Shown here: piece by piece, positions 1 to 64,000 of the stretch | How positions within the stretch are numbered: position 1 is the first letter of the stretch | Layout of the letters: the number at the start of each line of letters is the position of its first letter | Assembly: GCA_963819055.1 (NCBI GenBank) | Contig: CAWFUT010000020.1 | Coordinates: forward strand, 7,561 to 71,560 | DNA: 64,000 nt | Direction: 5' to 3' | DNA from: an uncultured Acidobacteriaceae bacterium | Lineage (GTDB): Bacteria; Acidobacteriota; Terriglobia; Terriglobales; Acidobacteriaceae | Notes under the pieces: generated by a model | Databases searched by the model: none | The model's input: only the letters and a program-made list of their open reading frames with translations | What the model was told of the DNA's origin: nothing | Made by a program: the position numbers and the translations under genes

Positions 1-1076
1 ACGTTTCCTTCCGAGATTTTGACTGGGTCCTGCTGGTACTGGTGCTGATCATCTGCTCGCTAGGCGTGGTGGAGATCTATAGTGCGACCCTCGGCACCAA
101 GTTCGCAGGCGTACATCTGAAGCAGGTCTACTGGATTCTCGGCGGGATTACCCTGATGTTCGTCGTCAGCCTGTTTAACTATCAGGCCCTGCTGGAGCGC
201 GTTCCAGTGTTGTACGTGATCTCGATCGCGTCACTGCTGGCGGTGCTGGCGTTGGGTAAGGTTTACCTGGGAGCGAAGCGCTGGGTGCAGATTGGCTCGT
301 TTCATTTCCAGCCTTCTGAGTGGGTCAAGCTCGTCCTGATTCTCGCGATGGCAAAATATTTTGCCGACATAAAAACCGAGTGTACGGCACAGGACATCCT
401 GAAGGCGGGCGCGCTGGTGGGCGTGCCCATGCTTATGGTGCTGCGGCAGCCTGACCTTGGAACCGCTCTCACTTACCTGCCAATCGCCATCATGGGCTTG
501 TTTTTGGGTGGGATGAAGGCCCGCCACGCTATTGTGATTGTGGTCATTGGAGCACTGCTGGCGCCTGTGGCTTGGCACGTCTTGAAGCCCTATCAGCGCG
601 ATCGCCTGACCAGCTTCATGCAGCCCGAAGCGGACTCTCAAGGGAAGGGCTATCAAGTTCAACAGTCGCTGGTGGCAGTGGGGGCTGGAGGCATTTTCGG
701 CAAAGGAACCGCACACGGCAGCCAGACCCAGGGCCAGTTCCTGCCGGTGCCGCATACTGACTTCATCTTCGCCGCCTTTGCCGAAGAACATGGTTTCTTG
801 GGCGCAATGGGCCTACTCCTGCTATACTTTATCGTACTGATGCGTTTGATCCAGAACGCTCAGACGGCCCCCGACCGGGCGGGAAGCTTTGTGGTCATGG
901 GAGTGGTTGCGGTGCTCGCATTCCATCTCCTGGTGAACGTAGGTATGGTAGTAGGCTTCATGCCGGTCACGGGTATCCCCTTGCCATTAATGAGTTATGG
1001 GGGATCGTCAGTACTGTTCATGTTCTTGGCGCTGGGCATTGTGATGAACATCCGCATGCGCCGGTTCGTGAACTGA
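1..1076 (+). CDS. rodA: SEDS-family peptidoglycan glycosyltransferase RodA/FtsW; 5' end lies outside the window
   Basis: The frame of ORF 42..1076 stays open back to nt 3 (..FRDFDWVLLVLVLIICSLG..), so the N-terminus is upstream of the window. SEDS hallmarks are present: PSEWVKLVLIL, LRQPDLGTAL, GYQVQQSLVAVGAGGIFGKG, PVPHTDFIFAAFAEEHG, PLPLMSYGGSS. Confidence 0.85.
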   Translation, partial: VSFRDFDWVLLVLVLIICSLGVVEIYSATLGTKFAGVHLKQVYWILGGITLMFVVSLFNYQALLERVPVLYVISIASLLAVLALGKVYLGAKRWVQIGSFHFQPSEWVKLVLILAMAKYFADIKTECTAQDILKAGALVGVPMLMVLRQPDLGTALTYLPIAIMGLFLGGMKARHAIVIVVIGALLAPVAWHVLKPYQRDRLTSFMQPEADSQGKGYQVQQSLVAVGAGGIFGKGTAHGSQTQGQFLPVPHTDFIFAAFAEEHGFLGAMGLLLLYFIVLMRLIQNAQTAPDRAGSFVVMGVVAVLAFHLLVNVGMVVGFMPVTGIPLPLMSYGGSSVLFMFLALGIVMNIRMRRFVN

Positions 1077-1463
1077 CAGCCAAAAGATTGTAGTGAGCGC
1101 GCCATCGGGCGCATGCAGCAAAACAGCCGGTCTCACCCGCCGGCAAACGAGTAAAGGGTGAAAACAAGATTACGACAGCCCTCACGTACGAGGGCATAGC
1201 CGGCCGCAAGGAGAAAAGGGCCGGACAGGATTGCAAAAGTACATTGTTCGGGCGGGAAACGGCCCTTCAGCTCAGAAGCTGACTGAGACGCCACAAACCT
1301 TGAACAGTGTCCTTGATACGGTGCCTAAGATTCCACAAAGTATCGTTGTTCGAATCAGGTCAGGTTCGCATCCGGACAACAGTCCCGGTGTGTCCACGCC
1401 CTAGTCACCCGTCGAGTACGCCTGTCCTTCCGTTGCCTGCGTCCGGTTGATACCGGAGCATCC

Positions 1464-4436
1464 ATGAACAAAGAACTTTACGTGTCCTCTACGCCACACG
1501 AAACCAAGGTGGCGTTAATGGAGGACGATCAGCTCGCCGAAGTTTTCTTCGAGCGCGAAAACGAATACACCTTAGCAGGATCCATCTACAAAGGCCGGGT
1601 CACCCGTGTGCTTCCCGGCATGCAGTCCGCCTTCGTCGACATTGGCCTCGAACGCGATGCCTTCCTCTACGTCTCCGACTTCCTCGAGATCACCGGCGAC
1701 GAAGATGAGGACGAAGAGTTCGGCGAAATCCCCGCGCCGCGCGGAACCATCGACTTTGGCAAGCCGCAATCTCAGCAGGAAGCGCAACCGCCCCACGGCG
1801 GACAAATGATTGGTGGCGCTGAAACGGAAGAAGAAGCGTCGGAGTTCGCCGTCGACTTCAATGTTGCCGAGTCGGAGCCATCAGCCGGGGAAGAAGGCGA
1901 ATCCGCTCAAGGCGATGAGTCGGAAGAAGGTGCTCGCCGCTGGCGCGGGCGCCGTCGCCGTCGTGGCGGACGCCGCGGAGGCCGCTCAGACCGTCCTCAG
2001 AACGAGGCCGCAGCCGAGCCGACCGAAGCAGCGCCGGAACTGCCCGCGCCCCGCGCCGAAGCACCCCGGGCGGAGCCGCGACATGAATCGCGAAGTGAAT
2101 CGCGTCCGCGCCAGGACTACGGTCCCCCCGCCGGTTATACGCCGATCATCCTGCCGGGCGAATCGATCTCCAAGTATCGCAATCTGTCGCAGCCCGAAGC
2201 GCCGAGCGCCGTCGAGGTTGATCAGGACGACGTCGCCAGCATGCCGGTCGAAGATTTCGTCGCGCCTGAAACTAACGGCGCCGTGGACATTGTCGAGGAA
2301 ATTCAGGAAGAAGCAACACACCTCGATCAGGCATTCGATGCAGCCGAACCCGAACAGGCAGAAGCGCCCGCCGCTGTTCAGTCAGAGCAGGTGGAAGCCG
2401 CTCCTGTAGTGGAAGAGCAGCAGCCCCGCTCCAAGCGAGGCCGCTTTGCGCGGTGGCGCCGCAGCGCCGCTCCCGTCGAGCAGGAAGCTGTAGTCGAGCC
2501 GGTTCAGTCGGCCGAACCAGCTGTAATTGCCGACCCGCCACATCACGAAACCGCTGCCGGTCCGGTCGAGCTGAATGAAGCCGCGGTCGAAGATCACCGG
2601 CCCGTGATCCAGTATCAGCAGTACCAGCACATCGAGCATCACGTGGAAGCTCCCGAGCAGCACGAAGTCTTAACGGACGCTGAGCGCGAGGTCGACACGC
2701 CCGCCGGTAACTTCGAGTTGCCCACTCCCCAGCAGCACGCTGCTCCTGAGATTGCCCCCGAAGGCCGCACCCTGGAACACGAAGTCCTCGAGGAAGAGGA
2801 GATGGACTACCATCCCGTACCCGACGACCTCAACGCGATCCGCGAAGTTGCGGGTGACGAAGAGTTGGTTCTCGAAGAAGAAACGCTTGACGCCGGCAAT
2901 GGCTACAACGAGCGCTGGGTACCGAAGATTGAAGACGTCGACGAAGACGAGATTGTCGCGGCTGAAGAGCGCGGCGAGCAGCTCTTCGTCGACGCCGATT
3001 CCGAAGAGGAAGAAGACGAAGACGAAGAGGAAGAGAACGGCGAGGCAGAAGAGACCAATGGCCGCGCCGAGCTTCGCGCCTCAACTCCCACAGCGGGGTA
3101 CCAGCAGCGCAACGCTGAGCGCCCAGGATACCAGCGTCGCGGAGGCCGCTTCGATCGCGATCGCGGGCGTCGTGGCGGAGGGGGAGGCGGATCGCGCCGT
3201 AACATGCGCAGCCGTCCCAACAACAGCCGCAATCAGCCGCTTATCAGTGACCTACTGAAAGAAGGACAGGAAGTACTGATCCAGATTGCCAAGGAGCCCA
3301 TCGGCAAGAAGGGCGCGCGCATTACCAGCCACATCGCGTTGCCGGGCCGCTTCTTGGTCTACATGCCGACGGTGAATCACGTCGGCGTCTCGCGCAAGAT
3401 CAACTCCGACGAAGAGCGCATGCGCCTGAAGCGCATCGTCACCAGCGAGCGCGAAAATGGACTGGGCGGCTTCATCGTTCGTACCGCCGCTGCGAACATC
3501 AAGGAAGATGAACTCCGCGCCGACATTCGCTTCCTGAAGCATCTGTGGTCCGAGATCAAGACTCGCGCCGAGAACGGCAAGTCGCCGGCGCTGATCTATC
3601 ACGACCTCAACCTGGTGGAGCGCGTACTGCGCGACCAGGTCAACGCCGACTTCTCGCAGATCTGGGTGGACACGGAAGACGAGTATGAGCGCGTCGTGCG
3701 CTTCGCCAGCCGCTTCCAGCCGTCTCTGGTGCGCCGCATCAAGCTGTACACCAAAGAGACACCGCTCTTCGAGGAATTCAGCATTCAGGATGAGATCAAC
3801 CGCTCGCTAAAGTCGAAAGTATGGCTGAAGAGCGGCGGCCACATCGTCATCAACCAGACCGAAGCGCTGGTCGCCATCGACGTCAACACCGGCAAGTATG
3901 TCGGCAAGACGCAGCGGCTGGAAGACACCATCGTGAAGACGAACGTCGACGCCATTAAGGAGATCGTGCGGCAGATCCGGCTGCGCGATCTGGGTGGCAT
4001 CATCGTCATCGACTTCATCGACATGGACGAGCGCAAGAACCGTCAGAAGGTCATGATGGCTCTGGAGGAAGCGCTACGCTCCGACCGCGCGCCGTCGAAG
4101 GTTCTCCAGTTCAACGATTTCGGACTGGTGGCCATCACCCGCAAGCGCGTCAAGCAATCGCTGGAGCGCACGCTGGGTGAGTCCTGCCCGTACTGCACGG
4201 GCGCGGGCTTCGTGAAATCGGTGCCTACGGTCTGCAACGAGCTCTACATCGAGATGCGCAAGATGGTTCGCGGCCACGACGGCAAAGACATCATGGTGCG
4301 CGTGAACCCCGAAGTAGCCAAGGCGCTGAAGGCCAATAACGGCAAGCTTCTCACCGAACTCGAAGACCTGACGGGAAAGACGGTTCTGCTGAAGAGCGAT
4401 CCTGCGCTGCATCAGGAGATGTTTGACATCCACTAG
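1464..4436 (+). CDS. Rne/Rng-family ribonuclease E/G (990 aa) with a very large low-complexity insertion inside the S1 domain
   Basis: The S1 domain starts with GSIYKGRVTRVLPGMQSAFVDIGLERDAFLYVSDF. After about aa 593 it continues LLKEGQEVLIQIAKEPIGKKGARITSHIALPGRFLVYMP. The catalytic core follows (EALVAIDVNTGK, LRDLGGIIVIDFIDM) and then the Zn-link CPYCTGAG. The order matches the E. coli RNase E/G N-terminal half as I remember it. Confidence 0.85.
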   Translation: MNKELYVSSTPHETKVALMEDDQLAEVFFERENEYTLAGSIYKGRVTRVLPGMQSAFVDIGLERDAFLYVSDFLEITGDEDEDEEFGEIPAPRGTIDFGKPQSQQEAQPPHGGQMIGGAETEEEASEFAVDFNVAESEPSAGEEGESAQGDESEEGARRWRGRRRRRGGRRGGRSDRPQNEAAAEPTEAAPELPAPRAEAPRAEPRHESRSESRPRQDYGPPAGYTPIILPGESISKYRNLSQPEAPSAVEVDQDDVASMPVEDFVAPETNGAVDIVEEIQEEATHLDQAFDAAEPEQAEAPAAVQSEQVEAAPVVEEQQPRSKRGRFARWRRSAAPVEQEAVVEPVQSAEPAVIADPPHHETAAGPVELNEAAVEDHRPVIQYQQYQHIEHHVEAPEQHEVLTDAEREVDTPAGNFELPTPQQHAAPEIAPEGRTLEHEVLEEEEMDYHPVPDDLNAIREVAGDEELVLEEETLDAGNGYNERWVPKIEDVDEDEIVAAEERGEQLFVDADSEEEEDEDEEEENGEAEETNGRAELRASTPTAGYQQRNAERPGYQRRGGRFDRDRGRRGGGGGGSRRNMRSRPNNSRNQPLISDLLKEGQEVLIQIAKEPIGKKGARITSHIALPGRFLVYMPTVNHVGVSRKINSDEERMRLKRIVTSERENGLGGFIVRTAAANIKEDELRADIRFLKHLWSEIKTRAENGKSPALIYHDLNLVERVLRDQVNADFSQIWVDTEDEYERVVRFASRFQPSLVRRIKLYTKETPLFEEFSIQDEINRSLKSKVWLKSGGHIVINQTEALVAIDVNTGKYVGKTQRLEDTIVKTNVDAIKEIVRQIRLRDLGGIIVIDFIDMDERKNRQKVMMALEEALRSDRAPSKVLQFNDFGLVAITRKRVKQSLERTLGESCPYCTGAGFVKSVPTVCNELYIEMRKMVRGHDGKDIMVRVNPEVAKALKANNGKLLTELEDLTGKTVLLKSDPALHQEMFDIH

Positions 4437-4534
4437 CTTTGAAAGGGAACGGCTTCAGCCGTGCTGAGAGAGTGATTACTCTGCGGGCTAGCGGATCGTT
4501 GAAGTCTCCGATTCAGAATCCGATTCAGAATGGG

Positions 4535-4575
4535 CCCCATACAAGCCGAATTTGCTTGGATGGGGTTTTCCTTTC
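4535..4575 (+). terminator. Rho-independent terminator downstream of the ribonuclease gene
   Basis: Hairpin CCCCAT-A-CAAGC / loop cgaattt / GCTTG-G-ATGGGG (11 bp with one mismatch), followed by TTTTCCTTTC. Confidence 0.6.
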
Positions 4576-4608
4576 GACCCAACCTAATCTGCTAGGCAGG
4601 GTTTCTGC

Positions 4609-5619
4609 TTAACCGGGAGGTAGTCCGACAGCTTGTCGCACGAGTTGCAGTTCATGCGGCGACAGATTGCTGTAGCGGCCGGATTCGATGGCATGTTGTG
4701 CGGCGGCGGGCGGCATGGCGTGAACCGCTCGGATCACATTCTCCACTTCCGGCCGCACCGGTGGAAGCTGTTGCGTGCCGGCCGGCGCGCGGTAGTTTGC
4801 CGGACGCATGGCAGAGGAATTTGCGAGCGTCGGCTGGCTGACGTAGTTTGCGTTGTACAGAGTTAGCGTACTTGAACCAGGAGGATTGTTGGGCCGCGCT
4901 GCCGGAGCGGCATTCTGATAGGTGCGTCCGGGCTGCGCGTAAGGCGTTGAGCCGGCATACCCGCTTGCAGCCTGATTGTACGGCGCTGGAGCGGCATACT
5001 CTCCTGTGGTCTGACCGTACGCAGCGGACCCGTCAGGTGCTGCAGCATAACCTCCCGGATTGCCTATGGGAGCATAGTAGTACGGGTTATACGGAGGGTA
5101 AGCGTAGTAAGGGTAGGGATAGTAAGAGTAGTAGGGAGCATAGGCCGGGTAGCCATAGCCCCATCCCCAGCCGGGCCATCCGAAGTTCAAGTTGATGCCG
5201 AAGCCCCATCCGCCCCATCCGCCGTAACCTCCCCAACCGCGATAACCGTAACCTCCCCAACCGCGATAACCGTAGCCGCCCCAACCGCCACGGTAACCGT
5301 AGCCGCCGCGGTAACCGTATCCGCCTCCGTAACCGTAGCCACCGTGATATCCGCCGCCGTAGCCGGCGCCGTGATAGCCTCCATAGCCGCCACCGTGATA
5401 GCCACCGTATCCCCCGCCATGGAAACCGCCGCCGCCACCGTGATAGCCACCTCCTCCGTGGAAGCCGCCACCGCCACCATGGAAGCCGCCACCGCCACCA
5501 TGGAAGCCGCCTCCACCACCACCGTGACCGGCGGCAGCGAATGCCGACTGTGACGCGAATCCAAGCACGACGAAGGCTGTGCCGAGCAGAAGAGCGCGTA
5601 GAACACTGGCTGGCTTCAT
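4609..5619 (-). CDS. Secreted Gly/Tyr/His/Trp/Arg-rich low-complexity protein (336 aa from the RBS-supported ATG)
   Basis: GGAGG lies 5 nt upstream of the ATG at 5619 (M9 of the tracked ORF). The signal peptide is MKPASVLRALLLGTAFVVLGFASQSAFA. The protein then runs GGGGGFH x3, GGYGGYH, GYGYRGG, RGWGGYGY, GWGGWGFG, then a Pro/Tyr-rich stretch, then a non-repetitive C-terminus. Confidence 0.6.
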   Translation of the reverse strand: MKPASVLRALLLGTAFVVLGFASQSAFAAAGHGGGGGGFHGGGGGFHGGGGGFHGGGGYHGGGGGFHGGGYGGYHGGGYGGYHGAGYGGGYHGGYGYGGGYGYRGGYGYRGGWGGYGYRGWGGYGYRGWGGYGGWGGWGFGINLNFGWPGWGWGYGYPAYAPYYSYYPYPYYAYPPYNPYYYAPIGNPGGYAAAPDGSAAYGQTTGEYAAPAPYNQAASGYAGSTPYAQPGRTYQNAAPAARPNNPPGSSTLTLYNANYVSQPTLANSSAMRPANYRAPAGTQQLPPVRPEVENVIRAVHAMPPAAAQHAIESGRYSNLSPHELQLVRQAVGLPPG

Positions 5620-5917
5620 TGGAACCTCCACGCTGGCCGGCATGCGCAGGGCACCGGCTCAACACACATCCACATTATCCTGCAACCCGGTTGCCGCTGC
5701 CAAAGTTTCGTTCGGATTCGGCAAAAATTCTGAGCCGCTTCCAGCAATGTCTTACAAGATTTGAGACCGGGACTGGACTTCCAGGCTGCCGCCCATCGGA
5801 TACTCAGGCGTATGGAATTCGAGGAGATCGCGTTGATCAATACGACGGTAACGAAATAGCCCAGGTCACGTTTTGGAAGGACGCAAACCTGGGCACTCGA
5901 TGCGGAAGACGAATCAA

Positions 5918-6577
5918 TTACTTGGGCTGGGCCACGATTCTCAGGTAGGGCCGCGGAGCGTGCCAGCCATCGGGATAGACTTTTTTGGCGTCATCGTCGG
6001 AGACCGCAGGCGAGATGATGACGTCGTCGCCCTGCTTCCAGTTCACCGGAGTGGCGACCTTGTGCTTCGCCGTGAGCTGCATCGAGTCGACCACGCGCAG
6101 CACCTCGTCGAAGTTGCGGCCGGTGGACATTGGGTAAACGATGATCAGCTTGATCTTCTTGTCGGGTCCGATAACGAAGACGTTGCGCACGGTCATGTTG
6201 TCGTTGGCAGTGCGGCCGTCGCAGCCGCCTTCCAGGTCGGCGGGCAGCATGCCATAGAGCTTCGAGACCTTCAGGTCGGTATCGCCGATCATGGGATAGT
6301 TGGGCGCATGACCCTGCGTCTCTTTGATGTCTTCGGACCAGCGCTTGTGGTTCTCGATGGCATCGACGCTGAGTCCGATGACCTTGGTGTTGCGTTTATC
6401 GAACTCGGGCTTGAGCTTCGCCATGTAGCCCAGCTCCGTCGTGCAGACGGGCGTGAAGTCTTTAGGATGAGAAAACAAAATGGCCCAGGAATCGCCGATC
6501 CAATCATGAAATTTGATGGGACCTTCCGTAGTAGCTACTTCGAAATCAGGCGCAGTATCGCCTATCTTTAAAGACAT
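5918..6577 (-). CDS. 1-Cys peroxiredoxin (Prx6-type)
   Basis: MSLKIGDTAPDFEVATTEGPIKFHDWIGDSWAILFSHPKDFTPVCTTELG. This contains the canonical PxxxTxxC peroxidatic motif, and the 219-aa length fits the 1-Cys Prx subfamily. Confidence 0.9.
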   Translation of the reverse strand: MSLKIGDTAPDFEVATTEGPIKFHDWIGDSWAILFSHPKDFTPVCTTELGYMAKLKPEFDKRNTKVIGLSVDAIENHKRWSEDIKETQGHAPNYPMIGDTDLKVSKLYGMLPADLEGGCDGRTANDNMTVRNVFVIGPDKKIKLIIVYPMSTGRNFDEVLRVVDSMQLTAKHKVATPVNWKQGDDVIISPAVSDDDAKKVYPDGWHAPRPYLRIVAQPK

Positions 6578-6682
6578 ACCATCCTCCCTGAGTAGTCGCG
6601 AGATTAGCGCAGCGATTGTAAGTTGCCGAACGGAACCGTGGCAAGCGCGGTCAGAAGGTGGTAGTGGTCCATGTGAAACTCA

Positions 6683-6836
6683 CCTGTGTAGGGTGGAGCA
6701 CGCCTTCAGGCGTGCATATTGCAGCCACAATTCGATGCGCGCTTTAGCGCCTGAGGTAAATCGAACCCCTACCTCAGCGGCTGAAGCCGAGATATTAGAG
6801 GAGGATCTCAATGCACGCCTGAAGGCGTGCTCCACC
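6683..6836. repeat. REPIN-like doublet: two perfect 25-bp inverted repeats, each containing its own hairpin
   Basis: ggtggagcacgccttcaggcgtgca at 6683-6707 is the exact reverse complement of 6812-6836. Each arm contains GCACGCC-ttca-GGCGTGC. The 104-bp spacer holds further hairpins (CTGAGGTA..TACCTCAG; CGGCTGAAGCCG). Confidence 0.8.
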
Positions 6837-6927
6837 CAAGACCACTTGACTACAACTTCAGACTCACCCATTACGCAAAAGCACGGTTTTGCGATTGCGT
6901 CGCGAGAGAACTCGTCAGGAGCCTGCG

Positions 6928-7020
6928 TTCCCTGGTATCTTCCGCCCAGCGCGTATGCTTATCGACGAAGTCGACGCTGAGCGCCACGATCTTGGTGTTA
7001 CGCTTGTCGAACTCGGGTTC
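6928..7020 (-). pseudogene. Relic fragment of a second peroxiredoxin gene (about 31 codons)
   Basis: The minus-strand translation EPEFDKRNTKIVALSVDFVDKHTRWAEDTRE aligns with KPEFDKRNTKVIGLSVDAIENHKRWSEDIKE of the intact prx at 5918..6577. By eye the DNA is about 75% identical. There is a stop immediately upstream, and homology is lost downstream. Confidence 0.6.
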
Positions 7021-7066
7021 AATTCACCATATACCTGATTGGCTCTCTGCTGGAGGAAAAGAAAGA

Positions 7067-8791
7067 ATGCGTCGGCTTTTGCTGGTTCTTCCTGTCATCA
7101 CTCTGTTCTTCGCAACAGTTGCCATCGCCCAAGCCACCCGGTCCGCGGGTTGCATCACGGCCAAACTGCGCTTCGAAGTCTCTGTCGCGACCGAGCAAAA
7201 CCAGAAACCACTGGATGGGCGCGTGTATGTGATGTTGTCCACGAACGCCGATAAAGAGCCGCGCTTTCAAGTCACCGACGAACCTGCTTCGCAGCAGTTC
7301 TTCGGCGCCGACCTAGAAGGCCTCGCTCCTGGCAAAGCAGCGGCTATCGATGAGGCAGCAGTGGGATATCCGGCCTTGAGCCTGGGCTGCATTCCCGCCG
7401 GCGATTATTATGTTCAGGGATTGCTGAACATTTACCAGACTTATCATCTGGCCAATGGTCACACCGTCAAGCTTCCGCCGGAAAAAGGTGAGGGTCAAAA
7501 GTGGAACAGGAAGCCGGGAAACCTCTACAGCAAGCCACAGAAGATTCGCATCGACCCGGCGCAGAATGGCACCGTCAAGATTTTGCTGACCGAGACGATT
7601 CCTCCGATTGAAGAGCCGAAGGACACAAAGTACGTCAAGCACCTCAAGATCAACAGCGAGCTCCTCAGTAAGTTCTGGGGGACGCCGGTCTCCATCGGCG
7701 CCATTGTTCTTTTGCCCGAGGGTTTCGACCAACATCCGGAAGCGCACTATCCGGTGATCGTTTACCAGTCACACTTTCCGCGCGACCTCAGTCTCCCCTT
7801 CCGTGAGACACCGCCGACGCCGGACCTGAAAGGGCGTCGCCGGATGGTCGCCGAATATAGCTACGCTCTATACCAGGATTGGACTTCGGGCCGATTGCCC
7901 CACGTCATCATCGTCGAGTTGCAGCACGCCAATCCTTATTACGACGATTCGTACGCGGTGAACTCTGCCAATGTGGGACCGTACGGTGATGCCATTACCC
8001 AGGAGGTGATTCCGGCGGTCGAAAAGCAATTCCGCGGCATCGGACAGGGCTGGGCGCGAGCGACCTACGGCGGCTCAACCGGCGGATGGGAAGCTGCCGC
8101 AATGCAAATCTTCTATCCCACGTTCTTTAACGACGCTTTCATCGCCTGTCCCGATCCTGTCGACTTCCGCGCCTATCAGATCGTAAATCTCTACGACGAT
8201 CCAAATGCCCTGTGGCTTGAGAACAATTGGGGCAAGGTGCCTCGTCCTTCGGAACGCCAGACCGACGGCTCTGTGCTGAGCACGATGGATCGCATGACCC
8301 GCCGTGAGCTGGTGCTCGGCACCCACGGCCGCTCCACCGAACAATTCAATGTCTGGCAGGCGGTTTACAGCCCTGTGGGCGATGATGGGTATCCCAAGCC
8401 AATCTACGACCCAGTTACCGGCGTCATCGACCATGATGTTGCGAATTACTGGAAGGAACATTACGACCTGCGGTACATCCTGCAGCGCGACTGGAAGACA
8501 CTGGGTCCGAACCTCGTCGGCAAGCTGCACTTCTCCGTCGGCGATATGGATACCTACTACCTCAACAACGCCGTTCACCTCATGCAGGACTTCTTAGAGA
8601 ACACGAATTATCCGTATTACGCCGGCGACTTCGATTACGGCCCGGGGCGTCCGCATTGCTTCACCGGAACCGACGGCCTGCCCGTCGACGCCGCCGGCTT
8701 AACCTGGACGCAGCGCGTTGTCCGCAAATCCGTAGAGCGCATGCTGAAGACTGCGCCCGCAGGTGCGGATGTGAGCAGTTGGAGGTACTAA
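7067..8791 (+). CDS. Secreted alpha/beta-hydrolase, putative esterase-family protein
   Basis: The start was moved from 6827 to the ATG at 7067, which has GGAGGA 9 nt upstream and gives a signal peptide MRRLLLVLPVITLFFATVAIAQA. A GxSxG-type nucleophile elbow is present (YGGSTGGWEA). The family assignment is from memory of esterase-D/enterochelin-esterase-like proteins. Confidence 0.5.
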   Translation: MRRLLLVLPVITLFFATVAIAQATRSAGCITAKLRFEVSVATEQNQKPLDGRVYVMLSTNADKEPRFQVTDEPASQQFFGADLEGLAPGKAAAIDEAAVGYPALSLGCIPAGDYYVQGLLNIYQTYHLANGHTVKLPPEKGEGQKWNRKPGNLYSKPQKIRIDPAQNGTVKILLTETIPPIEEPKDTKYVKHLKINSELLSKFWGTPVSIGAIVLLPEGFDQHPEAHYPVIVYQSHFPRDLSLPFRETPPTPDLKGRRRMVAEYSYALYQDWTSGRLPHVIIVELQHANPYYDDSYAVNSANVGPYGDAITQEVIPAVEKQFRGIGQGWARATYGGSTGGWEAAAMQIFYPTFFNDAFIACPDPVDFRAYQIVNLYDDPNALWLENNWGKVPRPSERQTDGSVLSTMDRMTRRELVLGTHGRSTEQFNVWQAVYSPVGDDGYPKPIYDPVTGVIDHDVANYWKEHYDLRYILQRDWKTLGPNLVGKLHFSVGDMDTYYLNNAVHLMQDFLENTNYPYYAGDFDYGPGRPHCFTGTDGLPVDAAGLTWTQRVVRKSVERMLKTAPAGADVSSWRY

Positions 8792-8886
8792 TTTAAGAAT
8801 TTTGGAAGCACAACTACTGCCATCCATTAATTTTCGAATTAGCTACTAAGCAGCGGGCCTATGAGCGTCGCTGCGTTACTCGTGGG

Positions 8887-9672
8887 CTACGTTCCAACGA
8901 CTACGCCGCCATCCACCGATAGCACGGTGCCGGTAATAAACGAGGCCCCGTCGGACGCCAGCCAGCAATAGGCTTCAGCGATTTCCTCCGGCTTGCCCAG
9001 CCGGCCCAGCGGGGTGTGCGACACCATCGCGTCAAGAATCTTTTCCGGCATCTGCTTCACCATCTCGGTGCCGATGTATCCCGGCGCAACGGCATTGACG
9101 CGGATCTTGTAGCGGCCCAGTTCGCGCGCCCAGGTCTTGGTCATGCCGATCACCGCGGCCTTCGTAGCGATGTAGTTGGTCTGACCGAAATTTCCGTAAA
9201 GACCGACCACCGACGACGCGTTCAGTATTACCCCTCCTCCGCCGGCGATCATGTGCGGTGTAACCGCGCGAGTGCAGACGAACACGCCCTTCAGGTTGAC
9301 GCTGATGACGGCATCGAACTGCTCATCGCTCAGGGTGGAGACGACTGCACCGTCCTTTACCTTCACCAGCAGGCCATCGCGCAGGATCCCGGCGTTGTTC
9401 ACGAGGCCGTAGATACTCTGCCAGCGCGCTAGCACTTCCTCCACGCCGGCCTGTGCCGACGCGGCATCGGTGACGTTAACTTTGCGGAAGAGCGCGTCGG
9501 CGGTGCCGGCGTCTTTCAACTCTTTGACTACGGCCTCGCCGGCACTCTCATTTACATCCCATATCGCGACCCGCGCACCCTCCTGCGCGAAGCGAAGCGC
9601 AGTGGCACGGCCAATCCCTCCCGTGCCTCCGGTGACGATGATGACTTTGTTGCGAAGACCAGAATCTTTCAT
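8887..9672 (-). CDS. Short-chain dehydrogenase/reductase (FabG-like 3-oxoacyl reductase family)
   Basis: GGAGGA precedes the ATG at 9672. The motifs are TGGTGGIGRA (NAD(P) binding), NNAG, and the catalytic YIATKAAV (YxxxK). Confidence 0.85.
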   Translation of the reverse strand: MKDSGLRNKVIIVTGGTGGIGRATALRFAQEGARVAIWDVNESAGEAVVKELKDAGTADALFRKVNVTDAASAQAGVEEVLARWQSIYGLVNNAGILRDGLLVKVKDGAVVSTLSDEQFDAVISVNLKGVFVCTRAVTPHMIAGGGGVILNASSVVGLYGNFGQTNYIATKAAVIGMTKTWARELGRYKIRVNAVAPGYIGTEMVKQMPEKILDAMVSHTPLGRLGKPEEIAEAYCWLASDGASFITGTVLSVDGGVVVGT

Positions 9673-9957
9673 GAATCCTCCGTGCAATGATGGGCAAACA
9701 AACTCTCTTGGGTGTCATCCTGAGAGGACGCGTGCCGATTTTGCGCGCCGGAGTCGAAGGACCCCTATACCCCGCAGGCAGCCGCCCGGCACAGCCTTGG
9801 ACCGGTGATCGACCTAACAGATTAACAGCTTGGGTGAGAGTCCCGCCCTATGCCGAAAGAACGCATAGAACGGGCCATCCCTGTTTACCACCAACCTCAC
9901 ATCTGCTTGTGACGTCGAATCTCTGCTTCGAGGAACCGGCCTCTCTGTTTTATCCTG

Positions 9958-11438
9958 ATGCTTATGCCTGCACTCGTCGAATGTGTTCCTAACTTTTCCG
10001 AAGGGCGCGACAAGGCTCGCGTCGATGCCATCATCGAAGCCATGAAGATGGACGGAGTCTATCTCCTCGACCGCGAGATGGACGCCGATCACAACCGCTG
10101 CGTCATTACCCTGGTCGGCGATCCCGTGAACGTTGCCGAAGCAGCCATCCGTGGCGTCGGCAAGGCTGCCGAGCTGATTGACCTCACGAAGCACACCGGT
10201 GCGCATCCCCGGCTGGGCGCGGCCGACGTGATTCCGTTCATTCCCATCGAAGGCGTCACGCTGGAGGATTGTGCCGCCATCGCGCGCCGTGCGGGCGAAG
10301 AAATCTGGAAGCGTTACAAGATTCCTGTCTATCTCTACGAAGCGGCCGCGCAGAAGCCCGAGCGCCAGAACCTGGAGAATGTTCGCCGCGGCCAGTTCGA
10401 AGGCATTCGCGAGGAGGTGAAGACCAATCCGGCGCGCAAGCCCGACTTCGGCGAGGCGGCGCTACATCCCACGGCAGGTGCAACGATCGTCGGCGCGCGT
10501 AAATTTCTCGTCGCTTACAACGTCTACCTCAACACGCCGGACGTCAACATCGCCAAGAAGATCGGCAAGGCTGTGCGTTTCTCGAACGGCGGACTGCGTT
10601 ACGTGAAGGGCATGGGCGTGCCGGTGCGCGGTTTGGCGCAGGTTTCGATGAACCTGACCGACACCGACCAAACGCCGATCGCGCGCGTTTACGAATACGT
10701 GAAGCGCGAAGCTGCTCGCTACGGCGTGTTGCCGCTGTCGAGCGAAATCGTCGGCCTGATTCCGAAAAAGGCGCTGGAGGATGCGGCTGAGTGGTTCCTG
10801 CAGGTCGAAAATTTCGACTCATCGCTGATTCTGGAGAACCGGTTGGCGGCCGTGATGACCGGCAAGGTTGCTGTCGGCGGAATTCGCGCAGGAGTCGAGC
10901 CGTTCGTCGAGCAGTTGGCGGCGCCGACGGCTGCACCCGGCGGCGGCTCTGCGTCGGCGGCCACGGCGGCGATGGCGGCGGCCCTGGGCAGCATGGTCGC
11001 GGGCATGTCGCGCGGCAAGAAAGCTTACGTCCAGTATGAGCGAGAATTGAGTGATGCTTTGGCGCGTCTGGCTGAATTGCGCGAGCAGTTCAAAGTCGTC
11101 GATCGATGCTGATGCCGAATCATTCAACGAAGTAATGGCGGCCTTCAAGAAAACGAAAGAGCATCCCGAAGCGCAGGCCGAAGTCGAGAGCTGCGACAAA
11201 GAAAGCGACCCTGATTCCGCTGGTCGTGGCTGAGCGGGCGCGGGAGACGCGCCATATCATCGAATCGCTGCGTCCGATGACGAATCCGAAGATGGCTTCG
11301 GATCTGACCGTAGGAGTGGCATTGGCAAATGCGGCCATCGCAGGCGCGCTGGCGAATGTTGATATCAACCTCGGAGACATTAAAGACGAGGCGTTTCTCG
11401 CGGATGGGAAGCAGAGGGTGGCGGCGGTGAGGGCGTAG
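9958..11438 (+). pseudogene. ftcD: Glutamate formimidoyltransferase / formimidoyl-THF cyclodeaminase, with the cyclodeaminase domain broken by two +1 frame disruptions
   Basis: The N-terminus is PALVECVPNFSEGRD (formiminotransferase). The cyclodeaminase motif PGGGSASAATAAMAAALGSMVAGMS is present. The frame then ends at 11112. The homologous sequence continues in frame +1 (IDADAESFNEVMAAFKK..) and again in the next frame (AATKKATLIPLVVAERARETRHIIESL..NVDINLGDIKDEAF) up to the stop at 11436-11438. Confidence 0.7.
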
Positions 11439-11667
11439 TGGCCAAGAATCGCTGGTGCCCCACGTTCGCCCATCTGTTGGGTTAACGTGGGTTAGAGCAT
11501 CCCCCAGGTTAACATCCAATACCGGGACTGAACCTGGGGCACCGCCGACAGACCACCCCGTTGATGTTCCGATGCTTCACCCGTCTAACGACCTGCCGGG
11601 CCCACTCCGCTGGGCAACAGCATTGAATCCATCAGCATCTCTGTTTGGAAGAGTCGAGTAAAATAGT

Positions 11668-12609
11668 ATGCCTATGAAGCAGTTGGTCATTTCTTTGTTC
11701 CTCGCCGGCGCCGTGAGCCTGCCGGCCTCCGCCGCGTCGTTAAGTAGCAATGCTCAAACGGTCATCCCCTCTGCCGTGCAGCAGATCATCTCCGTCGACT
11801 ATCGCGATCTGCGCGATTCGCAGACGGCGCAGGCACTACGGGATCGCGTGATGCCCGACAACGTCAAGCAATTCGAGACGGCGCTTAAAGGCGCGGGCAT
11901 CGACCCCAACAAGGATGTCGAGCAGCTCACGTTCGTGAGCTACCGCGCCGACAAAGGTATGTTGCGCAGCGTGGGTATTGCGCAGGGTCCGCTCAAGCAG
12001 CGAGAATTTCTGATCAAGATGAAGGTCAAGAAGATCAAGCCGCAGAAGTATCTTCTCTCCGACATCTATCCCATGGGCAACGGCATGCAGATGGTCTTCC
12101 TCGATCCCACGACCATTCTTTTCGGTGAGAACGCGGCCATCAAGGGTGCCATCGATGTGCGCGACAACGGCGCCGAGTCGGTGCAGACCAACAGCGTGAT
12201 CGACGACCTGATGACCAGCGTGCAGAACGCTTCCATCTGGAGCGTGCTCGATCAGCAGGGAACGCAGAACATGATGCGCTCGGCACTGGGTGAGGCCGGA
12301 TCGCTGACCGACTACGACACCATCAAGCGCCGCCTCCTGGCTTCCGACTACACCATGAACTTCAACAACGGTGTCACCTTCGATCTGAATATCAAAACCT
12401 CAGATGTGGTGACCGCTGCTACCATCTCCGGGCTGATGAAGGCGGGTGTGCTCTATCGCAAGATGAGTGGAACACCGAGCGAGAAGATGGCTCTGGAAGG
12501 CACCACGGTCGACAGCTCGAACGACGTGGTGCAGATGCACTTCAAGTCCAACGACCAGCAATTCCAGGCGCTGTTAAAGTCAGACCTGTTTGCGGCGGTG
12601 TCCAAATAG
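11668..12609 (+). CDS. Secreted protein of unknown function
   Basis: The signal peptide is MPMKQLVISLFLAGAVSLPASAAS. It is a long clean ORF with normal composition. I recognise no motif. Confidence 0.5.
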   Translation: MPMKQLVISLFLAGAVSLPASAASLSSNAQTVIPSAVQQIISVDYRDLRDSQTAQALRDRVMPDNVKQFETALKGAGIDPNKDVEQLTFVSYRADKGMLRSVGIAQGPLKQREFLIKMKVKKIKPQKYLLSDIYPMGNGMQMVFLDPTTILFGENAAIKGAIDVRDNGAESVQTNSVIDDLMTSVQNASIWSVLDQQGTQNMMRSALGEAGSLTDYDTIKRRLLASDYTMNFNNGVTFDLNIKTSDVVTAATISGLMKAGVLYRKMSGTPSEKMALEGTTVDSSNDVVQMHFKSNDQQFQALLKSDLFAAVSK

Positions 12610-12696
12610 CTGATTCGCTGCCTGGAAATAGTGACGGCGCAGTTTGCGGGCTGCGCCATTCTCTTTGGGCTGCCAGATAAACAATCCCACTTTCGC

Positions 12697-14337
12697 CTAC
12701 AGCTTGTTCTCGGCCATCACGGTCTTGGCACGACCCAGGGCCGGACGGTCGGAATACTTTCCGTCGTCGCAATTCTTCAGCAACTGAGCGTAGTAGGCGT
12801 CGGCCTTCTTCTGTTGATGTGTCAACTCGGCGGCGCGCGCTGCCCCTGCGAGTTCGTTGAAGCGATTGGGATCGGTCTTCATCGCCTTCTCGTATTCCAC
12901 CAGCGCCGCTTCCGGCTGATTCGATTCCAGCAGCATGTCGGCCAGCATCTCGCGGGCGGGAATGGCGACCTCGGCCTTGCCGACTTTGTCCTGCGCTTCT
13001 GCGACCGCGCGCATCTGCTTCACGGCGTCGTCATTCTTCTTCTCCGCGAAGGCGAGCCACGCCTGCACTTCATCGCGTTCGAGGTTAGGGCCATCGAGCA
13101 TATAAGCGTATTTTGACTTGCGAACTGCATCCTGCGCATCGTCAAACTTCTTGGCGGCCGCGCGCGCCGCATCCACATTGCCGGCACGAGCTGCAGCGAC
13201 GGTTTGGGCCCAGTAGGTGATGGTCTGCATGTGCGGGGGAGCGTCAGCCGCCGGCTGTAGCGCCATGGCCTCCGCCCAGTGATGCATCTCGAGATCGTAT
13301 AACGCCGGGAAGTCTGCCTGGGCGTAGCCGTAGTAGCGCATCATGCCGCTTTCGTCGTCGCTCTTGGGAGCCGCCGCCACGATTTGCAATGCCTGATCCA
13401 CGATCTGCTTGGCTTTGCCATCCTGGCCGGTTTGCAGATACGCATAGAGCAGGAAGTGCATGGCGTGCAGTTCGTGCCCGGCCATATACATTGCGCTGGA
13501 TTTTTGTGTGAGTGCAACTGACTTCAGGTTGGCCTGAATGTCTTCCTGCCACAGTCCCAACCGCGCGAAGATATGCGACGGCATGTGAACTGCGTGCGCG
13601 GAGGACGAGGCGATGCCTGCATAGGTGCGCGCGGCCGGCAGTCCCGTCTCGGCCATCTGTGGATTGTCGCAGGAATGAATGATGTAGTGCGCGAGACCAG
13701 GATGGTCCGGGTCCTGCTGGAAGAGCGGCAACAAAATGGCGACGGCCATCTTCTGATTCGCCAGCGACGTGTCGTCCGGAGGCTCCGACGCCAGCAGCGA
13801 CAGCGCGTAGAACGCGCCCGCTTCCATGTCCGTCGGATACTTCTGATATAGCTTGCCCATCGCATCTGAGTAGGCGGTGACGCGCTTCATGTAACCCGTC
13901 GAAGTCGGATTGTCGTAAAAGATCGCAAGCGCCGCGATGTAGCCGTTCTCGCGGTCGGTCTTCGCGCCCAGCTTTTGCGCTGTCAGCATCTGCTCGTGGC
14001 CCCGCTTCAGCACCGGCTCTTGCGGGCGATCCCACAACTGGTGGAAGTAGCTGAGCGCGATTCCCCAATGTGCCATTGCGCACGAAGGATCAGCCTTGGC
14101 GATCTCGGAGAACTGCGCTTCCGCATCCTCATATTGGAACGAATGCATCAACGCGACGCCGCGATTAAAGGCCTGTTGCGACGCCGGCGCACACGAGATC
14201 GGGAACGAGACTTTCCCCAGCTGCTCGCCGGCATCGTGATGATGCATGTGCATCTCGTCCTCGTCCTGAGCGAGCGCGGGAACAGCACAGAGCAGAGAGA
14301 GACAAAGCAGAGCGGACAGCAGCGATTTTGCGAACAT
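12697..14337 (-). CDS. Secreted TPR-like helical-repeat protein
   Basis: The signal peptide is MFAKSLLSALLCLSLLCAVPALA, followed by a His-rich stretch HMHHHD. The rest is a repetitive helical A/L/Y-rich sequence typical of TPR proteins. Confidence 0.55.
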   Translation of the reverse strand: MFAKSLLSALLCLSLLCAVPALAQDEDEMHMHHHDAGEQLGKVSFPISCAPASQQAFNRGVALMHSFQYEDAEAQFSEIAKADPSCAMAHWGIALSYFHQLWDRPQEPVLKRGHEQMLTAQKLGAKTDRENGYIAALAIFYDNPTSTGYMKRVTAYSDAMGKLYQKYPTDMEAGAFYALSLLASEPPDDTSLANQKMAVAILLPLFQQDPDHPGLAHYIIHSCDNPQMAETGLPAARTYAGIASSSAHAVHMPSHIFARLGLWQEDIQANLKSVALTQKSSAMYMAGHELHAMHFLLYAYLQTGQDGKAKQIVDQALQIVAAAPKSDDESGMMRYYGYAQADFPALYDLEMHHWAEAMALQPAADAPPHMQTITYWAQTVAAARAGNVDAARAAAKKFDDAQDAVRKSKYAYMLDGPNLERDEVQAWLAFAEKKNDDAVKQMRAVAEAQDKVGKAEVAIPAREMLADMLLESNQPEAALVEYEKAMKTDPNRFNELAGAARAAELTHQQKKADAYYAQLLKNCDDGKYSDRPALGRAKTVMAENKL

Positions 14338-14476
14338 GATCTTTCACTCCACGTGGCGGCACTACTTTACCCCGAATCCCGCCAATCGCACCAGCCCGGA
14401 CGAGCCGCCGGCTCCGCCACAACTCGGACGGAACATCCGGCAGTCATCCTGCGTACCTGTCGGGGAGAGACTTGCC

Positions 14477-17032
14477 ATGCAAACCCTGCGACAAGATATC
14501 GCTTACGCGCTCCGCCAGATGCGGCAGTCGCCTGTCTTCACCTTGACTGCCATGCTGACTCTGGCGCTAGGCATCGGGGCCACCACCGCAATCTTTTCGC
14601 TGATCCACACGGTCATGCTGAAGTCGCTGCCGGTGGTCGATCCGGCCACGCTCTACCGTATTGGTGATGGCCCGGATTGCTGCGTCGAAGGCTCGATGCA
14701 GGAAAACTGGGGGATGTACTCATTCCCGTTCTACCAACGCATGAAGGAGAACGCGCCGGAGTTCAGCGAGCTTGCTGCATTCCAGGCCGGCGGCTGGCAA
14801 TTCAGCGTGCGTCGCGGCGAGAGTGATCGCGAGTCCAAGCCGTTGCGGGGCGAGTTCATCAGCGGCAATTATTTCGATGTCTTCGGACTACCCGCGTTCA
14901 TGGGCCGCACCATCACGCCCGCGGACGATCAGCCCTCGGCACCGCCGGTGGCCATGCTCAGCTACCGCGCCTGGCAGCAGCAGTACGGCTCCGATCCAAG
15001 CGTGATCGGCTCGAATTTTATCTTCGATGGCCACCCCGTCACCATCGTTGGCATTTCTCCGCCCGGCTTCTTCGGCGAGACCTTGCGCAGCGATCCGCCT
15101 GAAATTTGGGTGCCGTTGCAGCAGGAACCATTGTTCCGCGGACAAAGCTCGCTGTTGCATCGTTTCCCGGCGTGGCTGCGCGTAATCGGCCGGGCGCGCC
15201 CTGGAGCCTCCGTTGCGGCCGTCCCCCAGCGGATGACCAGCCTGCTGCGCAATTGGCTGGTGACCGATAGCGGCATGCCGGCCGAATGGCTGAATGGCAT
15301 CAAGGCCGGTTTGCCCAAGCAGAACATTCACGTCGTCCCCGCCGGAACCGGGGTGACCGTGATGAAGGAGAACTACGGCGCCAGCCTGCATATCCTGCTC
15401 GCCGTCTGCTGCCTGGTGTTGCTGATCGCGTGCGCCAACATCGCCAACCTGCTGCTGGCACGCGCCGCCTCGCGCCGCGCGCAGACCTCGATTCGTCTCG
15501 CGCTGGGCGCTTCGCGCCGCCGGCTCATCCGGCAGGCGCTTACCGAGAGCGTGGTTCTGGCGGTGCTTGGCGGCCTCGCCGGACTCGGCGTCGCTTACGC
15601 CGGTGTGCGGGCGATTGTCGCCATCGCCTTCAGCGGCGCGAAATTTGTGCCCATCGACGCTACGCCGTCGCTTCCCGTGCTGGGATTTGCCTTCCTGCTT
15701 TCTCTGGTCACCGGAATGATCTTCGGAACCGCTCCGGCGTGGCTGACTTCGCATGCCGATCCGGCTGACGCGTTGCGTGGCGCCAACCGCAGCACGCGCG
15801 ACACGTCCTCACTGTCGCAAAAAATCTTGGTGATCGTACAGGCAACGCTATCGGTGGTTCTGATCGCCGGCGCCGGCCTGCTTACCCGCAGTCTGCAAAA
15901 CCTGCAGCACCAGAATCTCGGCTACGAAACCGATCATCGGGTGACGATAAGCCTTACCGGCCCGTACTCCAGCTACTCGCAGCCGAAGCTCGATTCCATG
16001 TACATCGAGCTGCAGGACCGGCTGGCACACATCCCCGGCGTACAGCGCGCAGCGCTGGCTCTCTACACGCCGCTGCAGGACAACTGGGGAGAGATCCCCA
16101 TTCGTGAAGGTCACGGCATGCCGAACATGAATGACAAGATCGGCTCTTCCTGGGACCACGTGACGCCCGGCTACCTCGAGGCGCTGGGCCAGCAGATTGT
16201 GCGCGGCCGCGGCCTCACGGAGCAGGACACTGCCTCGACCCGGCCTGTGGCTGTCGTCGACGAGAGTTTCGTGAAGCGCTTCTACAAGCCCGGCGAAGAT
16301 CCCATTGGAACGCGCTTCGGCCTGGACCTGCCAAAGTACGGTGGCACCTACGAGATCGTCGGAATCGTACGCAATGCGAAATACTCCGATGCGGCGAATA
16401 CGGAAGAGCCGCGCCCCATCTTCTTCGTACCGCTGGCGCAGCGTATCAAGTACGACGACGCGCTGCTGCAGATGGTGGAAGACACTACGCATTACATCGA
16501 AGGCGCTGTTCTTGAAATGCAGGGCAGCACCGAGGGACTGGAGCCGCAGGTTCGGCACATACTCAGCGACATCGATCCCAATCTCACGCTCCTGAAAGTG
16601 CAGACTCTGCAGGAACAAGTCGACGCCGAGTTCGATCAGCAGCGCGCCGTTGCCCAGATGACCGGCATGTTCGGCATCCTCGCGCTCATCCTGGCAGCCG
16701 TAGGACTGTACGGCGTCACCGCCTATTCGGTCGAGCGCCGCACCAGCGAGATCGGGGTGCGCATGGCGCTGGGCGCGAACCGCGGCCGGGTCGTGAGCCT
16801 GGTACTACGCGGAGCGTTCCTGCAAATCCTGATCGGCCTGCTGATCGGTATTCCCATCTCGATTGGCTGCGCCCGCCTCATCGCCGCCCAGCTCTACCAT
16901 GTAAAAGGATGGGACCCGCTGGTGCTCATCGGATCGATCCTGGCTCTCGGTTTCTGTGCGCTGATTGCCAGCATCATTCCCGCGCGCCGCGCCGCCTCCA
17001 TCAATCCGGTGACCGCGTTGCGAACGGAGTAG
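14477..17032 (+). CDS. ADOP-type duplicated MacB/FtsX-family ABC transporter permease
   Basis: The start was moved to the ATG at 14477 (gggagaga lies upstream). The N-terminus MQTLRQDIAYALRQMRQSPVFTLTAMLTLALGIGATTAIFS is the signature start of acidobacterial duplicated orphan permeases. The protein has two MacB-periplasmic plus FtsX halves. Confidence 0.85.
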   Translation: MQTLRQDIAYALRQMRQSPVFTLTAMLTLALGIGATTAIFSLIHTVMLKSLPVVDPATLYRIGDGPDCCVEGSMQENWGMYSFPFYQRMKENAPEFSELAAFQAGGWQFSVRRGESDRESKPLRGEFISGNYFDVFGLPAFMGRTITPADDQPSAPPVAMLSYRAWQQQYGSDPSVIGSNFIFDGHPVTIVGISPPGFFGETLRSDPPEIWVPLQQEPLFRGQSSLLHRFPAWLRVIGRARPGASVAAVPQRMTSLLRNWLVTDSGMPAEWLNGIKAGLPKQNIHVVPAGTGVTVMKENYGASLHILLAVCCLVLLIACANIANLLLARAASRRAQTSIRLALGASRRRLIRQALTESVVLAVLGGLAGLGVAYAGVRAIVAIAFSGAKFVPIDATPSLPVLGFAFLLSLVTGMIFGTAPAWLTSHADPADALRGANRSTRDTSSLSQKILVIVQATLSVVLIAGAGLLTRSLQNLQHQNLGYETDHRVTISLTGPYSSYSQPKLDSMYIELQDRLAHIPGVQRAALALYTPLQDNWGEIPIREGHGMPNMNDKIGSSWDHVTPGYLEALGQQIVRGRGLTEQDTASTRPVAVVDESFVKRFYKPGEDPIGTRFGLDLPKYGGTYEIVGIVRNAKYSDAANTEEPRPIFFVPLAQRIKYDDALLQMVEDTTHYIEGAVLEMQGSTEGLEPQVRHILSDIDPNLTLLKVQTLQEQVDAEFDQQRAVAQMTGMFGILALILAAVGLYGVTAYSVERRTSEIGVRMALGANRGRVVSLVLRGAFLQILIGLLIGIPISIGCARLIAAQLYHVKGWDPLVLIGSILALGFCALIASIIPARRAASINPVTALRTE

Positions 17033-17113
17033 CGCGCTTCGGCCATCGCGCGTAATCGCGCAACGGACCTTTTCGGCCATCGCTGCTCCCCTTGCGGTGG
17101 CCCGTCGTGCCTA

Positions 17114-17142
17114 TTGCAATTGCAGCATCGGACAGGCATAAT
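17114..17142 (+). promoter_or_regulatory. Candidate sigma70-type promoter upstream of the STAS gene
   Basis: TTGCAA-N17-CATAAT, about 215 nt upstream of the ATG at 17358. This is sequence pattern only. Confidence 0.3.
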
Positions 17143-17357
17143 CGGCGGACATTTCGCGCCACAACATCGGCCGCGCAGTCGATAAAAGTTGAGTTGTACG
17201 ATACGCGGATCTCTCTGCCGCCTTGCGGCAGTGGGCCTTTTGCATCCGCCTGCCCTCATCACCAGTCGTCGCAGGCGTCTTTAGTCCACCCGCGAATCGG
17301 CAGGCCGCGCCGCTGTCTGATCGCGGGACGATACTTTGCATAACATTCGGAGGCTTC

Positions 17358-18074
17358 ATGTCGTTCAGCATGGAGTGGCGTCCCGTTGGGGACGTTCTAG
17401 TCGTGCAGTGTAAGGGACGCATCGTCGCCGGCAAAGAGGTCCTGTCGCTGCATCACTTCGTCGGCGATTCACTCACCAAATATGGCGACATCGTGCTCGA
17501 ATTCGATCAGGTCGAATTCGTCGACAGCAGCGGACTGGGCGCTATGGTGCGCCTGGTGCAAGCCGCGCGCGCCAAGGGGAAAGACGTCAAGCTCAGCGGC
17601 CTTCAACCCTACATCCACAAAACGCTGAAGATGACGAATCTGCTCTCGCAGTTCGAGGTCTACGGTTCAGTGGAGGAAGCCATCACCGCCGCTTACCTGG
17701 GCCCGCGCTACTGCCGCGGCGCCGAGGGAGACACGCGTCCGCTCATTCTCTGCATCTACGATTCCTTCGACATGTGTACCTTCCTGCGCGAGCTGCTGTG
17801 CAGCACCGGATACAACGCGCTGACTGCCGGCAATGTCAGCGATGGACGCGTGCTGCTGAAGGCGACGAAGGCCAAGCTGGTGGTCATCTCCTCGCACCTG
17901 CAGATGTGTCACGGCCAGCCGACGAAGCGGCTGCTGGAGGAGATCGATCCCACCATATCTATTCTCATTCTGGAGGAAGGTTTCGGCAGCGGCGATCCAG
18001 GCGAGTCCGCCGAAAAACTGCTGAACGCTATCGGTGAGTGGTGCGGGAAACATGCCTCGGCGGGGATTGGATAA
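17358..18074 (+). CDS. STAS-domain anti-sigma-factor antagonist fused to a degenerate receiver-like domain
   Basis: cGGAGG precedes the ATG at 17358. The STAS part reads VEFVDSSGLGAMVRLVQAARAKGKDVKLSGLQPYIHKTLKMTNLLSQFEVY. The C-terminal half is REC-like (LILCIYDSFD..GYNALTAGNVSDG..KLVVISSHLQM), but the phospho-acceptor Asp position is Ser. Confidence 0.7.
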   Translation: MSFSMEWRPVGDVLVVQCKGRIVAGKEVLSLHHFVGDSLTKYGDIVLEFDQVEFVDSSGLGAMVRLVQAARAKGKDVKLSGLQPYIHKTLKMTNLLSQFEVYGSVEEAITAAYLGPRYCRGAEGDTRPLILCIYDSFDMCTFLRELLCSTGYNALTAGNVSDGRVLLKATKAKLVVISSHLQMCHGQPTKRLLEEIDPTISILILEEGFGSGDPGESAEKLLNAIGEWCGKHASAGIG

Positions 18075-18116
18075 AACAGTGGTTCACCGTCTCCCACCCT
18101 AGCCCAACGGCACTGC

Positions 18117-18250
18117 TAGGATGGGGCACCCGCGATTGTTTTTTCAGCTTTGAAGGGGCGCAGCTTCAGCTGCGCCGTAACCGATGTCTTAATTGAGTTG
18201 TCATCACGAGGAGGGCTTCAGCCCGACCAGGGATCTGATGTTCGTCACGA
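18117..18250. repeat. Composite cluster of three intergenic hairpin-repeat families
   Basis: The cluster contains ggatggggcacccg, gaaggggcgcagcttcagctgcgccgtaac and ttgtcatcacgaggagggcttcagcccgaccagggatc. Related copies occur at 4447-4472, 9711-9775, 28520-28600, 48373-48420, 58838-58866 and 61579-61778. Confidence 0.6.
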
Positions 18251-18265
18251 GCCGAAAATTCCCAC

Positions 18266-19447
18266 TCAACTCTGCGGTTTATACCACTCCGGCGACGGCC
18301 CCGCCACACTTTCGATCTCTGGAACAAACGTGCGGTCCAACTCCGCGACCAGCGCCCCGAGATTCTCGGCAATCTTCCGCCAATGCTCGGCGTCGCCAAC
18401 CGCATACTGCCCGTGGATCACGGCTTTCTCCGTCGGAGGCAGCGACAGCAGCGCCTTGAAGCCCAGCCCCCAAACCCGATAGGTCACGAGCACGCTCTTT
18501 CCCCAGGTTCCAATGGAAACACTCAATTCCACGGTCAGGTTCGCCGCGGTGCGCCGCGTTAGGAGGAAGTCGCCGGATTCGCCGCGGCAGCTATATCCCA
18601 TGGGTTTGAAGACGTTCTCGAGAGCGGGCTTCTTCGGTCCCGAGTTGGCCTCGGGTCCAAACTGCTGCCACACCTCCTGGTGCGCGGCCAAATCATGCGG
18701 CAGGCCGGCGCGGCTTACGATCTCCGGTAACTGCTGGCGATAGCGCAGCACCACCTCATGCACCGCTTTCGCCTTCTCCGGATCGGCGCTTGGAACCATG
18801 GTTCCGATAGGCAGCCGAACTCCGGGCACCGCCTGCCCGGGTTCGAGTTTCTCAGCTATTGGAGCCTGTACGGTCTTGCGCGCTTTACCGCATGCCGCCA
18901 GCACAGTGGCGATAGCGGGGGGAGGCGCCGGCAGCTTCTTGCTGTTCATCTCGGGGTCCACCACGGTGCACGCCGAGAGTGACCGGTTGCGCCCATTCAC
19001 CCACCAGCTATCGGTCAGGAGAATCCCCGGCATCATTCCGGCTGAGGGAGTTAGTGTCGGCACATCGCCGCCAAACTCGGGCGCACAAAAATGCAGGGCG
19101 ATGGTGTGAAAGGGAAACGAGCGCGGAACTCCTGTAGCGATCTCCTGCAGCGTCGCGTACGGAATGCTTTCGCCCGCGCCCGCCGACATGGGGCCATTAG
19201 AAATACGCCGCGCGCCGGGAATGTTGGGCATGGGCTGGGCGTCGGTCACGAAGCGCGCCAGCTCAGGATGCCGCTTCAGGACCCGATCGACGCTGGAGAC
19301 GCCACCCCCGATCTGCGCATCGCCAAAGTTGAAGCGGATAAACGGCTCGATGCCGGCATCCAGAAATCCCTGGTGGACGCGGTCCATCATGGCCAGCAAC
19401 GGTTCTTTCCTGCTGGCCGCAAACGAAGTCATCAGCGCAACTCGCAT
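18266..19447 (-). CDS. Hypothetical cytoplasmic protein
   Basis: I prefer the ATG at 19447 (GGAG 11 nt upstream) to the TTG at 19474. It is a long ORF with ordinary composition. I recognise no motif. Confidence 0.5.
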   Translation of the reverse strand: MRVALMTSFAASRKEPLLAMMDRVHQGFLDAGIEPFIRFNFGDAQIGGGVSSVDRVLKRHPELARFVTDAQPMPNIPGARRISNGPMSAGAGESIPYATLQEIATGVPRSFPFHTIALHFCAPEFGGDVPTLTPSAGMMPGILLTDSWWVNGRNRSLSACTVVDPEMNSKKLPAPPPAIATVLAACGKARKTVQAPIAEKLEPGQAVPGVRLPIGTMVPSADPEKAKAVHEVVLRYRQQLPEIVSRAGLPHDLAAHQEVWQQFGPEANSGPKKPALENVFKPMGYSCRGESGDFLLTRRTAANLTVELSVSIGTWGKSVLVTYRVWGLGFKALLSLPPTEKAVIHGQYAVGDAEHWRKIAENLGALVAELDRTFVPEIESVAGPSPEWYKPQS

Positions 19448-19620
19448 AAGGCAAGAGCTCCAATCGGGGCGCAAGTGAAAAGCAAGCTATAGCTATTGGA
19501 ACATGCCTGGCAAGAGGCCGCCGGCTTTCCCTCATACCAAGGTATCGACGATACCTTCGTCCAATAGATTTCTTATCGCGGTGATGGTGTGATGCGCATG
19601 TACATCGGGTAGGAGGCGCA

Positions 19621-19872
19621 ATGACGCAACCGACAAGCTTTCAGACGGACATTCGCCCGCTCTTTACGGAGCGGGATATTCAAGGCATGGCAAAAGGGTT
19701 CGACCTGCGAAGTTACGATGAGGTCAAAAAGCACGCTGCCGCCATCTACGATCGCATTCGGGGGATCGGCGGCGCGGTAATGCCGCCCCCTCCGCCAAGA
19801 GGAGAAGGTCCCTGGCCGCAATCTCGCATTGAACTATTCGCTAAATGGATGGCCGACGGCTTCCAACCTTAG
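19621..19872 (+). CDS. Small conserved hypothetical protein (83 aa)
   Basis: MTQPTSFQTDIRPLFTERDIQGMAKGFDLRSYDEVKKHAAAIYDRI..MPPPPP..W. The ORF is compact, non-overlapping and co-directional with the following genes. Confidence 0.45.
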   Translation: MTQPTSFQTDIRPLFTERDIQGMAKGFDLRSYDEVKKHAAAIYDRIRGIGGAVMPPPPPRGEGPWPQSRIELFAKWMADGFQP

Positions 19873-19907
19873 TCGACAACGACGTACGACGCCTTGAAGG
19901 AGGACGT

Positions 19908-20435
19908 ATGCCAGACGAGAAAACAGGAAACGCCGCTAGTGCGAGTCAAGCGCTGCAGCCCATAAATACAAATCCTCTCGACTTCGTGCCTGACAAAATT
20001 CCTTTCGACACTCCGTATGGGCCGCCGATATCGCTGGACCGAGCCCAGTCGGTTATTCACGCGGCGGTGGCAGAGGCGAAGAAGCGGGATTGGAAGATGA
20101 ACGTCGCGGTGGACGATTCCGGCGGCAACCTCGTCGCGTTCCAACGAATGGACGGCGCGATGCTTGCCTCCATTCAGATTGCCGAGCACAAGGCGCGAGC
20201 AGCCGCGACCTTCCGGCGCCCAACCAAGGTCTTCGAGGACGGTGTCAAGCTTATGCATCTCAATTATCTACTCGCATTCGACGGAATCATTACCTCTCGA
20301 GGCGGCATTCCTTTGATCGACCAGGGGATGATTATCGGTGCCATCGGTTGTTCGGGAGGCACGGATTCCCAGGACGAAATCGTTAGCGAGGCGGGCGCGG
20401 CAGCCCTTAACCAACTCCCGGCAACGAACAAATGA
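19908..20435 (+). CDS. GlcG/HbpS-family (DUF336) heme-binding-like protein
   Basis: GAAGGAGGA precedes the ATG at 19908. The motifs are NVAVDDSGGNLVAFQRMDGA, IAEHKARAAATF and GGIPLI..G.IIGAIGCSGG. Confidence 0.8.
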   Translation: MPDEKTGNAASASQALQPINTNPLDFVPDKIPFDTPYGPPISLDRAQSVIHAAVAEAKKRDWKMNVAVDDSGGNLVAFQRMDGAMLASIQIAEHKARAAATFRRPTKVFEDGVKLMHLNYLLAFDGIITSRGGIPLIDQGMIIGAIGCSGGTDSQDEIVSEAGAAALNQLPATNK

Positions 20436-20501
20436 TTCAGATCTTGAGAACACGTTGGGTCAATCACCCGTTTTCGGAACCTGAATACACAGGAGAATGT
20501 C

Positions 20502-21347
20502 ATGACAACTGCAAGCGCACCTACGAAACTCGCACAGATTCGCGTCGCCCGGCGGTCGCCCGCCTATTGGCGAGTCACGATCGACAATCCGCCGATCAAC
20601 GTGATGGGCCCGGAAATGGTCAAGCAGTTCCAGGAAGTCATCAACGCTCTCGAGGCCGACGAGCAGGTCAGGGTCGTGGTCTTCGACAGCGCGGTCGACG
20701 ACTACTTCCTGAATCACTCCGATTTCACGGCCAAGCTTGAGGACCTGACCTCACTGCCGGACGGGCCCACAGGCTTGCCGCCCTGGCCGGACTTTCTGGT
20801 GCGTCTGACCCGCTTGCCCGTCGCCTCCATCGCCCTCATCCGCGGCCGCGCGACCGGCAACGGCAGCGAGATCACGCTGGCCTGCGACATGAGTTTTGCC
20901 AGCCGCGAGAAGACCATCATCTCGCAATGGGAGGTGGGCGTGGGAATGGTCGCCGGCGGCGGCCCCATGGCTCGCCTTCCCCGACTCATCGGCCGAAACC
21001 GCGCCCTCGAGGTGCTCTTGAGCTCGGAAGACATCAGGGGAGAGCAGGCCGAGGCCTACGGCTACGTTAATCGCGCCCTGCCCGACGCCGATCTGGATGC
21101 GTTCGTAGAAGCGCTCGCCACCCGGATCGCCAAGTTCGACAAATGGGCGATCGCCCAGACCAAGCGCCTGGTCAACACCAGCCTGCCGCCGGACGTCGAA
21201 CTCGGCGCCGGGTGGGATGCGTGCATCGCTTCGCTCGGGCGGCCCGCCGCACAGGATGGGATCAAGGCGCTGATGGCGCGCGGCTTCCACAAGCCGGGGG
21301 ATGTCGAAAATCGGCTCGGATATTACCTGGGCCAAATCCCGCGCTAG
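20502..21347 (+). CDS. Enoyl-CoA hydratase/isomerase (crotonase) family protein
   Basis: The sequence follows a crotonase pattern: VVVFDSAVDDYFLNHSDF, ALIRGRATGNGSEITLACDMSFAS, and G.GGPMARLPRLIGRNRALE. Confidence 0.8.
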   Translation: MTTASAPTKLAQIRVARRSPAYWRVTIDNPPINVMGPEMVKQFQEVINALEADEQVRVVVFDSAVDDYFLNHSDFTAKLEDLTSLPDGPTGLPPWPDFLVRLTRLPVASIALIRGRATGNGSEITLACDMSFASREKTIISQWEVGVGMVAGGGPMARLPRLIGRNRALEVLLSSEDIRGEQAEAYGYVNRALPDADLDAFVEALATRIAKFDKWAIAQTKRLVNTSLPPDVELGAGWDACIASLGRPAAQDGIKALMARGFHKPGDVENRLGYYLGQIPR

Positions 21348-21383
21348 GCCGGCAGCGCCGACGCGGTCCTCAACTCCGGGACG

Positions 21384-21878
21384 TTGAGCATGGAGGAAGA
21401 AGAGATGGATTGGAAACGGTTGGCCCATTTTGCGCTGCTGGGCAGCGGTGATCTGGAGCAATACGCCATCCTGCTGGTACGCCTTTCAATCGGGCTGTTC
21501 TTCGCCATCTCCGGGGCCAACAAATTGTTCGTCTTCGGCGGCACGAAGCCTGTTTACGACACGCTCGTTAAGGCCAAAGTCCCGTTTCCACGCCAGACAG
21601 CTTATTTCGTGGCGGGTGTCGAGTTCGTTGGCGGATCGATGCTGACGGTCGGGCTGCTTTCAAGTGCGGCCTGCGCGGCTTTATTGATCGACATGACTGT
21701 CGCCACCCTGACCGAAGCACTTTCCACTCTGCCGCAAGGGCTTTCGCCACTTAGCTGGCTCGACGATTTCCTCTACCTTCCGGAAGTCCTGTACGTACTC
21801 TTCTTTGCGTGGCTGATCTGCTCGGGTCCGGGAAGGTTCAGTGTCGATTACTGGTTCGCCGGCAAGTTGCTGAGCTAA
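21384..21878 (+). CDS. DoxX-family membrane protein
   Basis: There are four hydrophobic segments. The N-terminal part ILLVRLSIGLFFAISGANKLF is typical of DoxX. Confidence 0.7.
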   Translation: MSMEEEEMDWKRLAHFALLGSGDLEQYAILLVRLSIGLFFAISGANKLFVFGGTKPVYDTLVKAKVPFPRQTAYFVAGVEFVGGSMLTVGLLSSAACAALLIDMTVATLTEALSTLPQGLSPLSWLDDFLYLPEVLYVLFFAWLICSGPGRFSVDYWFAGKLLS

Positions 21879-21926
21879 TCGAGCAAGGCCCACATCGACG
21901 TCAAAAATCGGATTGAGGAGGCTAAC

Positions 21927-22291
21927 ATGGCGATTACCACGGAAATTGCGCCGAATGTTTATCGCATCTCGATCTTTGCTCAATGGGGCCACTTCCAGTT
22001 CAACCATTTTCTGGTGAAAGACGATGAGCCACTGCCGTTCCACACTGGCCGCGCGTAATGCACGCGGAGATTCGTGAGGCCGCCTCAAAGCTCATCACCC
22101 TGGCCGAGTTGCGTCACATCAACTTCAGCCGCTTTGAGCCAGACGAGTGTGGGTCGCTCAACGAATGGCCGGCGGCGGCGCCCAAGGACAATCTTGAATT
22201 GGCTCGAAATGACAATCAGGAATCGACATTGAGTCGCTCCACCATCCAGCGCGACGTTCCCTCGACCGGAAAGCCGACAGTTGTTTGCTAA
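21927..22291 (+). pseudogene. Frame-disrupted, truncated relic of an MBL-fold (di-iron/ODP-like) protein
   Basis: The ATG at 21927 (gaggagg upstream) gives MAITTEIAPNVYRISIFAQWGHFQFNHFLVKDDEPLPFHTGRA and then a stop. The homologous sequence continues in another frame (MHAEIREAASKLITLAELRHINFSRFEPDECGSLNEW). It then loses the family pattern and stops after about 120 codons in total. The family assignment is from memory. Confidence 0.4.
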
Positions 22292-22374
22292 GAGCTAACG
22301 GCCAACGGTAAGAAGCAATCCACGATCACGACGCGCGCTCGCGACTCACCATCACGAACTATAATCCTGCTTTC

Positions 22375-23625
22375 ATGCAGAACTTCTTCGCGCGCCGTAC
22401 TTCCTGGAATCTCGCGACCAATCGCTACTCGGATGCTCTCGAGGCTCATCGGCGAGCCGAAAGGGAATTGCTGGATCTGACTGCGTCGAATCCCACGAAC
22501 ATTGGCTTGCATTATCGTGAAGACGAATTGCTGCGCGCGCTGGCGAATCGCGAGTCCTTGCGTTACGATCCGCAGCCGAAAGGTTTGCTTGCGGCTCGCG
22601 AAGCGATTGCAGCTTATTACGCTGAGCACGCTGCGAAGATCTCTCCTGAACATCTCATTCTCACGACCAGCACCAGCGAAGCGTATTCCTTCCTCTTTCG
22701 CCTGCTCTGCGATCCTGGCGATGCCGTTCTGGTTCCAACGCCGAGTTATCCGCTATTCGATTTCCTCGCCGATATTCAGGACGTGAAGCTGTTTCCGTAT
22801 GAACTGGTCTACGATCACGGTTGGCAAATCGAGGCGAAGTCGTTGTTCAATGCGATCGATCGGGCGCCGTCTGCAGGCGCGCGCTGTCGAGCGATCCTTG
22901 CGGTTCATCCCAACAATCCGACAGGCTCGTATCTTAAGCCGCGCGAGATGGAATTGCTGAACAACGTTTGCGCCGAAAACGACATGGCGATCATTGCCGA
23001 CGAAGTCTTCCTGGACTATTCGCTCGCCGCGCAGTCGCCGCTAACATTCGCCTCGAACCAGGACGCGTTAACATTCACGTTGAGCGGCCTGTCGAAGATT
23101 GCAGGCTTGCCGCAGATGAAGGTCGCGTGGATCGCAGCCAGCGGAGCTGCAACGCTGAAGCGGAATGCGCTCGCGCGTCTCGAGGTCATCGCCGACACTT
23201 ATTTGTCGATGAATGCTCCGATTCAGCTCGCGCTTCCGGCGATGCTCGATGAGCGCAGGAATGTTCAGCCGCAGCTGTTGGAGCGCGTGCGAACGAACCT
23301 TGCGGAGTTCGATGCGCAGCTTCGCAGGCAAAAGCTGTGTCATCGTCTGGAGGTTGAAGGAGGGTGGTACGCGATTCTGCGGGTTCCTGCCCGCGGCTCT
23401 GACGAAGATCTCGCTATTGCGTTGCTGGAGCAGGAAAACGTGCTGATTCAGCCCGGACATTTCTACGACTTCGCCGCAGAAGGTTATCTGGTCGTCAGCT
23501 TGATCACGCCGCTCTCGGACTTTGCCGAGGGAATGAAGCGATTGCTGGCGTTTATTCGGCGCAATAAACCCCGACTTCGTGGGAGTACAGCCGCCGTTGT
23601 CCAGGGTTGTCCGTCACAAAAGTGA
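22375..23625 (+). CDS. Class I/II PLP-dependent aminotransferase
   Basis: The motifs are PNNPTG and LSGLSKIAGLPQMKVAW (the Schiff-base Lys). Length and order are typical of AlaA-like transaminases. Confidence 0.85.
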   Translation: MQNFFARRTSWNLATNRYSDALEAHRRAERELLDLTASNPTNIGLHYREDELLRALANRESLRYDPQPKGLLAAREAIAAYYAEHAAKISPEHLILTTSTSEAYSFLFRLLCDPGDAVLVPTPSYPLFDFLADIQDVKLFPYELVYDHGWQIEAKSLFNAIDRAPSAGARCRAILAVHPNNPTGSYLKPREMELLNNVCAENDMAIIADEVFLDYSLAAQSPLTFASNQDALTFTLSGLSKIAGLPQMKVAWIAASGAATLKRNALARLEVIADTYLSMNAPIQLALPAMLDERRNVQPQLLERVRTNLAEFDAQLRRQKLCHRLEVEGGWYAILRVPARGSDEDLAIALLEQENVLIQPGHFYDFAAEGYLVVSLITPLSDFAEGMKRLLAFIRRNKPRLRGSTAAVVQGCPSQK

Positions 23626-23665
23626 AGAACTTCCGCCAAAGCGGGCGAAATCGACGGTATAATAA

Positions 23666-24649
23666 GTGTCTGTGCCTAAGTATTCCATCGTCGTACCCTT
23701 TCATAACGAAGAAGAGAATGTCACCGAGCTCTACGACCGTCTGAAGGTCGTGATGGAAGCTGCGGGCGAGACGTTCGAGCTGGTGTTTGTCGACGATGGC
23801 AGTCGCGACAATACCTTCTGGATGTTGCAGCAGATTGCCTCGGTCGATCGCCGCGTCGTGGTCGTGAAGTTGCGTCGCAACTTCGGCCAGACTTCCGCGC
23901 TGGCCGCAGGCTTCGATCACTGCGAAGGCGAATACGTGATCGCCATGGATGGCGATCTGCAGCACGATCCCAGCGATATTCCGATGTTCCTGCAGAAGCT
24001 GCGCGAAGGTTATGACATCGTCAGCGGCTGGCGCAAACAGCGCATCGATAACTTCGTGATGCGCCGGATTCCGTCGCGCATCGCCAATTGGCTGATGGCC
24101 AAGTTGAGCGGCGTGAATCTGCACGACTTTGGCACGACCTTCAAGGCCTATCGTCGTGAAGTGGTTCAGGAGGTTCCGCTTTACGGCGAACTGCACCGCT
24201 TCATTCCGGCGCTGGCTTCGGCTTACGGCGCGACCATTTGCGAGATCCCGATCCGCAACATCAACCGCGAGCGCGGCGAGTCGCATTACGGCATTTCGCG
24301 TACCTTCCGCGTGTTCTTCGACCTGATCACGATCCGCTTCCTGCTGAAGTACATGTCGCGGCCACTGCACTTCTTCGGCAGCTTTGGCGCGATCAGCTCG
24401 ATGACCGGATTGCTAATTGCGTTCTGGATGCTGATCGAGAAGTTCATACGCGGACGCAACGTGATGGACGAGCACGGTCCGATGTTGGTGTTTGGCGCGG
24501 TGCTGATTGTCGCCGGCGTTCAGTTGATTGCGCTGGGTCTGCTGGGAGAGCTGCAGGTGCGGCATTTCCACGAGCCAACCAAGCGAGCGCCTTACACCGT
24601 CGATCGCGTACTGCGCTCCTCGCACAGCCAGGGCGCACTCGCCGACTAG
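23666..24649 (+). CDS. Family 2 glycosyltransferase (polyprenyl-phosphate glycosyltransferase-like, two C-terminal TM helices)
   Basis: The motifs are YSIVVPFHNEEENV, ELVFVDDGSRDNT and IAMDGDLQHDP (DxD). A C-terminal membrane anchor is present. Confidence 0.85.
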   Translation: MSVPKYSIVVPFHNEEENVTELYDRLKVVMEAAGETFELVFVDDGSRDNTFWMLQQIASVDRRVVVVKLRRNFGQTSALAAGFDHCEGEYVIAMDGDLQHDPSDIPMFLQKLREGYDIVSGWRKQRIDNFVMRRIPSRIANWLMAKLSGVNLHDFGTTFKAYRREVVQEVPLYGELHRFIPALASAYGATICEIPIRNINRERGESHYGISRTFRVFFDLITIRFLLKYMSRPLHFFGSFGAISSMTGLLIAFWMLIEKFIRGRNVMDEHGPMLVFGAVLIVAGVQLIALGLLGELQVRHFHEPTKRAPYTVDRVLRSSHSQGALAD

Positions 24650-24715
24650 CTGCTGATCAGGATTTCGGGCCACTGGATCCACTCTGCAACTCTGTAGTTC
24701 CGCATCTTACGTAAC

Positions 24716-24955
24716 ATGGCGACGCGCAAGATCATCGTCTTTACCCAATCGGATTCTCTGCCTTGTGAAGCGGTCAAGTTGTTCCTCAGAGACCGCAAAG
24801 CAAAGTACGAAGAACGCACCGTCGAGGACGACGAAGCCATCGTGCGCGAGCTCGAGGAGAAGTACAATAGCCAGTCGACGCCCACCGTGGTGATCGACGA
24901 TCAGGTCGTGATCGGCTTCGACCCTGAACGCATCGACGAACTGCTTGAGCAGTAA
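24716..24955 (+). CDS. Glutaredoxin/NrdH-fold small protein with an SxxC motif in place of CxxC
   Basis: KIIVFTQSDSLPCEAVKLFL..STPTVVIDDQVVIGFD. This is a thioredoxin-fold pattern. Only the second active-site Cys is retained. Confidence 0.7.
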   Translation: MATRKIIVFTQSDSLPCEAVKLFLRDRKAKYEERTVEDDEAIVRELEEKYNSQSTPTVVIDDQVVIGFDPERIDELLEQ

Positions 24956-25932
24956 ATCTCACGCCACGCGCGGTTATCTGTTCATTGCTGCGGCCACATT
25001 CTGCTGGGGATTTTCCGCAGCCATGGGTCGAGCTATGTTCACCGGCCGCTTCTTCGGAGGTGCACATGCGTTGCGTCCGATCGATCCGCTGGTTCTGGCG
25101 CAAAGTCGCACCACCGTCGCGCTGCTGATTCTCGCACCGATCCTGCTGTTCCGGAATCGCCCATCCTTGCGGCTGCGAGGGTCGCATCTGCTGCAGTTCT
25201 TCCTGCTGGGAATTCTCGGACTTGCCGCATCCAACTACTTCTACTATCTCGCCATCGAGAAGACCACAGTCGCAACCGCAATCGTGCTGCAATATGTCGC
25301 GCCCGTTTGGGTGTTGCTGTACATGCTGATTCGCCGCTTGCAACGCCCGACCTTGTTGCGCATCAGCGGTGTCGTGCTCGCAGTTATCGGCTGCGCGGTC
25401 GCGGTTGGCGAAGTTTCGGCGCGAAGCACGTTTCCCTGGCTTACGATGTCAGGTTTGCGGATCAACTCTGTTGGCTTGATGGCAGCAGAAACTGCTGCGG
25501 TCTCGTTCGCCTTCTACAACGTTTACGGACAACACCTGATGCAGATCTATCAGCGCTGGACTGTGCTGGTGTATTCGCTGTTCGGCGCGGCTGTCTTCTG
25601 GATCGTCGTCAATCCTCCATGGAAGATTGCGGCGCAGCATTACAGCGGCGCGCAATGGCTGTTCATGGTGCTGTTCTCGATCACCTCGATGCTGATTCCG
25701 TTTTCGCTGTACTTCACCGGATTGCAGTATCTCGATGCTACGCGCGCCATTGTCACCGCTTGTCTTGAGCCAGTCTGGGCAATTCTGTTGACCGCGATGA
25801 TTCGTGGGCGAACTGGTTTCGCCGATTCAGGTAGTAGGAATTGGCGTCGTGCTGGCCGCAACGATCGTTATCCAGCTTCCCGACCGCAAAGCCCCCAGCG
25901 AGCCGACGATCACCGTCGAGCCAATCGAGTAA
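24945..25932 (+). pseudogene. EamA/DMT-family transporter with an apparent +1 frame disruption near 25797 (or a sequencing indel)
   Basis: The body of the ORF has ten hydrophobic segments. After ..LEPVWAILLTAM the tracked frame becomes Arg/Ser-rich nonsense. The next frame reads FVGELVSPIQVVGIGVVLAATIVIQLPDRKAPSEPTITVEPIE and stops at 25930-25932. That is the canonical EamA C-terminal helix. Confidence 0.65.
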
Positions 25933-26118
25933 AGCTTGTTCGGCAGGTTTTCGTGTAAGCGGCCGCTGCGCGTTTCAGATCTGAGCCAGGAGCGCCGACT
26001 GCCGATTATCGCTGAACGTCGCCGCTTAGGAGCAGTTCATAACATCCTGTCCGGGAGCCTCGCTGAACCCCGCATCGCGTGGCATAGACTGTGTCAGGCC
26101 GGACGGCGACGAGAGGAA

Positions 26119-26658
26119 ATGGCGATGAAACAAATTCTGATCATGCTGATCATATCTTTCACCTGTTTTGCTTATGCCCAGGACAAGAATTCTCCCAGGA
26201 CGCTTAAGGGCGTTTTAGTGGAACAGTTGAAAACTACTCACACTCAGAAGGAATGGTTCGCTTCGGCTGACGATGCGCTGAAAGGCCTCAGCGCTGAGCA
26301 GGCGAACTGGACCGACGGCAAAGGCAATCACTCGATCGCGCAGGAGACGACTCACCTTCTCTATTGGGACAAGTACGAGCTGGACAAGTTCCAGGGCAAA
26401 ACTCCGGCGAGGTACAGCGGCAACAATGACGACACCTTTAGCAAGGTGGACGATAAGCAGTGGGCAGCGACGGTGAAGCAGCTCGACGAGGTCATGACGC
26501 AATGGGAGCAGGCGGTGCAATCGGCCGACGACAAGAAAGTCGCGGAATGGGCTTCCACCATCGCTCACATAGGAACCCACAACGCCTACCACATCGGCCA
26601 GATCGTCTACATACGCAAGTTGCAGGGCTCGTGGAATCCGAGCTTGGGCGTGAGGTGA
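26119..26658 (+). CDS. DinB-family protein with signal peptide
   Basis: The start was moved to the ATG at 26119 (gagagga upstream). The signal peptide is MAMKQILIMLIISFTCFAYA. DinB His motifs are present: THLLYWD and HIGTHNAYHIGQIVYIRK. Confidence 0.75.
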   Translation: MAMKQILIMLIISFTCFAYAQDKNSPRTLKGVLVEQLKTTHTQKEWFASADDALKGLSAEQANWTDGKGNHSIAQETTHLLYWDKYELDKFQGKTPARYSGNNDDTFSKVDDKQWAATVKQLDEVMTQWEQAVQSADDKKVAEWASTIAHIGTHNAYHIGQIVYIRKLQGSWNPSLGVR

Positions 26659-26728
26659 GAATGCTGTCGGTCGAGCAATATCCCAGTTAAGCTAGTGTCA
26701 GATATGCGCCTAATGTGCTAACCAGTGA

Positions 26729-28516
<1,788 letters not shown>

Positions 28517-28519
28517 GTT

Positions 28520-28600
28520 TTGAAGGGGCACAGCTTTAGCTGTGCCGTTACAACTGCCAAATTCTTGTCATTCCGAGCCGACCTCACGCACTCGTTGTAC
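28520..28600. repeat. Composite hairpin-repeat cluster between tetR and fadD
   Basis: ttgaaggggcacagctttagctgtgccgttac followed by cttgtcattccgagccgacctcacg. These are the same two families seen at 18150-18245. Confidence 0.5.
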
Positions 28601-28645
28601 TTCGTCTTCGTATCGCGTTATGTCCATAAGCCCGTCCATGGCACT

Positions 28646-29317
28646 TTATGCGGTGCGCATCCCGTTCAGAAAAATATCCACTACCATGTCCGCCACATTG
28701 GAGAGCTGGTATTCGTGGTCGCTCAGCACCCACGAGGTCACCATCTCGTCGAGCGCTCCGAAGAAGCAGTTCGCAGCGAACTTGTCAGACATGCCAGGAC
28801 GAAAGATGCCGCTCGCCTGCCCTTCCGTGATGGCCTCGCGCACCAGGCCGAGATACTCGATCATGTGATGGTGCGAAAACTCGGCCAGAAAACGCGTGCT
28901 CTGACGCAGCTCCATCTGGAAGACGACCGCCATGCTGCGGTTCGAGCCGAGCGCGTCAAGATGCAGAAACGCCAGCCGCCGCAGCCGCTCTGCCGGGTCG
29001 GCTAGCTTCTTGAGCTCAGTCCGCGCCAGGCTCATAAAGGCATCGAAGGCGGTGTTAATGGCGGTCATCAGGATCTCTTCCTTGCTCTTGAAGTAGAGAT
29101 AGACGGTGCCATCGGCGACGTCGGCGCGATCGGCAATATCGGCCACGCGCGAGCTGAAGAACCCTTTTTCTGCAAAGACGGCGACTGCGGCATCCAGGAT
29201 GCGCTGGTACTTGTCGTTACTTCTACTGGCGGATGGGAGCACTGGATTGTCTGGACCCGTAAGCGAGTTGGGTTCGAATTTCGTCACAGCCGGTTGACTT
29301 CCCAGGCGAGCGGACAA
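28646..29317 (-). CDS. TetR/AcrR-family transcriptional regulator (start codon uncertain; the tracked start is TTG)
   Basis: The HTH region is RILDAAVAVFAEKGFFSSRVADIADRADVADGTVYLYFKSKEEIL. The gene lies immediately upstream of fadD and is co-directional with it. Confidence 0.85.
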   Translation of the reverse strand: MSARLGSQPAVTKFEPNSLTGPDNPVLPSASRSNDKYQRILDAAVAVFAEKGFFSSRVADIADRADVADGTVYLYFKSKEEILMTAINTAFDAFMSLARTELKKLADPAERLRRLAFLHLDALGSNRSMAVVFQMELRQSTRFLAEFSHHHMIEYLGLVREAITEGQASGIFRPGMSDKFAANCFFGALDEMVTSWVLSDHEYQLSNVADMVVDIFLNGMRTA

Positions 29318-29361
29318 CTTGCGCGAAAGCCCGAATCCGCAGGGACGCTGGCGTTGCGACC

Positions 29362-29377
29362 GAATGAGTACTCATTC
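29362..29377. promoter_or_regulatory. Perfect 16-bp palindrome, candidate TetR operator
   Basis: GAATGAGTACTCATTC is its own reverse complement. It lies 45 nt upstream of the tetR start, in the divergent region shared with the peroxiredoxin operon. Confidence 0.45.
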
Positions 29378-29567
29378 ACTTTAACGCCCAATGAAAGGTT
29401 CCGCAATTGGGCATTAGCAGTGGATTCCAAAATGGAATGGCGTCCCTACACAGCGGTACTCCGCCCTTGACAACCAGTCCGCTGGCGGAGGCGACGAGTT
29501 GATGGGACAATGCTATTACTCTGCCCATCGCAGTCGATGAAGCGACGAATCGTAGAGGAGAGAATCG

Positions 29568-30113
29568 ATGAAGAAGCTGCTTGTGGCATTGCTGTTGTCC
29601 GGCTTTCTGTTGCCGGCGAGTTATGCCGCGGACAAATCCGATGCCATCCCGGCGCCGAAGATCAAGGTGGGCGACGTGGCTCCTGACTTCACGCTGGAAG
29701 ATCAGAACGGCAAGAAGGTTTCGCTGCACGAATTCCGCGGCAAGAAGAATGTCGCGCTGGCGTTTTACATTTTCGCTTTCACCGGTGGTTGAGCCAAGCA
29801 GATGCAGGCTTTCCAGGCGAATCTCGCCAAGCTGGAAGCCGCAGACACCCAGGTTCTGGGTGTAAGTATGGATTCTCCCTTCTCGAATCGGGCTTGGGCC
29901 CAACAACTCGGAGTTACCTTCCCGCTGCTCAGCGATTGGGGCGGCGATACTACCAGGGAATACGGACTCTACGATCCCGAGTATAAAGCAGCGCGCCGGG
30001 TCAACTACCTGATCGACAAGAATGGCAAGGTCATCGAGATGCAGTTGGATGATGCCGCCATCGATCCGACCAAGGTGGTCGACGCCTGCCAGGCCAAGAA
30101 ACTGAACCGGTAA
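29568..30113 (+). CDS. Secreted AhpE-like 1-Cys peroxiredoxin with an in-frame TGA (29790-29792) at the peroxidatic-Cys position; candidate selenoprotein
   Basis: ORFs 29568..29792 and 29802..30113 are in the same frame and are separated only by a TGA. The joined sequence reads ..NVALAFYIFAFTGG[TGA]AKQMQAFQANL..VLGVSMDSPFSNRAWAQQLGVTFPLLSD... This matches the Prx core FxxAFTGxC, with the stop exactly where the catalytic Cys belongs. GAGGAG precedes the ATG. The signal peptide is MKKLLVALLLSGFLLPASYA. Confidence 0.65.
29807..29840 (+). promoter_or_regulatory. Hairpin 15 nt downstream of the in-frame UGA (possible bacterial SECIS)
   Basis: GGCTT(T)CCAG pairs with CTGGAAGCC. An inner GCGA/TCGC stem tops it, with the apex about 30 nt after the UGA. 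I cannot confirm canonical apical-loop features by eye. Confidence 0.35.
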
Positions 30114-30227
30114 GCAAAAGCCGGGGGTGGCAACGGTCTCGCCACTCCTGAGCGCCGGAATTCCGCTACTGATCGCAGCGCGGAGTCAAGCTCCGTCTGT
30201 AAGATTGAGGGCAGGAGACGAACCAAG

Positions 30228-30989
30228 GTGAAACGTTGGCCGCTGTTGCTAATGACGATGTTCGCGAGTGGTGTGGTGCTTCAGGCGTTCGCGCAGGGCA
30301 TGGCAGCCTCACCGCCGGCTGCTAACCCGCCGCTGGGCAAGATCACGGCAGCCTCCGTGTGGCAGCCACCCCAGGACTTCCTGACCAAAGCTCACAGGGC
30401 TTGCGACACTTCGATGAGTGCAGTCAGCTTTCCCGAATGCTTCATGAACCAGATCTCCGTGGCGGGCGCGCCTCCTGAAGCCGTGGCCTTTACTCGCACG
30501 CTCTACGGGCAGGGCGACGGACAGGTCGGCATCATGAATGCGTTCAAGAGCTTCGGTCCGGTCGACGTCGCTCAAGTGGTTTATCCCTTACGGGCGAACG
30601 ACAACTACGGTCTGCTGCTGGTGAATGGCGATCCGAAGCTGTTGGACGTCGACGATCTGAAGAAGTTGGACCGCACCGCCATGGAACAGGACAGCTGGTA
30701 CCAGGGGTTGAAGAAGAAGTACCCGCAGGTTGACATCTGGCCGGGCGATCGCAGTGCCGGCATTCCCTGGCCTCGCGTTCAGCAATTGCCCGACGGCGGT
30801 ATCGAGTTCATCGTCCCCTATCCGCTCATCAATGGATGCCACGCATGTGAGCATGTAGGGACGGCGCGATTTGGCTGGGAGTTCGATGCCGGAGGAAAGT
30901 TCCTGAGAACGGTTTTCGTGCCTTCGGCGCTGCCGCCCAAGCGGAGGCCAGCCTCGGCCCCACCCGATGCTGCTCCTCCGCAACAATAA
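30228..30989 (+). CDS. Secreted four-Cys (CxxC) protein of unknown function, paralog A
   Basis: GTG start with AGGAG upstream. The signal peptide is MKRWPLLLMTMFASGVVLQAFA. By eye it is roughly 40% identical to the next gene. The conserved features are AxxACD..(F)xxC, GPVD(V/I)A.V.YPLR, LLLVNG, WPGDR and NGCxxCxH. Confidence 0.6.
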   Translation: MKRWPLLLMTMFASGVVLQAFAQGMAASPPAANPPLGKITAASVWQPPQDFLTKAHRACDTSMSAVSFPECFMNQISVAGAPPEAVAFTRTLYGQGDGQVGIMNAFKSFGPVDVAQVVYPLRANDNYGLLLVNGDPKLLDVDDLKKLDRTAMEQDSWYQGLKKKYPQVDIWPGDRSAGIPWPRVQQLPDGGIEFIVPYPLINGCHACEHVGTARFGWEFDAGGKFLRTVFVPSALPPKRRPASAPPDAAPPQQ

Positions 30990-31104
30990 AGTTGCGATCC
31001 ATCCCGTCGCCAAGGCGGGAGGCGCTGATCGTTCATTCAGGTGCGCGGGGCTGCATTCTTGTTCTGCTAAACTCCAGTCACGTTCCAGCAACACAGGGGG
31101 ATGT

Positions 31105-31803
31105 ATGTGTAAGCCACTCGCGCTCTTCGCGTTTGTTGCACTCGCCACGCTTGCGTTTGGGCAAGCCGCTCCGCCACCGATCGATGCTTCCGCTGTGTGG
31201 CAGCCTGGTGGCGACTTTCTTACCACCGCCCGCGCGGCCTGCGACAAAGTAACACCGTCCAGCAAGTTCTCCGATTGCGTCATCAACCAAATGTCCAAGG
31301 CGGGCGCCTCCGCCGATGCCGTGAACTTTACCCGCGAGCTCTATAAGCAGACCGGCGGGGAAGTCGGCATCATGGGGAGTTTCCAGAAAGTCGGCCCGGT
31401 GGATATCGCCTGGGTGCAATACCCGCTGCGCTCAAGCAGTGGGCTGCTGCTGGTCAATGGCAAACCCCGAATCATCAACGCTGAAGACCTGAAGCTGCTG
31501 GACGAAAAGGATATGCAACAGAGTTTCCAGTACCAGGACCTGCAGAGCCAGTTCCCGAGAGTTGGCGTGTGGCCTGGTGATCGCGATGGCAAGACCTGGC
31601 CGAACTCGCAGACCGGCAACAAAGGCGGCCTGCAGTTCATCATCGGGTATCCGTTACGCAACGGATGCGCCACCTGTGCTCATGCGGGATTCGTGCTGTT
31701 TACCTGGAACTTCAATCCCAGCGGAAAGTTTACGGGCACGAGCTTTATGGGGATGACGCCGGCTCCGATTTCGCAATCAGGCCAGAGCACGCCGCAGCAG
31801 TAG
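31105..31803 (+). CDS. Secreted four-Cys (CxxC) protein of unknown function, paralog B
   Basis: The start was moved to the ATG at 31105 (aggggg upstream). The signal peptide is MCKPLALFAFVALATLAFG. It is collinear with paralog A, including NGCATCAH against NGCHACEH, and both end in PQQ. Confidence 0.6.
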   Translation: MCKPLALFAFVALATLAFGQAAPPPIDASAVWQPGGDFLTTARAACDKVTPSSKFSDCVINQMSKAGASADAVNFTRELYKQTGGEVGIMGSFQKVGPVDIAWVQYPLRSSSGLLLVNGKPRIINAEDLKLLDEKDMQQSFQYQDLQSQFPRVGVWPGDRDGKTWPNSQTGNKGGLQFIIGYPLRNGCATCAHAGFVLFTWNFNPSGKFTGTSFMGMTPAPISQSGQSTPQQ

Positions 31804-31828
31804 CTGTGTCAGGTAGACGCGATACGGG

Positions 31829-32011
31829 TTAGTCGTTGTTCCGGATAATGTCGTCGCTGATGGAACAGCGATGGCGGATTTCCGCCAGCTCCAATGCTCG
31901 CAGATCAGGCGCGACCAGAGTATGCAGACACAACTTACACATACTCTCCGGTACTTCGAGAGAATTGTGGCAACGAACGAAGGTCCTCTTCAGCTTTTCC
32001 AAGGTAGTCAC
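31829..32011 (-). CDS. Small Cys-rich protein (60 aa), translationally coupled to the upstream gene
   Basis: The GTG start overlaps the upstream stop (GTGA). It contains CKLCLHTLVAPDLRALELAEIRHRC, a motif shared with the ORF at 39674..39859. Confidence 0.4.
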   Translation of the reverse strand: MTTLEKLKRTFVRCHNSLEVPESMCKLCLHTLVAPDLRALELAEIRHRCSISDDIIRNND

Positions 32012-32376
32012 GATCTTGTCACCTGAAGTCCGGTTCGGCCGAGCAAAACCCTTTTAGAAGGTTGGGTTGCAGGGTCCGCAGCGAACGAGGGCAGGATCAT
32101 AAACACGTGCCCGTTCGCGCAACGATAAGACGTCACATCGGCCAGCGGGCTCACCTCTCCTCCCAAATCGGCGAGAAACGTGGCATCGCGCAGAACGCGC
32201 CGAAGCGCCTCTGAACGACAAACAGGACAGCTCCGCTGAGCATGCATGCTTCCAGCGTAGGCCGTGCAACCAATGCTAGACATCCCCCAACAAGGTAGCC
32301 GGTCTACAACCAAGGTGATAGTGATTGCGGCTACCGCGAGGGCTCGTGCGGATTGAATGTACGCTGCGAAGCGCAT
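32008..32376 (-). CDS. Membrane-anchored/secreted zinc-ribbon-like protein
   Basis: The N-terminus is hydrophobic (ALAVAAITITLVV). The Cys pattern is CPVC...(35 aa)...CANGH. Confidence 0.45.
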   Translation of the reverse strand: MRFAAYIQSARALAVAAITITLVVDRLPCWGMSSIGCTAYAGSMHAQRSCPVCRSEALRRVLRDATFLADLGGEVSPLADVTSYRCANGHVFMILPSFAADPATQPSKRVLLGRTGLQVTRS

Positions 32377-32541
32377 AAAAGCTCCAGATCCGGTCGCGGT
32401 ATTCGTTTTTGTTCAATTTCTGGCTCTGCCGTGAGCTGAGGCCGGGTAAAGTAGTTCTCTTCCAGCCGGAACCGTTGTAAAATCTCCGCGCTCACTCCCA
32501 GCAATTCAGATATTCACGACCTGTATCGCGCCTTTTGCTAG

Positions 32542-33708
32542 ATGACTACTGCGACCGCACAGGAACAGCCTCATCCCGCCCGTCGTCGACGGCGTCACCC
32601 GACGTTCAGCCGGATGTGGCATCGGGACGCTCTGAATCTGTGCGTGGAATTGACCGGACTGCCGGCACTGGTCTCGGTCATCGCAAGTTTCCTCACCTCC
32701 GACCAGAAGATTCTGGCGGCTGCAGCGGTCACCGCTCTTCTGATAGCGATCGGTTTACGATTCTTCCCTCGCATCACGGAAACACATGCTTTGCGTCTGG
32801 TGGTTCCGTGGCTGCTCGTCGTCGGACTGGCCTTGGTCCTGCTGCTGGTATTGGTGGTGCAGCCGCGGCGCACGGCGTCGCTGTCACAACAGTGGCTGGA
32901 CTGGCAGCGTTCGCTGGAGAAATCTGTTGGCGGATGCAGCACTCTAAAAGGCCAGCCACTCGAAGACTGTTTGAGCAGGACGCTTGCGGATGTTCTGCCG
33001 AACCGCCCGAAGGCGACCGCGCACACCGCACAAACAGAGCTTGCACGATCCGTGATGGCGGGGCAGGTACTTCTGGCAAACGAACTGGTGCGGCAGGAGC
33101 TATCGGACCGGCTCAGCGTGGATAACAGGTTCATCGGGACCGGCAATTCGGAGCCGGTGGACGATACCAGCCCGGCCTCGGCCAGGGTGCCGGAATATCT
33201 GGTGCCGAATCTGCCGCAGACCCACGATTGGGTGTGGCTCTGGGAGGTAGGCCTGTCCGATATGCTGGCCGGGACGCCCGTGTTCGATCACACTCTACGC
33301 GATGTGCTGCAGAACGAAACTTCGCAACCTGCAAATTTCAAGTCGGCGCTGGACTGGATCGCGAAAGACCATCTCGCTGTCGACGACAGCTCGGCGCTGG
33401 TCCGCTTCGCTATTCTTGAGCCGAATGGGCCGGTTTTTCCTTCAGGATGCCTGGGAAAGCCTCGCGCCAAGCGGGTCTTCATGAACAGTCTCGGTCCTCT
33501 GCTGGATCTGCCGCTGGCGAAAGCTGCGGTGAATTCCGGATATACGAAAGAGCAGATTAATCCCAACGCGCGCCTGTACATCTGGGTATACGTGCCCACC
33601 GAGGATGTTCAGCCTGTGCGGGCAACTTGGGAAAATGTGCTCGACGACATGCCCGCTTGGATCGAGGACGCGGATTGCAGCCACGCTAAACCCGCCGAAA
33701 AGAATTGA
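32542..33708 (+). CDS. Membrane protein of unknown function
   Basis: The N-terminus is Arg-rich, followed by three hydrophobic helices and then a roughly 270-aa soluble domain. I recognise no motif. Confidence 0.5.
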   Translation: MTTATAQEQPHPARRRRRHPTFSRMWHRDALNLCVELTGLPALVSVIASFLTSDQKILAAAAVTALLIAIGLRFFPRITETHALRLVVPWLLVVGLALVLLLVLVVQPRRTASLSQQWLDWQRSLEKSVGGCSTLKGQPLEDCLSRTLADVLPNRPKATAHTAQTELARSVMAGQVLLANELVRQELSDRLSVDNRFIGTGNSEPVDDTSPASARVPEYLVPNLPQTHDWVWLWEVGLSDMLAGTPVFDHTLRDVLQNETSQPANFKSALDWIAKDHLAVDDSSALVRFAILEPNGPVFPSGCLGKPRAKRVFMNSLGPLLDLPLAKAAVNSGYTKEQINPNARLYIWVYVPTEDVQPVRATWENVLDDMPAWIEDADCSHAKPAEKN

Positions 33709-33791
33709 GGAGATGGTGTCCCCTGCGCTGCGGCAGAAAGGCAAGAAGGTCGTAGTAGGCTGTTGAGCCGCTACTTTGCCAAAGGAAGGTT

Positions 33792-33868
33792 TGGTCGGGG
33801 CGATAGGATTCGAACCTACGACCCCCTGCGCCCAAGGCAGGTGCGCTACCAGGCTGCGCTACGCCCCG
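33792..33868 (-). tRNA. tRNA-Pro (anticodon UGG), CCA encoded
   Basis: The reverse complement is CGGGGCGTAGCGCAGCCTGGTAGCGCACCTGCCTTGGGCGCAGGGGGTCGTAGGTTCGAATCCTATCGCCCCGACCA. It folds as a cloverleaf with a 7-bp acceptor stem, anticodon loop CTTGGGC and T-loop TTCGAAT. Confidence 0.95.
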
Positions 33869-33989
33869 ACTATCTTCGATTATAGCAACCGTTCTGGACT
33901 CTCTTCGCGGTTCCGCTTCACAACACATCGTGCGCTGAGATTGTCGGCTCGTCGCCCAACTGCATCCTCCACCGTATAATGAGAAGTTC

Positions 33990-34517
33990 ATGAACGGACT
34001 CGTTTACGCCGTGGTTGCGTATGTCCGCAGCCCGGTGGGGATCTTCGTTGAGGAACTGCGCCGCGAAATGCATCCGGCACACACTCATGCCGATGCCCAC
34101 ATCACCATCCTGCCTCCGCGTCCGCTCAGCGGCAGCGAAGAGGAAGCTTTGCAACTGCTGACGGAGGTCTGCCGCACTTCGACTCCGTTCGAAGTGGTTA
34201 TGGGCGACGTGGAAACGTTCATCCCGGTCACCCCCACGGTCTTCCTGCGCGTGGCTCGCGGCGCTTACCGTATGCGGGAGTTGCATGACCGGCTGAACCG
34301 CGGCGGTCTTAAATTCAACGAGCCTTGGCCCTATATGCCCCACCTCACCATCGTCAAAATGGACAGGGTGGAAGAGGCCAGCAAAGTAGTCGAGATAGCG
34401 CGTCAGCGTTGGCGCGAATGTAAAGACACCCGTTCCGTTCGCATTGAATCGTTGACTCTGGTGAAGGGGACTGGGGAACGCTGGGTCGACTTGGCGAAAG
34501 CGTCCCTGGGCGGGTAG
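33990..34517 (+). CDS. 2H phosphoesterase / 2'-5' RNA ligase (LigT-like) family protein
   Basis: Two HxT/S motifs are present at the spacing typical of the 2H superfamily: HITILPP and HLTIVK. Confidence 0.75.
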   Translation: MNGLVYAVVAYVRSPVGIFVEELRREMHPAHTHADAHITILPPRPLSGSEEEALQLLTEVCRTSTPFEVVMGDVETFIPVTPTVFLRVARGAYRMRELHDRLNRGGLKFNEPWPYMPHLTIVKMDRVEEASKVVEIARQRWRECKDTRSVRIESLTLVKGTGERWVDLAKASLGG

Positions 34518-34679
34518 TTCGGCTGGAGAACGCTCGTCCGCCTGAAGATCACCTCGCCTGAACCATGACGCTGGCTGTGACGGCACACCTGAAGGTGTCC
34601 TGCAAGACTGATCCCCTCGAGCCTTCCCCCAGCCTCTCAAGCCTGCCGTTTTTAAGGCGGCTCGCCGGTGAGTTTTCCT

Positions 34680-35033
34680 TCACGCCGCTTTCAGCGTGGA
34701 GACGATGGTGTCCAGCAGTTGCTGCGGTTCTCCTTTGCGGACGAAGCCGGATACATAGGGGGCGATGTCTTCCGGCATCCCGTACAGGTCTGAGAGCACC
34801 AGAATCGGAGTGTTGGGGTAGGTACTCCGCAAGCGCTTGGCGACGTCGACGGCCGACAGACCGGCGCCCAGGCGATAATCCAGCACGGCAAGGTCGATAC
34901 TCTCTGCCTCGGGCAAATCGACCGCTTCTCTCTGCACTAGGGCAGGAACCGAGCGAAAGCCGCCGCGCTCGACGACCCACGAATAAATCTTCAGATGAGA
35001 CGGATCGTCGTCCACGATTAAGACGCTCTGCAC
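34680..35033 (-). CDS. Single-domain CheY-like response regulator
   Basis: VLIVDDD, the phospho-acceptor region DLAVLDYRL, ILVLSD and VRKGE (conserved Lys). Confidence 0.85.
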   Translation of the reverse strand: MQSVLIVDDDPSHLKIYSWVVERGGFRSVPALVQREAVDLPEAESIDLAVLDYRLGAGLSAVDVAKRLRSTYPNTPILVLSDLYGMPEDIAPYVSGFVRKGEPQQLLDTIVSTLKAA

Positions 35034-35314
35034 GTATTCACCTTTCTGGGCAGACGCAAGTATATCGGGAGAAGTAGCCGCGCGCGAATGATCCGCAATT
35101 ATTCCCGTTGTCGCAACCTTGCAGGGGCTGCGTCAGGTATTGTCTTCGATCGCGCACCCGAATTTCCGCAACTCCTCGCGTGCTCCCAAGCAACCTGAGT
35201 TGCCGTTCTCGCCATCTAACTCCAGCTTGGGTTGTAACTCTCGGCAAAAGCAGTGGCTTAGGCAAGTCGAAGTCCGGCGCGCAAGCGCCCAGTTGACCCC
35301 GTTTCTAGCCGCTC

Positions 35315-37354
35315 ATGACCACCTCGTCGAAGGCGCATTTATTGTGGCTGGCCGCCGTCCTGCTCCTGGCATGGCAGGTGGCAGTGTCTCGCGACGCCAT
35401 GGCTGCGGATCAGCCCGGTCAGACCGATCAGTCTCTCAAGAATCTCAGCCTCTCCGAGCTCGGCAACATCCAGGTCACCACCGTCTCGAAAGAGCCTGAA
35501 GTTGTCTGGAAGACCCCGGCTGCCATCTTCGTTATCACCCAGCAGGATATTCAGCGCTCCGGCGCGACCAGCATCCCGGAAGCTCTTCGCCTGGCGCCCG
35601 GCGTCGAGGTGGCGCGCATCAGCAGCGATGAATGGTCGATCGGCATTCGTGGCTTCGGCAGCAGGTTGTCGCGTTCCGTGCTCGTCCTGATGGACGGGCG
35701 CATCGTGTACTCGCCATTCACCGCCGGCGTGTACTGGGAGGTGCAGGACTACTTGATGGAAGACATCGACCGTATTGAGGTCATACGCGGTCCGGGTGGA
35801 ACCATCTGGGGACCGAATGCGGTGAATGGCGTCATCAACATCATCACCAAGAGCAGCAAGGATACGCAGGGTGGATTAGTCTCCGGCGGCGCCGGCAACG
35901 TCGAGCAAGGCTTTGGTGAAGCGCGCTACGGGGGCAGCCACGGGTCGGACTTCACCTACCGCATCTATGCCAAAGGTTTTGCGCGCGCCCCTGAGTTCCA
36001 TGCCGACGGCGATAACTATGACTCCTGGCAGGCAGGACAGGCGGGCGTCCGCATGGATTGGAACAAAGGTACTCGCGACTCATTCACATTGTCGGGCGAT
36101 GGCTACTACCAGGGAGCGGGACAGAGTGTCGCGGCATCCACCTATAATCCCCCGGCGAATTTCATTCTGGATGGCACAGCACACTTGTCCGGCGGGAACA
36201 TTCTGTGGCGTTGGAGAAGAACGCTGGGCGAGAAAAAAGATTTCCAGTTCGACGCTTACTATGACCAGACCAGCCGCCACGAGCTGAACTTCGGCGACAT
36301 CCGCAATAACTTCGACGTTGATTTCATCGACCGCTTCCCGCTACCCCGGCAGGAAATTTCCTGGGGAGCAGGCGCCTACATCAGCCACGGTCACGAGATC
36401 GATATTTATTCGGGACTGTACTTTATCCCCTCCAATATCACGGATCAGTACTACACGGCGTTTATCCAGGATGAGATTTCGCTGGTCAACAATAAGCTCT
36501 CGCTCGTGGCCGGCCCACGGTTTCAGCAGACCAACTACACTGGCCCGCTGTTCGAACCTTCTGTGCGACTTCTGTACACGCCGAGCAAGACCCAGACGCT
36601 CTGGGCGGGATTCACCCAGGCAGTGCGCACTCCTGCCGACGTCGAACGCAATTTTTATTTGTCTAGCTACATCGGTCAGGGCGCGAATGGTTTGCCGTTC
36701 TTTGCCCGCTTCAATGGTAATAAGGATTTCCAGTCCGAGCGACTGAACGGCTACGAGCTGGGTTATCGCCGGCTGATTGGACCGAAGTTCTATCTCGATA
36801 TCGCGACTTTCTTCAATCAATATCGCAATCTGCTGAGCGAAGACCTGGCCGGTCCGATCTTTGTGGAAGACAATCCTCCGCCGACCCACGATTTGTTGCC
36901 GGCGGAATTCGGCAACGGACTGATCGCCACCACCGAAGGCGGCGAGATCGCCCCACAATGGCAGCCCAAATCTTTCTGGCGCGTAACCGGTTCCTACTCC
37001 TTCCTGGAAATGCACGTAAAGAGCGCGCCAAACTCCGGAGCGCTGCCCACCGGACCTTCGATTGAGGGCTCCAGCCCGCAACATGAATTTCTGATCCAAA
37101 ACAACTTTGATTTGCCCAAGGCAATCACCGCGGATTTCCAGGTACGTTACGTGAGTAAGCTGCCGGCGCTGCAAATACCCTCATATTGGACCGGCAATCT
37201 CTCGCTGGGATGGAGCCCAAATAAGCAGCTGCTTTTCTCACTGGTAGGCCAGAATCTCTTCCAGCCCTATCATTACGAGTACTCCTACGATCCGCGCGGT
37301 CTGGTTGGAATCGAGCGGTCGATATTTGCTAAGGTCACGTGGTTGTGGAAGTAG
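35315..37354 (+). CDS. TonB-dependent outer-membrane receptor
   Basis: A signal peptide is present. The plug motifs are IPEALRLAPGVEV and IDRIEVIRGPGGTIWGPNAVNGVINIITK. A roughly 500-aa beta-barrel region follows. Confidence 0.85.
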   Translation: MTTSSKAHLLWLAAVLLLAWQVAVSRDAMAADQPGQTDQSLKNLSLSELGNIQVTTVSKEPEVVWKTPAAIFVITQQDIQRSGATSIPEALRLAPGVEVARISSDEWSIGIRGFGSRLSRSVLVLMDGRIVYSPFTAGVYWEVQDYLMEDIDRIEVIRGPGGTIWGPNAVNGVINIITKSSKDTQGGLVSGGAGNVEQGFGEARYGGSHGSDFTYRIYAKGFARAPEFHADGDNYDSWQAGQAGVRMDWNKGTRDSFTLSGDGYYQGAGQSVAASTYNPPANFILDGTAHLSGGNILWRWRRTLGEKKDFQFDAYYDQTSRHELNFGDIRNNFDVDFIDRFPLPRQEISWGAGAYISHGHEIDIYSGLYFIPSNITDQYYTAFIQDEISLVNNKLSLVAGPRFQQTNYTGPLFEPSVRLLYTPSKTQTLWAGFTQAVRTPADVERNFYLSSYIGQGANGLPFFARFNGNKDFQSERLNGYELGYRRLIGPKFYLDIATFFNQYRNLLSEDLAGPIFVEDNPPPTHDLLPAEFGNGLIATTEGGEIAPQWQPKSFWRVTGSYSFLEMHVKSAPNSGALPTGPSIEGSSPQHEFLIQNNFDLPKAITADFQVRYVSKLPALQIPSYWTGNLSLGWSPNKQLLFSLVGQNLFQPYHYEYSYDPRGLVGIERSIFAKVTWLWK

Positions 37355-37395
37355 ATCCTGCAACTTGACTGGCAGCGGAGCAGCGGACGACGATC

Positions 37396-38013
37396 TTGCC
37401 TAAACAAAGCGCTGTCCAAAGTCCGGATCACCCGCACCTCGGCCGGACATTCCGGCGGCCTTGGCTGCTGCTGTTTGTGGTTGCTGCCCTGAGTTGTACC
37501 GTGTGGCCGGCGCCCCAGCCCCTCGCCGCTGCGGATAAATTCTCGCAATACGATGTCGAGGCGGCCTACCTCTTCAACTTCGCGAAGTTCGTAACCTGGC
37601 CGGCAAATGCGCCCGCGCAAAACGGCACATTCAACATCTGCGTTTTCGGAGACGATCCCTTCGGGCCAAGTCTCGACCGCATTATTAGTGGCGAGAAGAT
37701 TGACGGGAAAACTGTAGTCGATAAGAAAATCTCCAGCCCCGAAGAAGCACCCACCTGTTCGATTCTTTACATCAGTTCCTCAGAGGCGGGCCGCCTCAGC
37801 CGGGTACTCAGCGTGGTGAAAGACGCACCAACTCTGACGGTGAGCGATATTCCCGACTTCACGGAGCGCGGCGGCATCATCCAATTTGTCTTACGCGAGA
37901 ATCGGGTGCGCTTTGAAGTCAATCTGATTCCGGTACAGCGCGATCGTCTGACCCTCAGCTCGGAACTCTTGAAGGTAGCCGTAAGCGTAAAGCGCGGGGA
38001 GGGCAGCCGATAA
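37396..38013 (+). CDS. YfiR-family (DUF4154) periplasmic protein (TTG start in the track; exact start uncertain)
   Basis: VEAAYLFNFAKFVTWP, FNICVFGDDPFG, PTLTVSDIPDFTERGGIIQF, RVRFEVNL and LSSELLKVA. Confidence 0.75.
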   Translation: MPKQSAVQSPDHPHLGRTFRRPWLLLFVVAALSCTVWPAPQPLAAADKFSQYDVEAAYLFNFAKFVTWPANAPAQNGTFNICVFGDDPFGPSLDRIISGEKIDGKTVVDKKISSPEEAPTCSILYISSSEAGRLSRVLSVVKDAPTLTVSDIPDFTERGGIIQFVLRENRVRFEVNLIPVQRDRLTLSSELLKVAVSVKRGEGSR

Positions 38014-39467
38014 TGCTGGACCTGCGCCGCTCCGCCATCTCGAAGAAACTCACTTGGATGAATGTGCTGGTGAGTGCGGCAGCCTTGGTGTCGGCCTGCA
38101 TCGCGTTTTTCGCCTACGATCAGTACACCTTCCGCGAGGACCTGATTCGCAACCTTTCGGCGCAGGCGGAGATTATCGGCTCCAATAGCGTGTCAGCGCT
38201 GACCTTCAACGATCCGCAATCGGCCGCGAATACCCTTGCGGCTCTGCGCACCGTTCCCGACATCGTCTCCGCCGGCATCGTGACTCCCGACGGCCGCTTG
38301 TTCGCCCGCTATGTGAGAAATCCCGGCCTGCCGCCATTGAAACCGGGTGTCCTGCCCGCGCGGGTTCAGACGCATACCTTTGCGGATAACGAAGTTCTCT
38401 TGCGCCAGCCCATTTTCTTTCAGGGCAATCAACTCGGCACCGTCTATATCCGCTCCGACCTGAATGAGCGGGCCAACCGCCTGCGGCGATATATAGCCAT
38501 TGCGGCCGCCATCCTTCTGCTGTCTCTGCTGGCAGCGCTGCTGGTATCCGGAATCTTCCGCCGCGCGGTAGCTGAGCCTATTGTGCAGCTCGCGGAGGTT
38601 GCGCGCGGCCTCTCGCAGGAGAGGAACTACTCGATTCGCGCCAAGCCTACCGGAGCACGCGATGAGCTGGCTGTGCTCATCGACGCTTTCAACGACATGT
38701 TGACTCAGATCCAGCTACGCGATACCGAGCTACAACAGGCACACACCGAACTGGAGCAGCGCGTCGAAGAGCGCACCCGCCAGTTGGTTGCGGCCAATCG
38801 CGAACTGGAGGCATTCTCCTACTCCGTCTCGCATGACCTGCGCGGACCGCTGGAGATCATCAACGGATTCAGCCATATTCTGCTGGTCGAGCATGGTGGC
38901 AAACTCGACTCTGCCGCCCATGACTACGTTCAGCAGATTAACGCTGCAACCAAACGCATGGCGGAGCTGATCGACGACCTGCTGAACCTGTCGCGCGTCA
39001 GCACCACCGGAATGCATCGAGAGACTGTAGATTTGGCGGCGATGGCCAAGTCCATCGGAGATCAACTCTGCCGCCGCGAACCAGCGCGAGACGTTGAATT
39101 CGTTATTCATAAATGCTCCGCAGTGCAAGGCGATTCGCGTCTGCTTCGTATCGTAATGGAGAATCTGCTGCGCAATTCCTGGAAGTACACCTCCAACCGG
39201 GAACTCGCACGCATCGAGTTTGGCTGCGAGGAGAGAGTTGGCCGGGCCGCCTTTTTCGTCCGCGACAACGGCGCTGGTTTCGATCCGAAGTTGGCGGACC
39301 GCCTGTTTAAACCGTTCCAGCGCCTGCATGCGACCAGCGAATTCCCCGGCACCGGCATTGGATTGGCCACGGTGCAGCGCATCATAGCCCGACATGGCGG
39401 CGAGGTGTGGGCCGAAGGTGCCGTCGACAAAGGCGCGACCTTCTATTTCACGATCGAAGCCGCATAG
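38013..39467 (+). CDS. Sensor histidine kinase (TM-flanked CHASE8-like sensor, HAMP, HisKA, HATPase)
   Basis: The ATG overlaps the yfiR stop (TAATG). The H-box is FSYSVSHDLRGPL, the N-box is NLLRNSWKYT, G1 is DNGAGFD and G2 is GTGIGLATV. Confidence 0.9.
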   Translation: MLDLRRSAISKKLTWMNVLVSAAALVSACIAFFAYDQYTFREDLIRNLSAQAEIIGSNSVSALTFNDPQSAANTLAALRTVPDIVSAGIVTPDGRLFARYVRNPGLPPLKPGVLPARVQTHTFADNEVLLRQPIFFQGNQLGTVYIRSDLNERANRLRRYIAIAAAILLLSLLAALLVSGIFRRAVAEPIVQLAEVARGLSQERNYSIRAKPTGARDELAVLIDAFNDMLTQIQLRDTELQQAHTELEQRVEERTRQLVAANRELEAFSYSVSHDLRGPLEIINGFSHILLVEHGGKLDSAAHDYVQQINAATKRMAELIDDLLNLSRVSTTGMHRETVDLAAMAKSIGDQLCRREPARDVEFVIHKCSAVQGDSRLLRIVMENLLRNSWKYTSNRELARIEFGCEERVGRAAFFVRDNGAGFDPKLADRLFKPFQRLHATSEFPGTGIGLATVQRIIARHGGEVWAEGAVDKGATFYFTIEAA

Positions 39468-39673
39468 TTATCACCTCCTACCCCGATCACCTCCTGTCCT
39501 ATCGCCGACAACGCGCTTCAGCTCATGCACGAGTGTTTCCTGGTTCGTGCGCGGCACTTCAGTCATCGAAGAACTGTGGGATTGAAGCGTCAGGGTAGCG
39601 CTTTTTGCTGAATTGTCGAATTTATGCAACCCAGCTACTCTGCTGCCGGGCCGAAGCTGCATCTACATTATTT

Positions 39674-39859
39674 ATGCGCCAACCTTGGGAAGAATTCGTG
39701 GTGAGCCGTGACCCCTCAGGGAGGCTATTCGTTGCACGCTGCTCAGTCTGCGGGCAACTGATCGCAGCCTCTCCCGATCGACCGATCACGGAGCGGCTGG
39801 CCGAGAGCCATCGCTGCGACATGCAAATCCCCATCCGGGCAAGCGGTCCGCGCACGTAA
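39674..39859 (+). CDS. Possible small Cys-rich protein, paralog of 31829..32011
   Basis: The CSVCGQLIAASPDRPITERLAESHRC stretch shares its motifs with CKLCLHTLVAPDLRALELAEIRHRC. There is no clear RBS. Confidence 0.3.
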   Translation: MRQPWEEFVVSRDPSGRLFVARCSVCGQLIAASPDRPITERLAESHRCDMQIPIRASGPRT

Positions 39860-39889
39860 GCATTGCTTGGCAGGTCGAATCGATCGCCG

Positions 39890-41239
39890 TTAACAAGAAT
39901 GTATTTGTGCTTGGTCGGCGCTAATGGATTGCGTCGCTCGCCGTTGCTCGCCGGGATCCTCCACTCTCTGCATCAACACTGCCGCCAGGATCATGAACAC
40001 TCCGCCCGACACGACCGCTGCCAGACGATTATTGTGCAGTAGGTGGGACATGATCCAGCCGAACCCCAGCGAAGCGATGATCTCCGGCAGCACAATAAAG
40101 AAGTTGAAGATGCCCATATAGACGCCGGTGCGGTTTTCCGGCAGCGATGCGGCCAGCACCGAGTACGGCATCGAGAGCGTGCTGGCCCAGGCAATGCCCA
40201 CGCCGGTCATCGAGAGCAATAGAAGATTCTTGTCGTGGAGGAACGCAACCGACAGCAATCCAAGCGCGCCGCAAGTGAGGGAGAGGCTGTGCGTCCACTT
40301 GCGTCCCAGGTGCTTCGCTATCAGCGGCAGGAAAAACGAGAAGACGAAGCATACCCCCGAATACATTCCGAAGCAGATACCGGCCCATTCCACTCCCGCG
40401 GTGTAAGACGGCGCGGACTGGTCCGCTGCTCCGAAGATATTGCGTGCGACGGCGACCGGGAAGTACAGCCACATGCAGAACAATCCCAGCCAGGTAAGTA
40501 ACTGCACCGGGGCCAGCTGCCGCATAGTCAGCGGCATCTCGCGAATGGCTTCGAAGATCTCTGCGATCTGCGCCCCAGGTCCGCTGCTCGCTTGCTGCCG
40601 CTGCGTTTCCGGAGGGTATTCCTTCGTGGACACAATCGTCCACAGGACGGCGCCGAAAAATGCTGCTGCCCCCAAATAGAAAGACAGCCGCACCGTGAGC
40701 GGGATTGCGCTATTCGAGTGATCCTGGCCCACGTGGAATACATTCGTCAGTAGCCACGGGAGCGCCGAGGCGACCACGGCGCCCAGCCCGATAAAGAGGC
40801 TCTGCATGGCGAAGCCTTGCGTCCGCTGCTCTTCGGGAAGCAGGTCGGCTACAAACGCGCGGAAGGGTTCCATGCTGATGTTGATGGAAGTGTCGAGAAT
40901 CCACAGCAGGCCAGCGGCCATCCACAACGCCGAGCAACGCGGCATCAGGATCAGCGCCGTTGAACTTAAAATTGCGCCGGCCAGGAAGTAGGGCCGCCTG
41001 CGTCCGAGGCGAGTCCAGGTGTGATCGCTGGCATTCCCGATGATCGGCTGAACAATGAGCCCAGTGAGCGGAGCCGCCAGCCACAGAATCGGAATCTGAT
41101 CGGCGCGCGCCCCCAGGTATTCGTAGATGGCGCTCATGTTCGCCATCTGCAGCCCCCAGCCGAACTGGATGCCGAGAAAGCCGAAGCTCATGTTCCAGAT
41201 CTGCCAGAAGCTCTTCGGTGGTTTTTGCATGCGGATCAC
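39890..41239 (-). CDS. MFS transporter, GPH/SLC45-like sugar:cation symporter
   Basis: The protein has 12 hydrophobic segments. The N-terminal region GFLGIQFGWGLQMANMSAIYEYLGA..PLTGLIVQPIIGNASDHTWTRLGRRRPY is typical of sucrose/maltose-type symporters. Confidence 0.8.
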   Translation of the reverse strand: MIRMQKPPKSFWQIWNMSFGFLGIQFGWGLQMANMSAIYEYLGARADQIPILWLAAPLTGLIVQPIIGNASDHTWTRLGRRRPYFLAGAILSSTALILMPRCSALWMAAGLLWILDTSINISMEPFRAFVADLLPEEQRTQGFAMQSLFIGLGAVVASALPWLLTNVFHVGQDHSNSAIPLTVRLSFYLGAAAFFGAVLWTIVSTKEYPPETQRQQASSGPGAQIAEIFEAIREMPLTMRQLAPVQLLTWLGLFCMWLYFPVAVARNIFGAADQSAPSYTAGVEWAGICFGMYSGVCFVFSFFLPLIAKHLGRKWTHSLSLTCGALGLLSVAFLHDKNLLLLSMTGVGIAWASTLSMPYSVLAASLPENRTGVYMGIFNFFIVLPEIIASLGFGWIMSHLLHNNRLAAVVSGGVFMILAAVLMQRVEDPGEQRRATQSISADQAQIHSC

Positions 41240-41343
41240 ACATGGCTACGCGAGCATCGTACGCACACAATACCTGACCGGCTTGGAATTCGATAGGGGA
41301 GGCGCACAGAATTCCGCAGAAGGCGATGCGTAAAGGAAGAATG

Positions 41344-42630
41344 TTACTGACGCACGGCAATCAATTCCGACTCGACCGGCACGCCGCGCGCAACTTTAAT
41401 TCGTATTAAGGCTTCGAACGGATTCACTTCACCCATTTTGTTCAGCGTCAGTTGCGAGAGCAGGTTGTGCGCCGTAGTCCGGTGACAGGCGTACTCGACC
41501 GCGCCCTGTGTTCCGAAGGTCGTGGTGCCGGCGAAGATCATTACCGATCGCGCCGGATCCAGTCCGGGCATCAGGCTGATCACCGCATAGTCTTCGGTCA
41601 GAGGCTCATTGGAGGGAGTGGCGAGAACCGCCTGTGGTTCGCCCACGCGGGGATGGACATTGACGATGGACAGATCTCCCTTCCGTGGCCCGTCTGTAAG
41701 GCGGCGGAAGACGAACTCGCGCGTGCTGGGTATCTCCGTCAGGGTGAGATTCTCGGAGGGCGAGCCCAGGAAAATCAAATCGTTGTTCCGCACGTCGTCG
41801 AGCGAAAACAGGCTGCCGCGCTTGACCCGGATGCGCCGGTGAAAGAGGTTGAAGACCTGGTCCAGCTCATGAACAGCGAGCACCTCGCCGACCCCGGTGT
41901 AATGGTCCCAGATTTCGTCGCCGGCATCGCGCGAAGGATTGTAATAGCGCATACCGGTCTCCGGGCGTCCGATGAAGGCGGCATTGCTGAAGACCAGCCA
42001 CGGCTCCTCCGGGCTGCGGATGAACGGCTTCCAGAGTTCCTCGAACTCCGCCGGAGCGGGTTCGGATGCTCCCGCCAGCACCGTGGGAGCAAGCTTGCGC
42101 GTGTTCAGCAATGAGGCCAATCCAACCAGAGCCGTCGCCAGCAGAATCGCCAGCGTAATCGCTGCCAGCTTCCAATAATCAGATGCGCCGCTGGTTTGAA
42201 TCTGTGAAACTGCCGCCACGGGCGGATCAACATTCACAAACGCCGGACGCTCCGCAATTCCAGACGGGCTGCGCCGATGGAACTGGAGATGGTACGTCCC
42301 CTTAGGAAGTTCGACCACAATCGCATCCTGCGCTCCCTCGCTTGAGTAATATTCGCTCAACTTCGCCCGCAGCCTGCCGACCTGAACCCGGATCATGGAA
42401 TCCGATTGCGGGTCGAAGTCCGGACGCCGCCCGAAAACCTCGGTGGCAATCTGGTATTCCTTGACCCGGCCGGCAGGATCTTCCATCGCGTGCTTGGCCA
42501 GATAGCGAAGCAGCTTGCACAGCGATTCGGAGCCGTGCAGGGTGGTGCTGCTGATCAGTACTTCGATCTGTTTTGCAAATTGGTCGTGCTGGGACATCAC
42601 TGGCTTTCGGGAGAACCCCTGTAACATCAA
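41344..42630 (-). CDS. Membrane-anchored winged-helix (OmpR/CadC-type) transcriptional regulator with a periplasmic domain
   Basis: Trans_reg_C-like region: ESLCKLLRYLAKHAMEDPAGRVKEYQIATEVFGRRPDFDPQSDSMIRVQVGRLRAKLSEYY. There is one TM helix (LAAITLAILLATALVGLASLL). The start codon is uncertain. Confidence 0.65.
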   Translation of the reverse strand: MMLQGFSRKPVMSQHDQFAKQIEVLISSTTLHGSESLCKLLRYLAKHAMEDPAGRVKEYQIATEVFGRRPDFDPQSDSMIRVQVGRLRAKLSEYYSSEGAQDAIVVELPKGTYHLQFHRRSPSGIAERPAFVNVDPPVAAVSQIQTSGASDYWKLAAITLAILLATALVGLASLLNTRKLAPTVLAGASEPAPAEFEELWKPFIRSPEEPWLVFSNAAFIGRPETGMRYYNPSRDAGDEIWDHYTGVGEVLAVHELDQVFNLFHRRIRVKRGSLFSLDDVRNNDLIFLGSPSENLTLTEIPSTREFVFRRLTDGPRKGDLSIVNVHPRVGEPQAVLATPSNEPLTEDYAVISLMPGLDPARSVMIFAGTTTFGTQGAVEYACHRTTAHNLLSQLTLNKMGEVNPFEALIRIKVARGVPVESELIAVRQ

Positions 42631-43009
42631 GGTAACAAAGCGTGGAAATCACTGCAACCAGCGACTTTTCCCATGTAACGGTAACAAAACTTATTGAAAC
42701 TTCTGCCTGGCAAAATTCGGCATCACACTTTCCCCAATCAACGGCGCGCCTCTCGAAGGCACGTTACAAACAGGCGGAACAGGGTAAGCAGCAACCTGCT
42801 TCCCACTCGGGCCGCGCCGACTGCATCATGTGATCTTGGGATTGGCCGGCTTCAACGTCCCAAGCCTCCAGAAGTTTTGATCCATCGATTCTCTTGCGCC
42901 ACAAGAGCCAAGCCATAGCAGCAACGTCCTGCTCATCCGAAGGACGAGTAAGGACTAAGGCAATACCGACGTCATAAGGAAACGAAATTGGGAGCTGGAG
43001 GCAGTACTC

Positions 43010-46000
43010 ATGAAGCATCTTCGCCTATTTTGCTTATCGACGCTGATCTACCTGACCTTCTGCGCGATTATCTCACCCGCTCAAACCAGTACCGGCCGGA
43101 TCACCGGAACCGTCACCGATCAGACCGGAGCTGTAGTTTCAGGCGCCACCATTAATGCCACCAACGTAGGAACCAGCCGCACCGTGACCGTGCAAAGCGG
43201 ATCGGCCGGCGAGTATTCGATCCCCGCACTGGAGCCGGGGCCGTACAAAATCGAGGTGACCGCACCGAATTTCAAATCGTCGACGCAGAATGTCACCCTG
43301 GAAACGAACCAGACCTTGCCGGTGAACGTTGCTCTTACTGCAGGCGCTACCACTGAGACCGTGGAGGTCACCGGCGCGGCGCCGCTGGTGGCAACCAGCT
43401 CTTCTGACCTGGGCGAAGTGATTCAGGGCAAGCAGGTAATCGATCTGCCGCTGAACACTCGCAACTTCACCCAGCTGGCGACCCTGACCCCGGGTGTAAG
43501 TCGCGGTATGAACATCAACGGCAACTCCAATGGTACGCAGGGAAATGCGGAGACCTACCGCTACAACAACAGCGGTGGCGCGGTTCTGAATGTCAACGGC
43601 CTCCGCCCCCAGGCAAATAATTTTCTGCTGGACGGCTTCGACAACAACGAATCACTGGTCAATACCATTGTGTTTTTCTCCGAACCTGACGCCATTCAGG
43701 AATTCCGCGTAGAAACCAATGTCGCTCCGGCCGAATTCGGCCGCGCCGGCGGCGCCATCGTGAATACCTCGATCAAGTCCGGCACCAATCAATTCCACGG
43801 AACGTTCTTCGAATATTTGCGCAACAGCGCCCTGGATGCCACGCCCTGGACCAGCCAGGCCAATGCCAAAAAGCTGCCCTTCAAGCAGAACCAGTTCGGT
43901 GCAGCCATTGGCGGCCCTATCATCAAGAACAAGCTATTCATCTTTGGCGACTATCAGGGCCTGCGATCCTCGCAGCCGAATACCACCGACTACACGACGG
44001 TGCCGACCACCCTGATGCGCAGCAGCGGCTTCACCAATTTCTCCCAGATCGCCACTCCCATCATCGATCCGATGACCGGCCTGCAATTTCCCGGAAACAT
44101 CATTCCTGCAGGCCGCCTAAACCCGGCCGCAGTTGCTTATCTGAACGCGTTTCCGGCTCCAAACTGCAGCAACGCGACGAACGCCAACTGTCAATTCCTG
44201 ACCAATAACTACACCACCAACCGAAATCGCATCACCACCTTCGACGATTTTGACATTCGTGCCGACTACAACATGAGTTCCAAGGATTCTGCGTTCGTTC
44301 GGTACAGCTACGGAAACGAGAATCTGGTAACGACCTCATTGCTGCCGGCCCTGCCCGCCGGCTTCGGATCGGGCAGCAACCCAACCAAGCCGTGGTCCGC
44401 GGTCTTCGAGGAGACGCATATCTTCACCTCGAACCTGGTCAATGAGTTTCGCTTCGGCTACATTCACGACGATTACGGATACACTCCGCCTTTCCAGAAT
44501 GAACCGCTATCGGCAAACCTCGGCATCGTGAACGCCAACGTCAACGCCCTGAACCAGCCTGATCCTCAACTGGGCGGCGGCGCACTGATCGGCGGTAACG
44601 GCACGCAACTGTCGTATACCGGTGACTATGGTCTGTACGATGTGCCGCAAGATACCTGGCAGGAGACCGACAACCTGTCCTGGGTTAAGGGCAAGCACAC
44701 GATGAGGTTTGGAGCGGACATCATTCGCCGTCAGGTGGACTTCTTCCGGCCGCTGGCCGGCAAAGGATTCTTCAATATGTGCGGCAACGGTACCAGCCCA
44801 GCGACCATCACCGGCTACGAAGTTACGGATCTGCTGGTCGGCTTTGTCTGCAACTACAGTGCAGGACCGGTGCTCGGCGATTCGGAAACCCGCAATTGGG
44901 AACTCGGCTTCTACGGCCAGGACGATTACAAAGTCACCCGCAGGTTGACCCTGAACCTCGGTCTGCGTTGGGACATCCTCACCTGGCCGGTCGAGAAGTT
45001 TAATCATCAGGCCAACTTCAACATCAACACCGGGCAGATCGAACTCGCCGGCCAGAATGGCAATTCGCGAAGCTTCATTCCGGTGGACTATCACAACTTT
45101 GCTCCGCGTATCGGCTTCGCCTACGACCTCACGGGACAGGGGACAACGAAGATCAGCGGCGGCTATGGCATCTTCTATTTCGTCGATCGTGGCGGCATCG
45201 ACAACCAGCTTGCCCAGAACCCGCCGTTCAGCGGACAGGCTAACTACAGCTACCTGAATGGCTACCGCATCACCTTCACCGGCCAGGCTCCTCTGGGAAC
45301 CCAGACCTCGAGCGGCTGCCTCACCAGTTGCAACTCCGGGGTAGCTACCATCCCCCTGCCGGCAAAGGGACCGCTCCAGGTCAACCTGAATGACCCGGCC
45401 AACGTTTCCATCTCCATAGCCACCTTGCCGACCAACACCACTCCCAGTGTTCAGGAGTGGAACTTCCAGCTCGAACATCAGATTGGCAACGATATGACGC
45501 TGACCATGGCGTATGTCGGCGACAAGGGCACACACCTTACCACCTACTACAACTACAACCGCCAGCAATACGCCTTGGCGCCCTGTAGCGTAACCGCGCC
45601 CGCTGGTTGCAACTTCCCGGCGCTGGGAGCGATCAACACCCAGGCAACAATCGGCAATTCCACCTACAACGCGTTGCAGGTGTCGTTGAACCGGCGCTTC
45701 ACTGCCGGCCTGCAGTTTGGCGCCTCCTACACCTGGTCGCACGCCATCGACGATTCGCCAGACGCGTTTGACGCTTACGGCGCGAATGGCGGGACCCCGG
45801 TCAACTACCGTGATCTGGCCGCCGAACGCGCCAGCTCCGACTACGACATGCGGAACCGGTTCGTCTTCAATACCATGTACTCGCTCCCCTTTGGACGAGG
45901 CCAGCAGTTTGGCAACAACTGGAATGGCGTGACCAACGCAATTCTGGGTGGCTGGCAGACCAATCTGATCTTCACCGCGCAGAGCGGCACGCCCTTTGAC

Positions 46001-46399
46001 GTTCTCTGCGCACAGGAAGACCCCATTGTTCGCTGCGATCTGGTGGGCAATCCTTTCCCCGGCTCTAACAACTCACTACAATATTTTGACCCGGCCGCCT
46101 TCGCGCCGGTGCCGGTGAATCCCGCGCCCGGTACGGGTACCGCCCTGCGCGCCGGAACCACGCCGCGTAATTACCTCACCGGTCCCGGATTCTTCGACAT
46201 CGACTTCTCGACCTTCAAAGATTTCCGGATCACCGAACGGGTGACCACGCAGTTCCGGGCTGAGTTCTTTAACATCACCAACACCCCACACTACGTGCAA
46301 CCCGATTACAACTTTACTGACGGCAACTTCGGTAACCTAACGAACACTGCCTTCAGTTCAGAGCGGCAGATCCAGTTCGCTCTGCGGGTTTCGTTCTAG
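43010..46399 (+). CDS. TonB-dependent receptor with an N-terminal carboxypeptidase-regulatory-like domain
   Basis: A signal peptide is present, followed by GRITGTVTDQTGAVVSGATINATNVGT (CarboxypepD_reg). A plug and a very long barrel follow. The protein ends ..QFALRVSF with a terminal Phe. Confidence 0.85.
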   Translation: MKHLRLFCLSTLIYLTFCAIISPAQTSTGRITGTVTDQTGAVVSGATINATNVGTSRTVTVQSGSAGEYSIPALEPGPYKIEVTAPNFKSSTQNVTLETNQTLPVNVALTAGATTETVEVTGAAPLVATSSSDLGEVIQGKQVIDLPLNTRNFTQLATLTPGVSRGMNINGNSNGTQGNAETYRYNNSGGAVLNVNGLRPQANNFLLDGFDNNESLVNTIVFFSEPDAIQEFRVETNVAPAEFGRAGGAIVNTSIKSGTNQFHGTFFEYLRNSALDATPWTSQANAKKLPFKQNQFGAAIGGPIIKNKLFIFGDYQGLRSSQPNTTDYTTVPTTLMRSSGFTNFSQIATPIIDPMTGLQFPGNIIPAGRLNPAAVAYLNAFPAPNCSNATNANCQFLTNNYTTNRNRITTFDDFDIRADYNMSSKDSAFVRYSYGNENLVTTSLLPALPAGFGSGSNPTKPWSAVFEETHIFTSNLVNEFRFGYIHDDYGYTPPFQNEPLSANLGIVNANVNALNQPDPQLGGGALIGGNGTQLSYTGDYGLYDVPQDTWQETDNLSWVKGKHTMRFGADIIRRQVDFFRPLAGKGFFNMCGNGTSPATITGYEVTDLLVGFVCNYSAGPVLGDSETRNWELGFYGQDDYKVTRRLTLNLGLRWDILTWPVEKFNHQANFNINTGQIELAGQNGNSRSFIPVDYHNFAPRIGFAYDLTGQGTTKISGGYGIFYFVDRGGIDNQLAQNPPFSGQANYSYLNGYRITFTGQAPLGTQTSSGCLTSCNSGVATIPLPAKGPLQVNLNDPANVSISIATLPTNTTPSVQEWNFQLEHQIGNDMTLTMAYVGDKGTHLTTYYNYNRQQYALAPCSVTAPAGCNFPALGAINTQATIGNSTYNALQVSLNRRFTAGLQFGASYTWSHAIDDSPDAFDAYGANGGTPVNYRDLAAERASSDYDMRNRFVFNTMYSLPFGRGQQFGNNWNGVTNAILGGWQTNLIFTAQSGTPFDVLCAQEDPIVRCDLVGNPFPGSNNSLQYFDPAAFAPVPVNPAPGTGTALRAGTTPRNYLTGPGFFDIDFSTFKDFRITERVTTQFRAEFFNITNTPHYVQPDYNFTDGNFGNLTNTAFSSERQIQFALRVSF

Positions 46400-46456
46400 C
46401 ATCCAGCGTCGGGAACTGGACACTTTAGTCCTGTTCCCGCGCTTCCTTCAATTCTC

Positions 46457-48367
46457 ATGCGAAAACAACTTGAATTCGCCCCCTTGTGCTTCGCCTCGTT
46501 GCTGGTTGCTTTCGCACTCCTGCCCTTCACATCATCCGCGGCTCAAGTTGGAGCAGCCTCGGCTCGATCCGCCGCGCATAGCAGCAGCGCGCCGGCGGTC
46601 TCCTACCTTGAGCCTCCCAATTGGTGGACGAATGACTCTTCTCCTCTCATGCTGCTGCTCTATGGAGAGAATCTCAATGCCGCGAACATCTCGACGGACT
46701 ATCCGGGCGTAACCATCGCCAAGGTTCAAACCGAGCCTGATGGTAAACACGCTTTCGTCTGGCTGAACATTGACTCGACAGCCCAGCCGGGTACGATCGC
46801 TCTCCATCTGAAGAATGGAAGTGGCGACACCGTGGCCAACCTGCTTCTGTCAGCACGCCCGCCACAACAGGGAAAATATCAAGGCGTTACGCGTAACGAC
46901 GTAATCTACCTGATCATGCCGGACCGCTTTGCCGACGGCGATCCCTCGAACGATCAGCCGCCCCAGGCCGCAGCCGGTACCTATGATCGCAAGCTGCCAA
47001 AGGCGTATCACGGCGGCGACCTCAAAGGGATACAGCAGCACTTGCCGTACCTGAAAGATCTTGGCGTGACCACGCTCTGGCTTACGCCGCTTTACCAAAA
47101 CGACGACCGTAGCTCGGACTATCACGGCTATGGCGCGGTGGATGAGTACGCGGTCGAAGACCGCTTCGGCAACATGCACGACGTTCAAAATCTGGTGGCC
47201 GCCGCGCATCAGCTCGGTATGAAGGTGCTCTTCGACATGGTACCCAATCACGTCGGGCCGAATCATCCCTGGGCTAACTCGCAACCAGCGCCAGGCTGGC
47301 TGCACGGTACTCCGGCTCATCATCTCGACAATGCCAATTACGACTTTCCGCCGATCAGCGATCCGCACGCGGTCCCCGCGAACTATATCGAGGCGCTCGA
47401 CGGTTGGTTCGTCAACACGCTGCCTGACCTGGCACAGGAGAATCCGCTGGTGGCGACCTATCTGCTGCAGAACGCCGTGTGGTGGACCGAGAGCAGCGGC
47501 ATCGACGGTATCCGCATCGATACGTTTCCCTACGTGCCGCGCAGCTTCTGGTCTTATTACGACCAGGGGTTGTTGGCTCGCTACCCGAACTTCTTTATGG
47601 TGGGCGAAGTGAACGACACTGACGCCACCGTGACGTCCTATTGGGCGGGAGGTCAGACCGGCTTCGACGGCATCGACACGCACCTGACCACCCCCTTTGA
47701 CTTCCCCATGTTCCAGGCGATTGGCGATGTGGTGGCGCGTGGCGAATCGGCGAAGAAAATCGTGAACGTGCTGCGGCAGGACCGCTTTTACCCGCACCCT
47801 GAGCTGCTGGTCACCCTGCTCGATAATCACGACCGGCCAAGATTCATCACCCAGGCGAACGGTTCGCGTGAAAAGTTGAAGCTGGGTCTTTCGTTGCTGC
47901 TTACGCTACGGGGAATCCCGCAACTGTATTCCGGCGACGAGATCGGTCTGCCGGGAGGGGAAGATCCCGATAACCGGCGCGACTTCCCGGGCGGTTTTCC
48001 GGGCGATAAGAACAACGCCTTTACACAGGCCGGCCGTACTCCCGAGCAGCAGGATGTCTTCGCGCACACCCAAGCCCTGCTGAAGCTTCGTCACGATCAC
48101 CCGGCTTTGCGCACAGGCGCGCAAAAGCACGTCGCCGTCGCCGACAAATACTACGCTTTCACCCGCGAGACCGATGGCGAGCGCCTGCTGGTCGTCTTCC
48201 ACAATTCAGACGCAGCAGAAACGGTGAAGCTCGATCTGACGGGAACCTCAATCGCCGACGCGAAGACCCTAACTTCAATCTTCGGCCCGTCTGCTGCTCA
48301 GCTGCAGGATGGGCATCTGACCCTACAACTGGCGCCGTATAGCTTGACCGTTTACCGGGTGAACTGA
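46457..48367 (+). CDS. Secreted GH13 alpha-amylase-family glycosidase (cyclomaltodextrinase/neopullulanase-like)
   Basis: GH13 regions I to IV are present: DMVPNH, DGIRIDTFPY, MVGEVN and LLDNHDRPR. A signal peptide is present. Confidence 0.9.
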   Translation: MRKQLEFAPLCFASLLVAFALLPFTSSAAQVGAASARSAAHSSSAPAVSYLEPPNWWTNDSSPLMLLLYGENLNAANISTDYPGVTIAKVQTEPDGKHAFVWLNIDSTAQPGTIALHLKNGSGDTVANLLLSARPPQQGKYQGVTRNDVIYLIMPDRFADGDPSNDQPPQAAAGTYDRKLPKAYHGGDLKGIQQHLPYLKDLGVTTLWLTPLYQNDDRSSDYHGYGAVDEYAVEDRFGNMHDVQNLVAAAHQLGMKVLFDMVPNHVGPNHPWANSQPAPGWLHGTPAHHLDNANYDFPPISDPHAVPANYIEALDGWFVNTLPDLAQENPLVATYLLQNAVWWTESSGIDGIRIDTFPYVPRSFWSYYDQGLLARYPNFFMVGEVNDTDATVTSYWAGGQTGFDGIDTHLTTPFDFPMFQAIGDVVARGESAKKIVNVLRQDRFYPHPELLVTLLDNHDRPRFITQANGSREKLKLGLSLLLTLRGIPQLYSGDEIGLPGGEDPDNRRDFPGGFPGDKNNAFTQAGRTPEQQDVFAHTQALLKLRHDHPALRTGAQKHVAVADKYYAFTRETDGERLLVVFHNSDAAETVKLDLTGTSIADAKTLTSIFGPSAAQLQDGHLTLQLAPYSLTVYRVN

Positions 48368-48514
48368 GAATGTTTGGGTGCCCCATGTCTCGCGGTGTTC
48401 GAGATGTGGGGATTTTGCTTGAATGGTCAAAGCGGACGACTAAAGTCAGGAGCTACCCACTTGGCAGCCTTAGGTATCTGGATTAATAAGGAAAATTGCA
48501 GGGAAGGAAGGATT

Positions 48515-48590
48515 TGGGGTGGGTGGAGGGATTCGAACCCTCGACAGCCGGAGCCACAGTCCGGAGTTCTACCACTGAACTACACCCACC
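48515..48590 (-). tRNA. tRNA-His (anticodon GUG) with encoded G-1 and CCA
   Basis: The reverse complement is GGTGGGTGTAGTTCAGTGGTAGAACTCCGGACTGTGGCTCCGGCTGTCGAGGGTTCGAATCCCTCCACCCACCCCA. The anticodon loop is CTGTGGC. The extra 5' G pairs with C73, which is characteristic of tRNA-His. Confidence 0.95.
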
Positions 48591-48671
48591 ATACCAGACC
48601 TGAAATTATAGCATTCGTAGAGGCGCGGCCCGCGCGATCACGGTGACAAATCCCTCGCACTCCAGCACGCC

Positions 48672-49352
48672 TTATCCTCCCAGTGCAATGGCGACTCCCA
48701 CCAATACCAGCCCGATCAGCATAGTGCACAATCCCGTGAGCCAGGGAGATACGCGGTTGTACTTTCCCCAGGTCACTCCGACCGCGAACAACAACGCGAG
48801 CATCAAGGCGTTCGACACGCGCAACGCGAAGCGGGGATCGTGCCGGATGATGAGGAAGGGAATCGCCGCCGGGAAGACCGCGGTGAAGTCAATCCAGAAG
48901 ATGGCGATCGAGCCCAGGATGTCTTCGCGGGTGACATTTTCTTCGGGCAAGTGAATTTTCGACAGCACCGGTACCAGAAGGCGCGAGATGTGAGCTCGAT
49001 CTTCGTCGCTGGTCTCAGGCTCAAGCAACGGGTCCAGTTGGCCGCTGAGAGTAGAGAACGCCTCAAGTTCAGAGGCAGCGTGCCGGATTCTCAGCAGAAA
49101 TTTCCGGCGCTGGCGGCGTTCGGTCAAGCTGCCCATGATGTAGAGCGCGCCGTCAATCACTCCCCACGCGACATTACAGCCCAACGCCGCGAAAAGCAGA
49201 TGACGCACCGCCTGTTCCCCGGTACCGGCGGTGAAACCCGCAATCAGGGTGAAGTCGAGCACCATGATCAGCCCGCACAGAACTTCTTCCAGCCGGTCCG
49301 ACGGATCAAGGTGACGCTCGGCAAATCGCTGCTTACGCTTCGCTGTTGTCAA
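48672..49352 (-). CDS. VIT1/CCC1-family (iron/manganese transporter-like) membrane protein
   Basis: The overall layout has two N-terminal TM helices, a central soluble acidic helical region, and three C-terminal TM helices ending in G-rich GLVLVGVAIALGG. The family call is from memory. Confidence 0.55.
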   Translation of the reverse strand: MTTAKRKQRFAERHLDPSDRLEEVLCGLIMVLDFTLIAGFTAGTGEQAVRHLLFAALGCNVAWGVIDGALYIMGSLTERRQRRKFLLRIRHAASELEAFSTLSGQLDPLLEPETSDEDRAHISRLLVPVLSKIHLPEENVTREDILGSIAIFWIDFTAVFPAAIPFLIIRHDPRFALRVSNALMLALLFAVGVTWGKYNRVSPWLTGLCTMLIGLVLVGVAIALGG

Positions 49353-49546
49353 TGCAAACCTCTTGTCGCGGTGATCAAGGCTATCATCTTGTGATCGTCG
49401 CTAAGCGGCAGAATCCTCGAATCATAGCCGCAGGGTACATTGGCCGCGACAGCGCGGTCTGTGACAAAGACTTTCCCAACACGCAGAAATACCCACACCG
49501 GCAACCAAACACCGGTGTGGGTATTGCGAATCGAGCTGGGTGGTAT

Positions 49547-51232
49547 TTAGTCCCCGCCCGGTCCGTTATGACAGTCGTAGCAGGTGACCTTGTCACCCGG
49601 GTTGTAGGTTTTGTGCCCGCCGTCGTCGATGTTGAAACTCCGCGCCGCTGTAACTTGCGACAGGAAGCTTCCGCGATAATCCGAGCCGTGACAGTAAGCA
49701 CATTGGCCTGCGCCGCCCTGGTCCACATAGTGACCGTGGCTGTTGACCCACGATTGGCCGACTGTATGCACGCCGTGAGGGCCGCTATTTAAGCTGACCG
49801 GCAACTGCGTGTGACAGACGGTGCACTCCGCTATTTTTCCTGGATGCCCCTGTAGGCCTTGACTGTAAAGATTGTCGTTGGCCTGCAAGGTGGGGAACTC
49901 CGCGTGTGGAGAGCCGTGGCAGCCGGAGCAGTACATCTGACCATGTCCGGAGCTGTAACGGTACAGGTTGGTATTCGGCTGAGGGCGGTTGGGGTTGGTA
50001 GCGAAAGTTGGATCGGTGGAGACTCTCCAATGGCCCGGAGAATCGAACGTGGTTGTGAACCGCTGGCTGTTAGTGTGGCACATCTGGCAGGAAGGCAGAT
50101 CCAGCCACCCGCGACGCGCGGGATTTCCTACCAGTGTCAGGTTGCCGTGACAGTTCTGGCAGGTGGTGTTGTGCATCGCTCCGCGCTCGCATCGAGTCTG
50201 CTCTCCCGGATGGCAGAGGTAGCACGACTTCAAAGGATCAGTCTGATTGTCGAGGCTTTGGCCGTTATCCAGATTGATCTGCGGCCCGTGCAGGCTATGC
50301 ATGGCCGAGGTCATCGACCGGACCCCCGGCAGCCCCGGCGCTCCCAAGGCGTTAGTGGAGTGACATGAAGCGCACAACACCGAAGTCCCCGATTTGGCCG
50401 TTCGATACAGCGTTATCTGATAGAGGTAGCCTCTACCGCGCAGCTGCGGAAGATAGCGCATGATCTGAAAGCGATCGTCATGTTTCTTCAAGATGTTAAG
50501 CTTCACGTCCTTGGCAGGGTCGGGATCGTTCTCCCATCCTGAAGCCGGCTTGGCATAAGGATCGCTGTTGGAAGCGTGACATTTGCTGCAACTCATCTCG
50601 TCGCTCACCGAGAGAACGATGTTGGCCGTGGCCAGCACATTACCGCCACTATCACGCGCCACGATCTTGGCCATCGAGAACGGATTTCGATTGCCTTGAT
50701 CGTCATAGGGCATGGTAGGAATGCCGTCTGCGGTCCAGTATTTGTTGGTGGCATCGTAGGTGAGCGGATGAGGCGTGAGATTCTGAACGGAGTTGCCGGT
50801 TAAGCCGATGTCTGGTGGAGGGCTGACGAGAAATAGCACCCGCACCCAACTCCAGAAGTTTGTCTTCGTCGAGCTGATGGTGTTAAGCGAGCCGCTGGGG
50901 TCGGCGACTGCTTCGTACGTGATCGTCACGCCGCTGGTGATTCGCTGTGGCGGCTCTCCCATCTGGATTAATTGGGCGTGAATAATGTTATAGGGCGGCA
51001 GTACGGCGAACACGGAGTAGTCTTTGCCGTCCATGCAGTGCATCCCCAGTTCACTCCAGGCGAGAAGCTTGTAGCTAGCGGGAAGCGCCGCGTTTTGTCC
51101 GGGAGCATTCGACTGTTTGGAATGGGAATTGGAATTTTCGGCTGGGCTGGCCGGAGAACTCGCCCATGCGGCGCCGCCCGAGCACAGCAGTGCACCGAGC
51201 AGCAGGAGCAAAACAGTAACGCGAAATCGCAT
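49547..51232 (-). CDS. Secreted nonaheme c-type cytochrome
   Basis: GGAGG lies 7 nt upstream of the ATG at 51232 (MRFRVTVLLLLLGALLCSGGAAWA). Nine CxxCH motifs are present: CSKCH, CASCH, CYLCH, CQNCH, CQMCH, CSGCH, CTVCH, CAYCH and CYDCH. Confidence 0.85.
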   Translation of the reverse strand: MRFRVTVLLLLLGALLCSGGAAWASSPASPAENSNSHSKQSNAPGQNAALPASYKLLAWSELGMHCMDGKDYSVFAVLPPYNIIHAQLIQMGEPPQRITSGVTITYEAVADPSGSLNTISSTKTNFWSWVRVLFLVSPPPDIGLTGNSVQNLTPHPLTYDATNKYWTADGIPTMPYDDQGNRNPFSMAKIVARDSGGNVLATANIVLSVSDEMSCSKCHASNSDPYAKPASGWENDPDPAKDVKLNILKKHDDRFQIMRYLPQLRGRGYLYQITLYRTAKSGTSVLCASCHSTNALGAPGLPGVRSMTSAMHSLHGPQINLDNGQSLDNQTDPLKSCYLCHPGEQTRCERGAMHNTTCQNCHGNLTLVGNPARRGWLDLPSCQMCHTNSQRFTTTFDSPGHWRVSTDPTFATNPNRPQPNTNLYRYSSGHGQMYCSGCHGSPHAEFPTLQANDNLYSQGLQGHPGKIAECTVCHTQLPVSLNSGPHGVHTVGQSWVNSHGHYVDQGGAGQCAYCHGSDYRGSFLSQVTAARSFNIDDGGHKTYNPGDKVTCYDCHNGPGGD

Positions 51233-51645
51233 CGATACCTCCACACGCAGGCGCGTGGCTGACAAGGTTTGCGACGAAAGAGCACGAGGAAGAAATCTTA
51301 TTGACGAAAGCGCTACTCGAAGAGTGGCGTCAGGACTGCAGTACGGCTGGAAAAACTTTAGAAGGACTGTAAAAGAGCTTGAAAATCGGCAGTGTGATGC
51401 ACGTCACACCACCGCGTGATAAGGAGTTTGCAGTCTTACGGGAGTTCTGCGCTCGAACGCTCGGTCGTAGCGCGTAAGTTCACGGTGAAAGGAACGTTAT
51501 TGAATTGTGCAGTTGCTGCCGATGGGCGTCGGCACTTTTTGTCGTGAACAAGATGTCATCTGCGGGAGAGCTGGATGTCAGAGAAATCGTTGTGCCAATA
51601 CCCCAGGGACCATTGGAGGGTGGTTTAGCAAGGAGGGGAGGAAAG

Positions 51646-54147
51646 TTAGTGCCCAGCCTGACTTCTTTCAGCGAGGAATTTATCCCGGCAGGCCTTCGCC
51701 TCCGACAGCAACGCCGAATACTCGGGCGAGTTGTGCAGCGACGCGAGCAAGGAGTCTTTCTGCAGGGCGTCGTAGGAGCAGTAGTTGCCTTCGATGGCGG
51801 ACTTGAGTAGCCGCACCGCCGCATCCGTCTCGCCGCAGTACGCCATATCGGTGGCGAACAGATAGCGGTTCTCCGGATCTGGGTTGGATAACAGCAAAGC
51901 CTCGCCGTCGCGAAAAGCATGGTCCGATTCTGAAATCGTAGGCTGGCTGGTGGAAGGCCGCGCGAAGCAGGCCTCAAAGAAGTCTTTTCGCTGGTCCGCT
52001 GGCAGGTCTTTCAAAGCAGAGCGCGCCTCGTCGAGCTTGCCCTCTCGCAAGAGAATGCGCACAACGTTGGCATGGTAAAAACTCGATCCCGCATCCAGCC
52101 GGATGAAGTCCATCGCGCGTTGCGGATTTCCCATCTGGCTGAAGGTGAAGGAGCACGCCCGCATCAGATAGTTTCCCGGATCCAGTGTGATCGCGTCTTC
52201 ACAGGCCTTTGCCGACTCGTCCAGCAGTCCGGCATAGCGAAGGACATACCCCAGCACGAAGTGAGAGACAGCGTTCTTTGGCTGCCGCTGTACAAAGGTC
52301 TCCGCATCCTGGTAGGCCTTGAGCAGTTCGCCGCGCTCGGTGCGATTCGCCACGCTCTGGCCCAGCGCGATGGTCAGATTAGGATCGAGCACCAGCGCCC
52401 GTTCCAGGGCAGCATTCGATTTCTGCATCATCGCCTCGCCGCCGCCGCCGTACTGCGAATCCAGGTAGTAGCGGCGTCCCAGATTGCCCCATGCCGGAGC
52501 GTAGTTGGGGTCGAGACCCACCACCTGCTCCAGCATCGCGATGCCTTCTTTATTAGGGCCGGGATCATGCGGCAATGCCAGGCTGCGCAGGTAAAGATCG
52601 TAAGCTTCTTCGTTGCTGGGACGGGTGCTCGCCTCTGTACCCTCTACGCTCGCACCCAGGGCTGGAATCATGCCCTGTCTCACCTGATCCGTGATCTTTG
52701 CTTGCGTGGCAATCATATCGGCGGCGGCCACGTTGAGCGTGTCGCGCCAGAGTTCGCGATTGTTTTCTACATCCACTGCTTCCAGCGTGATCTGAAGCTG
52801 ATCGCCCTCCTTGATGAAGTGTCCGGTGACAATATCGCTGACCTTCATCTCACGGCCCACCTGTTGCAGGTCAATACCGGCGGCGGTGTACTTACTGGTC
52901 GTCGCAAAAGGACGAATCGACAACGAATGTACATAGCTCAACGCGGTAGCAATTTCGTCGGGCAACGCAAGCCGCAGATAGTCCGTTTCCTTGTCGGAGC
53001 CCATGTTCTGAAAGGGAAGCACGGCGACCGTCGTGGGGTTGGAGGCGCTGGCGGTTGTCGCGCCGTGTCGGCGCGATTGCCAGAAGAATACGGCCGCGCC
53101 GAACACTACCACGGCAGCGACAATTGCGGCGACCTTCAGGTAGGTCCGGCTCTGCGCCGGAGGTGCAATAGCGCTCTCGGGTCGTATGGCAGAGGATGCT
53201 GATTGCCGGCTCGAACTCGCTGGGGCCGGCGATGAGGCTGACTCCACCTCGCGCGCGACTGAAGAAAGAAGACGTCCGCTGTCGGTGTCGCGCTTCAGTC
53301 GTTTCAGATCGGCGCGTAGATCCGAAGCATGCTGATAGCGCAGCTCGCGATCTTTCTCCAGTGCCTTGCTGATCGCAGAGTCCAAGCCCCGCGAAACCTG
53401 CGGATTCACTTGCGACGCTGGTGGAGGCTCGTCTCGCAGAATGGCGCTGCAAATTTCGCCCGAACTCGATCCGTCGAACGGCATCCTGCCTGTCGCCATC
53501 TCGTATAGCACCGCTCCAAACGAGAACAAGTCGGTGCGCGAGTCGACATCTTTGGCGCGCACCTGCTCGGGCGACATGTAAGCTACCGTGCCCAGCATCG
53601 CTCCGGGACTGGTCAGGTGCTGCGGCTCCGACTCGGCGATGCGAGTCTCCAACTCCGCACCCGATGCCACGCTTTTGCCAGTCACCTTCGCCAGCCCAAA
53701 GTCGAGAATCTTGGCGTGACCGCGCCGAGTCACGAAGATGTTCGCCGGCTTGATGTCGCGATGAATAATGCCTTCTCCGTGGGCCGCATCGAGGGCGTCG
53801 GCAATCTCCGTGCCGAGATCAAGCAGATGCTCTATGTCCATCGGCGCGCCGGCAATCTGGTGCTTCAGGGTCACGCCGTCAAGGAACTCCATGGCAATGA
53901 AGGCCTGGCCAGCTTCTTCGCCGATGTCGTAAATGGTGCAGATGTTGGGATGATTCAGCGCGGAGGCGGCGCGCGCCTCCCGGCGAAAACGTTCCAGCGC
54001 CTGCGGATCGCGGGCTACGTCGTCAGGGAGAAACTTCAGCGCAACAAAGCGGCCGAGGCGGGTGTCCTCGGCTTTGTAAACCACGCCCATCCCGCCACCA
54101 CCGAGTTTTTCAATGATGCGGTAGTGCGAGATCGTAGTTCCGATCAT
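51646..54147 (-). CDS. Ser/Thr protein kinase with one TM helix and a C-terminal TPR-containing extracytoplasmic region
   Basis: The Hanks motifs are [29 protein letters not shown] and SPEQ. The TM helix is [18 protein letters not shown], followed by TPR-like repeats. Confidence 0.9.
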
Positions 54148-54200
54148 GGCTTAAGGGCGCTGAAATGAATGCCTGATGATAGGGTGCGGCTGGCCGGGCG

Positions 54201-54515
54201 TCAATTCTTTGCCCCATCCGCCGCCCTACGGCGAGCGATGCGCCATATCGCCAGCAGTACGATCGCCCCGATCAGCGAGAGGAAGAAGCCGGGAACCTGG
54301 CCGCGATGCCACCAACCAAACTGGCGCCCTACCAGGGCACCGAAGATCGCACCGCCCACGCCGACCAGCGTGGTGCCGATGAAACTTCTGGGGGTCCGGC
54401 CAGGCAGGAGGAGCTCGGCACACATGCCGACAATCCAGCCGATCAGGAGCACGATAAGGATGAAGATCACATCCTTCTGGGTGAAGCTTGCCGCGGAAAC
54501 CAGGTGGACAGTCAT
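54201..54515 (-). CDS. GlsB/YeaQ/YmgE-family (transglycosylase-associated) small membrane protein
   Basis: It has three Gly-rich TM segments (ILIVLLIGWIVG, GTTLVGVGGAIFGALVG, FFLSLIGAIVLLAIW). Confidence 0.75.
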   Translation of the reverse strand: MTVHLVSAASFTQKDVIFILIVLLIGWIVGMCAELLLPGRTPRSFIGTTLVGVGGAIFGALVGRQFGWWHRGQVPGFFLSLIGAIVLLAIWRIARRRAADGAKN

Positions 54516-54828
54516 ATCAGTAGATGATGTGAAAACCTGAACCGTAGTCTAACAATATGGCAACGCGGGTATGGTTACTTCCGATTCTCAGGCCGGAGCG
54601 CCGGACTTGCGCTCCCTCAACGGGCTCTCATCAGGCGCGGTCCAGTTTTCCTCATAATCCACACAAATCCACATTGCTGCACCATTAATAGGCGTTGAAT
54701 GCAGTGTGCCCGGGGGCTAGAGTCCGGAACAGATTCCGCACCGCGGAAAAGGGGGCTGGGAACTCATTGGCGGGGCAGGATTTCGGCTGGGGGGGTTACC
54801 ATGCAGATTCCCGATTGGGATGGTAAAA

Positions 54829-54881
54829 TAACAATATATGGTATTCGCCTCTTGACATCCACAAGATGTCGGGCGTAACTT
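54829..54881 (+). promoter_or_regulatory. Candidate nrdJ promoter (TTGACA-N18-TAACTT) bracketed by two NrdR-box-like sites
   Basis: Box 1, ACAATATATGGT (54831-54842), matches 11 of 12 inner positions of the remembered NrdR consensus aCwAtATaTwGt. A weaker box, CCACAAGATGTCGGGC, is centred 30 bp downstream. The -35 element TTGACA is at 54852-54857. Confidence 0.35.
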
Positions 54882-55427
54882 CACCTTCACATTTGGGAAT
54901 TTGAGGAAGTGCTGGAAGACTCCCTCCCCCGTAGCGGCCGTCGCGGACCGAGGTGATCCGAGGCGGCGAAAGAGTAGTAAGCCGGGCGTCCGGGCGACCT
55001 GGGTTCCCGGTTCACGTTGGGCCCTTGCAGCTGAATTCTCCTTCGGTTTCGGCACGCGGCAGCAGCGAAGCAGCTTGACCAAGGCAGTAGGAACGACAGG
55101 CCCCGCCCCATCGCGTTGCGCTGGGGTATCGACCGACGAAGTCATCGCCTAGACGATGACAACTGCGGTGCTCCTCAATAGCGTTTTCCCGGCTATTGAG
55201 GGACGTAGCTCCTTTCCAAGTCCGATCAACCCGTCGCGGCCCACCCCGCGTCGGAATAGTTTGCGGTGACATTTACCCCGGGGGCTTCTTCTCTGCGAGC
55301 AATACGCCAGCGAGAGAAGAGGCCCCCGACATCGTCTGCGGAAGAAAAGCAACGAGCAACGAGCTACTAGCAACAACGAATATTGGAACGCATTCATAAC
55401 GAACTCATAACTCCCCAGGAGCGACAC

Positions 55428-58400
55428 ATGGCCGACATCACCACCAGCACCACCACCACGACGAGCGCCGCCGTCACCAAGACGACGAAGAAGGCGCCCG
55501 GCCTGACTTTCAAGCGCTACTTCACCACTGCCGGCGTCTCGCCTTACGACGAGCTCGAGTGGGAACTCCGTCTGGCGCAGATCACCGACTCGCAGGGCGG
55601 CATCATCTTCGAGCAGAAAGATGTCGAGGTCCCCAAGGACTGGTCGATGACGGCGACCAACATTGTCGCCAGCAAATATCTGCACGGCCAGATCGGCACG
55701 CCTGAGCGCGAGAGCGGTGTGCGCGCCCTGGTCACCCGCGTGGCTGAGACCATTCGCGACTGGGGCATGGCCGGCGGCTACTTCCGCACGCCCGAAGACG
55801 CAGCCATCTTCCACGACGAGCTCGCACACCTGCTGGTGCAGCAGAAGGCGGCCTTCAATTCGCCGGTATGGTTCAACGTTGGCTGCGACCGCATCGAGCC
55901 TAACTCCGACGCGCAGAATTGGCACTGGAATCCGCAAGCCCAGCGTGTCGAGTACGGCGTTACCGGATACAAGACGCCGCAGTGTTCGGCCTGCTTCATC
56001 AACTCGGTACACGATTCGCTGGACTCCATCCTGACGCTGGCCAAGACCGAAGGCATGCTCTTCAAGTGGGGTTCGGGCACGGGCACCAACCTGTCGCCGC
56101 TGCGCTCCTCCACCGAGTCGCTCTCCGGGGGCGGTACCGCTTCCGGCCCGCTCAGCTTCATGAAAGGTTTCGACGCTTTTGCCGGCGTCATCAAGTCGGG
56201 CGGCAAGACGCGTCGCGCCGCCAAGATGGTCATCCTCAACATCGACCATCCCGACATCAACGAGTTCATCGAGTGCAAGCGTAAGGAAGAAGCCAAGGCC
56301 TGGGCGCTTATCGAGCAAGGCTATGACGGCAGCAGTCCCGATAGCGATGCCTACTCGTCCATCTTCTTCCAGAACGCCAACAACTCCGTGCGCGTGACCG
56401 ACGACTTCATGTACGCCGTGCTGCGCGACGCCGAGTTCCAGACGCACGCCGTCAAGGATGGCCGTCCCGTCCAGACCTTCAAGGCCAAGGATCTGCTGCA
56501 CAAGATTTCCGACGCCACCTGGCATTGCGGCGATCCCGGCATGCAGTACGACACCACGGTCAATCGCTGGCACACGTCGAAGAATACCGCTCGCATCAAC
56601 GCGTCGAATCCCTGCAGCGAGTACATGTTCCTCGACGACTCGGCCTGCAACCTGGCCAGCCTGAACCTGCTGAAGTTCGCGCCCAACGGGACGTTCGACG
56701 TGGAAGCCTATCGCCATGCCTGCGCCGTCATCATCACCGCGCAGGAGATCCTGGTCGACAACAGCGGCTATCCGACGCAGGCCATCGCGAAGAACTCGCA
56801 CGACTATCGTCCGCTCGGCATGGGCTATGCCAACCTGGGCGCGCTGCTTATGGCCTCGGGCCTGCCCTACGACTCCGATGCCGGACGCGACTACGCGGCC
56901 TGCGTGACGGCCATCATGTGCGGCGAAGCCTATCTACAGTCGTCGAAGATCGCCGAACTCTGCCAGCCGCTCTCGCCCGCGAGCGATACATGCATTCGGG
57001 AGTTGGCCGAAGTTTGGGGTGGAGAAGAGTCGGGTATGGAAGGCTCGGGTAGAGCTGGCCTTCAGTCCGATTTTTCTGGCCCCAGAGCCGGGCTTAAGCC
57101 CGGCGATACAAATGGGGAGGGCCTTGACGCGACCCTGAAGGGTCGCTCTACCAGTGATGCGACGAGCGGTCGCTCTACCAGTGATGCGATGAGCGGTCGC
57201 TCTACCAGTGATGCGACGAGCGGTCGCTCTACCAGTGATGCGACGAGCGGTCGCTCTACCGGTGACGCGACACGGAGCCACTCGCGCGGCGGCGCCTGTC
57301 CCGGCTGGTACATCAACCGCGAGCCTTTCCTCGACGTGATCCGCATGCATCGCGCGTCGGTGAACAACATCAACCGCAGCAACGTTCCGGCCGCGCTCTA
57401 CGAGGCCAGCAAGGACACCTGGGACGAAGCCCTGAAGCACGGCGAGAAGTTCGGCTACCGCAACGCGCAGGTCACGGTGCTGGCGCCTACGGGCACCATC
57501 GGCTTCATGATGGACTGCGACACCACCGGCATCGAGCCCGACCTGGCGCTGGTGAAATACAAGAAGCTGGTCGGCGGCGGCATGATCAAGATCGTCAACA
57601 ACACCGTGCCCACCGCGCTCTTCAAGCTGGGCTACACCTCCGACCAGACCAACGCCATCGTCAGCTACATCGACGCCACCGGCACCATTGAAGGCGCGCC
57701 CGCCATCAAGGACGAGCACCTGGCCGTCTTCGACTGCTCCTTCAAGCCCACCAAGGGCACGCGCACGATTCACTATCTCGGACACCTGCGCATGATGTCG
57801 GCGGCGCAGCCCTTCATCTCCGGCGCCATCTCCAAGACCATCAACATGCCGGAGAACGCCACGGTGGAAGAGATCAGCGAGGCCTACATCCAGGCCTGGA
57901 AGCTGGGACTGAAGGCCGTAGCCATCTACCGCGACGGATCGAAGAAGGCGCAGCCGCTAAGCTCCATGGGCTCGGCGACAGCGAAGTCGACGAAAGAAAA
58001 CTCTAGTGCCCCACTTACGGCGTCCGGTTTTGACGCCTTAAGTGGGAAACAGGAAGCGATCGACGAGCAGGCCGCGCCACCTAAGGCGATCCGTCATCGT
58101 CTGCCCGAGGAGCGGCTGTCGATCACGCACAAGTTCGCGGTCGGCGGACACGAAGGCTATCTCACCGTCGGCCTCTACAAGGACGGCATGCCGGGCGAGA
58201 TCTTCATCACCATGGCGAAGGAAGGCTCGACCGTCAGCGGCCTGATGGACAGCTTTGCCTGCGCCGTCTCCATCGGCTTGCAGCACGGCGTGCCTCTGAA
58301 GCTGTTGTGCGAGAAGTTCGCGCACACCCGCTTCGAGCCCTCGGGCTGGAGCGGCAACCAGGACATCGGTTACGCCAAGTCGATCATGGATTACATCTTC

Positions 58401-58772
58401 CGCTGGCTGCAGTTGCGCTTCCTTACCGGACAGCAGCAGGCGCTCTTCGACGGCCTGCGTCCGAAGTACGTAAACGCCCCGCCGCCGGGCACCCCGGATG
58501 AGAACGGCCAGAAGACCTTCGGCGATTTCGCGGAGAACGCGGCATCTTCTTCTGAATTGTCATCCCGAGCGGAGCGCAGCGTAGTCGAGGGAACTGCGGT
58601 TGCGGGCAGTGGCAGGAACCCCGGCACGGGCCACCACCACGCCAGTGACGCGCTGAAGGACCTGATCGACCTCGGCGACTCCCCCAGCTGCCACGTCTGC
58701 GGTGCCATCATGACCCGCAACGGCAGCTGCTACCGCTGCATGAGCTGCGGCAGCACGAGCGGGTGCTCGTAG
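55428..58772 (+). CDS. nrdJ: Class II (adenosylcobalamin-dependent) ribonucleotide reductase
   Basis: AGGAG precedes the ATG at 55428. The motifs are SPVWFNVG, ACFI, INASNPCSEYMFLDDSACNLASLNL and APTGTIGFMMDCDTTGIEP. A C-terminal Cys-rich tail is present: CHVCGAIMTRNGSCYRCMSCG. Confidence 0.95.
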   Translation: MADITTSTTTTTSAAVTKTTKKAPGLTFKRYFTTAGVSPYDELEWELRLAQITDSQGGIIFEQKDVEVPKDWSMTATNIVASKYLHGQIGTPERESGVRALVTRVAETIRDWGMAGGYFRTPEDAAIFHDELAHLLVQQKAAFNSPVWFNVGCDRIEPNSDAQNWHWNPQAQRVEYGVTGYKTPQCSACFINSVHDSLDSILTLAKTEGMLFKWGSGTGTNLSPLRSSTESLSGGGTASGPLSFMKGFDAFAGVIKSGGKTRRAAKMVILNIDHPDINEFIECKRKEEAKAWALIEQGYDGSSPDSDAYSSIFFQNANNSVRVTDDFMYAVLRDAEFQTHAVKDGRPVQTFKAKDLLHKISDATWHCGDPGMQYDTTVNRWHTSKNTARINASNPCSEYMFLDDSACNLASLNLLKFAPNGTFDVEAYRHACAVIITAQEILVDNSGYPTQAIAKNSHDYRPLGMGYANLGALLMASGLPYDSDAGRDYAACVTAIMCGEAYLQSSKIAELCQPLSPASDTCIRELAEVWGGEESGMEGSGRAGLQSDFSGPRAGLKPGDTNGEGLDATLKGRSTSDATSGRSTSDAMSGRSTSDATSGRSTSDATSGRSTGDATRSHSRGGACPGWYINREPFLDVIRMHRASVNNINRSNVPAALYEASKDTWDEALKHGEKFGYRNAQVTVLAPTGTIGFMMDCDTTGIEPDLALVKYKKLVGGGMIKIVNNTVPTALFKLGYTSDQTNAIVSYIDATGTIEGAPAIKDEHLAVFDCSFKPTKGTRTIHYLGHLRMMSAAQPFISGAISKTINMPENATVEEISEAYIQAWKLGLKAVAIYRDGSKKAQPLSSMGSATAKSTKENSSAPLTASGFDALSGKQEAIDEQAAPPKAIRHRLPEERLSITHKFAVGGHEGYLTVGLYKDGMPGEIFITMAKEGSTVSGLMDSFACAVSIGLQHGVPLKLLCEKFAHTRFEPSGWSGNQDIGYAKSIMDYIFRWLQLRFLTGQQQALFDGLRPKYVNAPPPGTPDENGQKTFGDFAENAASSSELSSRAERSVVEGTAVAGSGRNPGTGHHHASDALKDLIDLGDSPSCHVCGAIMTRNGSCYRCMSCGSTSGCS
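57141..57275 (+). repeat. Five in-frame 27-bp tandem repeats inside nrdJ
   Basis: ggtcgctctaccagtgatgcgacgagc occurs five times (the last copy is diverged). It encodes GRSTSDATS x5. Each unit contains a GTCGC...GCGAC hairpin. Confidence 0.9.
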
Positions 58773-58908
58773 GAAGTGACTAGTGGTCAGTGGCTAGTGG
58801 CTAGAAGTTCTGGCCGCTGGTCACTGACAACTGGTTCTTGTCATCCTGAGCGCAGCGAAGGATCTACTGTTCTGCACTCCACTTCAGTGCCCACCTTGAA
58901 TTAATTGC

Positions 58909-58937
58909 TTTACATCAATCAACCTTAGTCCTATAGT
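58909..58937 (+). promoter_or_regulatory. Candidate sigma70-type promoter for the island gene
   Basis: TTTACA-N17-TATAGT in AT-rich DNA, about 175 nt upstream of the ATG at 59112. Confidence 0.35.
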
Positions 58938-59111
58938 GTTGCCCGTTGGGAAACTAGTGCTACGGCATAGTCTGCGCTTTTGCGTTCGCTCCCTTTGGCA
59001 GCTCTCGTCGACACATCCCACGTATTTAGGCCAGCAGTAGTCCTCGCCGCTCTGAGCGGAATCCTTTATAGCGGCAACATGTACTCGGCCAATAGCAGAC
59101 GAGAGGGGAAT

Positions 59112-61529
59112 ATGTCTGATTTAATCACAGGGCGACCAACAGGTTTTTTCGCATATGCGTCGCTACCCCATGCAATCCCCGCAACTATTAAAAATGCGGT
59201 TGAAGACATCAATAAGACACAACGTGCATTCATAACTACTTGGGAGGACCTCGCGACAGGTGGTAAATACATCGTTCCGGAAATTTGCGAAGCGATTCAA
59301 GACGCCGACTTTTTCTGCGCAGACCTAACCACAATAAACCCAAACGTAATGTTCGAACTCGGTTTCGCGATCACCAGGGATAAGCGGATATGGTTGGTTA
59401 GGGACGATACCTATGTAGACTCGAAGAAGGAGTTTGAACAACTGCGTCTCTTAACTACCATAGGATATCGATCCTATACGAATTCGGAGCATATACTACG
59501 TTTCTTCTTTGCCGACTCTCCACACCAAACTCCAGAAGAAACAATATTTCGGAGCTCGATAGAACCGACCTTGGGACCTCACTTTGGAACGGAAGAACTA
59601 CTTTATTTGAGAAGCAAACACGATACGGAGGCCAGCCTCCGGGTAAGTCGGGTATTGAACGACCTAACCCCGCGGCCGATCGTTGACGATCCACGCGAAT
59701 CTGCAGTTCAGGCCTTGTATTGGTATGGGCAGACCGTCTATCGCTCGGGTGGTGTCGTCGCGCATTTCTTAAGTTCATCGAGAGAAGGAAGCCGCCTCAT
59801 CAACGCGAGATATGCGCTTGTTTGCGGGTTAGCGAGGGGTTTTGACATCCCGATACTTATGCTCACTGAGCAGTCCGAACTCCTCGCGCCAATGGACTAT
59901 CGCGATGAGATGAGGCATTACACGACGCCCGCTGAGGCAGGTCGCATAGTCCAACAGTGGCTCGAGCCTTTCCTCACGGCGCGGAAAGAGAACGCTGCTC
60001 GTAGCGCAGCATACAGCGGAGCAGTTAGGCTCGCGACCGAGCTTAAAGATTTCCATTTAACACTAGGAGAATATGTAGCTGAGAACGAAGCAGATCGGCT
60101 GCCTGCATATTTCGTAGAGACGACTGCTCATATGGATGTCATAAACGGTACGCAAACAATCTTCGTGGGAAGAAAGGGCACTGGCAAGAGCGCTACCCTC
60201 ATCGAAGCTGCATACGAGATCGGTAAAGATGCAACTACTTTAGTGTGCGTAATCAAACCTGTGGGATATGAGATGGACGGGTTGCTGCGTCTTTTTAATA
60301 ACTACAAGCTAAGTGATCACAAGGGCTATGTCATCGAGAGCTTATGGAAATACATGATCTACACCGAAATTGCTATTGCGGCCCGAGCCAAAATGACCGG
60401 AGATCAGTTGTGGCAATTATCAAGTCCAAGTTCTAAGGACCTAGTAGAGCTTCTTGACCATGAGAAGTCGGCGCTGACAGGAGACTTCACCGTGAGGCTG
60501 GAACGTGCCATCACTTCCTTGGCCGAAGTCAACTCAGATGCATCAGACTCGCAAATTCGACAGGGGATTTCGGAGGCGTTGCACAGCAATATTTTGGGAC
60601 GTTTACGTTCGGCGTTGATCGAGATTTTACGCCACAAGAGACAGGTGACGCTTCTTGTTGATAATTTAGACAAACCTTGGTTACGAAGCGCGAATTTTGG
60701 AGAGATTTCACAGTTCCTGCTTGGATTACTCACTGCTGCTGCAAGGGTTGGAGAAGAGCTCAAGTACGGTGAGAGAGGAAAGAGCGTCACGAGGTATAAC
60801 AGTGCAATATTCCTGAGAAGCGACATATTCGACTCTGTGGTACGTGTAGCACGAGAGCCGGATAAACTGTCGTATACTCGCTTGGCATGGGATGATTCCG
60901 AGATGCTCTTGAGAGTGATTGAGGAGCGTTACATAGCGTCACACGGTGCCGGAAGTGACCCGTCCACAATGTGGCGACAGTACTTCTGTGAACAGGTTCG
61001 GGGGGTGCCAACTCGGGAGTACCTAACCAGTCGCATTCTGCCGCGCCCCAGAGACGTAGTCTATTTTGTCAAGGCCGCTGTTTCGTTTGCAGTAAATCGG
61101 AAGCACAATGTTGTCGAGGAAAAGGATATTTTAGATGCAGAGAAACAATATTCGCAGTATGCATGGGATAGTATCCTCGTGGAAAACGGAATCAGCGTGC
61201 CGCAGTTGGAAAGTGTTCTTCTTGAGTTTGTTGGATGCACCCCGATCCTGAGCGCGTCGACAGTGCTCAACTTTGTGTCAAAGGCAGGAATAGAGGCTGA
61301 AAAGGTGGACGGGGTAGTCTCGCATCTCGTCTCTCTAACGTTCTTGGGTCTCGAAGTTGATGCCAACAGGTTTGTGTATTCCGACGAGGCAAAGCAGCTG
61401 AAGAAGAACACTATTCTGGCGGAGCGCTATGCCGGTCAGGCGCAGGCCGAAGCTAGGTGCCAAATCAATACTCCGTTTCGGGCTTACCTGGAAATAAAGG
61501 AAGAGTTTCAAAGCGAACAGCTATTTTAG
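59112..61529 (+). CDS. 805-aa protein with tandem TIR-like domains (CAP12/PycTIR-type) and a P-loop NTPase; candidate defence protein
   Basis: gagagggg precedes the ATG at 59112. Domain 1 reads FFAYASL..GKYIVPEICEAIQDADFFCADLTTINPNVMFELGFAITRDKRIWLV, which resembles the remembered motif ..dfAvvLlTpDD..RQNVifElGyFiGkLGR.rV (Glu82). Domain 2 has the same layout but lacks the Glu (..INARYALVCGLARGFDIPILML). The Walker A motif is GRKGTGKS (aa 353-360, nt 60168-60191). A Walker-B-like motif LLVDNLD is at aa 514-520. GC is about 43-45% on sampled lines, against about 65% in nrdJ. Confidence 0.7.
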   Translation: MSDLITGRPTGFFAYASLPHAIPATIKNAVEDINKTQRAFITTWEDLATGGKYIVPEICEAIQDADFFCADLTTINPNVMFELGFAITRDKRIWLVRDDTYVDSKKEFEQLRLLTTIGYRSYTNSEHILRFFFADSPHQTPEETIFRSSIEPTLGPHFGTEELLYLRSKHDTEASLRVSRVLNDLTPRPIVDDPRESAVQALYWYGQTVYRSGGVVAHFLSSSREGSRLINARYALVCGLARGFDIPILMLTEQSELLAPMDYRDEMRHYTTPAEAGRIVQQWLEPFLTARKENAARSAAYSGAVRLATELKDFHLTLGEYVAENEADRLPAYFVETTAHMDVINGTQTIFVGRKGTGKSATLIEAAYEIGKDATTLVCVIKPVGYEMDGLLRLFNNYKLSDHKGYVIESLWKYMIYTEIAIAARAKMTGDQLWQLSSPSSKDLVELLDHEKSALTGDFTVRLERAITSLAEVNSDASDSQIRQGISEALHSNILGRLRSALIEILRHKRQVTLLVDNLDKPWLRSANFGEISQFLLGLLTAAARVGEELKYGERGKSVTRYNSAIFLRSDIFDSVVRVAREPDKLSYTRLAWDDSEMLLRVIEERYIASHGAGSDPSTMWRQYFCEQVRGVPTREYLTSRILPRPRDVVYFVKAAVSFAVNRKHNVVEEKDILDAEKQYSQYAWDSILVENGISVPQLESVLLEFVGCTPILSASTVLNFVSKAGIEAEKVDGVVSHLVSLTFLGLEVDANRFVYSDEAKQLKKNTILAERYAGQAQAEARCQINTPFRAYLEIKEEFQSEQLF

Positions 61530-61578
61530 TCGGTCTGGGCGGGTGGCCCGGGTAAACGGCTGACCCTTATCCATATCT

Positions 61579-61778
61579 CCCACTCAAGACCAGAAGAAGG
61601 TCTTGAATGGGGCACCCGGGTTTTCGATTCCGTGGAGTAAAGGTAGGCCCGGTAAAGGGACGGATGCCCCGTTCAAGCAAAGCTTGAGCGGGTCTTTTTT
61701 TGTAAGGGTAGAGATCTTGGACTTGGGAAGAAAAACCCCCACTCAACGACAAAAGAGGTCGTTGAATGGGGCACCCGG
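61579..61778. repeat. Two direct 41-bp hairpin elements flanking a terminator
   Basis: cccactcaagaccagaagaaggtcttgaatggggcacccgg (61579-61619) and cccactcaacgacaaaagaggtcgttgaatggggcacccgg (61738-61778). The atggggcaccc core recurs at 18121 and, inverted, at 48378. Confidence 0.7.
61669..61701 (+). terminator. Rho-independent terminator downstream of the island gene
   Basis: CCGTTCAAGC-aaa-GCTTGAGCGG forms a 10-bp stem with one G-U pair. It is followed by GTCTTTTTTT. Confidence 0.65.
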
Positions 61779-61873
61779 CACCAGTTTTCTGTAACAACCC
61801 GTGCGATCTGGGAATTGCTTTTGTATTGCGCGCCGAGTTCCGCGAGACAGGTCAAGTCCAAAACTACTCTCCA

Positions 61874-62044
61874 TCAACTCAGTCCGTGTTCGGTACAAAA
61901 TATCTTCGCTTCGTCACTTCGCTTATCGTCGCCAGACCCGATGTTGTCGAAATCGATGATTTCAACTTCGTAACCGATCGGTACAGAGTCTCCTACTATA
62001 TAGGCGGTTCCACCACTTACCGTGACAAAAATCTTATTTGACAT
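61874..62044 (-). CDS. Possible 56-aa protein in low-GC DNA (below the ORF-track length cutoff)
   Basis: GAGGG lies 4 nt upstream of the ATG at 62044. The translation is MSNKIFVTVSGGTAYIVGDSVPIGYEVEIIDFDNIGSGDDKRSDEAKIFCTEHGLS, with the TGA at 61874-61876. The competing plus-strand ORF starts inside a repeat element. Confidence 0.35.
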   Translation of the reverse strand: MSNKIFVTVSGGTAYIVGDSVPIGYEVEIIDFDNIGSGDDKRSDEAKIFCTEHGLS

Positions 62045-62147
62045 TCAACCCTCGCGTTCGTACAGGTTGGAGATCGACAAAACGCACTTGGGCTATACCC
62101 GGCCCCGTGTTCCCTGGCCTTATGTCTGCCGGAGCCTACTAGACGAG

Positions 62148-62640
62148 ACACCAGTCCAAAGGACGGAACAATCGTAGCCCAGCACGCCAGTGCTGGGAAC
62201 GTGGTCATAAAATCTTCCGAGTCCCTTCAGGGACGACACAAAATGCCTGCCGTCCTATCGGACTCCGGGGATGGTTATGATCCGAATCCCAGCACTCACG
62301 TGCTGGGCTACGATTGTGACGCCCTTCGGGCTTCGACCCTGGTCCCCAGCACTCACGTGCTGGGCTACGATTGTGACGCCCTTCGGGCTTCGACCCTGGG
62401 TCCCCAGCACTCACGTGCTGGGCTACGATTGTGACGCCCTTCGGGCTTCGACCCCGATCCTCGTCCTGGTCCCCAGCACTCACGTGCTGGGCTACGATTG
62501 TGACGCCCTTCGGGCTCAAACCCGATCCCCGTCCTGGTCCCCAGCACTCACGTGCTGGGCTACGATTGTGGTGCCCTTCGGGCTCAAACCCGGTTCCAGC
62601 AAAACGATTGTGGCGCCCGTTGGGCTCGGCGTTGGCCTGC
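62148..62640. repeat. REP array left of the RAYT gene: one inverted unit, five direct units and a degenerate sixth
   Basis: The unit is cccagcactcacgtgctgggctacgattgtgacgcccttcgggc, with hairpin CCCAGCAC-tcac-GTGCTGGG. Units start at 62288, 62345, 62403, 62472 and 62540, a period of 57-69 bp. An inverted copy lies at 62148-62197. A second hairpin, GTCCCTtcaGGGAC, is at 62221-62234. Confidence 0.85.
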
Positions 62641-62737
62641 GAATGCGGTGACTGGTGCGCTCAATCGCCATGCTCAATCACGCGAGCCTGTGATGTCCAC
62701 CACGGCCTGAAATCGCCATTCTCGCGATACTCAACTC

Positions 62738-63175
62738 ATGGCCCACACCTATAGCTCAATCTTGTTTCACGTAGTCTTCGCGACAAAAGAACGCCGGGCG
62801 CTGATCCATGAGCCTGCGAAACTTTGGGCTTATGTCGCGGGTACCGCTCGCAAGCTTGGGTATGAACCTCTGGGGGTCGGCGGAACCGAGAATCATCTTC
62901 ATCTGTTGTTGCGATTGCCGGCGCACATCGCTGTTGCCGAAGCGGCGCAGAAGCTGAAAGCGAATTCTTCGCGGTGGCTCAAGGAAAATGGATCGTGGCT
63001 CGGATGGCAGCAAGGCTACGGAGCGTTTTCGGTCAGCCTATCTAATGTGGATACAGTGCGACGATACATTCAGAACCAGCCCGAGCATCATCGGCGGCAT
63101 AGTTTCGAAGAGGAGTTTATCGCGTTGTTGGTGCGATCAGGTATTACGTTTGAGAAGGACGAGGTCTTCGAGTAG
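62738..63175 (+). CDS. IS200/IS605-family Y1 (HUH) transposase homolog; REP-associated tyrosine transposase (RAYT)
   Basis: MAHTYSSILFHVVFATKERR.., the HUH motif ENHLHLLL, and the Tyr motif RRYIQNQPEHH. The protein is 145 aa and is flanked on both sides by the same REP sequence. Confidence 0.85.
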   Translation: MAHTYSSILFHVVFATKERRALIHEPAKLWAYVAGTARKLGYEPLGVGGTENHLHLLLRLPAHIAVAEAAQKLKANSSRWLKENGSWLGWQQGYGAFSVSLSNVDTVRRYIQNQPEHHRRHSFEEEFIALLVRSGITFEKDEVFE

Positions 63176-63218
63176 AGTGCCGTCCCTAAAGGGACTCCCA
63201 ATCGAAAATAATCATTTT

Positions 63219-63262
63219 CCCAGCACTCACGTGCTGGGCTAGGATTGTGGCGCCCTCCGGGC
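63219..63262. repeat. REP unit right of the RAYT gene
   Basis: cccagcactcacgtgctgggctaggattgtggcgccctccgggc is in the same orientation as the left array. It is preceded by the hairpin GTCCCTaaaGGGAC at 63183-63196. Confidence 0.8.
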
Positions 63263-63266
63263 TGAG

Positions 63267-63410
63267 GACGGCATCAATCGCACAATGGGGACGGCATCAA
63301 TCGCACAATGGGGACGGCATCCAATCGTACCGTGGGACGGCAACCAATCGTACGCTGAGCGACAGCAGCCAATAGTACAGTGAGCGCCGGCGTCCAATGG
63401 TACAGTGAGC
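63267..63410. repeat. Six degenerate 23-25-bp tandem repeats with a CCAAT-containing core
   Basis: gacggcatcaatcgcacaatggg occurs twice exactly. It is followed by gacggcatccaatcgtaccgtgg, gacggcaaccaatcgtacgctgagc, gacagcagccaatagtacagtgagc and gccggcgtccaatggtacagtgagc. The block ends 77 bp before the next gene. Confidence 0.85.
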
Positions 63411-63487
63411 ATAGTAATCACAACAATGTGGTAGTCCCACCCCCGCATTCTTCTTGAATCCAGCCCCTGAAAACCTCACACTAGAAT

Positions 63488-64000
63488 GTGACTCGCTTTC
63501 TCTTCTGGAACCTGAACAAGCGCGAGATTCCCGGATTCGTGAGTACGCTGGCGCGCGAAAAAAATGTCGACGTGCTCATCCTGGCCGAGTGCGTCATGCG
63601 CCCCGAGCGGGTTCTGGAAGAACTCAACGCTGAGACATCCGATTATCAGTACGCCTGGGGTGTCAGCGATCACCTCATCTTCTTTACTCGCTTCGACGCG
63701 TATTGCCTGAGGCCGCTGTTTGAGAGCAGCCGGGTGTCGATTCGCCGCCTCAGCCTGCCCCGGTGCGAAACTATCCTCGTGGCCGCCGCACACCTGCCCA
63801 GCAAGATTGGCTTCTCCGATGACAGCCAGGTCTTCGAGTCGGTACAACTGGCGCGCGCCATCTGCGAGGTGGAGGCCGGCGAGGGACATCATCGCACCAT
63901 CCTGCTGGGCGACCTGAATATGAATCCGTTTGAGGCCGGCATGGTGGGCGCGCGCGGCGGACTCAATGCCGTTCCCAGCCGCAGCATCGCCGCCCGCGAT
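63488..64000 (+). CDS. Endonuclease/exonuclease/phosphatase (EEP)-family protein; 3' end lies outside the window
   Basis: The GTG at 63488 opens a frame that runs to the window end, so it is absent from the ORF track. The translation is VTRFLFWNLNKRE..VDVLILAEC..VAAAHLPSK..TILLGDLNMNPFE. This follows the EEP motif order (WN.N, E, H, GDxN). Confidence 0.7.
   Translation, partial: MTRFLFWNLNKREIPGFVSTLAREKNVDVLILAECVMRPERVLEELNAETSDYQYAWGVSDHLIFFTRFDAYCLRPLFESSRVSIRRLSLPRCETILVAAAHLPSKIGFSDDSQVFESVQLARAICEVEAGEGHHRTILLGDLNMNPFEAGMVGARGGLNAVPSRSIAARD

Follow-up and report, generated by a model that had tools for sequence, protein, structure and literature searches.

One established family of bacterial selenoproteins, 'Prx', comprises peroxiredoxins that contain selenocysteine (Sec) in a T/SxxU motif (Zhang et al. 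2006, PMC1794560); WP_011365628.1 is a Bcp-type example (PMC12013277, supplement). A second point of reference is M. tuberculosis AhpE (Rv2238c; PDB 1XXU, 1XVW, 4X0X, 5ID2), a cytosolic 1-Cys peroxiredoxin, which has a peroxidatic but no resolving cysteine. Here we describe a locus with similarities to both, located in a 64,000-nucleotide stretch of DNA from an uncultured Acidobacteriaceae bacterium (the window). An earlier note, made from the sequence of the window, had proposed that two adjacent ORFs form a secreted AhpE-like selenoprotein and had pointed to known bacterial Sec peroxiredoxins. Our analysis shows that positions 29568-30113 very probably constitute one gene, encoding an exported AhpE-like peroxiredoxin with selenocysteine, at UGA 29790-29792, as its peroxidatic residue.

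With the Sec peroxiredoxins of the Prx family, the locus shares a thioredoxin-fold AhpC/TSA peroxidase whose TxxU motif has Sec in the place of a peroxidatic Cys, the coexistence of Cys homologues, and a hairpin inside the coding region after the UGA. It differs from the described Sec subfamilies: its product is AhpE-like, starts with a predicted signal peptide and contains just one Cys near the C-terminus, and the gene occurs mainly in soil Acidobacteriota. Its score against the model of PrxU (NCBIfam NF040737, Eubacterium acidaminophilum type) is 69.8 bits, at a cut-off of 270, and against the Bcp model 77.6 bits, at a cut-off of 140. No NCBIfam model captures the Sec-peroxiredoxin, and its AFTGGU motif was found in no peroxiredoxin of the published selenoprotein sequence supplements that we searched. 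With AhpE, the AFTGxC motif, the Thr and the Arg align, but the window protein has Sec in place of the peroxidatic Cys, a predicted signal peptide and a C-terminal Cys.

Gene structure and active site

The ORFs 29568..29792 (74 aa) and 29802..30113 (103 aa) share a single frame and, as translation confirmed, are split only by the in-frame TGA at 29790-29792. The translation of the first starts with MKKLLVALLLSGFLLPASYA and ends with FYIFAFTGG; reading through the stop yields FYIFAFTGG-[UGA]-AKQMQAF and a joined product of 181 aa. The features of the gene are as follows:

29568..30113, + strand: proposed complete selenoprotein gene of the exported AhpE-like peroxiredoxin; 181 codons with UGA-Sec as codon 75, then TAA
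29556..29560, + strand: AGGAG, visible in the sequence itself as a Shine-Dalgarno motif, with a spacing of 7 nt to the ATG at 29568
29568..29627, + strand: predicted Sec-type signal peptide MKKLLVALLLSGFLLPASYA, likely cleaved after SYA, from sequence features only
29781..29783, + strand: codon of Thr72 in the TxxU active-site motif (T-G-G-U), aligned with AhpE Thr42
29790..29792, + strand: UGA codon of the peroxidatic residue U75, in all likelihood read as selenocysteine (TGA in 83/83 copies, Cys in related forms, aligned with AhpE Cys45)
29994..29999, + strand: codons of Arg143 and Arg144, which include the conserved peroxiredoxin active-site Arg; invariant in alignments A1 and A4
30087..30089, + strand: codon of Cys174, the mature protein's sole cysteine and candidate resolving Cys; one Cys per copy

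With U replaced by C, the joined protein matches Pfam AhpC-TSA (PF00578) from one end to the other, through the stop position (residues 34-157, profile 1-123/124, E 7e-36), with a score of 123.3 bits where the cut-off is 26. In a phmmer search against the PDB, the best relative was M. tuberculosis AhpE (E 7.6e-26, ∼33% identity), and the stop aligned with its Cys45 (FFPLAFTGIC). Together, the Pfam match and this alignment bear out the earlier placement of the stop at the peroxidatic position. The fold was modeled on a Cys homologue, not on the window protein itself: the AF2 model (pLDDT 89) had AhpE and the archaeal proteins Bcp4 and Bcp1 as top Foldseek matches, with a predicted similarity to AhpE of TM 0.86-0.88, normalised to the target. 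Sequence and fold agree on an AhpE-like assignment. Judged by its sequence, the protein is AhpE-like, but we do not assign it to the 1-Cys AhpE subfamily, because its C-terminal Cys is invariant in 83/83 copies. In each of these, exactly one Cys lies 3' of the UGA, ∼6-16 residues before the C-terminus.

The position of Thr72 is Thr or Ser in all homologues, and in the alignment Arg143/144 fall on ANRGTF of AhpE, the region with R116. The Pro of the PxxxTxxC motif, in contrast to AhpE, is replaced: the window protein has Ile (FYIFAFTGGU), and most Sec forms have either Ile or Val. Three Sec loci (L073, L075, L076) retain the Pro, as do the Cys forms L071 and P0027. The signal peptide is predicted from an n-region with KK, a core of hydrophobic residues and a c-region of the small-x-small type, and an equivalent hydrophobic, signal-peptide-like N-terminus is present in 83/83 homologues.

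Conservation of the UGA codon

We compared 83 gene copies, comprising the window and 79 species-level genomes, mostly Acidobacteriota. All 83 have TGA at this codon, never TAA or TAG, across protein identities of 45-85%, and in the tandem paralogue pairs of L055, L064 and L067 both members carry it. TGA is therefore the ancestral state and not a private lesion of the window copy. Genuine Cys forms exist among the relatives, with TGC in L071, L088 and L090-L092 and TGT in L089, so that the alignment of orthologues upholds the Sec/Cys pair at a redox-active site that the earlier note had named as a criterion. Public data also hold >100 distinct 103-aa fragments starting directly past the stop.

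RNA structures downstream of the UGA

Like SECIS elements of the E. coli fdhF type, the locus has a stem-loop in the coding sequence shortly past the UGA. The fdhF SECIS has a GGUC loop, and the bSECISearch model expects the apical loop, with its conserved G or GU, at a distance of ∼16-37 nt from the UGA. RNAalifold, applied jointly to all 83 sequences, found no common fold, since they contain two different structures; this was resolved by splitting the sequences into two groups, A, with the window clade, and B. A conserved RNA structure after the UGA was then seen in the orthologues of both groups. In the window clade, the conserved hairpins lie 13-73 nt past the UGA:

29803..29842, + strand: hairpin H1, candidate SECIS or part of one; core UUCCAG (29811-29816) paired with CUGGAA (29832-29837)
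29845..29863, + strand: hairpin H2, ACACCCAG-GUU-CUGGGUGU, with an 8-bp stem and a G-U-N loop region; possible SelB-binding hairpin

A hairpin had been noted earlier at 29807-29840; it is indeed present and folds as 29804-29843 (-18.9 kcal/mol, z -2.6, 1/200 shuffles as good), but the second hairpin had been missed. In the 45 group-A sequences, 95.9% of the H1 cells are paired and its stem codons TTC, CAG, CTG and GAA are almost without synonymous variation; its apical region of 15 nt is poorly conserved and has no invariant G. H2 (-11.4 kcal/mol, z -2.7) is paired in 99.6% of the cells over the same sequences, and all 45 have GGT as its Gly codon, where a heterozygosity of 0.66 would be expected; in group B this codon varies freely. 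Group-A stem codons as a whole are short of synonymous diversity (Mann-Whitney p = 4e-6), whereas group B is free at the same codons. Compensatory changes within group A are absent from H1 and limited to one pair in H2 (G-C to A-U, in L005 and L006), so that the support for both hairpins comes from synonymous-site conservation rather than from covariation. No Rfam family matches the region, and a permissive scan of 29740-29900 gave only a chance match to Entero_CRE.

The group-B hairpin differs from that of the window clade and shows clear compensatory covariation. It has 7 bp, with an AGKCU loop 22-26 nt past the UGA, and thus falls within the distance range given above; 91% of the cells are paired, 29 cells show double changes, none of 500 shuffles was equal, and the pair 21:36 occurs as G-C, C-G and A-U. 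Its loop resembles both the GGUC loop of fdhF and the GGUCU loop of an FdhA SECIS in contig L093 (see below).

The hairpins partly follow the identity of the catalytic residue. The Sec forms L094-L096 keep H1 and H2; in their Cys sisters L089-L092, H2 is lost or weakened, and L071, another Cys form, no longer has the group-B hairpin. L088 and L090 are among the Cys forms that keep H1, whose conservation could therefore stem in part from constraint on amino acids and codons.

Compared with the fdhF-type SECIS and the bSECISearch model, the window clade departs in two ways: H1 lies in the expected range but has a variable apex, and the GGU-type loop of H2 lies, at ∼60 nt past the UGA, beyond this range. 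One possibility, which we put forward tentatively, is that the insertion signal of this clade is bipartite, with H2 as the SelB-binding site and H1 folding the spacer away, so that H2 would come into register with the ribosome. H2 lies ∼55-73 nt past the UGA, and if H1 is counted as zero length, its loop comes to ∼20-31 nt from the UGA. If this were true, bacterial SECIS elements could work at a distance via a structured spacer, and SECIS-based searches would miss such a class. The GGU-type loop of H2 is also similar to GGUCU, the loop of the FdhA SECIS in L093.

Proposed selenocysteine decoding and alternative readings of the UGA

Neither the 64-kb window nor any of the fetched loci contains selA, selB, selD or a tRNA-Sec gene. 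Searches with tblastn, using Treponema SelD and a partial Solibacter SelA as queries against the window and all loci, yielded no matches; a tRNA-Sec/Rfam search of the window found only tRNA-Pro and tRNA-His, and ARAGORN found no tRNA-Sec in any locus. The C-terminal part of the Sec-FdhA of Occallatibacter riparius, used as a query, retrieved many Sec-type FdhA fragments, none of them sharing a contig with the peroxiredoxin, and neither Sec machinery nor a second selenoprotein gene could be linked to any contig carrying it. One of the retrieved contigs, L093, encodes a split FdhA of the Sec type, with a classical SECIS whose loop is GGUCU; this FdhA has 77% identity to that of the acidobacterium O. 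riparius, and the neighborhood of its gene is free of sel genes. Acidobacteria are documented Sec users (PMC1794560; PMC12013277).

The family could be a genuine selenoprotein family of which the window genome, having lost Sec decoding, carries a non-functional relic. The missing machinery genes within 64 kb would fit such a loss, as would its frequency in bacteria (PMC1794560), but a relic would be expected to gather further lesions or to convert to Cys, and the window copy keeps both frames, H1, H2, the Shine-Dalgarno sequence and the signal peptide intact. Moreover, both halves of the gene are under purifying selection: between the window and its closest relative, L001, dN/dS is 0.03 upstream and 0.10 downstream of the stop, and the median downstream value over 691 group-A pairs (codons +26 to +55) is 0.10, at a dS of ∼0.8-1.1 for the downstream half. 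Relaxed constraint on this half, which the earlier note had named as evidence against a selenoprotein, is therefore not seen. An all-pairs dN/dS of 0.69 over both groups is misleading, as it results from indels and saturation, and the group-A and nearest-relative values were used instead. We consider a relic very unlikely.

It is less likely still that the UGA is read as a standard amino acid, whether reassigned to Trp or Gly or passed by leaky read-through, or that the two halves are separate polypeptides that assemble. Some gene callers do place W at the site, and the public 'full-length' calls of orthologues owe their W to a code-4 reading of TGA. However, such translations also pass the true terminal TGA into junk (P0004, P0008), and in the window TGA is the ordinary stop of ∼13/49 long ORFs, including the Pfam-confirmed DinB gene at 25936-26658; further, Trp or Gly at the peroxidatic position, where homologues have Cys, would abolish catalysis. 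For two polypeptides speaks an ATG 9 nt past the stop in the clade of the window. Yet the position of this Met is mostly Leu in group B, so there is no conserved restart codon, and the second half lacks a signal peptide. JGI names some of the orthologues 'mycoredoxin-dependent peroxiredoxin'.

A recent nonsense mutation or base-call error in a pseudogene of the window genome, for which a single base change from TGC or TGT would suffice and which the existence of Cys forms makes conceivable, is effectively refuted by the ancestral TGA in 83/83 copies, the dN/dS of ∼0.1 downstream and the integrity of both hairpins in the window copy. The earlier note had raised this alternative on account of other frame disruptions in the window, but a scan for in-frame stops with long open flanks gave no other convincing case: the in-frame-TGA candidates at 33918-35132, 61766-62434 and 62504-63175 are ordinary gene ends or non-coding sequence.

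Selenocysteine insertion accordingly remains our preferred reading of the UGA. The gene combines several of the comparative properties by which bacterial selenoproteins are recognized: a conserved TGA aligned with Cys, purifying selection downstream of it and a conserved stem-loop.

Genomic neighborhood

The peroxiredoxin gene is flanked by a divergent regulator gene and its downstream neighbor, with a palindrome in the intergenic region:

28646..29317, - strand: TetR-family regulator with a YsiA-like C-terminal domain (Pfam TetR_N, TetR_C_4), divergent from the peroxiredoxin
26729..28531, - strand: AMP-binding (acyl-CoA-synthetase-like) gene downstream of tetR (Pfam AMP-binding, E 2e-77)
29362..29377, no strand: perfect 16-bp palindrome GAATGAGT/ACTCATTC between tetR and the peroxiredoxin gene, from an inverted-repeat search

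Synteny of tetR with the peroxiredoxin extends to 13 related loci, and the AMP-binding gene adjoins it in 45. GAATGA-N4-TCATTC is a pattern with a single occurrence in the window, and L001-L004 and L081-L087 have it at the corresponding intergenic site; the palindrome GAATGAGTACTCATTC is likely the operator of the divergent TetR repressor, as predicted from its sequence and position. A scan for promoter and terminator consensus sequences found nothing. The conserved TetR and acyl-CoA-synthetase-like neighbors, together with the conserved, likely operator in the intergenic region, suggest co-regulation with fatty-acid metabolism; like AhpE, the enzyme may act on hydroperoxides of fatty acids or lipids.

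Proposed mechanism

During translation, the downstream RNA, H1 and/or H2, would recruit SelB with Sec-tRNA(Sec), leading to the insertion of U75. The product would then be exported by the Sec pathway, as predicted, with its signal peptide cut after Ala20. Once in the periplasm, U75 may attack a hydroperoxide through its selenolate, aided by Thr72 and Arg143/144, and so form a selenenic acid. The single invariant Cys174, as candidate resolving residue, could convert this to a selenenylsulfide, to be reduced in turn by a putative periplasmic thiol reductant.

Implications

Since the Sec peroxiredoxin family is already known, the window gene is a so far unannotated addition to it and introduces no new principle. 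It does correct a systematic annotation error: many soil Acidobacteriota assemblies call the gene as fragments of ∼75 and 103 aa, and others translate it with the wrong genetic code. The natural Sec/Cys sister pairs, and the two SECIS solutions for the same codon, are convenient for studying the minimal needs of a bacterial SECIS. The conserved link to a YsiA/FadR-like repressor and an acyl-CoA-synthetase-like gene provides a testable substrate hypothesis, fatty-acid hydroperoxides. The bacterial selenoproteome gains an exported, AhpE-like peroxiredoxin with Sec plus one Cys, which bears on oxidative-stress defence at the cell envelope; its distribution points to selenium use being widespread in one dominant soil phylum and bears on the ecology of selenium in soil.

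A conserved in-frame UGA in an AhpE-like peroxiredoxin

The gene at 29568-30113 on the forward strand is composed of two ORFs in one reading frame, with a single TGA between them.

29556-29560, +, Shine-Dalgarno sequence AGGAG, 5' of the first ATG
29568-29792, +, first ORF, 74 codons, starting with MKKLLVALLLSGFLLPASYA
29790-29792, +, in-frame TGA, codon of the proposed residue U75
29802-30113, +, second ORF, 103 codons

Read-through gives FYIFAFTGG-U-AKQMQAF. The 181-residue joined product, with the stop replaced by cysteine, matches the whole Pfam AhpC-TSA profile across the stop (E 7e-36), and among proteins of solved structure it is closest to the entries for M. tuberculosis AhpE (E about 1e-25). 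In the AhpE alignment the stop coincides with the peroxidatic Cys45 (FFPLAFTGIC), and the active-site threonine and arginine align as well. The window sequence and these matches thus confirm the earlier note, which had described two same-frame ORFs encoding an AhpE-like peroxiredoxin with a stop at the catalytic cysteine. The AlphaFold model of a metagenomic Cys homologue (P0003, pLDDT 89.3) is nearest in fold to archaeal Bcp1 and Bcp4 and to AhpE (target-normalised TM 0.82-0.91). The proline of the PxxxTxxC motif is replaced by isoleucine in the window (codon 68, 29769-29771) and by isoleucine or valine in most Sec forms; some Cys forms and a small number of Bryobacterales-like Sec forms still have the proline.

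In a protein search, more than 100 distinct 103-residue 'peroxiredoxins' matched the second ORF at 82-94% identity, all of them covering the post-stop part only. The few 'full-length' matches have tryptophan at the site, some also reading through their terminal TGA; these are artefacts of gene calling with code 4, and their genes therefore also contain TGA. Scanning one genome per prokaryotic species, we found 80 loci, nearly all in Acidobacteriota MAGs (Acidobacteriaceae, other Terriglobales, Pyrinomonadaceae, Bryobacterales, Acidoferrales), together with two Verrucomicrobiota-labelled bins. The copies in these bins (L006, Candidatus Udaeobacter; L025, Verrucomicrobiia) resemble those of the window's clade, with 60-65% identity to the window's own, and reflect either horizontal transfer or binning contamination.

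We read 83 gene copies, namely the window's and 82 in 79 loci, three of which hold tandem pairs. TGA occupies the Sec codon in all 83, TAA or TAG in none. Cysteine is found at the site in a Bryobacterales locus (L071, TGC) and in the metagenomic proteins P0003, P0009, P0017 (TGC) and P0027 (TGT); judged by their codons, the aligned orthologues include both Sec and Cys versions of one redox-active residue, the classical Sec/Cys pairing. Substitution rates strongly indicate tight constraint on the post-stop sequence: dN/dS between the window and its closest relative, L001, is 0.03 upstream and 0.10 downstream of the stop (dS about 0.8), and its median for codons +26 to +55 is 0.10 over 691 pairs inside the window's clade.

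A reassigned genetic code is excluded, since TGA ends ordinary genes elsewhere in the window, such as the Pfam-confirmed DinB gene at 25936-26658. Given TGA in 83/83 copies and the downstream dN/dS of 0.10, a nonsense mutation private to this genome and a sequencing error (the TGY-to-TGA change or base-call error that the earlier note had allowed for) are untenable, and so is a shared pseudogene. The proposed selenoprotein is supported by the conserved TGA, the Cys relatives, the constrained downstream half and the RNA hairpins described below, and we regard 29568-30113 as very probably a genuine selenoprotein gene. Searches of the 64-kb window and the related loci found no Sec machinery linked to the window's genome or to any carrier contig. 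A second candidate, a response-regulator receiver-domain ORF at 34683-35132 (-) ending in TGA at 34680-34682, was rejected; the long same-frame open segment beyond its TGA is not coding-like.

RNA hairpins downstream of the UGA

The orthologues fall into two groups, each with its own structure downstream of the UGA. Group A (45 sequences, the window among them) has two hairpins.

29811-29816 and 29832-29837, H1 core UUCCAG/CUGGAA, extendable to 29803-29842
29845-29863, H2, (AC)ACCCAG-GUN-CUGGGU(GU)

H1, which is the hairpin noticed in the earlier note, folds in the window with -18.9 kcal/mol (z about -2.6) and is 95.9% paired across group A; its 15-nt interior is poorly conserved. H2 folds with -11.4 kcal/mol (z about -2.7) and is 99.6% paired. 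Because the stems hardly vary, covariation is nearly absent, with one compensatory change (G-C to A-U in H2 of L005 and L006). Support for the group-A hairpins is synonymous-site conservation, not covariation. The stem codons are almost fixed (TTC 38/39, CAG 45/45, CTG 42/43, GAA 42/42, ACC 42/45, CAG 42/45, CTG 41/44, GGT 45/45): their observed/expected heterozygosity is 0-0.29, against 0.93 as the median of the remaining 57 codons (Mann-Whitney p = 4e-6), and the equivalent codons vary freely in group B. A public metagenome gene call (P0005, 171 aa) reads FYIFAFTGG-ADTQVLGVS and is missing exactly the Sec codon and the next 17 codons, H1 included; it may be a gene-model artefact skipping the stop or a real deletion.

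Group B (37 aligned sequences of the 'YQADIAKFE' type) carries a hairpin of 7 bp, GCG-UAUC-[AGKCU]-GAUA-(U)-CGC, which spans positions 18-37 (numbered from the T of TGA). Its cells are paired in 91% of cases, with changes on both sides in 29; none of 500 shuffles attains the observed values, and the signal collapses in slid controls. At pair 21:36 the combinations are G-C (20), C-G (7) and A-U (6), at pair 24:32 U-A (28) and C-G (9); the loop codons CAG, GCT and GAT show zero synonymous variation. In the tandem duplicates of L055 (2511, 3139), L064 (2491, 3148) and L067 (641, 1308), both members keep the TGA and this hairpin.

Both H1 and H2 are intact in the Sec forms L094 and L095 (both WAFSPT-U) and L096 (FAFTGG-U). 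Among their Cys sisters, H2 is lost in L090-L092 and both hairpins are weakened in L089; the group-B hairpin is gone from the Cys form L071. Both hairpins are still present in the Cys form L088, suggesting a recent conversion from Sec to Cys. As the Cys lineages are few, these comparisons are supportive of a role for the hairpins, not decisive.

H1, at the canonical SECIS position, is variable in its apical region and persists in some of the Cys forms. The loop region of H2, G-G-U-N-C, is about 60 nt downstream of the UGA and is similar both to the apical GGUCU loop of the L093 FdhA SECIS and to the loop of E. coli fdhF, GGUC. The FdhA of L093 was picked up by its 77% identity to FdhA (formate dehydrogenase alpha subunit) of the acidobacterium Occallatibacter riparius; its gene (L093:9440-12676, on a 3.76-Mb contig) is split at an in-frame TGA into 182 and 891 aa, and its SECIS is classical, with the loop 19-23 nt downstream of the UGA. 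Sec-type FdhA fragments of about 890 aa are common in public data (roughly 100 clusters among the best matches). When H1 is counted as zero length, the H2 loop lies 20-31 nt from the UGA. H1 could thus fold the spacer away and bring H2 into register as a bipartite SECIS, a reading we offer tentatively and think rather unlikely; the data do not tell it apart from an arrangement in which H1 is the SECIS and H2 an accessory.

Protein features and proposed mechanism

In each of the 83 copies the N-terminus is hydrophobic and resembles a signal peptide, and downstream of Sec there is exactly one cysteine, about 6-16 residues short of the C-terminal end. The window's copy has it as Cys174 (codon 30087-30089), the only cysteine of the entire product, and the mature protein would therefore have one Sec and one Cys. 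Most likely, the peroxiredoxin would be exported to the periplasm, where the U75 selenolate would attack a hydroperoxide to yield a selenenic acid; Cys174, the candidate resolving residue, would convert this to a selenenylsulfide, to be reduced by a periplasmic thiol reductant. AhpE, in contrast, is cytosolic and uses a 1-Cys mechanism.

Genomic neighbourhood

26729-28531, AMP-binding, acyl-CoA-synthetase-like gene, next after tetR
28646-29317, TetR regulator with a YsiA-like C-terminal domain, divergent from the peroxiredoxin gene
29362-29377, perfect 16-bp palindrome GAATGAGT/ACTCATTC, between tetR and the peroxiredoxin gene

The acyl-CoA-synthetase-like gene lies near the peroxiredoxin gene in 45 related loci, TetR in 13. 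Every TetR-keeping locus has the pattern GAATGA-N4-TCATTC at the same intergenic place (L001:2721-2736, L002:2798-2813, L003:2822-2837, L004:2778-2793, L081-L087 about 2541-2556). The palindrome resembles the Bacillus FadR (YsiA) box and probably serves a FadR/YsiA-like repressor as its operator. Because of this likeness and because AhpE prefers fatty-acid hydroperoxides, the context suggests a role in lipid-hydroperoxide detoxification.

Directly downstream, the window has tandem paralogues (30228-30989 and 31111-31803, +) that share 46% identity, are hydrophobic at the N-terminus and carry the motif NGCxxCxH at the C-terminus; they have no Pfam match and are absent at the equivalent position in all related loci. 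A tRNA-Met lies about 50-330 nt past the peroxiredoxin stop in nine related loci (among them L009-L011, L015, L016, L021, L026, L040) and is absent from the window. Further away, an ORF at 62738-63175 (+), starting with MAHTYSSILFHVVFATKERR, is similar to tyrosine transposases of the REP-associated or IS200-like kind; segments coding for a repeated peptide (STHVLGYDC.ALRA) lie just upstream, at about 62250-62560.

Relation to known selenoproteins

Peroxiredoxins with a T/SxxU motif are among the commoner bacterial selenoprotein families, and Acidobacteria such as Solibacter usitatus are known Sec users (PMC1794560). For O. riparius, FdhA, an AhpD-like and a deiodinase-like protein are reported as Sec forms, and no Sec peroxiredoxin (PMC12013277). 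Neither study's sequence set contained the AFTGGU motif, and the literature searched for AhpE and selenocysteine held no description of an AhpE-like Sec peroxiredoxin family. The window protein scores below the cut-offs of the PrxU (69.8 versus 270) and Bcp (77.6 versus 140) models. By these scores its family is outside the modelled Sec-peroxiredoxin subfamilies; Sec peroxiredoxins as such are already known, and we regard the family as a new member of that selenoprotein group. It brings no new principle; the selenoprotein is well supported, widely distributed and missed by annotation, and may use an interesting variant of the SECIS.

Follow-up and report, generated by a model that had tools for sequence, protein, structure and literature searches.

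A horizontally acquired islet downstream of an acidobacterial nrdJ carries a candidate NTPase-switched N-glycosidase of probable anti-phage function

The region at about 58.95–62.15 kb of the window (the whole 64-kb stretch of DNA analysed) is probably a horizontally acquired islet within a REP cluster downstream of an acidobacterial nrdJ. Its sole conserved cargo appears to be one self-contained conflict gene, which is most likely anti-phage. The 805-aa product is best explained as an NTPase-switched N-glycosidase acting in defence or abortive infection, a function that we infer, the defence role from genomic context, along with trigger, oligomerisation and substrate. The features of the region are the following.

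58909–58937, plus strand: sigma-70-like promoter candidate TTTACA-17-TATAGT (10/12 matches)
58933–58950, plus strand: REP-tail remnant ATAGTGTTGCCCGTTGGG at the left edge of the low-GC segment; corresponds to the 3' portion of the REP unit
59101–59109, plus strand: Shine-Dalgarno-like purine-rich stretch GAGAGGGGA, 2 nt before the ATG (direct reading)
59112–61529, plus strand: 805-aa gene encoding an N-glycosidase-like domain, a second alpha/beta domain and a Sll1717-family ATPase (>120 full-length homologues, 47–66% identity)
59133–59531, plus strand: domain 1, TIR/NDT/DNPH1-class N-glycosidase fold, residues ~8–140; putative nucleophile E82 at 59355–59357
59589–59981, plus strand: domain 2, second alpha/beta domain, residues ~160–290
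60066–60089, plus strand: GEYVAENE motif at the start of the ATPase module; E324 and E326 conserved in 76/76
60147–60881, plus strand: P-loop NTPase core (NF047389, DSSP of the model, Foldseek, invariant residues)
60168–60191, plus strand: Walker A GRKGTGKS, residues 353–360; K359 at 60186–60188
residues ~389–506: helical insertion of ~120 residues in the NTPase core
60651–60680, plus strand: Walker B LLVDNLDKPW; LLVDNLD is residues 514–520
60807–60830, plus strand: sensor-1-like IFLRSDIF
60882–61526, plus strand: helical lid, winged-helix-like domain and terminal helices
61038–61058, plus strand: LPRPRD, sensor-2-like motif within the lid
61668–61702, plus strand: intrinsic-terminator-like hairpin and T-run, 139 nt past the stop codon
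62153–62197, minus strand: first REP copy (inverted); right edge of the low-GC segment
62738–63175: IS200-like Y1 transposase (RAYT), downstream of the 805-aa gene
63488–end: partial EEP-family ORF, downstream of the 805-aa gene

The GC content of 58870–62100 was determined to be 49.7% and that of the ORF 49.3%, compared with 62.7% in nrdJ and a window mean of 58.5%. The segment is the lowest in GC of all 3.2-kb windows in the 64 kb, about 4 sd under the mean. The dip described in the original prediction is thus real, but the values given there, 43–45% for the island and about 65% for nrdJ, were not reproduced. The GC3 of the ORF was 52% vs 84% in nrdJ, and these strong deviations in both GC and GC3 support the proposed horizontal acquisition. 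Beyond the REP cluster, the REP-tail remnant is the sole match of this kind in the whole 64 kb. Further REP copies lie downstream of the gene together with the RAYT and the EEP-family ORF, a neighbourhood that had been described correctly.

The ORF at 59112–61529 is a real gene. E82, K359, D517 and D520 are invariant in 76/76 full-length relatives from many phyla; G84, D262, R569 and D571 are kept in all of them as well. The reading frame had been predicted at these coordinates, and its ATG start is shared with the homologues. Downstream, the predicted terminator was found as an 11-bp stem, 7 of its pairs being GC, with TCTTTTTTTG after it (hairpin plus T-run at 61668–61692). The promoter-like site attributed to the gene is present, with its -10 hexamer overlapping the REP-tail remnant, but such sites are no commoner in the region than in shuffled sequence (2 found vs 3.0 ± 1.7 expected).

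All motifs quoted previously, in domain 1 and in the NTPase, lie at their stated residues. Domain 1, which includes DADFFCADLTTINPNVMFELGFAITRDKRIWLV (residues 64–96), had been proposed, from a similar NV.FELG-type motif, to resemble CAP12/PycTIR of CBASS and Pycsar (PF10137). A TIR/NDT-class fold was indeed found, but domain 1 scored under the threshold for every Pfam model: 12.4 bits vs 24.7 for CAP12-PCTIR_TIR, 19.9 bits (E 8.5e-4) vs the gathering score of 28.8 for Nuc_deoxyrib_tr (PF05014), and likewise below the cut-off for TIR_2. Nuc_deoxyrib_tr/DNPH1 was matched by 31/31 family members, CAP12-PCTIR_TIR by 9/31. Profile searches matched NDT and DNPH1 chains in the PDB, and E82 aligned with E88 of CtNDT, which is the position changed in the E88Q entry for NDT in the PDB. 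Foldseek retrieved DNPH1 (TM 0.66–0.74) and BcmB (0.72) as well as the TIR-STING entries 7un8 and 9lmq and the RPP1 TIR, with modest E-values of 1e-3 to 1e-2 for these single-domain matches. By profile and structure, domain 1 is therefore nearer to NDT/DNPH1 than to CAP12/PycTIR. In contrast to the CAP12/PycTIR effectors, the 805-aa protein has no STING, SAVED or cNMP-binding domain and no cyclase operon nearby.

The fold, the profile matches and the Glu of the ELG helix are shared with NDT, DNPH1 (Rcl) and the CMP N-glycosidases BcmB and MilB. Unlike these enzymes, the protein is fused to an ATPase, has a degenerate second domain in place of the homodimer partner and stands in a mobile, not metabolic, context. 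The same enzyme superfamily includes the Retron-Eco1 N-glycosidase and the type VIII Thoeris ThsI ("CMP hydrolase"), and these NDT-class defence effectors show that depletion of NAD(P)+ or nucleotides is within the reach of such domains (PMC12673091; bioRxiv 10.64898/2025.12.03.692087). The Retron-Eco1 effector hydrolyses NAD(P)+ (PMC12673091). These two effectors are controlled by RT-msDNA and by a signal that the TIR product of an adjacent gene makes, respectively, whereas the 805-aa protein, with no partner gene, would be controlled by its fused ATPase. The logic of an effector with an NTPase switch, encoded by a stand-alone gene, is supported, but because of the more consistent match to Nuc_deoxyrib_tr/DNPH1, NAD degradation is only one of two live substrate options.

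Domain 2 is a separate, conserved domain, alpha/beta in its predicted secondary structure and probably non-catalytic and packed against domain 1. The AF2 model of the N-terminal part (pLDDT 87.6, pTM 0.89) consists of beta-alpha repeats, and V237 stands at the position of E82, in agreement with the predicted alpha/beta module devoid of the Glu. The claim of a tandem TIR-like arrangement was not borne out: the profiles of the two domains gave no detectable sequence relation (hhalign probability 0.04%), and the sequence search of PDB chains with domain 2 returned no match. D193, E196, W204 and D262 are strictly conserved in domain 2, which may mimic the partner subunit required by NDT-type enzymes.

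The predicted P-loop NTPase was recovered as a member of the NCBIfam "Sll1717 family" (NF047389; 262 bits, cut-off 75, residues 318–763). The ATPase thus belongs to a curated family, and the C-terminal ~280 residues, formerly regarded as unassignable, lie within the family model up to residue 763 and correspond to an AAA+ lid and a winged helix. GEYVAENE lies at the extreme N-terminus in ATPase-only relatives. The wide Walker A–B spacing is due to the helical insertion. Foldseek of the module returned ORC/Cdc6 as top matches, along with RPP1, BrxC and RdrA; in the predicted model the fold is ORC/Cdc6- and NLR-like with a winged helix at the end. The ATPase occurs alone in Nostoc and on B. anthracis pXO2, there beside SIR2 and an integrase, and is extended at its C-terminus by a PD-(D/E)XK-like tail on Tn3 elements and Klebsiella phage-plasmids. 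The fusion to an N-glycosidase module is the third arrangement.

The closest architectural counterparts are the STAND/NLR-like single-protein systems (Avs/AVAST, bNACHT, TIR-NLR, DrHyd-/TIR-NACHT and iSTAND; Kaur et al. 2020; Kibby et al. 2022), whose catalogues include fusions of DrHyd domains with NACHT or iSTAND (PMC7159879; bioRxiv 10.1101/2022.07.19.500537). Shared with them are the single polypeptide with an N-terminal TIR/DrHyd-class enzymatic effector followed by P-loop NTPase, lid and winged helix, the patchy, horizontally transferred distribution, the NACHT-like Walker B (DxLD) and "hhhRSD" sensor-1-like motif (direct reading), and the match to the plant NLR RPP1. In contrast, the Avs, NACHT and NB-ARC models of Pfam and PADLOC gave no match, the ATPase falls in a separate curated family with ORC/Cdc6 as best structural matches, the helical insertion separates Walker A and B, and the effector module comprises two domains. 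The protein has no recognisable sensor domain of the repeat type and no TPR, LRR or WD40 arm. None of the PADLOC 2023 models covered it, the sole match being PycTIR at E 0.017. Swarozyc/DUF4062 proteins, including the eukaryotic DUF4062-NACHT proteins TEP1, NWD1 and NPHP3, likewise place a TIR/NDT-like catalytic-Glu domain N-terminal to a STAND ATPase; NACHT ATPases adjoin DUF4062 TIR-like NADases, and in bacteria such proteins form abortive-infection systems of one gene (bioRxiv 10.64898/2026.05.01.722283). The 805-aa protein differs from them in its auxiliary domains and ATPase family, and no DUF4062 Pfam match was obtained at E ≤ 1.

Since most Sll1717-family ATPases stand alone (~480 aa, with no fused enzyme), switching may not be all that the ATPase does. 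It could be the working part, with the N-terminal tandem module as a nucleotide-signal-binding input domain and not a metabolite-depleting effector. SLOG domains, which are related to TIR, are known to sense ligands, and the strictly conserved polar residues of domain 2 suggest a ligand pocket. DS-41 (DefensePredictor "AAA2"), a validated anti-phage system of one lone-acting P-loop ATPase of ~500 aa without an N-glycosidase module, has an NCBIfam model that weakly recognises Sll1717-family ATPases (25–54 bits). However, this similarity is far under the cut-off of 370 bits, the 805-aa protein at 25.8 bits is therefore not a DS-41 member, and the Glu and surrounding NxNVxFELG, unchanged across 76/76 sequences, are as expected for a catalytic site. 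This reading is considered unlikely.

Relatives of the gene are patchy, 230 being detected among 185,579 species genomes (~0.1%), in Acidobacteriota, Poribacteria, Planctomycetota, Chloroflexota, Actinomycetota, Bacteroidota, Bacillota and one archaeon. The N-terminal module is present in 1082 50%-identity clusters, nearly all of ~790 aa. In 73/73 related loci, the majority of loci being MAG contigs, the GC of the gene was below that of its flanks (mean difference 8.7 points). Across 81 loci no conserved neighbour was found, the commonest neighbour family occurring in 7. Median intergenic gaps were ~200–250 bp on each side. Recognisable defence genes made up, by a rough raw count from family tables, ~1/8 of the immediate neighbours. 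The gene often adjoins restriction, Abi, toxin or transposase genes; among the neighbours are type I, IIG and ISP restriction-modification, Mrr, Hhe, SoFic, AbiV, AbiTii, RES and PRTase-CE genes as well as transposases and integrases, while many others are ordinary metabolic genes.

Plasmid-borne full-length copies adjoin TnpB or IS110 genes. Together with the family's copies on Tn3 elements and phage-plasmids, the consistently low GC, the top ORC/Cdc6 matches and the winged helix, they would fit a selfish or maintenance role for a mobile element in place of host defence, whether as an addiction toxin or as a DNA-binding protein akin to ORC/Cdc6 that serves an integrated element as initiator or partition factor. 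This is improbable: the gene travels singly, no integrase, replication gene or element backbone lies beside it in the window and most loci, and an initiator is not expected to keep a conserved enzyme active site.

The position directly downstream of nrdJ, a class II ribonucleotide reductase immediately upstream of the homologue in a Limnocylindrales MAG (L049) and the NCBI name "nucleoside 2-deoxyribosyltransferase" of some members could point to a housekeeping nucleotide-salvage/dNTP-pool enzyme (NDT/DNPH1-type with a regulatory ATPase) tied to the adjacent reductase. The reductase link was seen in only 2 of ~75 loci, and none of 50 metagenome loci that extend 2.5 kb or more past a similar nrdJ end carries a homologue. 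The scarcity of the gene, its own terminator, the 339-bp gap to nrdJ and a GC3 32 points under that of nrdJ also speak against it; homologues stand outside any conserved housekeeping synteny, and such a role is very unlikely. A signal-generating, TIR-like enzyme as in Thoeris, whose nucleotide second messenger would act on an effector encoded elsewhere, is a reading to which the RPP1 TIR and TIR-STING matches could be referred; it is also very unlikely, as no conserved adjacent effector gene was found across the 81 loci and operon-like arrangements are rare (9/75 upstream, 3/74 downstream).

For the favoured NTPase-switched N-glycosidase, the NTPase would keep the enzyme module inactive in the resting state. 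A cue from the phage, perceived through either the helical insertion or the winged helix, would lead to nucleotide-dependent oligomerisation, which would gather the N-terminal modules and switch on the cleavage of the N-glycosidic bond in NAD(P)+ or a (deoxy)nucleotide. Depletion of this essential pool would abort the infection. On balance, the 805-aa gene is a credible candidate for a novel anti-phage system made up of one gene.

The 805-aa ORF (59112..61529, +) was present in the window as originally predicted, and the motifs and residue numbers quoted for it (E82, K359, LLVDNLD) were all correct. An alternative TTG start would be at 58980; the ATG at 59112 was preferred, being preceded at a distance of 2 nt by GAGAGGGGA and shared as the starting point by the homologues. 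The promoter attributed to the gene, TTTACA-17-TATAGT, is present at 58909-58937, but such sites were no commoner here than in shuffled sequence, and it is therefore regarded as a candidate and not as evidence. The strong terminator was recovered as a good hairpin with a T-run at 61668-61692.

The only family match above threshold for the protein was NCBIfam NF047389, 'P-loop ATPase, Sll1717 family', with 262 bits versus the cut-off of 75 (E 1.2e-77); residues 318-763 were aligned to model positions 1-436 of 454. The C-terminal ~280 residues, previously considered unassignable, fall within this match. All the invariant motifs of the Sll1717 family (G..AE.E, GRxGxGK, DxLD, FLRSD, RPRD) were found in the protein, as checked by alignment with six further members passing the NF047389 cut-off and by conservation in 76/76 full-length relatives, where K359, D517, D520, R569, D571, E324 and E326 were invariant. 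The Walker A-B spacing of ~155 residues is accounted for by a helical insertion (residues ~389-506). LLVDNLDKPW constitutes Walker B, and the following strand finishes with IFLRSD; judged from the sequence, the two motifs resemble those of NACHT and NB-ARC. LPRPRD is located in the lid, a winged-helix-like unit comes next, and the protein ends ~50 residues past it; no repeat-domain matches, and hence no C-terminal repeat or large sensor domain, were detected in the 805-aa protein. AlphaFold2 models were built from 31 homologues, and the full-length model (mean pLDDT 81) retrieved ORC/Cdc6 structures on top in Foldseek (7tji_D, 2qby_A, 2v1u_A), followed by RPP1, BREX BrxC and RADAR RdrA. The nSTAND, NACHT or NB-ARC P-loop matches in the relatives were weak and sub-threshold, and the search of solved structures for sequence relatives of the ATPase resulted in generic P-loop matches only.

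The first N-terminal module had been described as closely resembling the signature of the CAP12/PycTIR family of TIR-like effectors. The threshold of CAP12-PCTIR_TIR (PF10137) was missed (12.4 versus 24.7 bits, E 0.16) and the PADLOC PycTIR match was weak (E 0.017). A weak match to Pfam Nuc_deoxyrib_tr (PF05014) was obtained at residues 57-102 (E 8.5e-4); the score was 19.9 bits, below the threshold of 28.8. Among the relatives, 31/31 matched PF05014 at E<=0.1 (best 5.6e-6), one of them, P0355, exceeded the threshold with 31.7 bits, and a precomputed PF05014 match is present in some homologues; CAP12-PCTIR_TIR was matched at E<=0.1 by 9/31, and TIR_2 was matched by 1/31. The conserved Glu of CAP12/PycTIR is present as E82, which is kept within NxNVxFELG in 76/76 full-length relatives, and G84 is likewise invariant. 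Since E82, G84 and the ATPase residues are all invariant, selection acts on the enzyme site as well as on that of the NTPase. A CAP12/PycTIR-type coupling was not found, as the protein contains no cyclic-nucleotide sensor domain and no CD-NTase or pyrimidine-cyclase operon neighbour is conserved at 81 loci.

The TIR-like fold was borne out by the structure search, together with a second class of matches. Residues 1-302, modelled separately (pLDDT 87.6, pTM 0.89), are indicated by the model to form two alpha/beta domains packed as one unit. Foldseek matches of this model comprised a TIR group (plant NLR RPP1, TIR-STING 7un8 and 9lmq, TLR15) and an NDT-class group (DNPH1 with TM 0.66-0.74 and probability 1.00, the CMP N-glycosidase BcmB 0.72, CtNDT 0.39-0.44), and the same mixture was obtained with the viral structure library. 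The NDT-class N-glycosidases superposed on the single domain better than the TIR domains. The profile of domain 1 (residues ~8-140) matched NDT and DNPH1 chains of the PDB with E 0.002-0.01, and E82 was aligned with the C. thermalis NDT residue E88, for which a mutant entry (E88Q) has been deposited. E82 is thus predicted to occupy the place of the NDT-type nucleophile Glu, where the helix that follows the central strand starts, and this putative nucleophile is intact. We conclude that the fold of domain 1 is of the TIR/NDT ('DrHyd') N-glycosidase class, closer to NDT/DNPH1.

Domain 2 (residues ~160-290) also has a beta-alpha pattern. The proposed tandem of TIR-like modules was not supported at the sequence level as a duplication of domain 1: no relation between the two profiles was detectable by hhalign (probability 0.04%), and the domain 2 profile matched no solved structure in the PDB. 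In a weak alignment V237 stands at the position equivalent to E82. Far from being a decayed spacer, domain 2 retains D193, E196, W204 and D262 in all or nearly all of the full-length relatives. Its modelled packing (pTM 0.89) is compatible with a role as a second-subunit substitute completing the active site. The two-domain module occurs in other architectures in two rare proteins, P0355 (652 aa) and P0283 (857 aa), after a Wzz/GNVR-like region in one and before SBP_bac_5 in the other; these could be true fusions or gene-calling artefacts.

The gene is situated in a GC trough at ~58.8-62.1 kb of the sliding profile. The GC content of 58870-62100 was 49.7%, of the ORF 49.3%, of nrdJ 62.7% and of the whole window 58.5%. 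The claimed low-GC island is therefore real and large, no other 3.2-kb window of the 64 kb being as low in GC and the stretch lying ~4 sd below the mean of these windows, but the hand counts of 43-45% and 65% had overstated the dip. The third codon positions showed 52% GC in the ORF versus 84% in nrdJ. The features of the islet and its edges are as follows.

55383-58772: nrdJ, class II RNR
58836-58866: GTCATCCTGAGCGCAGCGAAGGATC, directly 3' of nrdJ
58933-58950: REP-tail remnant of 18 nt, coinciding with the left boundary of the low-GC DNA
61579-61619 and 61738-61778: hairpin-containing 41-nt repeat, two copies inside the islet
61771-61737 (-): terminator-like hairpin of the 56-aa ORF
61874-62044 (-): 56-aa ORF inside the islet, convergent with the 805-aa gene
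62153-62197 (-), 62288-62332, 62345-62389, 62403-62447, 62472-62516, 62540-62584, 63219-63263 (+): REP unit, seven copies
62738-63175: IS200-like Y1 transposase (RAYT), amid the REP copies

The seven copies of the REP unit, CCCAGCACTCACGTGCTGGGCTACGATTGTG..., between 62153 and 63263 surround the RAYT. The 18-nt remnant is the sole other trace of the unit within the window. REP sequence is consequently found on both edges of the low-GC DNA (~58951-62152, 50.0% GC), which suggests that the islet was inserted into a REP cluster. The REP copies matched the Rfam Acido-Lenti-1 RNA (RF01687) at 30.7-34.3 bits, just short of the 37 bits of the gathering score; what Rfam lists as an 'sRNA' motif thus behaves here in the manner of a REP/RAYT repeat element. 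The 41-nt repeat, CCCACTCAA...TTGAATGGGGCACCCGG, is limited to its two copies within the window, one of which overlaps the minus-strand terminator-like hairpin, and the metagenome contig L192 shares 77% identity with the repeat region over 122 nt. The 56-aa ORF was considered as a partner or antitoxin and excluded from the system, since neither a Pfam match nor, among 80 related loci, a counterpart was found for it. The GTCATCCTGAGCGCAGCGAAGGATC element presumably resembles a short repeat common in Acidobacteria. Within nrdJ, an in-frame 27-nt tandem repeat at 57141-57271 (4.9 copies, 96% matches) encodes SGRSTSDAT repeats, by which the ribonucleotide-reductase barrel domain is divided into its two stretches.

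The gene has no conserved location downstream of nrdJ. The nrdJ C-terminal motif was shared by 120 metagenome loci; 50 of them extended at least 2.5 kb further downstream, and none of these (0/50) encoded a homologue there. The absence of the gene after nrdJ was thereby shown, but a precise empty site was not found among the 120 loci, where the closest was 83% identical in nrdJ and none shared the downstream RAYT or EEP genes. Relatives of the gene are flanked by intergenic gaps of typically ~200-250 bp on either side, and no conserved partner gene emerged from the all-against-all clustering of 1230 neighbour ORFs (best family at 7/81 loci). The immediate neighbours include defence-type genes (type I, IIG and ISP restriction-modification, Mrr, Hhe, SoFic/Fic, AbiV, AbiTii, RES, DUF4411, PRTase-CE; about 1/8, as roughly tallied in the family tables), mobile-element genes (Mu, DDE and IS transposases, integrases) and ordinary metabolic genes.

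More than 120 full-length homologues with 47-66% identity, nearly all annotated as 'hypothetical', were found in the protein database. With one genome per species, relatives were detected in 230 of 185,579 genomes, dispersed among Acidobacteriota, Poribacteria, Planctomycetota, Chloroflexota, Actinomycetota, Bacteroidota, Bacillota, Gemmatimonadota and others, including one Methanofastidiosum MAG. The N-terminal module alone matched 1082 50%-identity clusters (235 at E<=1e-30), and as nearly all of them are ~790 aa long, the fusion is the standard form. The GC content of the gene was below that of its flanks in 73/73 loci with enough flank, by 8.7 points on average. In the acidobacterial MAG locus L060, the N- and C-terminal parts of a homologue (6776-7008 and 10001-11200) lie ~3 kb apart, suggesting disruption by an insertion.

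A tblastn search of plasmids matched 293 records. Full-length copies adjoin TnpB on Bacillus mycoides p74 and IS110 with toxin-antitoxin genes on an Ensifer megaplasmid. ATPase-only proteins are encoded on a Nostoc plasmid, among HerA/NurA, DUF3696, HNH and DUF262 genes, and on B. anthracis pXO2 (L083:5016-6542), next to a SIR2-family, an integrase and an HTH gene; the pXO2 ATPase is annotated 'FunZ', a name for which nothing relevant was found in the literature. ATPases of ~690 aa on E. coli and Klebsiella plasmids (L082:5103-7199, E. coli p1303_109; L087:5064-7133, Klebsiella) have C-terminal tails of ~220 aa in which a D...(D/E)xK pattern is present and PDDEXK_3 is matched weakly (E 0.03-0.04). 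One tailed ATPase is a passenger of a Tn3-family element, where it adjoins the resolvase, and others are located on ~110-kb Klebsiella phage-plasmids (CP101896.1, CP101890.1); the two Klebsiella phage-plasmid ATPase-nuclease relatives were the only matches in phage genomes. These tailed proteins look like a candidate ATPase-nuclease defence gene on clinical plasmids. All six ATPases passed the NF047389 cut-off, and the stand-alone form is common; as a module, the Sll1717-family ATPase is mobile and enters into alternative fusions.

The protein was also compared with the validated single-gene defence system DS-41 (NCBIfam NF053860; DefensePredictor 'AAA2'). Its model gave 25.8 bits with the 805-aa protein, in the P-loop region only, and 25-54 bits with Sll1717-family ATPases, whereas the equivalog cut-off is 370; with scores so far below it the relationship is distant at best. 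The Avs/NACHT defence HMMs of PADLOC did not match the protein, the weak PycTIR match being the exception. PADLOC 2023 contains no model of the 805-aa family, NCBIfam gives the Sll1717 family no function, and our literature search found no paper on the Sll1717 family or on the two-domain-module fusion, while that on PF24389 / 'ORC-CDC6-like' yielded a BREX survey only. The combination of a two-domain N-glycosidase module with an Sll1717-family ATPase therefore appears to be an undescribed family. NTPase-switched effectors are a well-known kind, and since the effector plus STAND-like switch design is already well established, the advance would not be a new principle. Computational catalogues already include DrHyd or TIR domains fused with NACHT or iSTAND NTPases (PMC7159879; bioRxiv 10.1101/2022.07.19.500537).

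The gene fits the plan of a self-contained, horizontally mobile conflict gene with an effector and an NTPase switch, and an abortive-infection or defence role is considered the most likely one, with reasonable rather than high confidence. The ATPase would govern assembly and thereby switch on the N-glycosidase, and domain 2 may stand in for the partner subunit that NDT-type enzymes take from a second chain. NAD(P)+ is a plausible substrate by analogy with the precedents of the Retron-Eco1 N-glycosidase (PMC12673091) and DUF4062/Swarozyc (bioRxiv 10.64898/2026.05.01.722283). A (deoxy)nucleotide is plausible as well, owing to the closer DNPH1/BcmB/NDT similarity and to type VIII Thoeris, which has a CMP-hydrolase effector (bioRxiv 10.64898/2025.12.03.692087). 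Rather improbably, the effector might be not an NADase but a DNPH1/CMP-hydrolase-like nucleotide N-glycosidase, with the ORC-like ATPase sensing phage DNA or protein and triggering the destruction of dNMPs; the targets could then include phage-specific modified precursors, e.g. hm-dUMP and hm-dCMP. If true, this would represent an undescribed single-protein nucleotide-pool immunity, whose ATPase would come from a family (Sll1717) so far without ties to defence.

Other explanations were weighed against the defence role. The N-terminal module may be the sensor and the ATPase the part that does the work; ATPases lacking this module are frequent, and the module itself retains E82 throughout the relatives. 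The gene may instead provide a maintenance or addiction function of a mobile element, a reading with which its plasmid copies would agree. A housekeeping link to ribonucleotide reductase is suggested by nrdJ and by the distantly related L049, a Candidatus Limnocylindrales MAG locus in which a class II RNR (20-1432, RNR barrel and TSCPD) lies immediately upstream of the homologue (1708-4074), but an RNR adjoins the gene in only these 2 of ~75 loci, and the adjacency may be fortuitous or may point weakly to deoxynucleotide metabolism. A Thoeris-like signal generator is disfavoured by the absence of the partner gene. The adjacent genes of retron type II or Thoeris systems with NDT-class effectors (reverse transcriptase with ncRNA, ThsB TIR) were neither conserved at the 81 loci nor present in the window flanks.

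The 805-aa gene, read as an abortive-infection or defence gene, is a good experimental candidate. If this role is confirmed, the anti-phage repertoire would gain a widespread family with hundreds of 50%-identity clusters in at least 10 phyla, and a role would be provided for the so far function-less Sll1717-family ATPases, also those on enterobacterial plasmids, Tn3 elements and Klebsiella phage-plasmids. The family would also become a test case for NTPase-switch control of a TIR/NDT-superfamily N-glycosidase, and for the targeting of NAD+ versus the deoxynucleotide pool.
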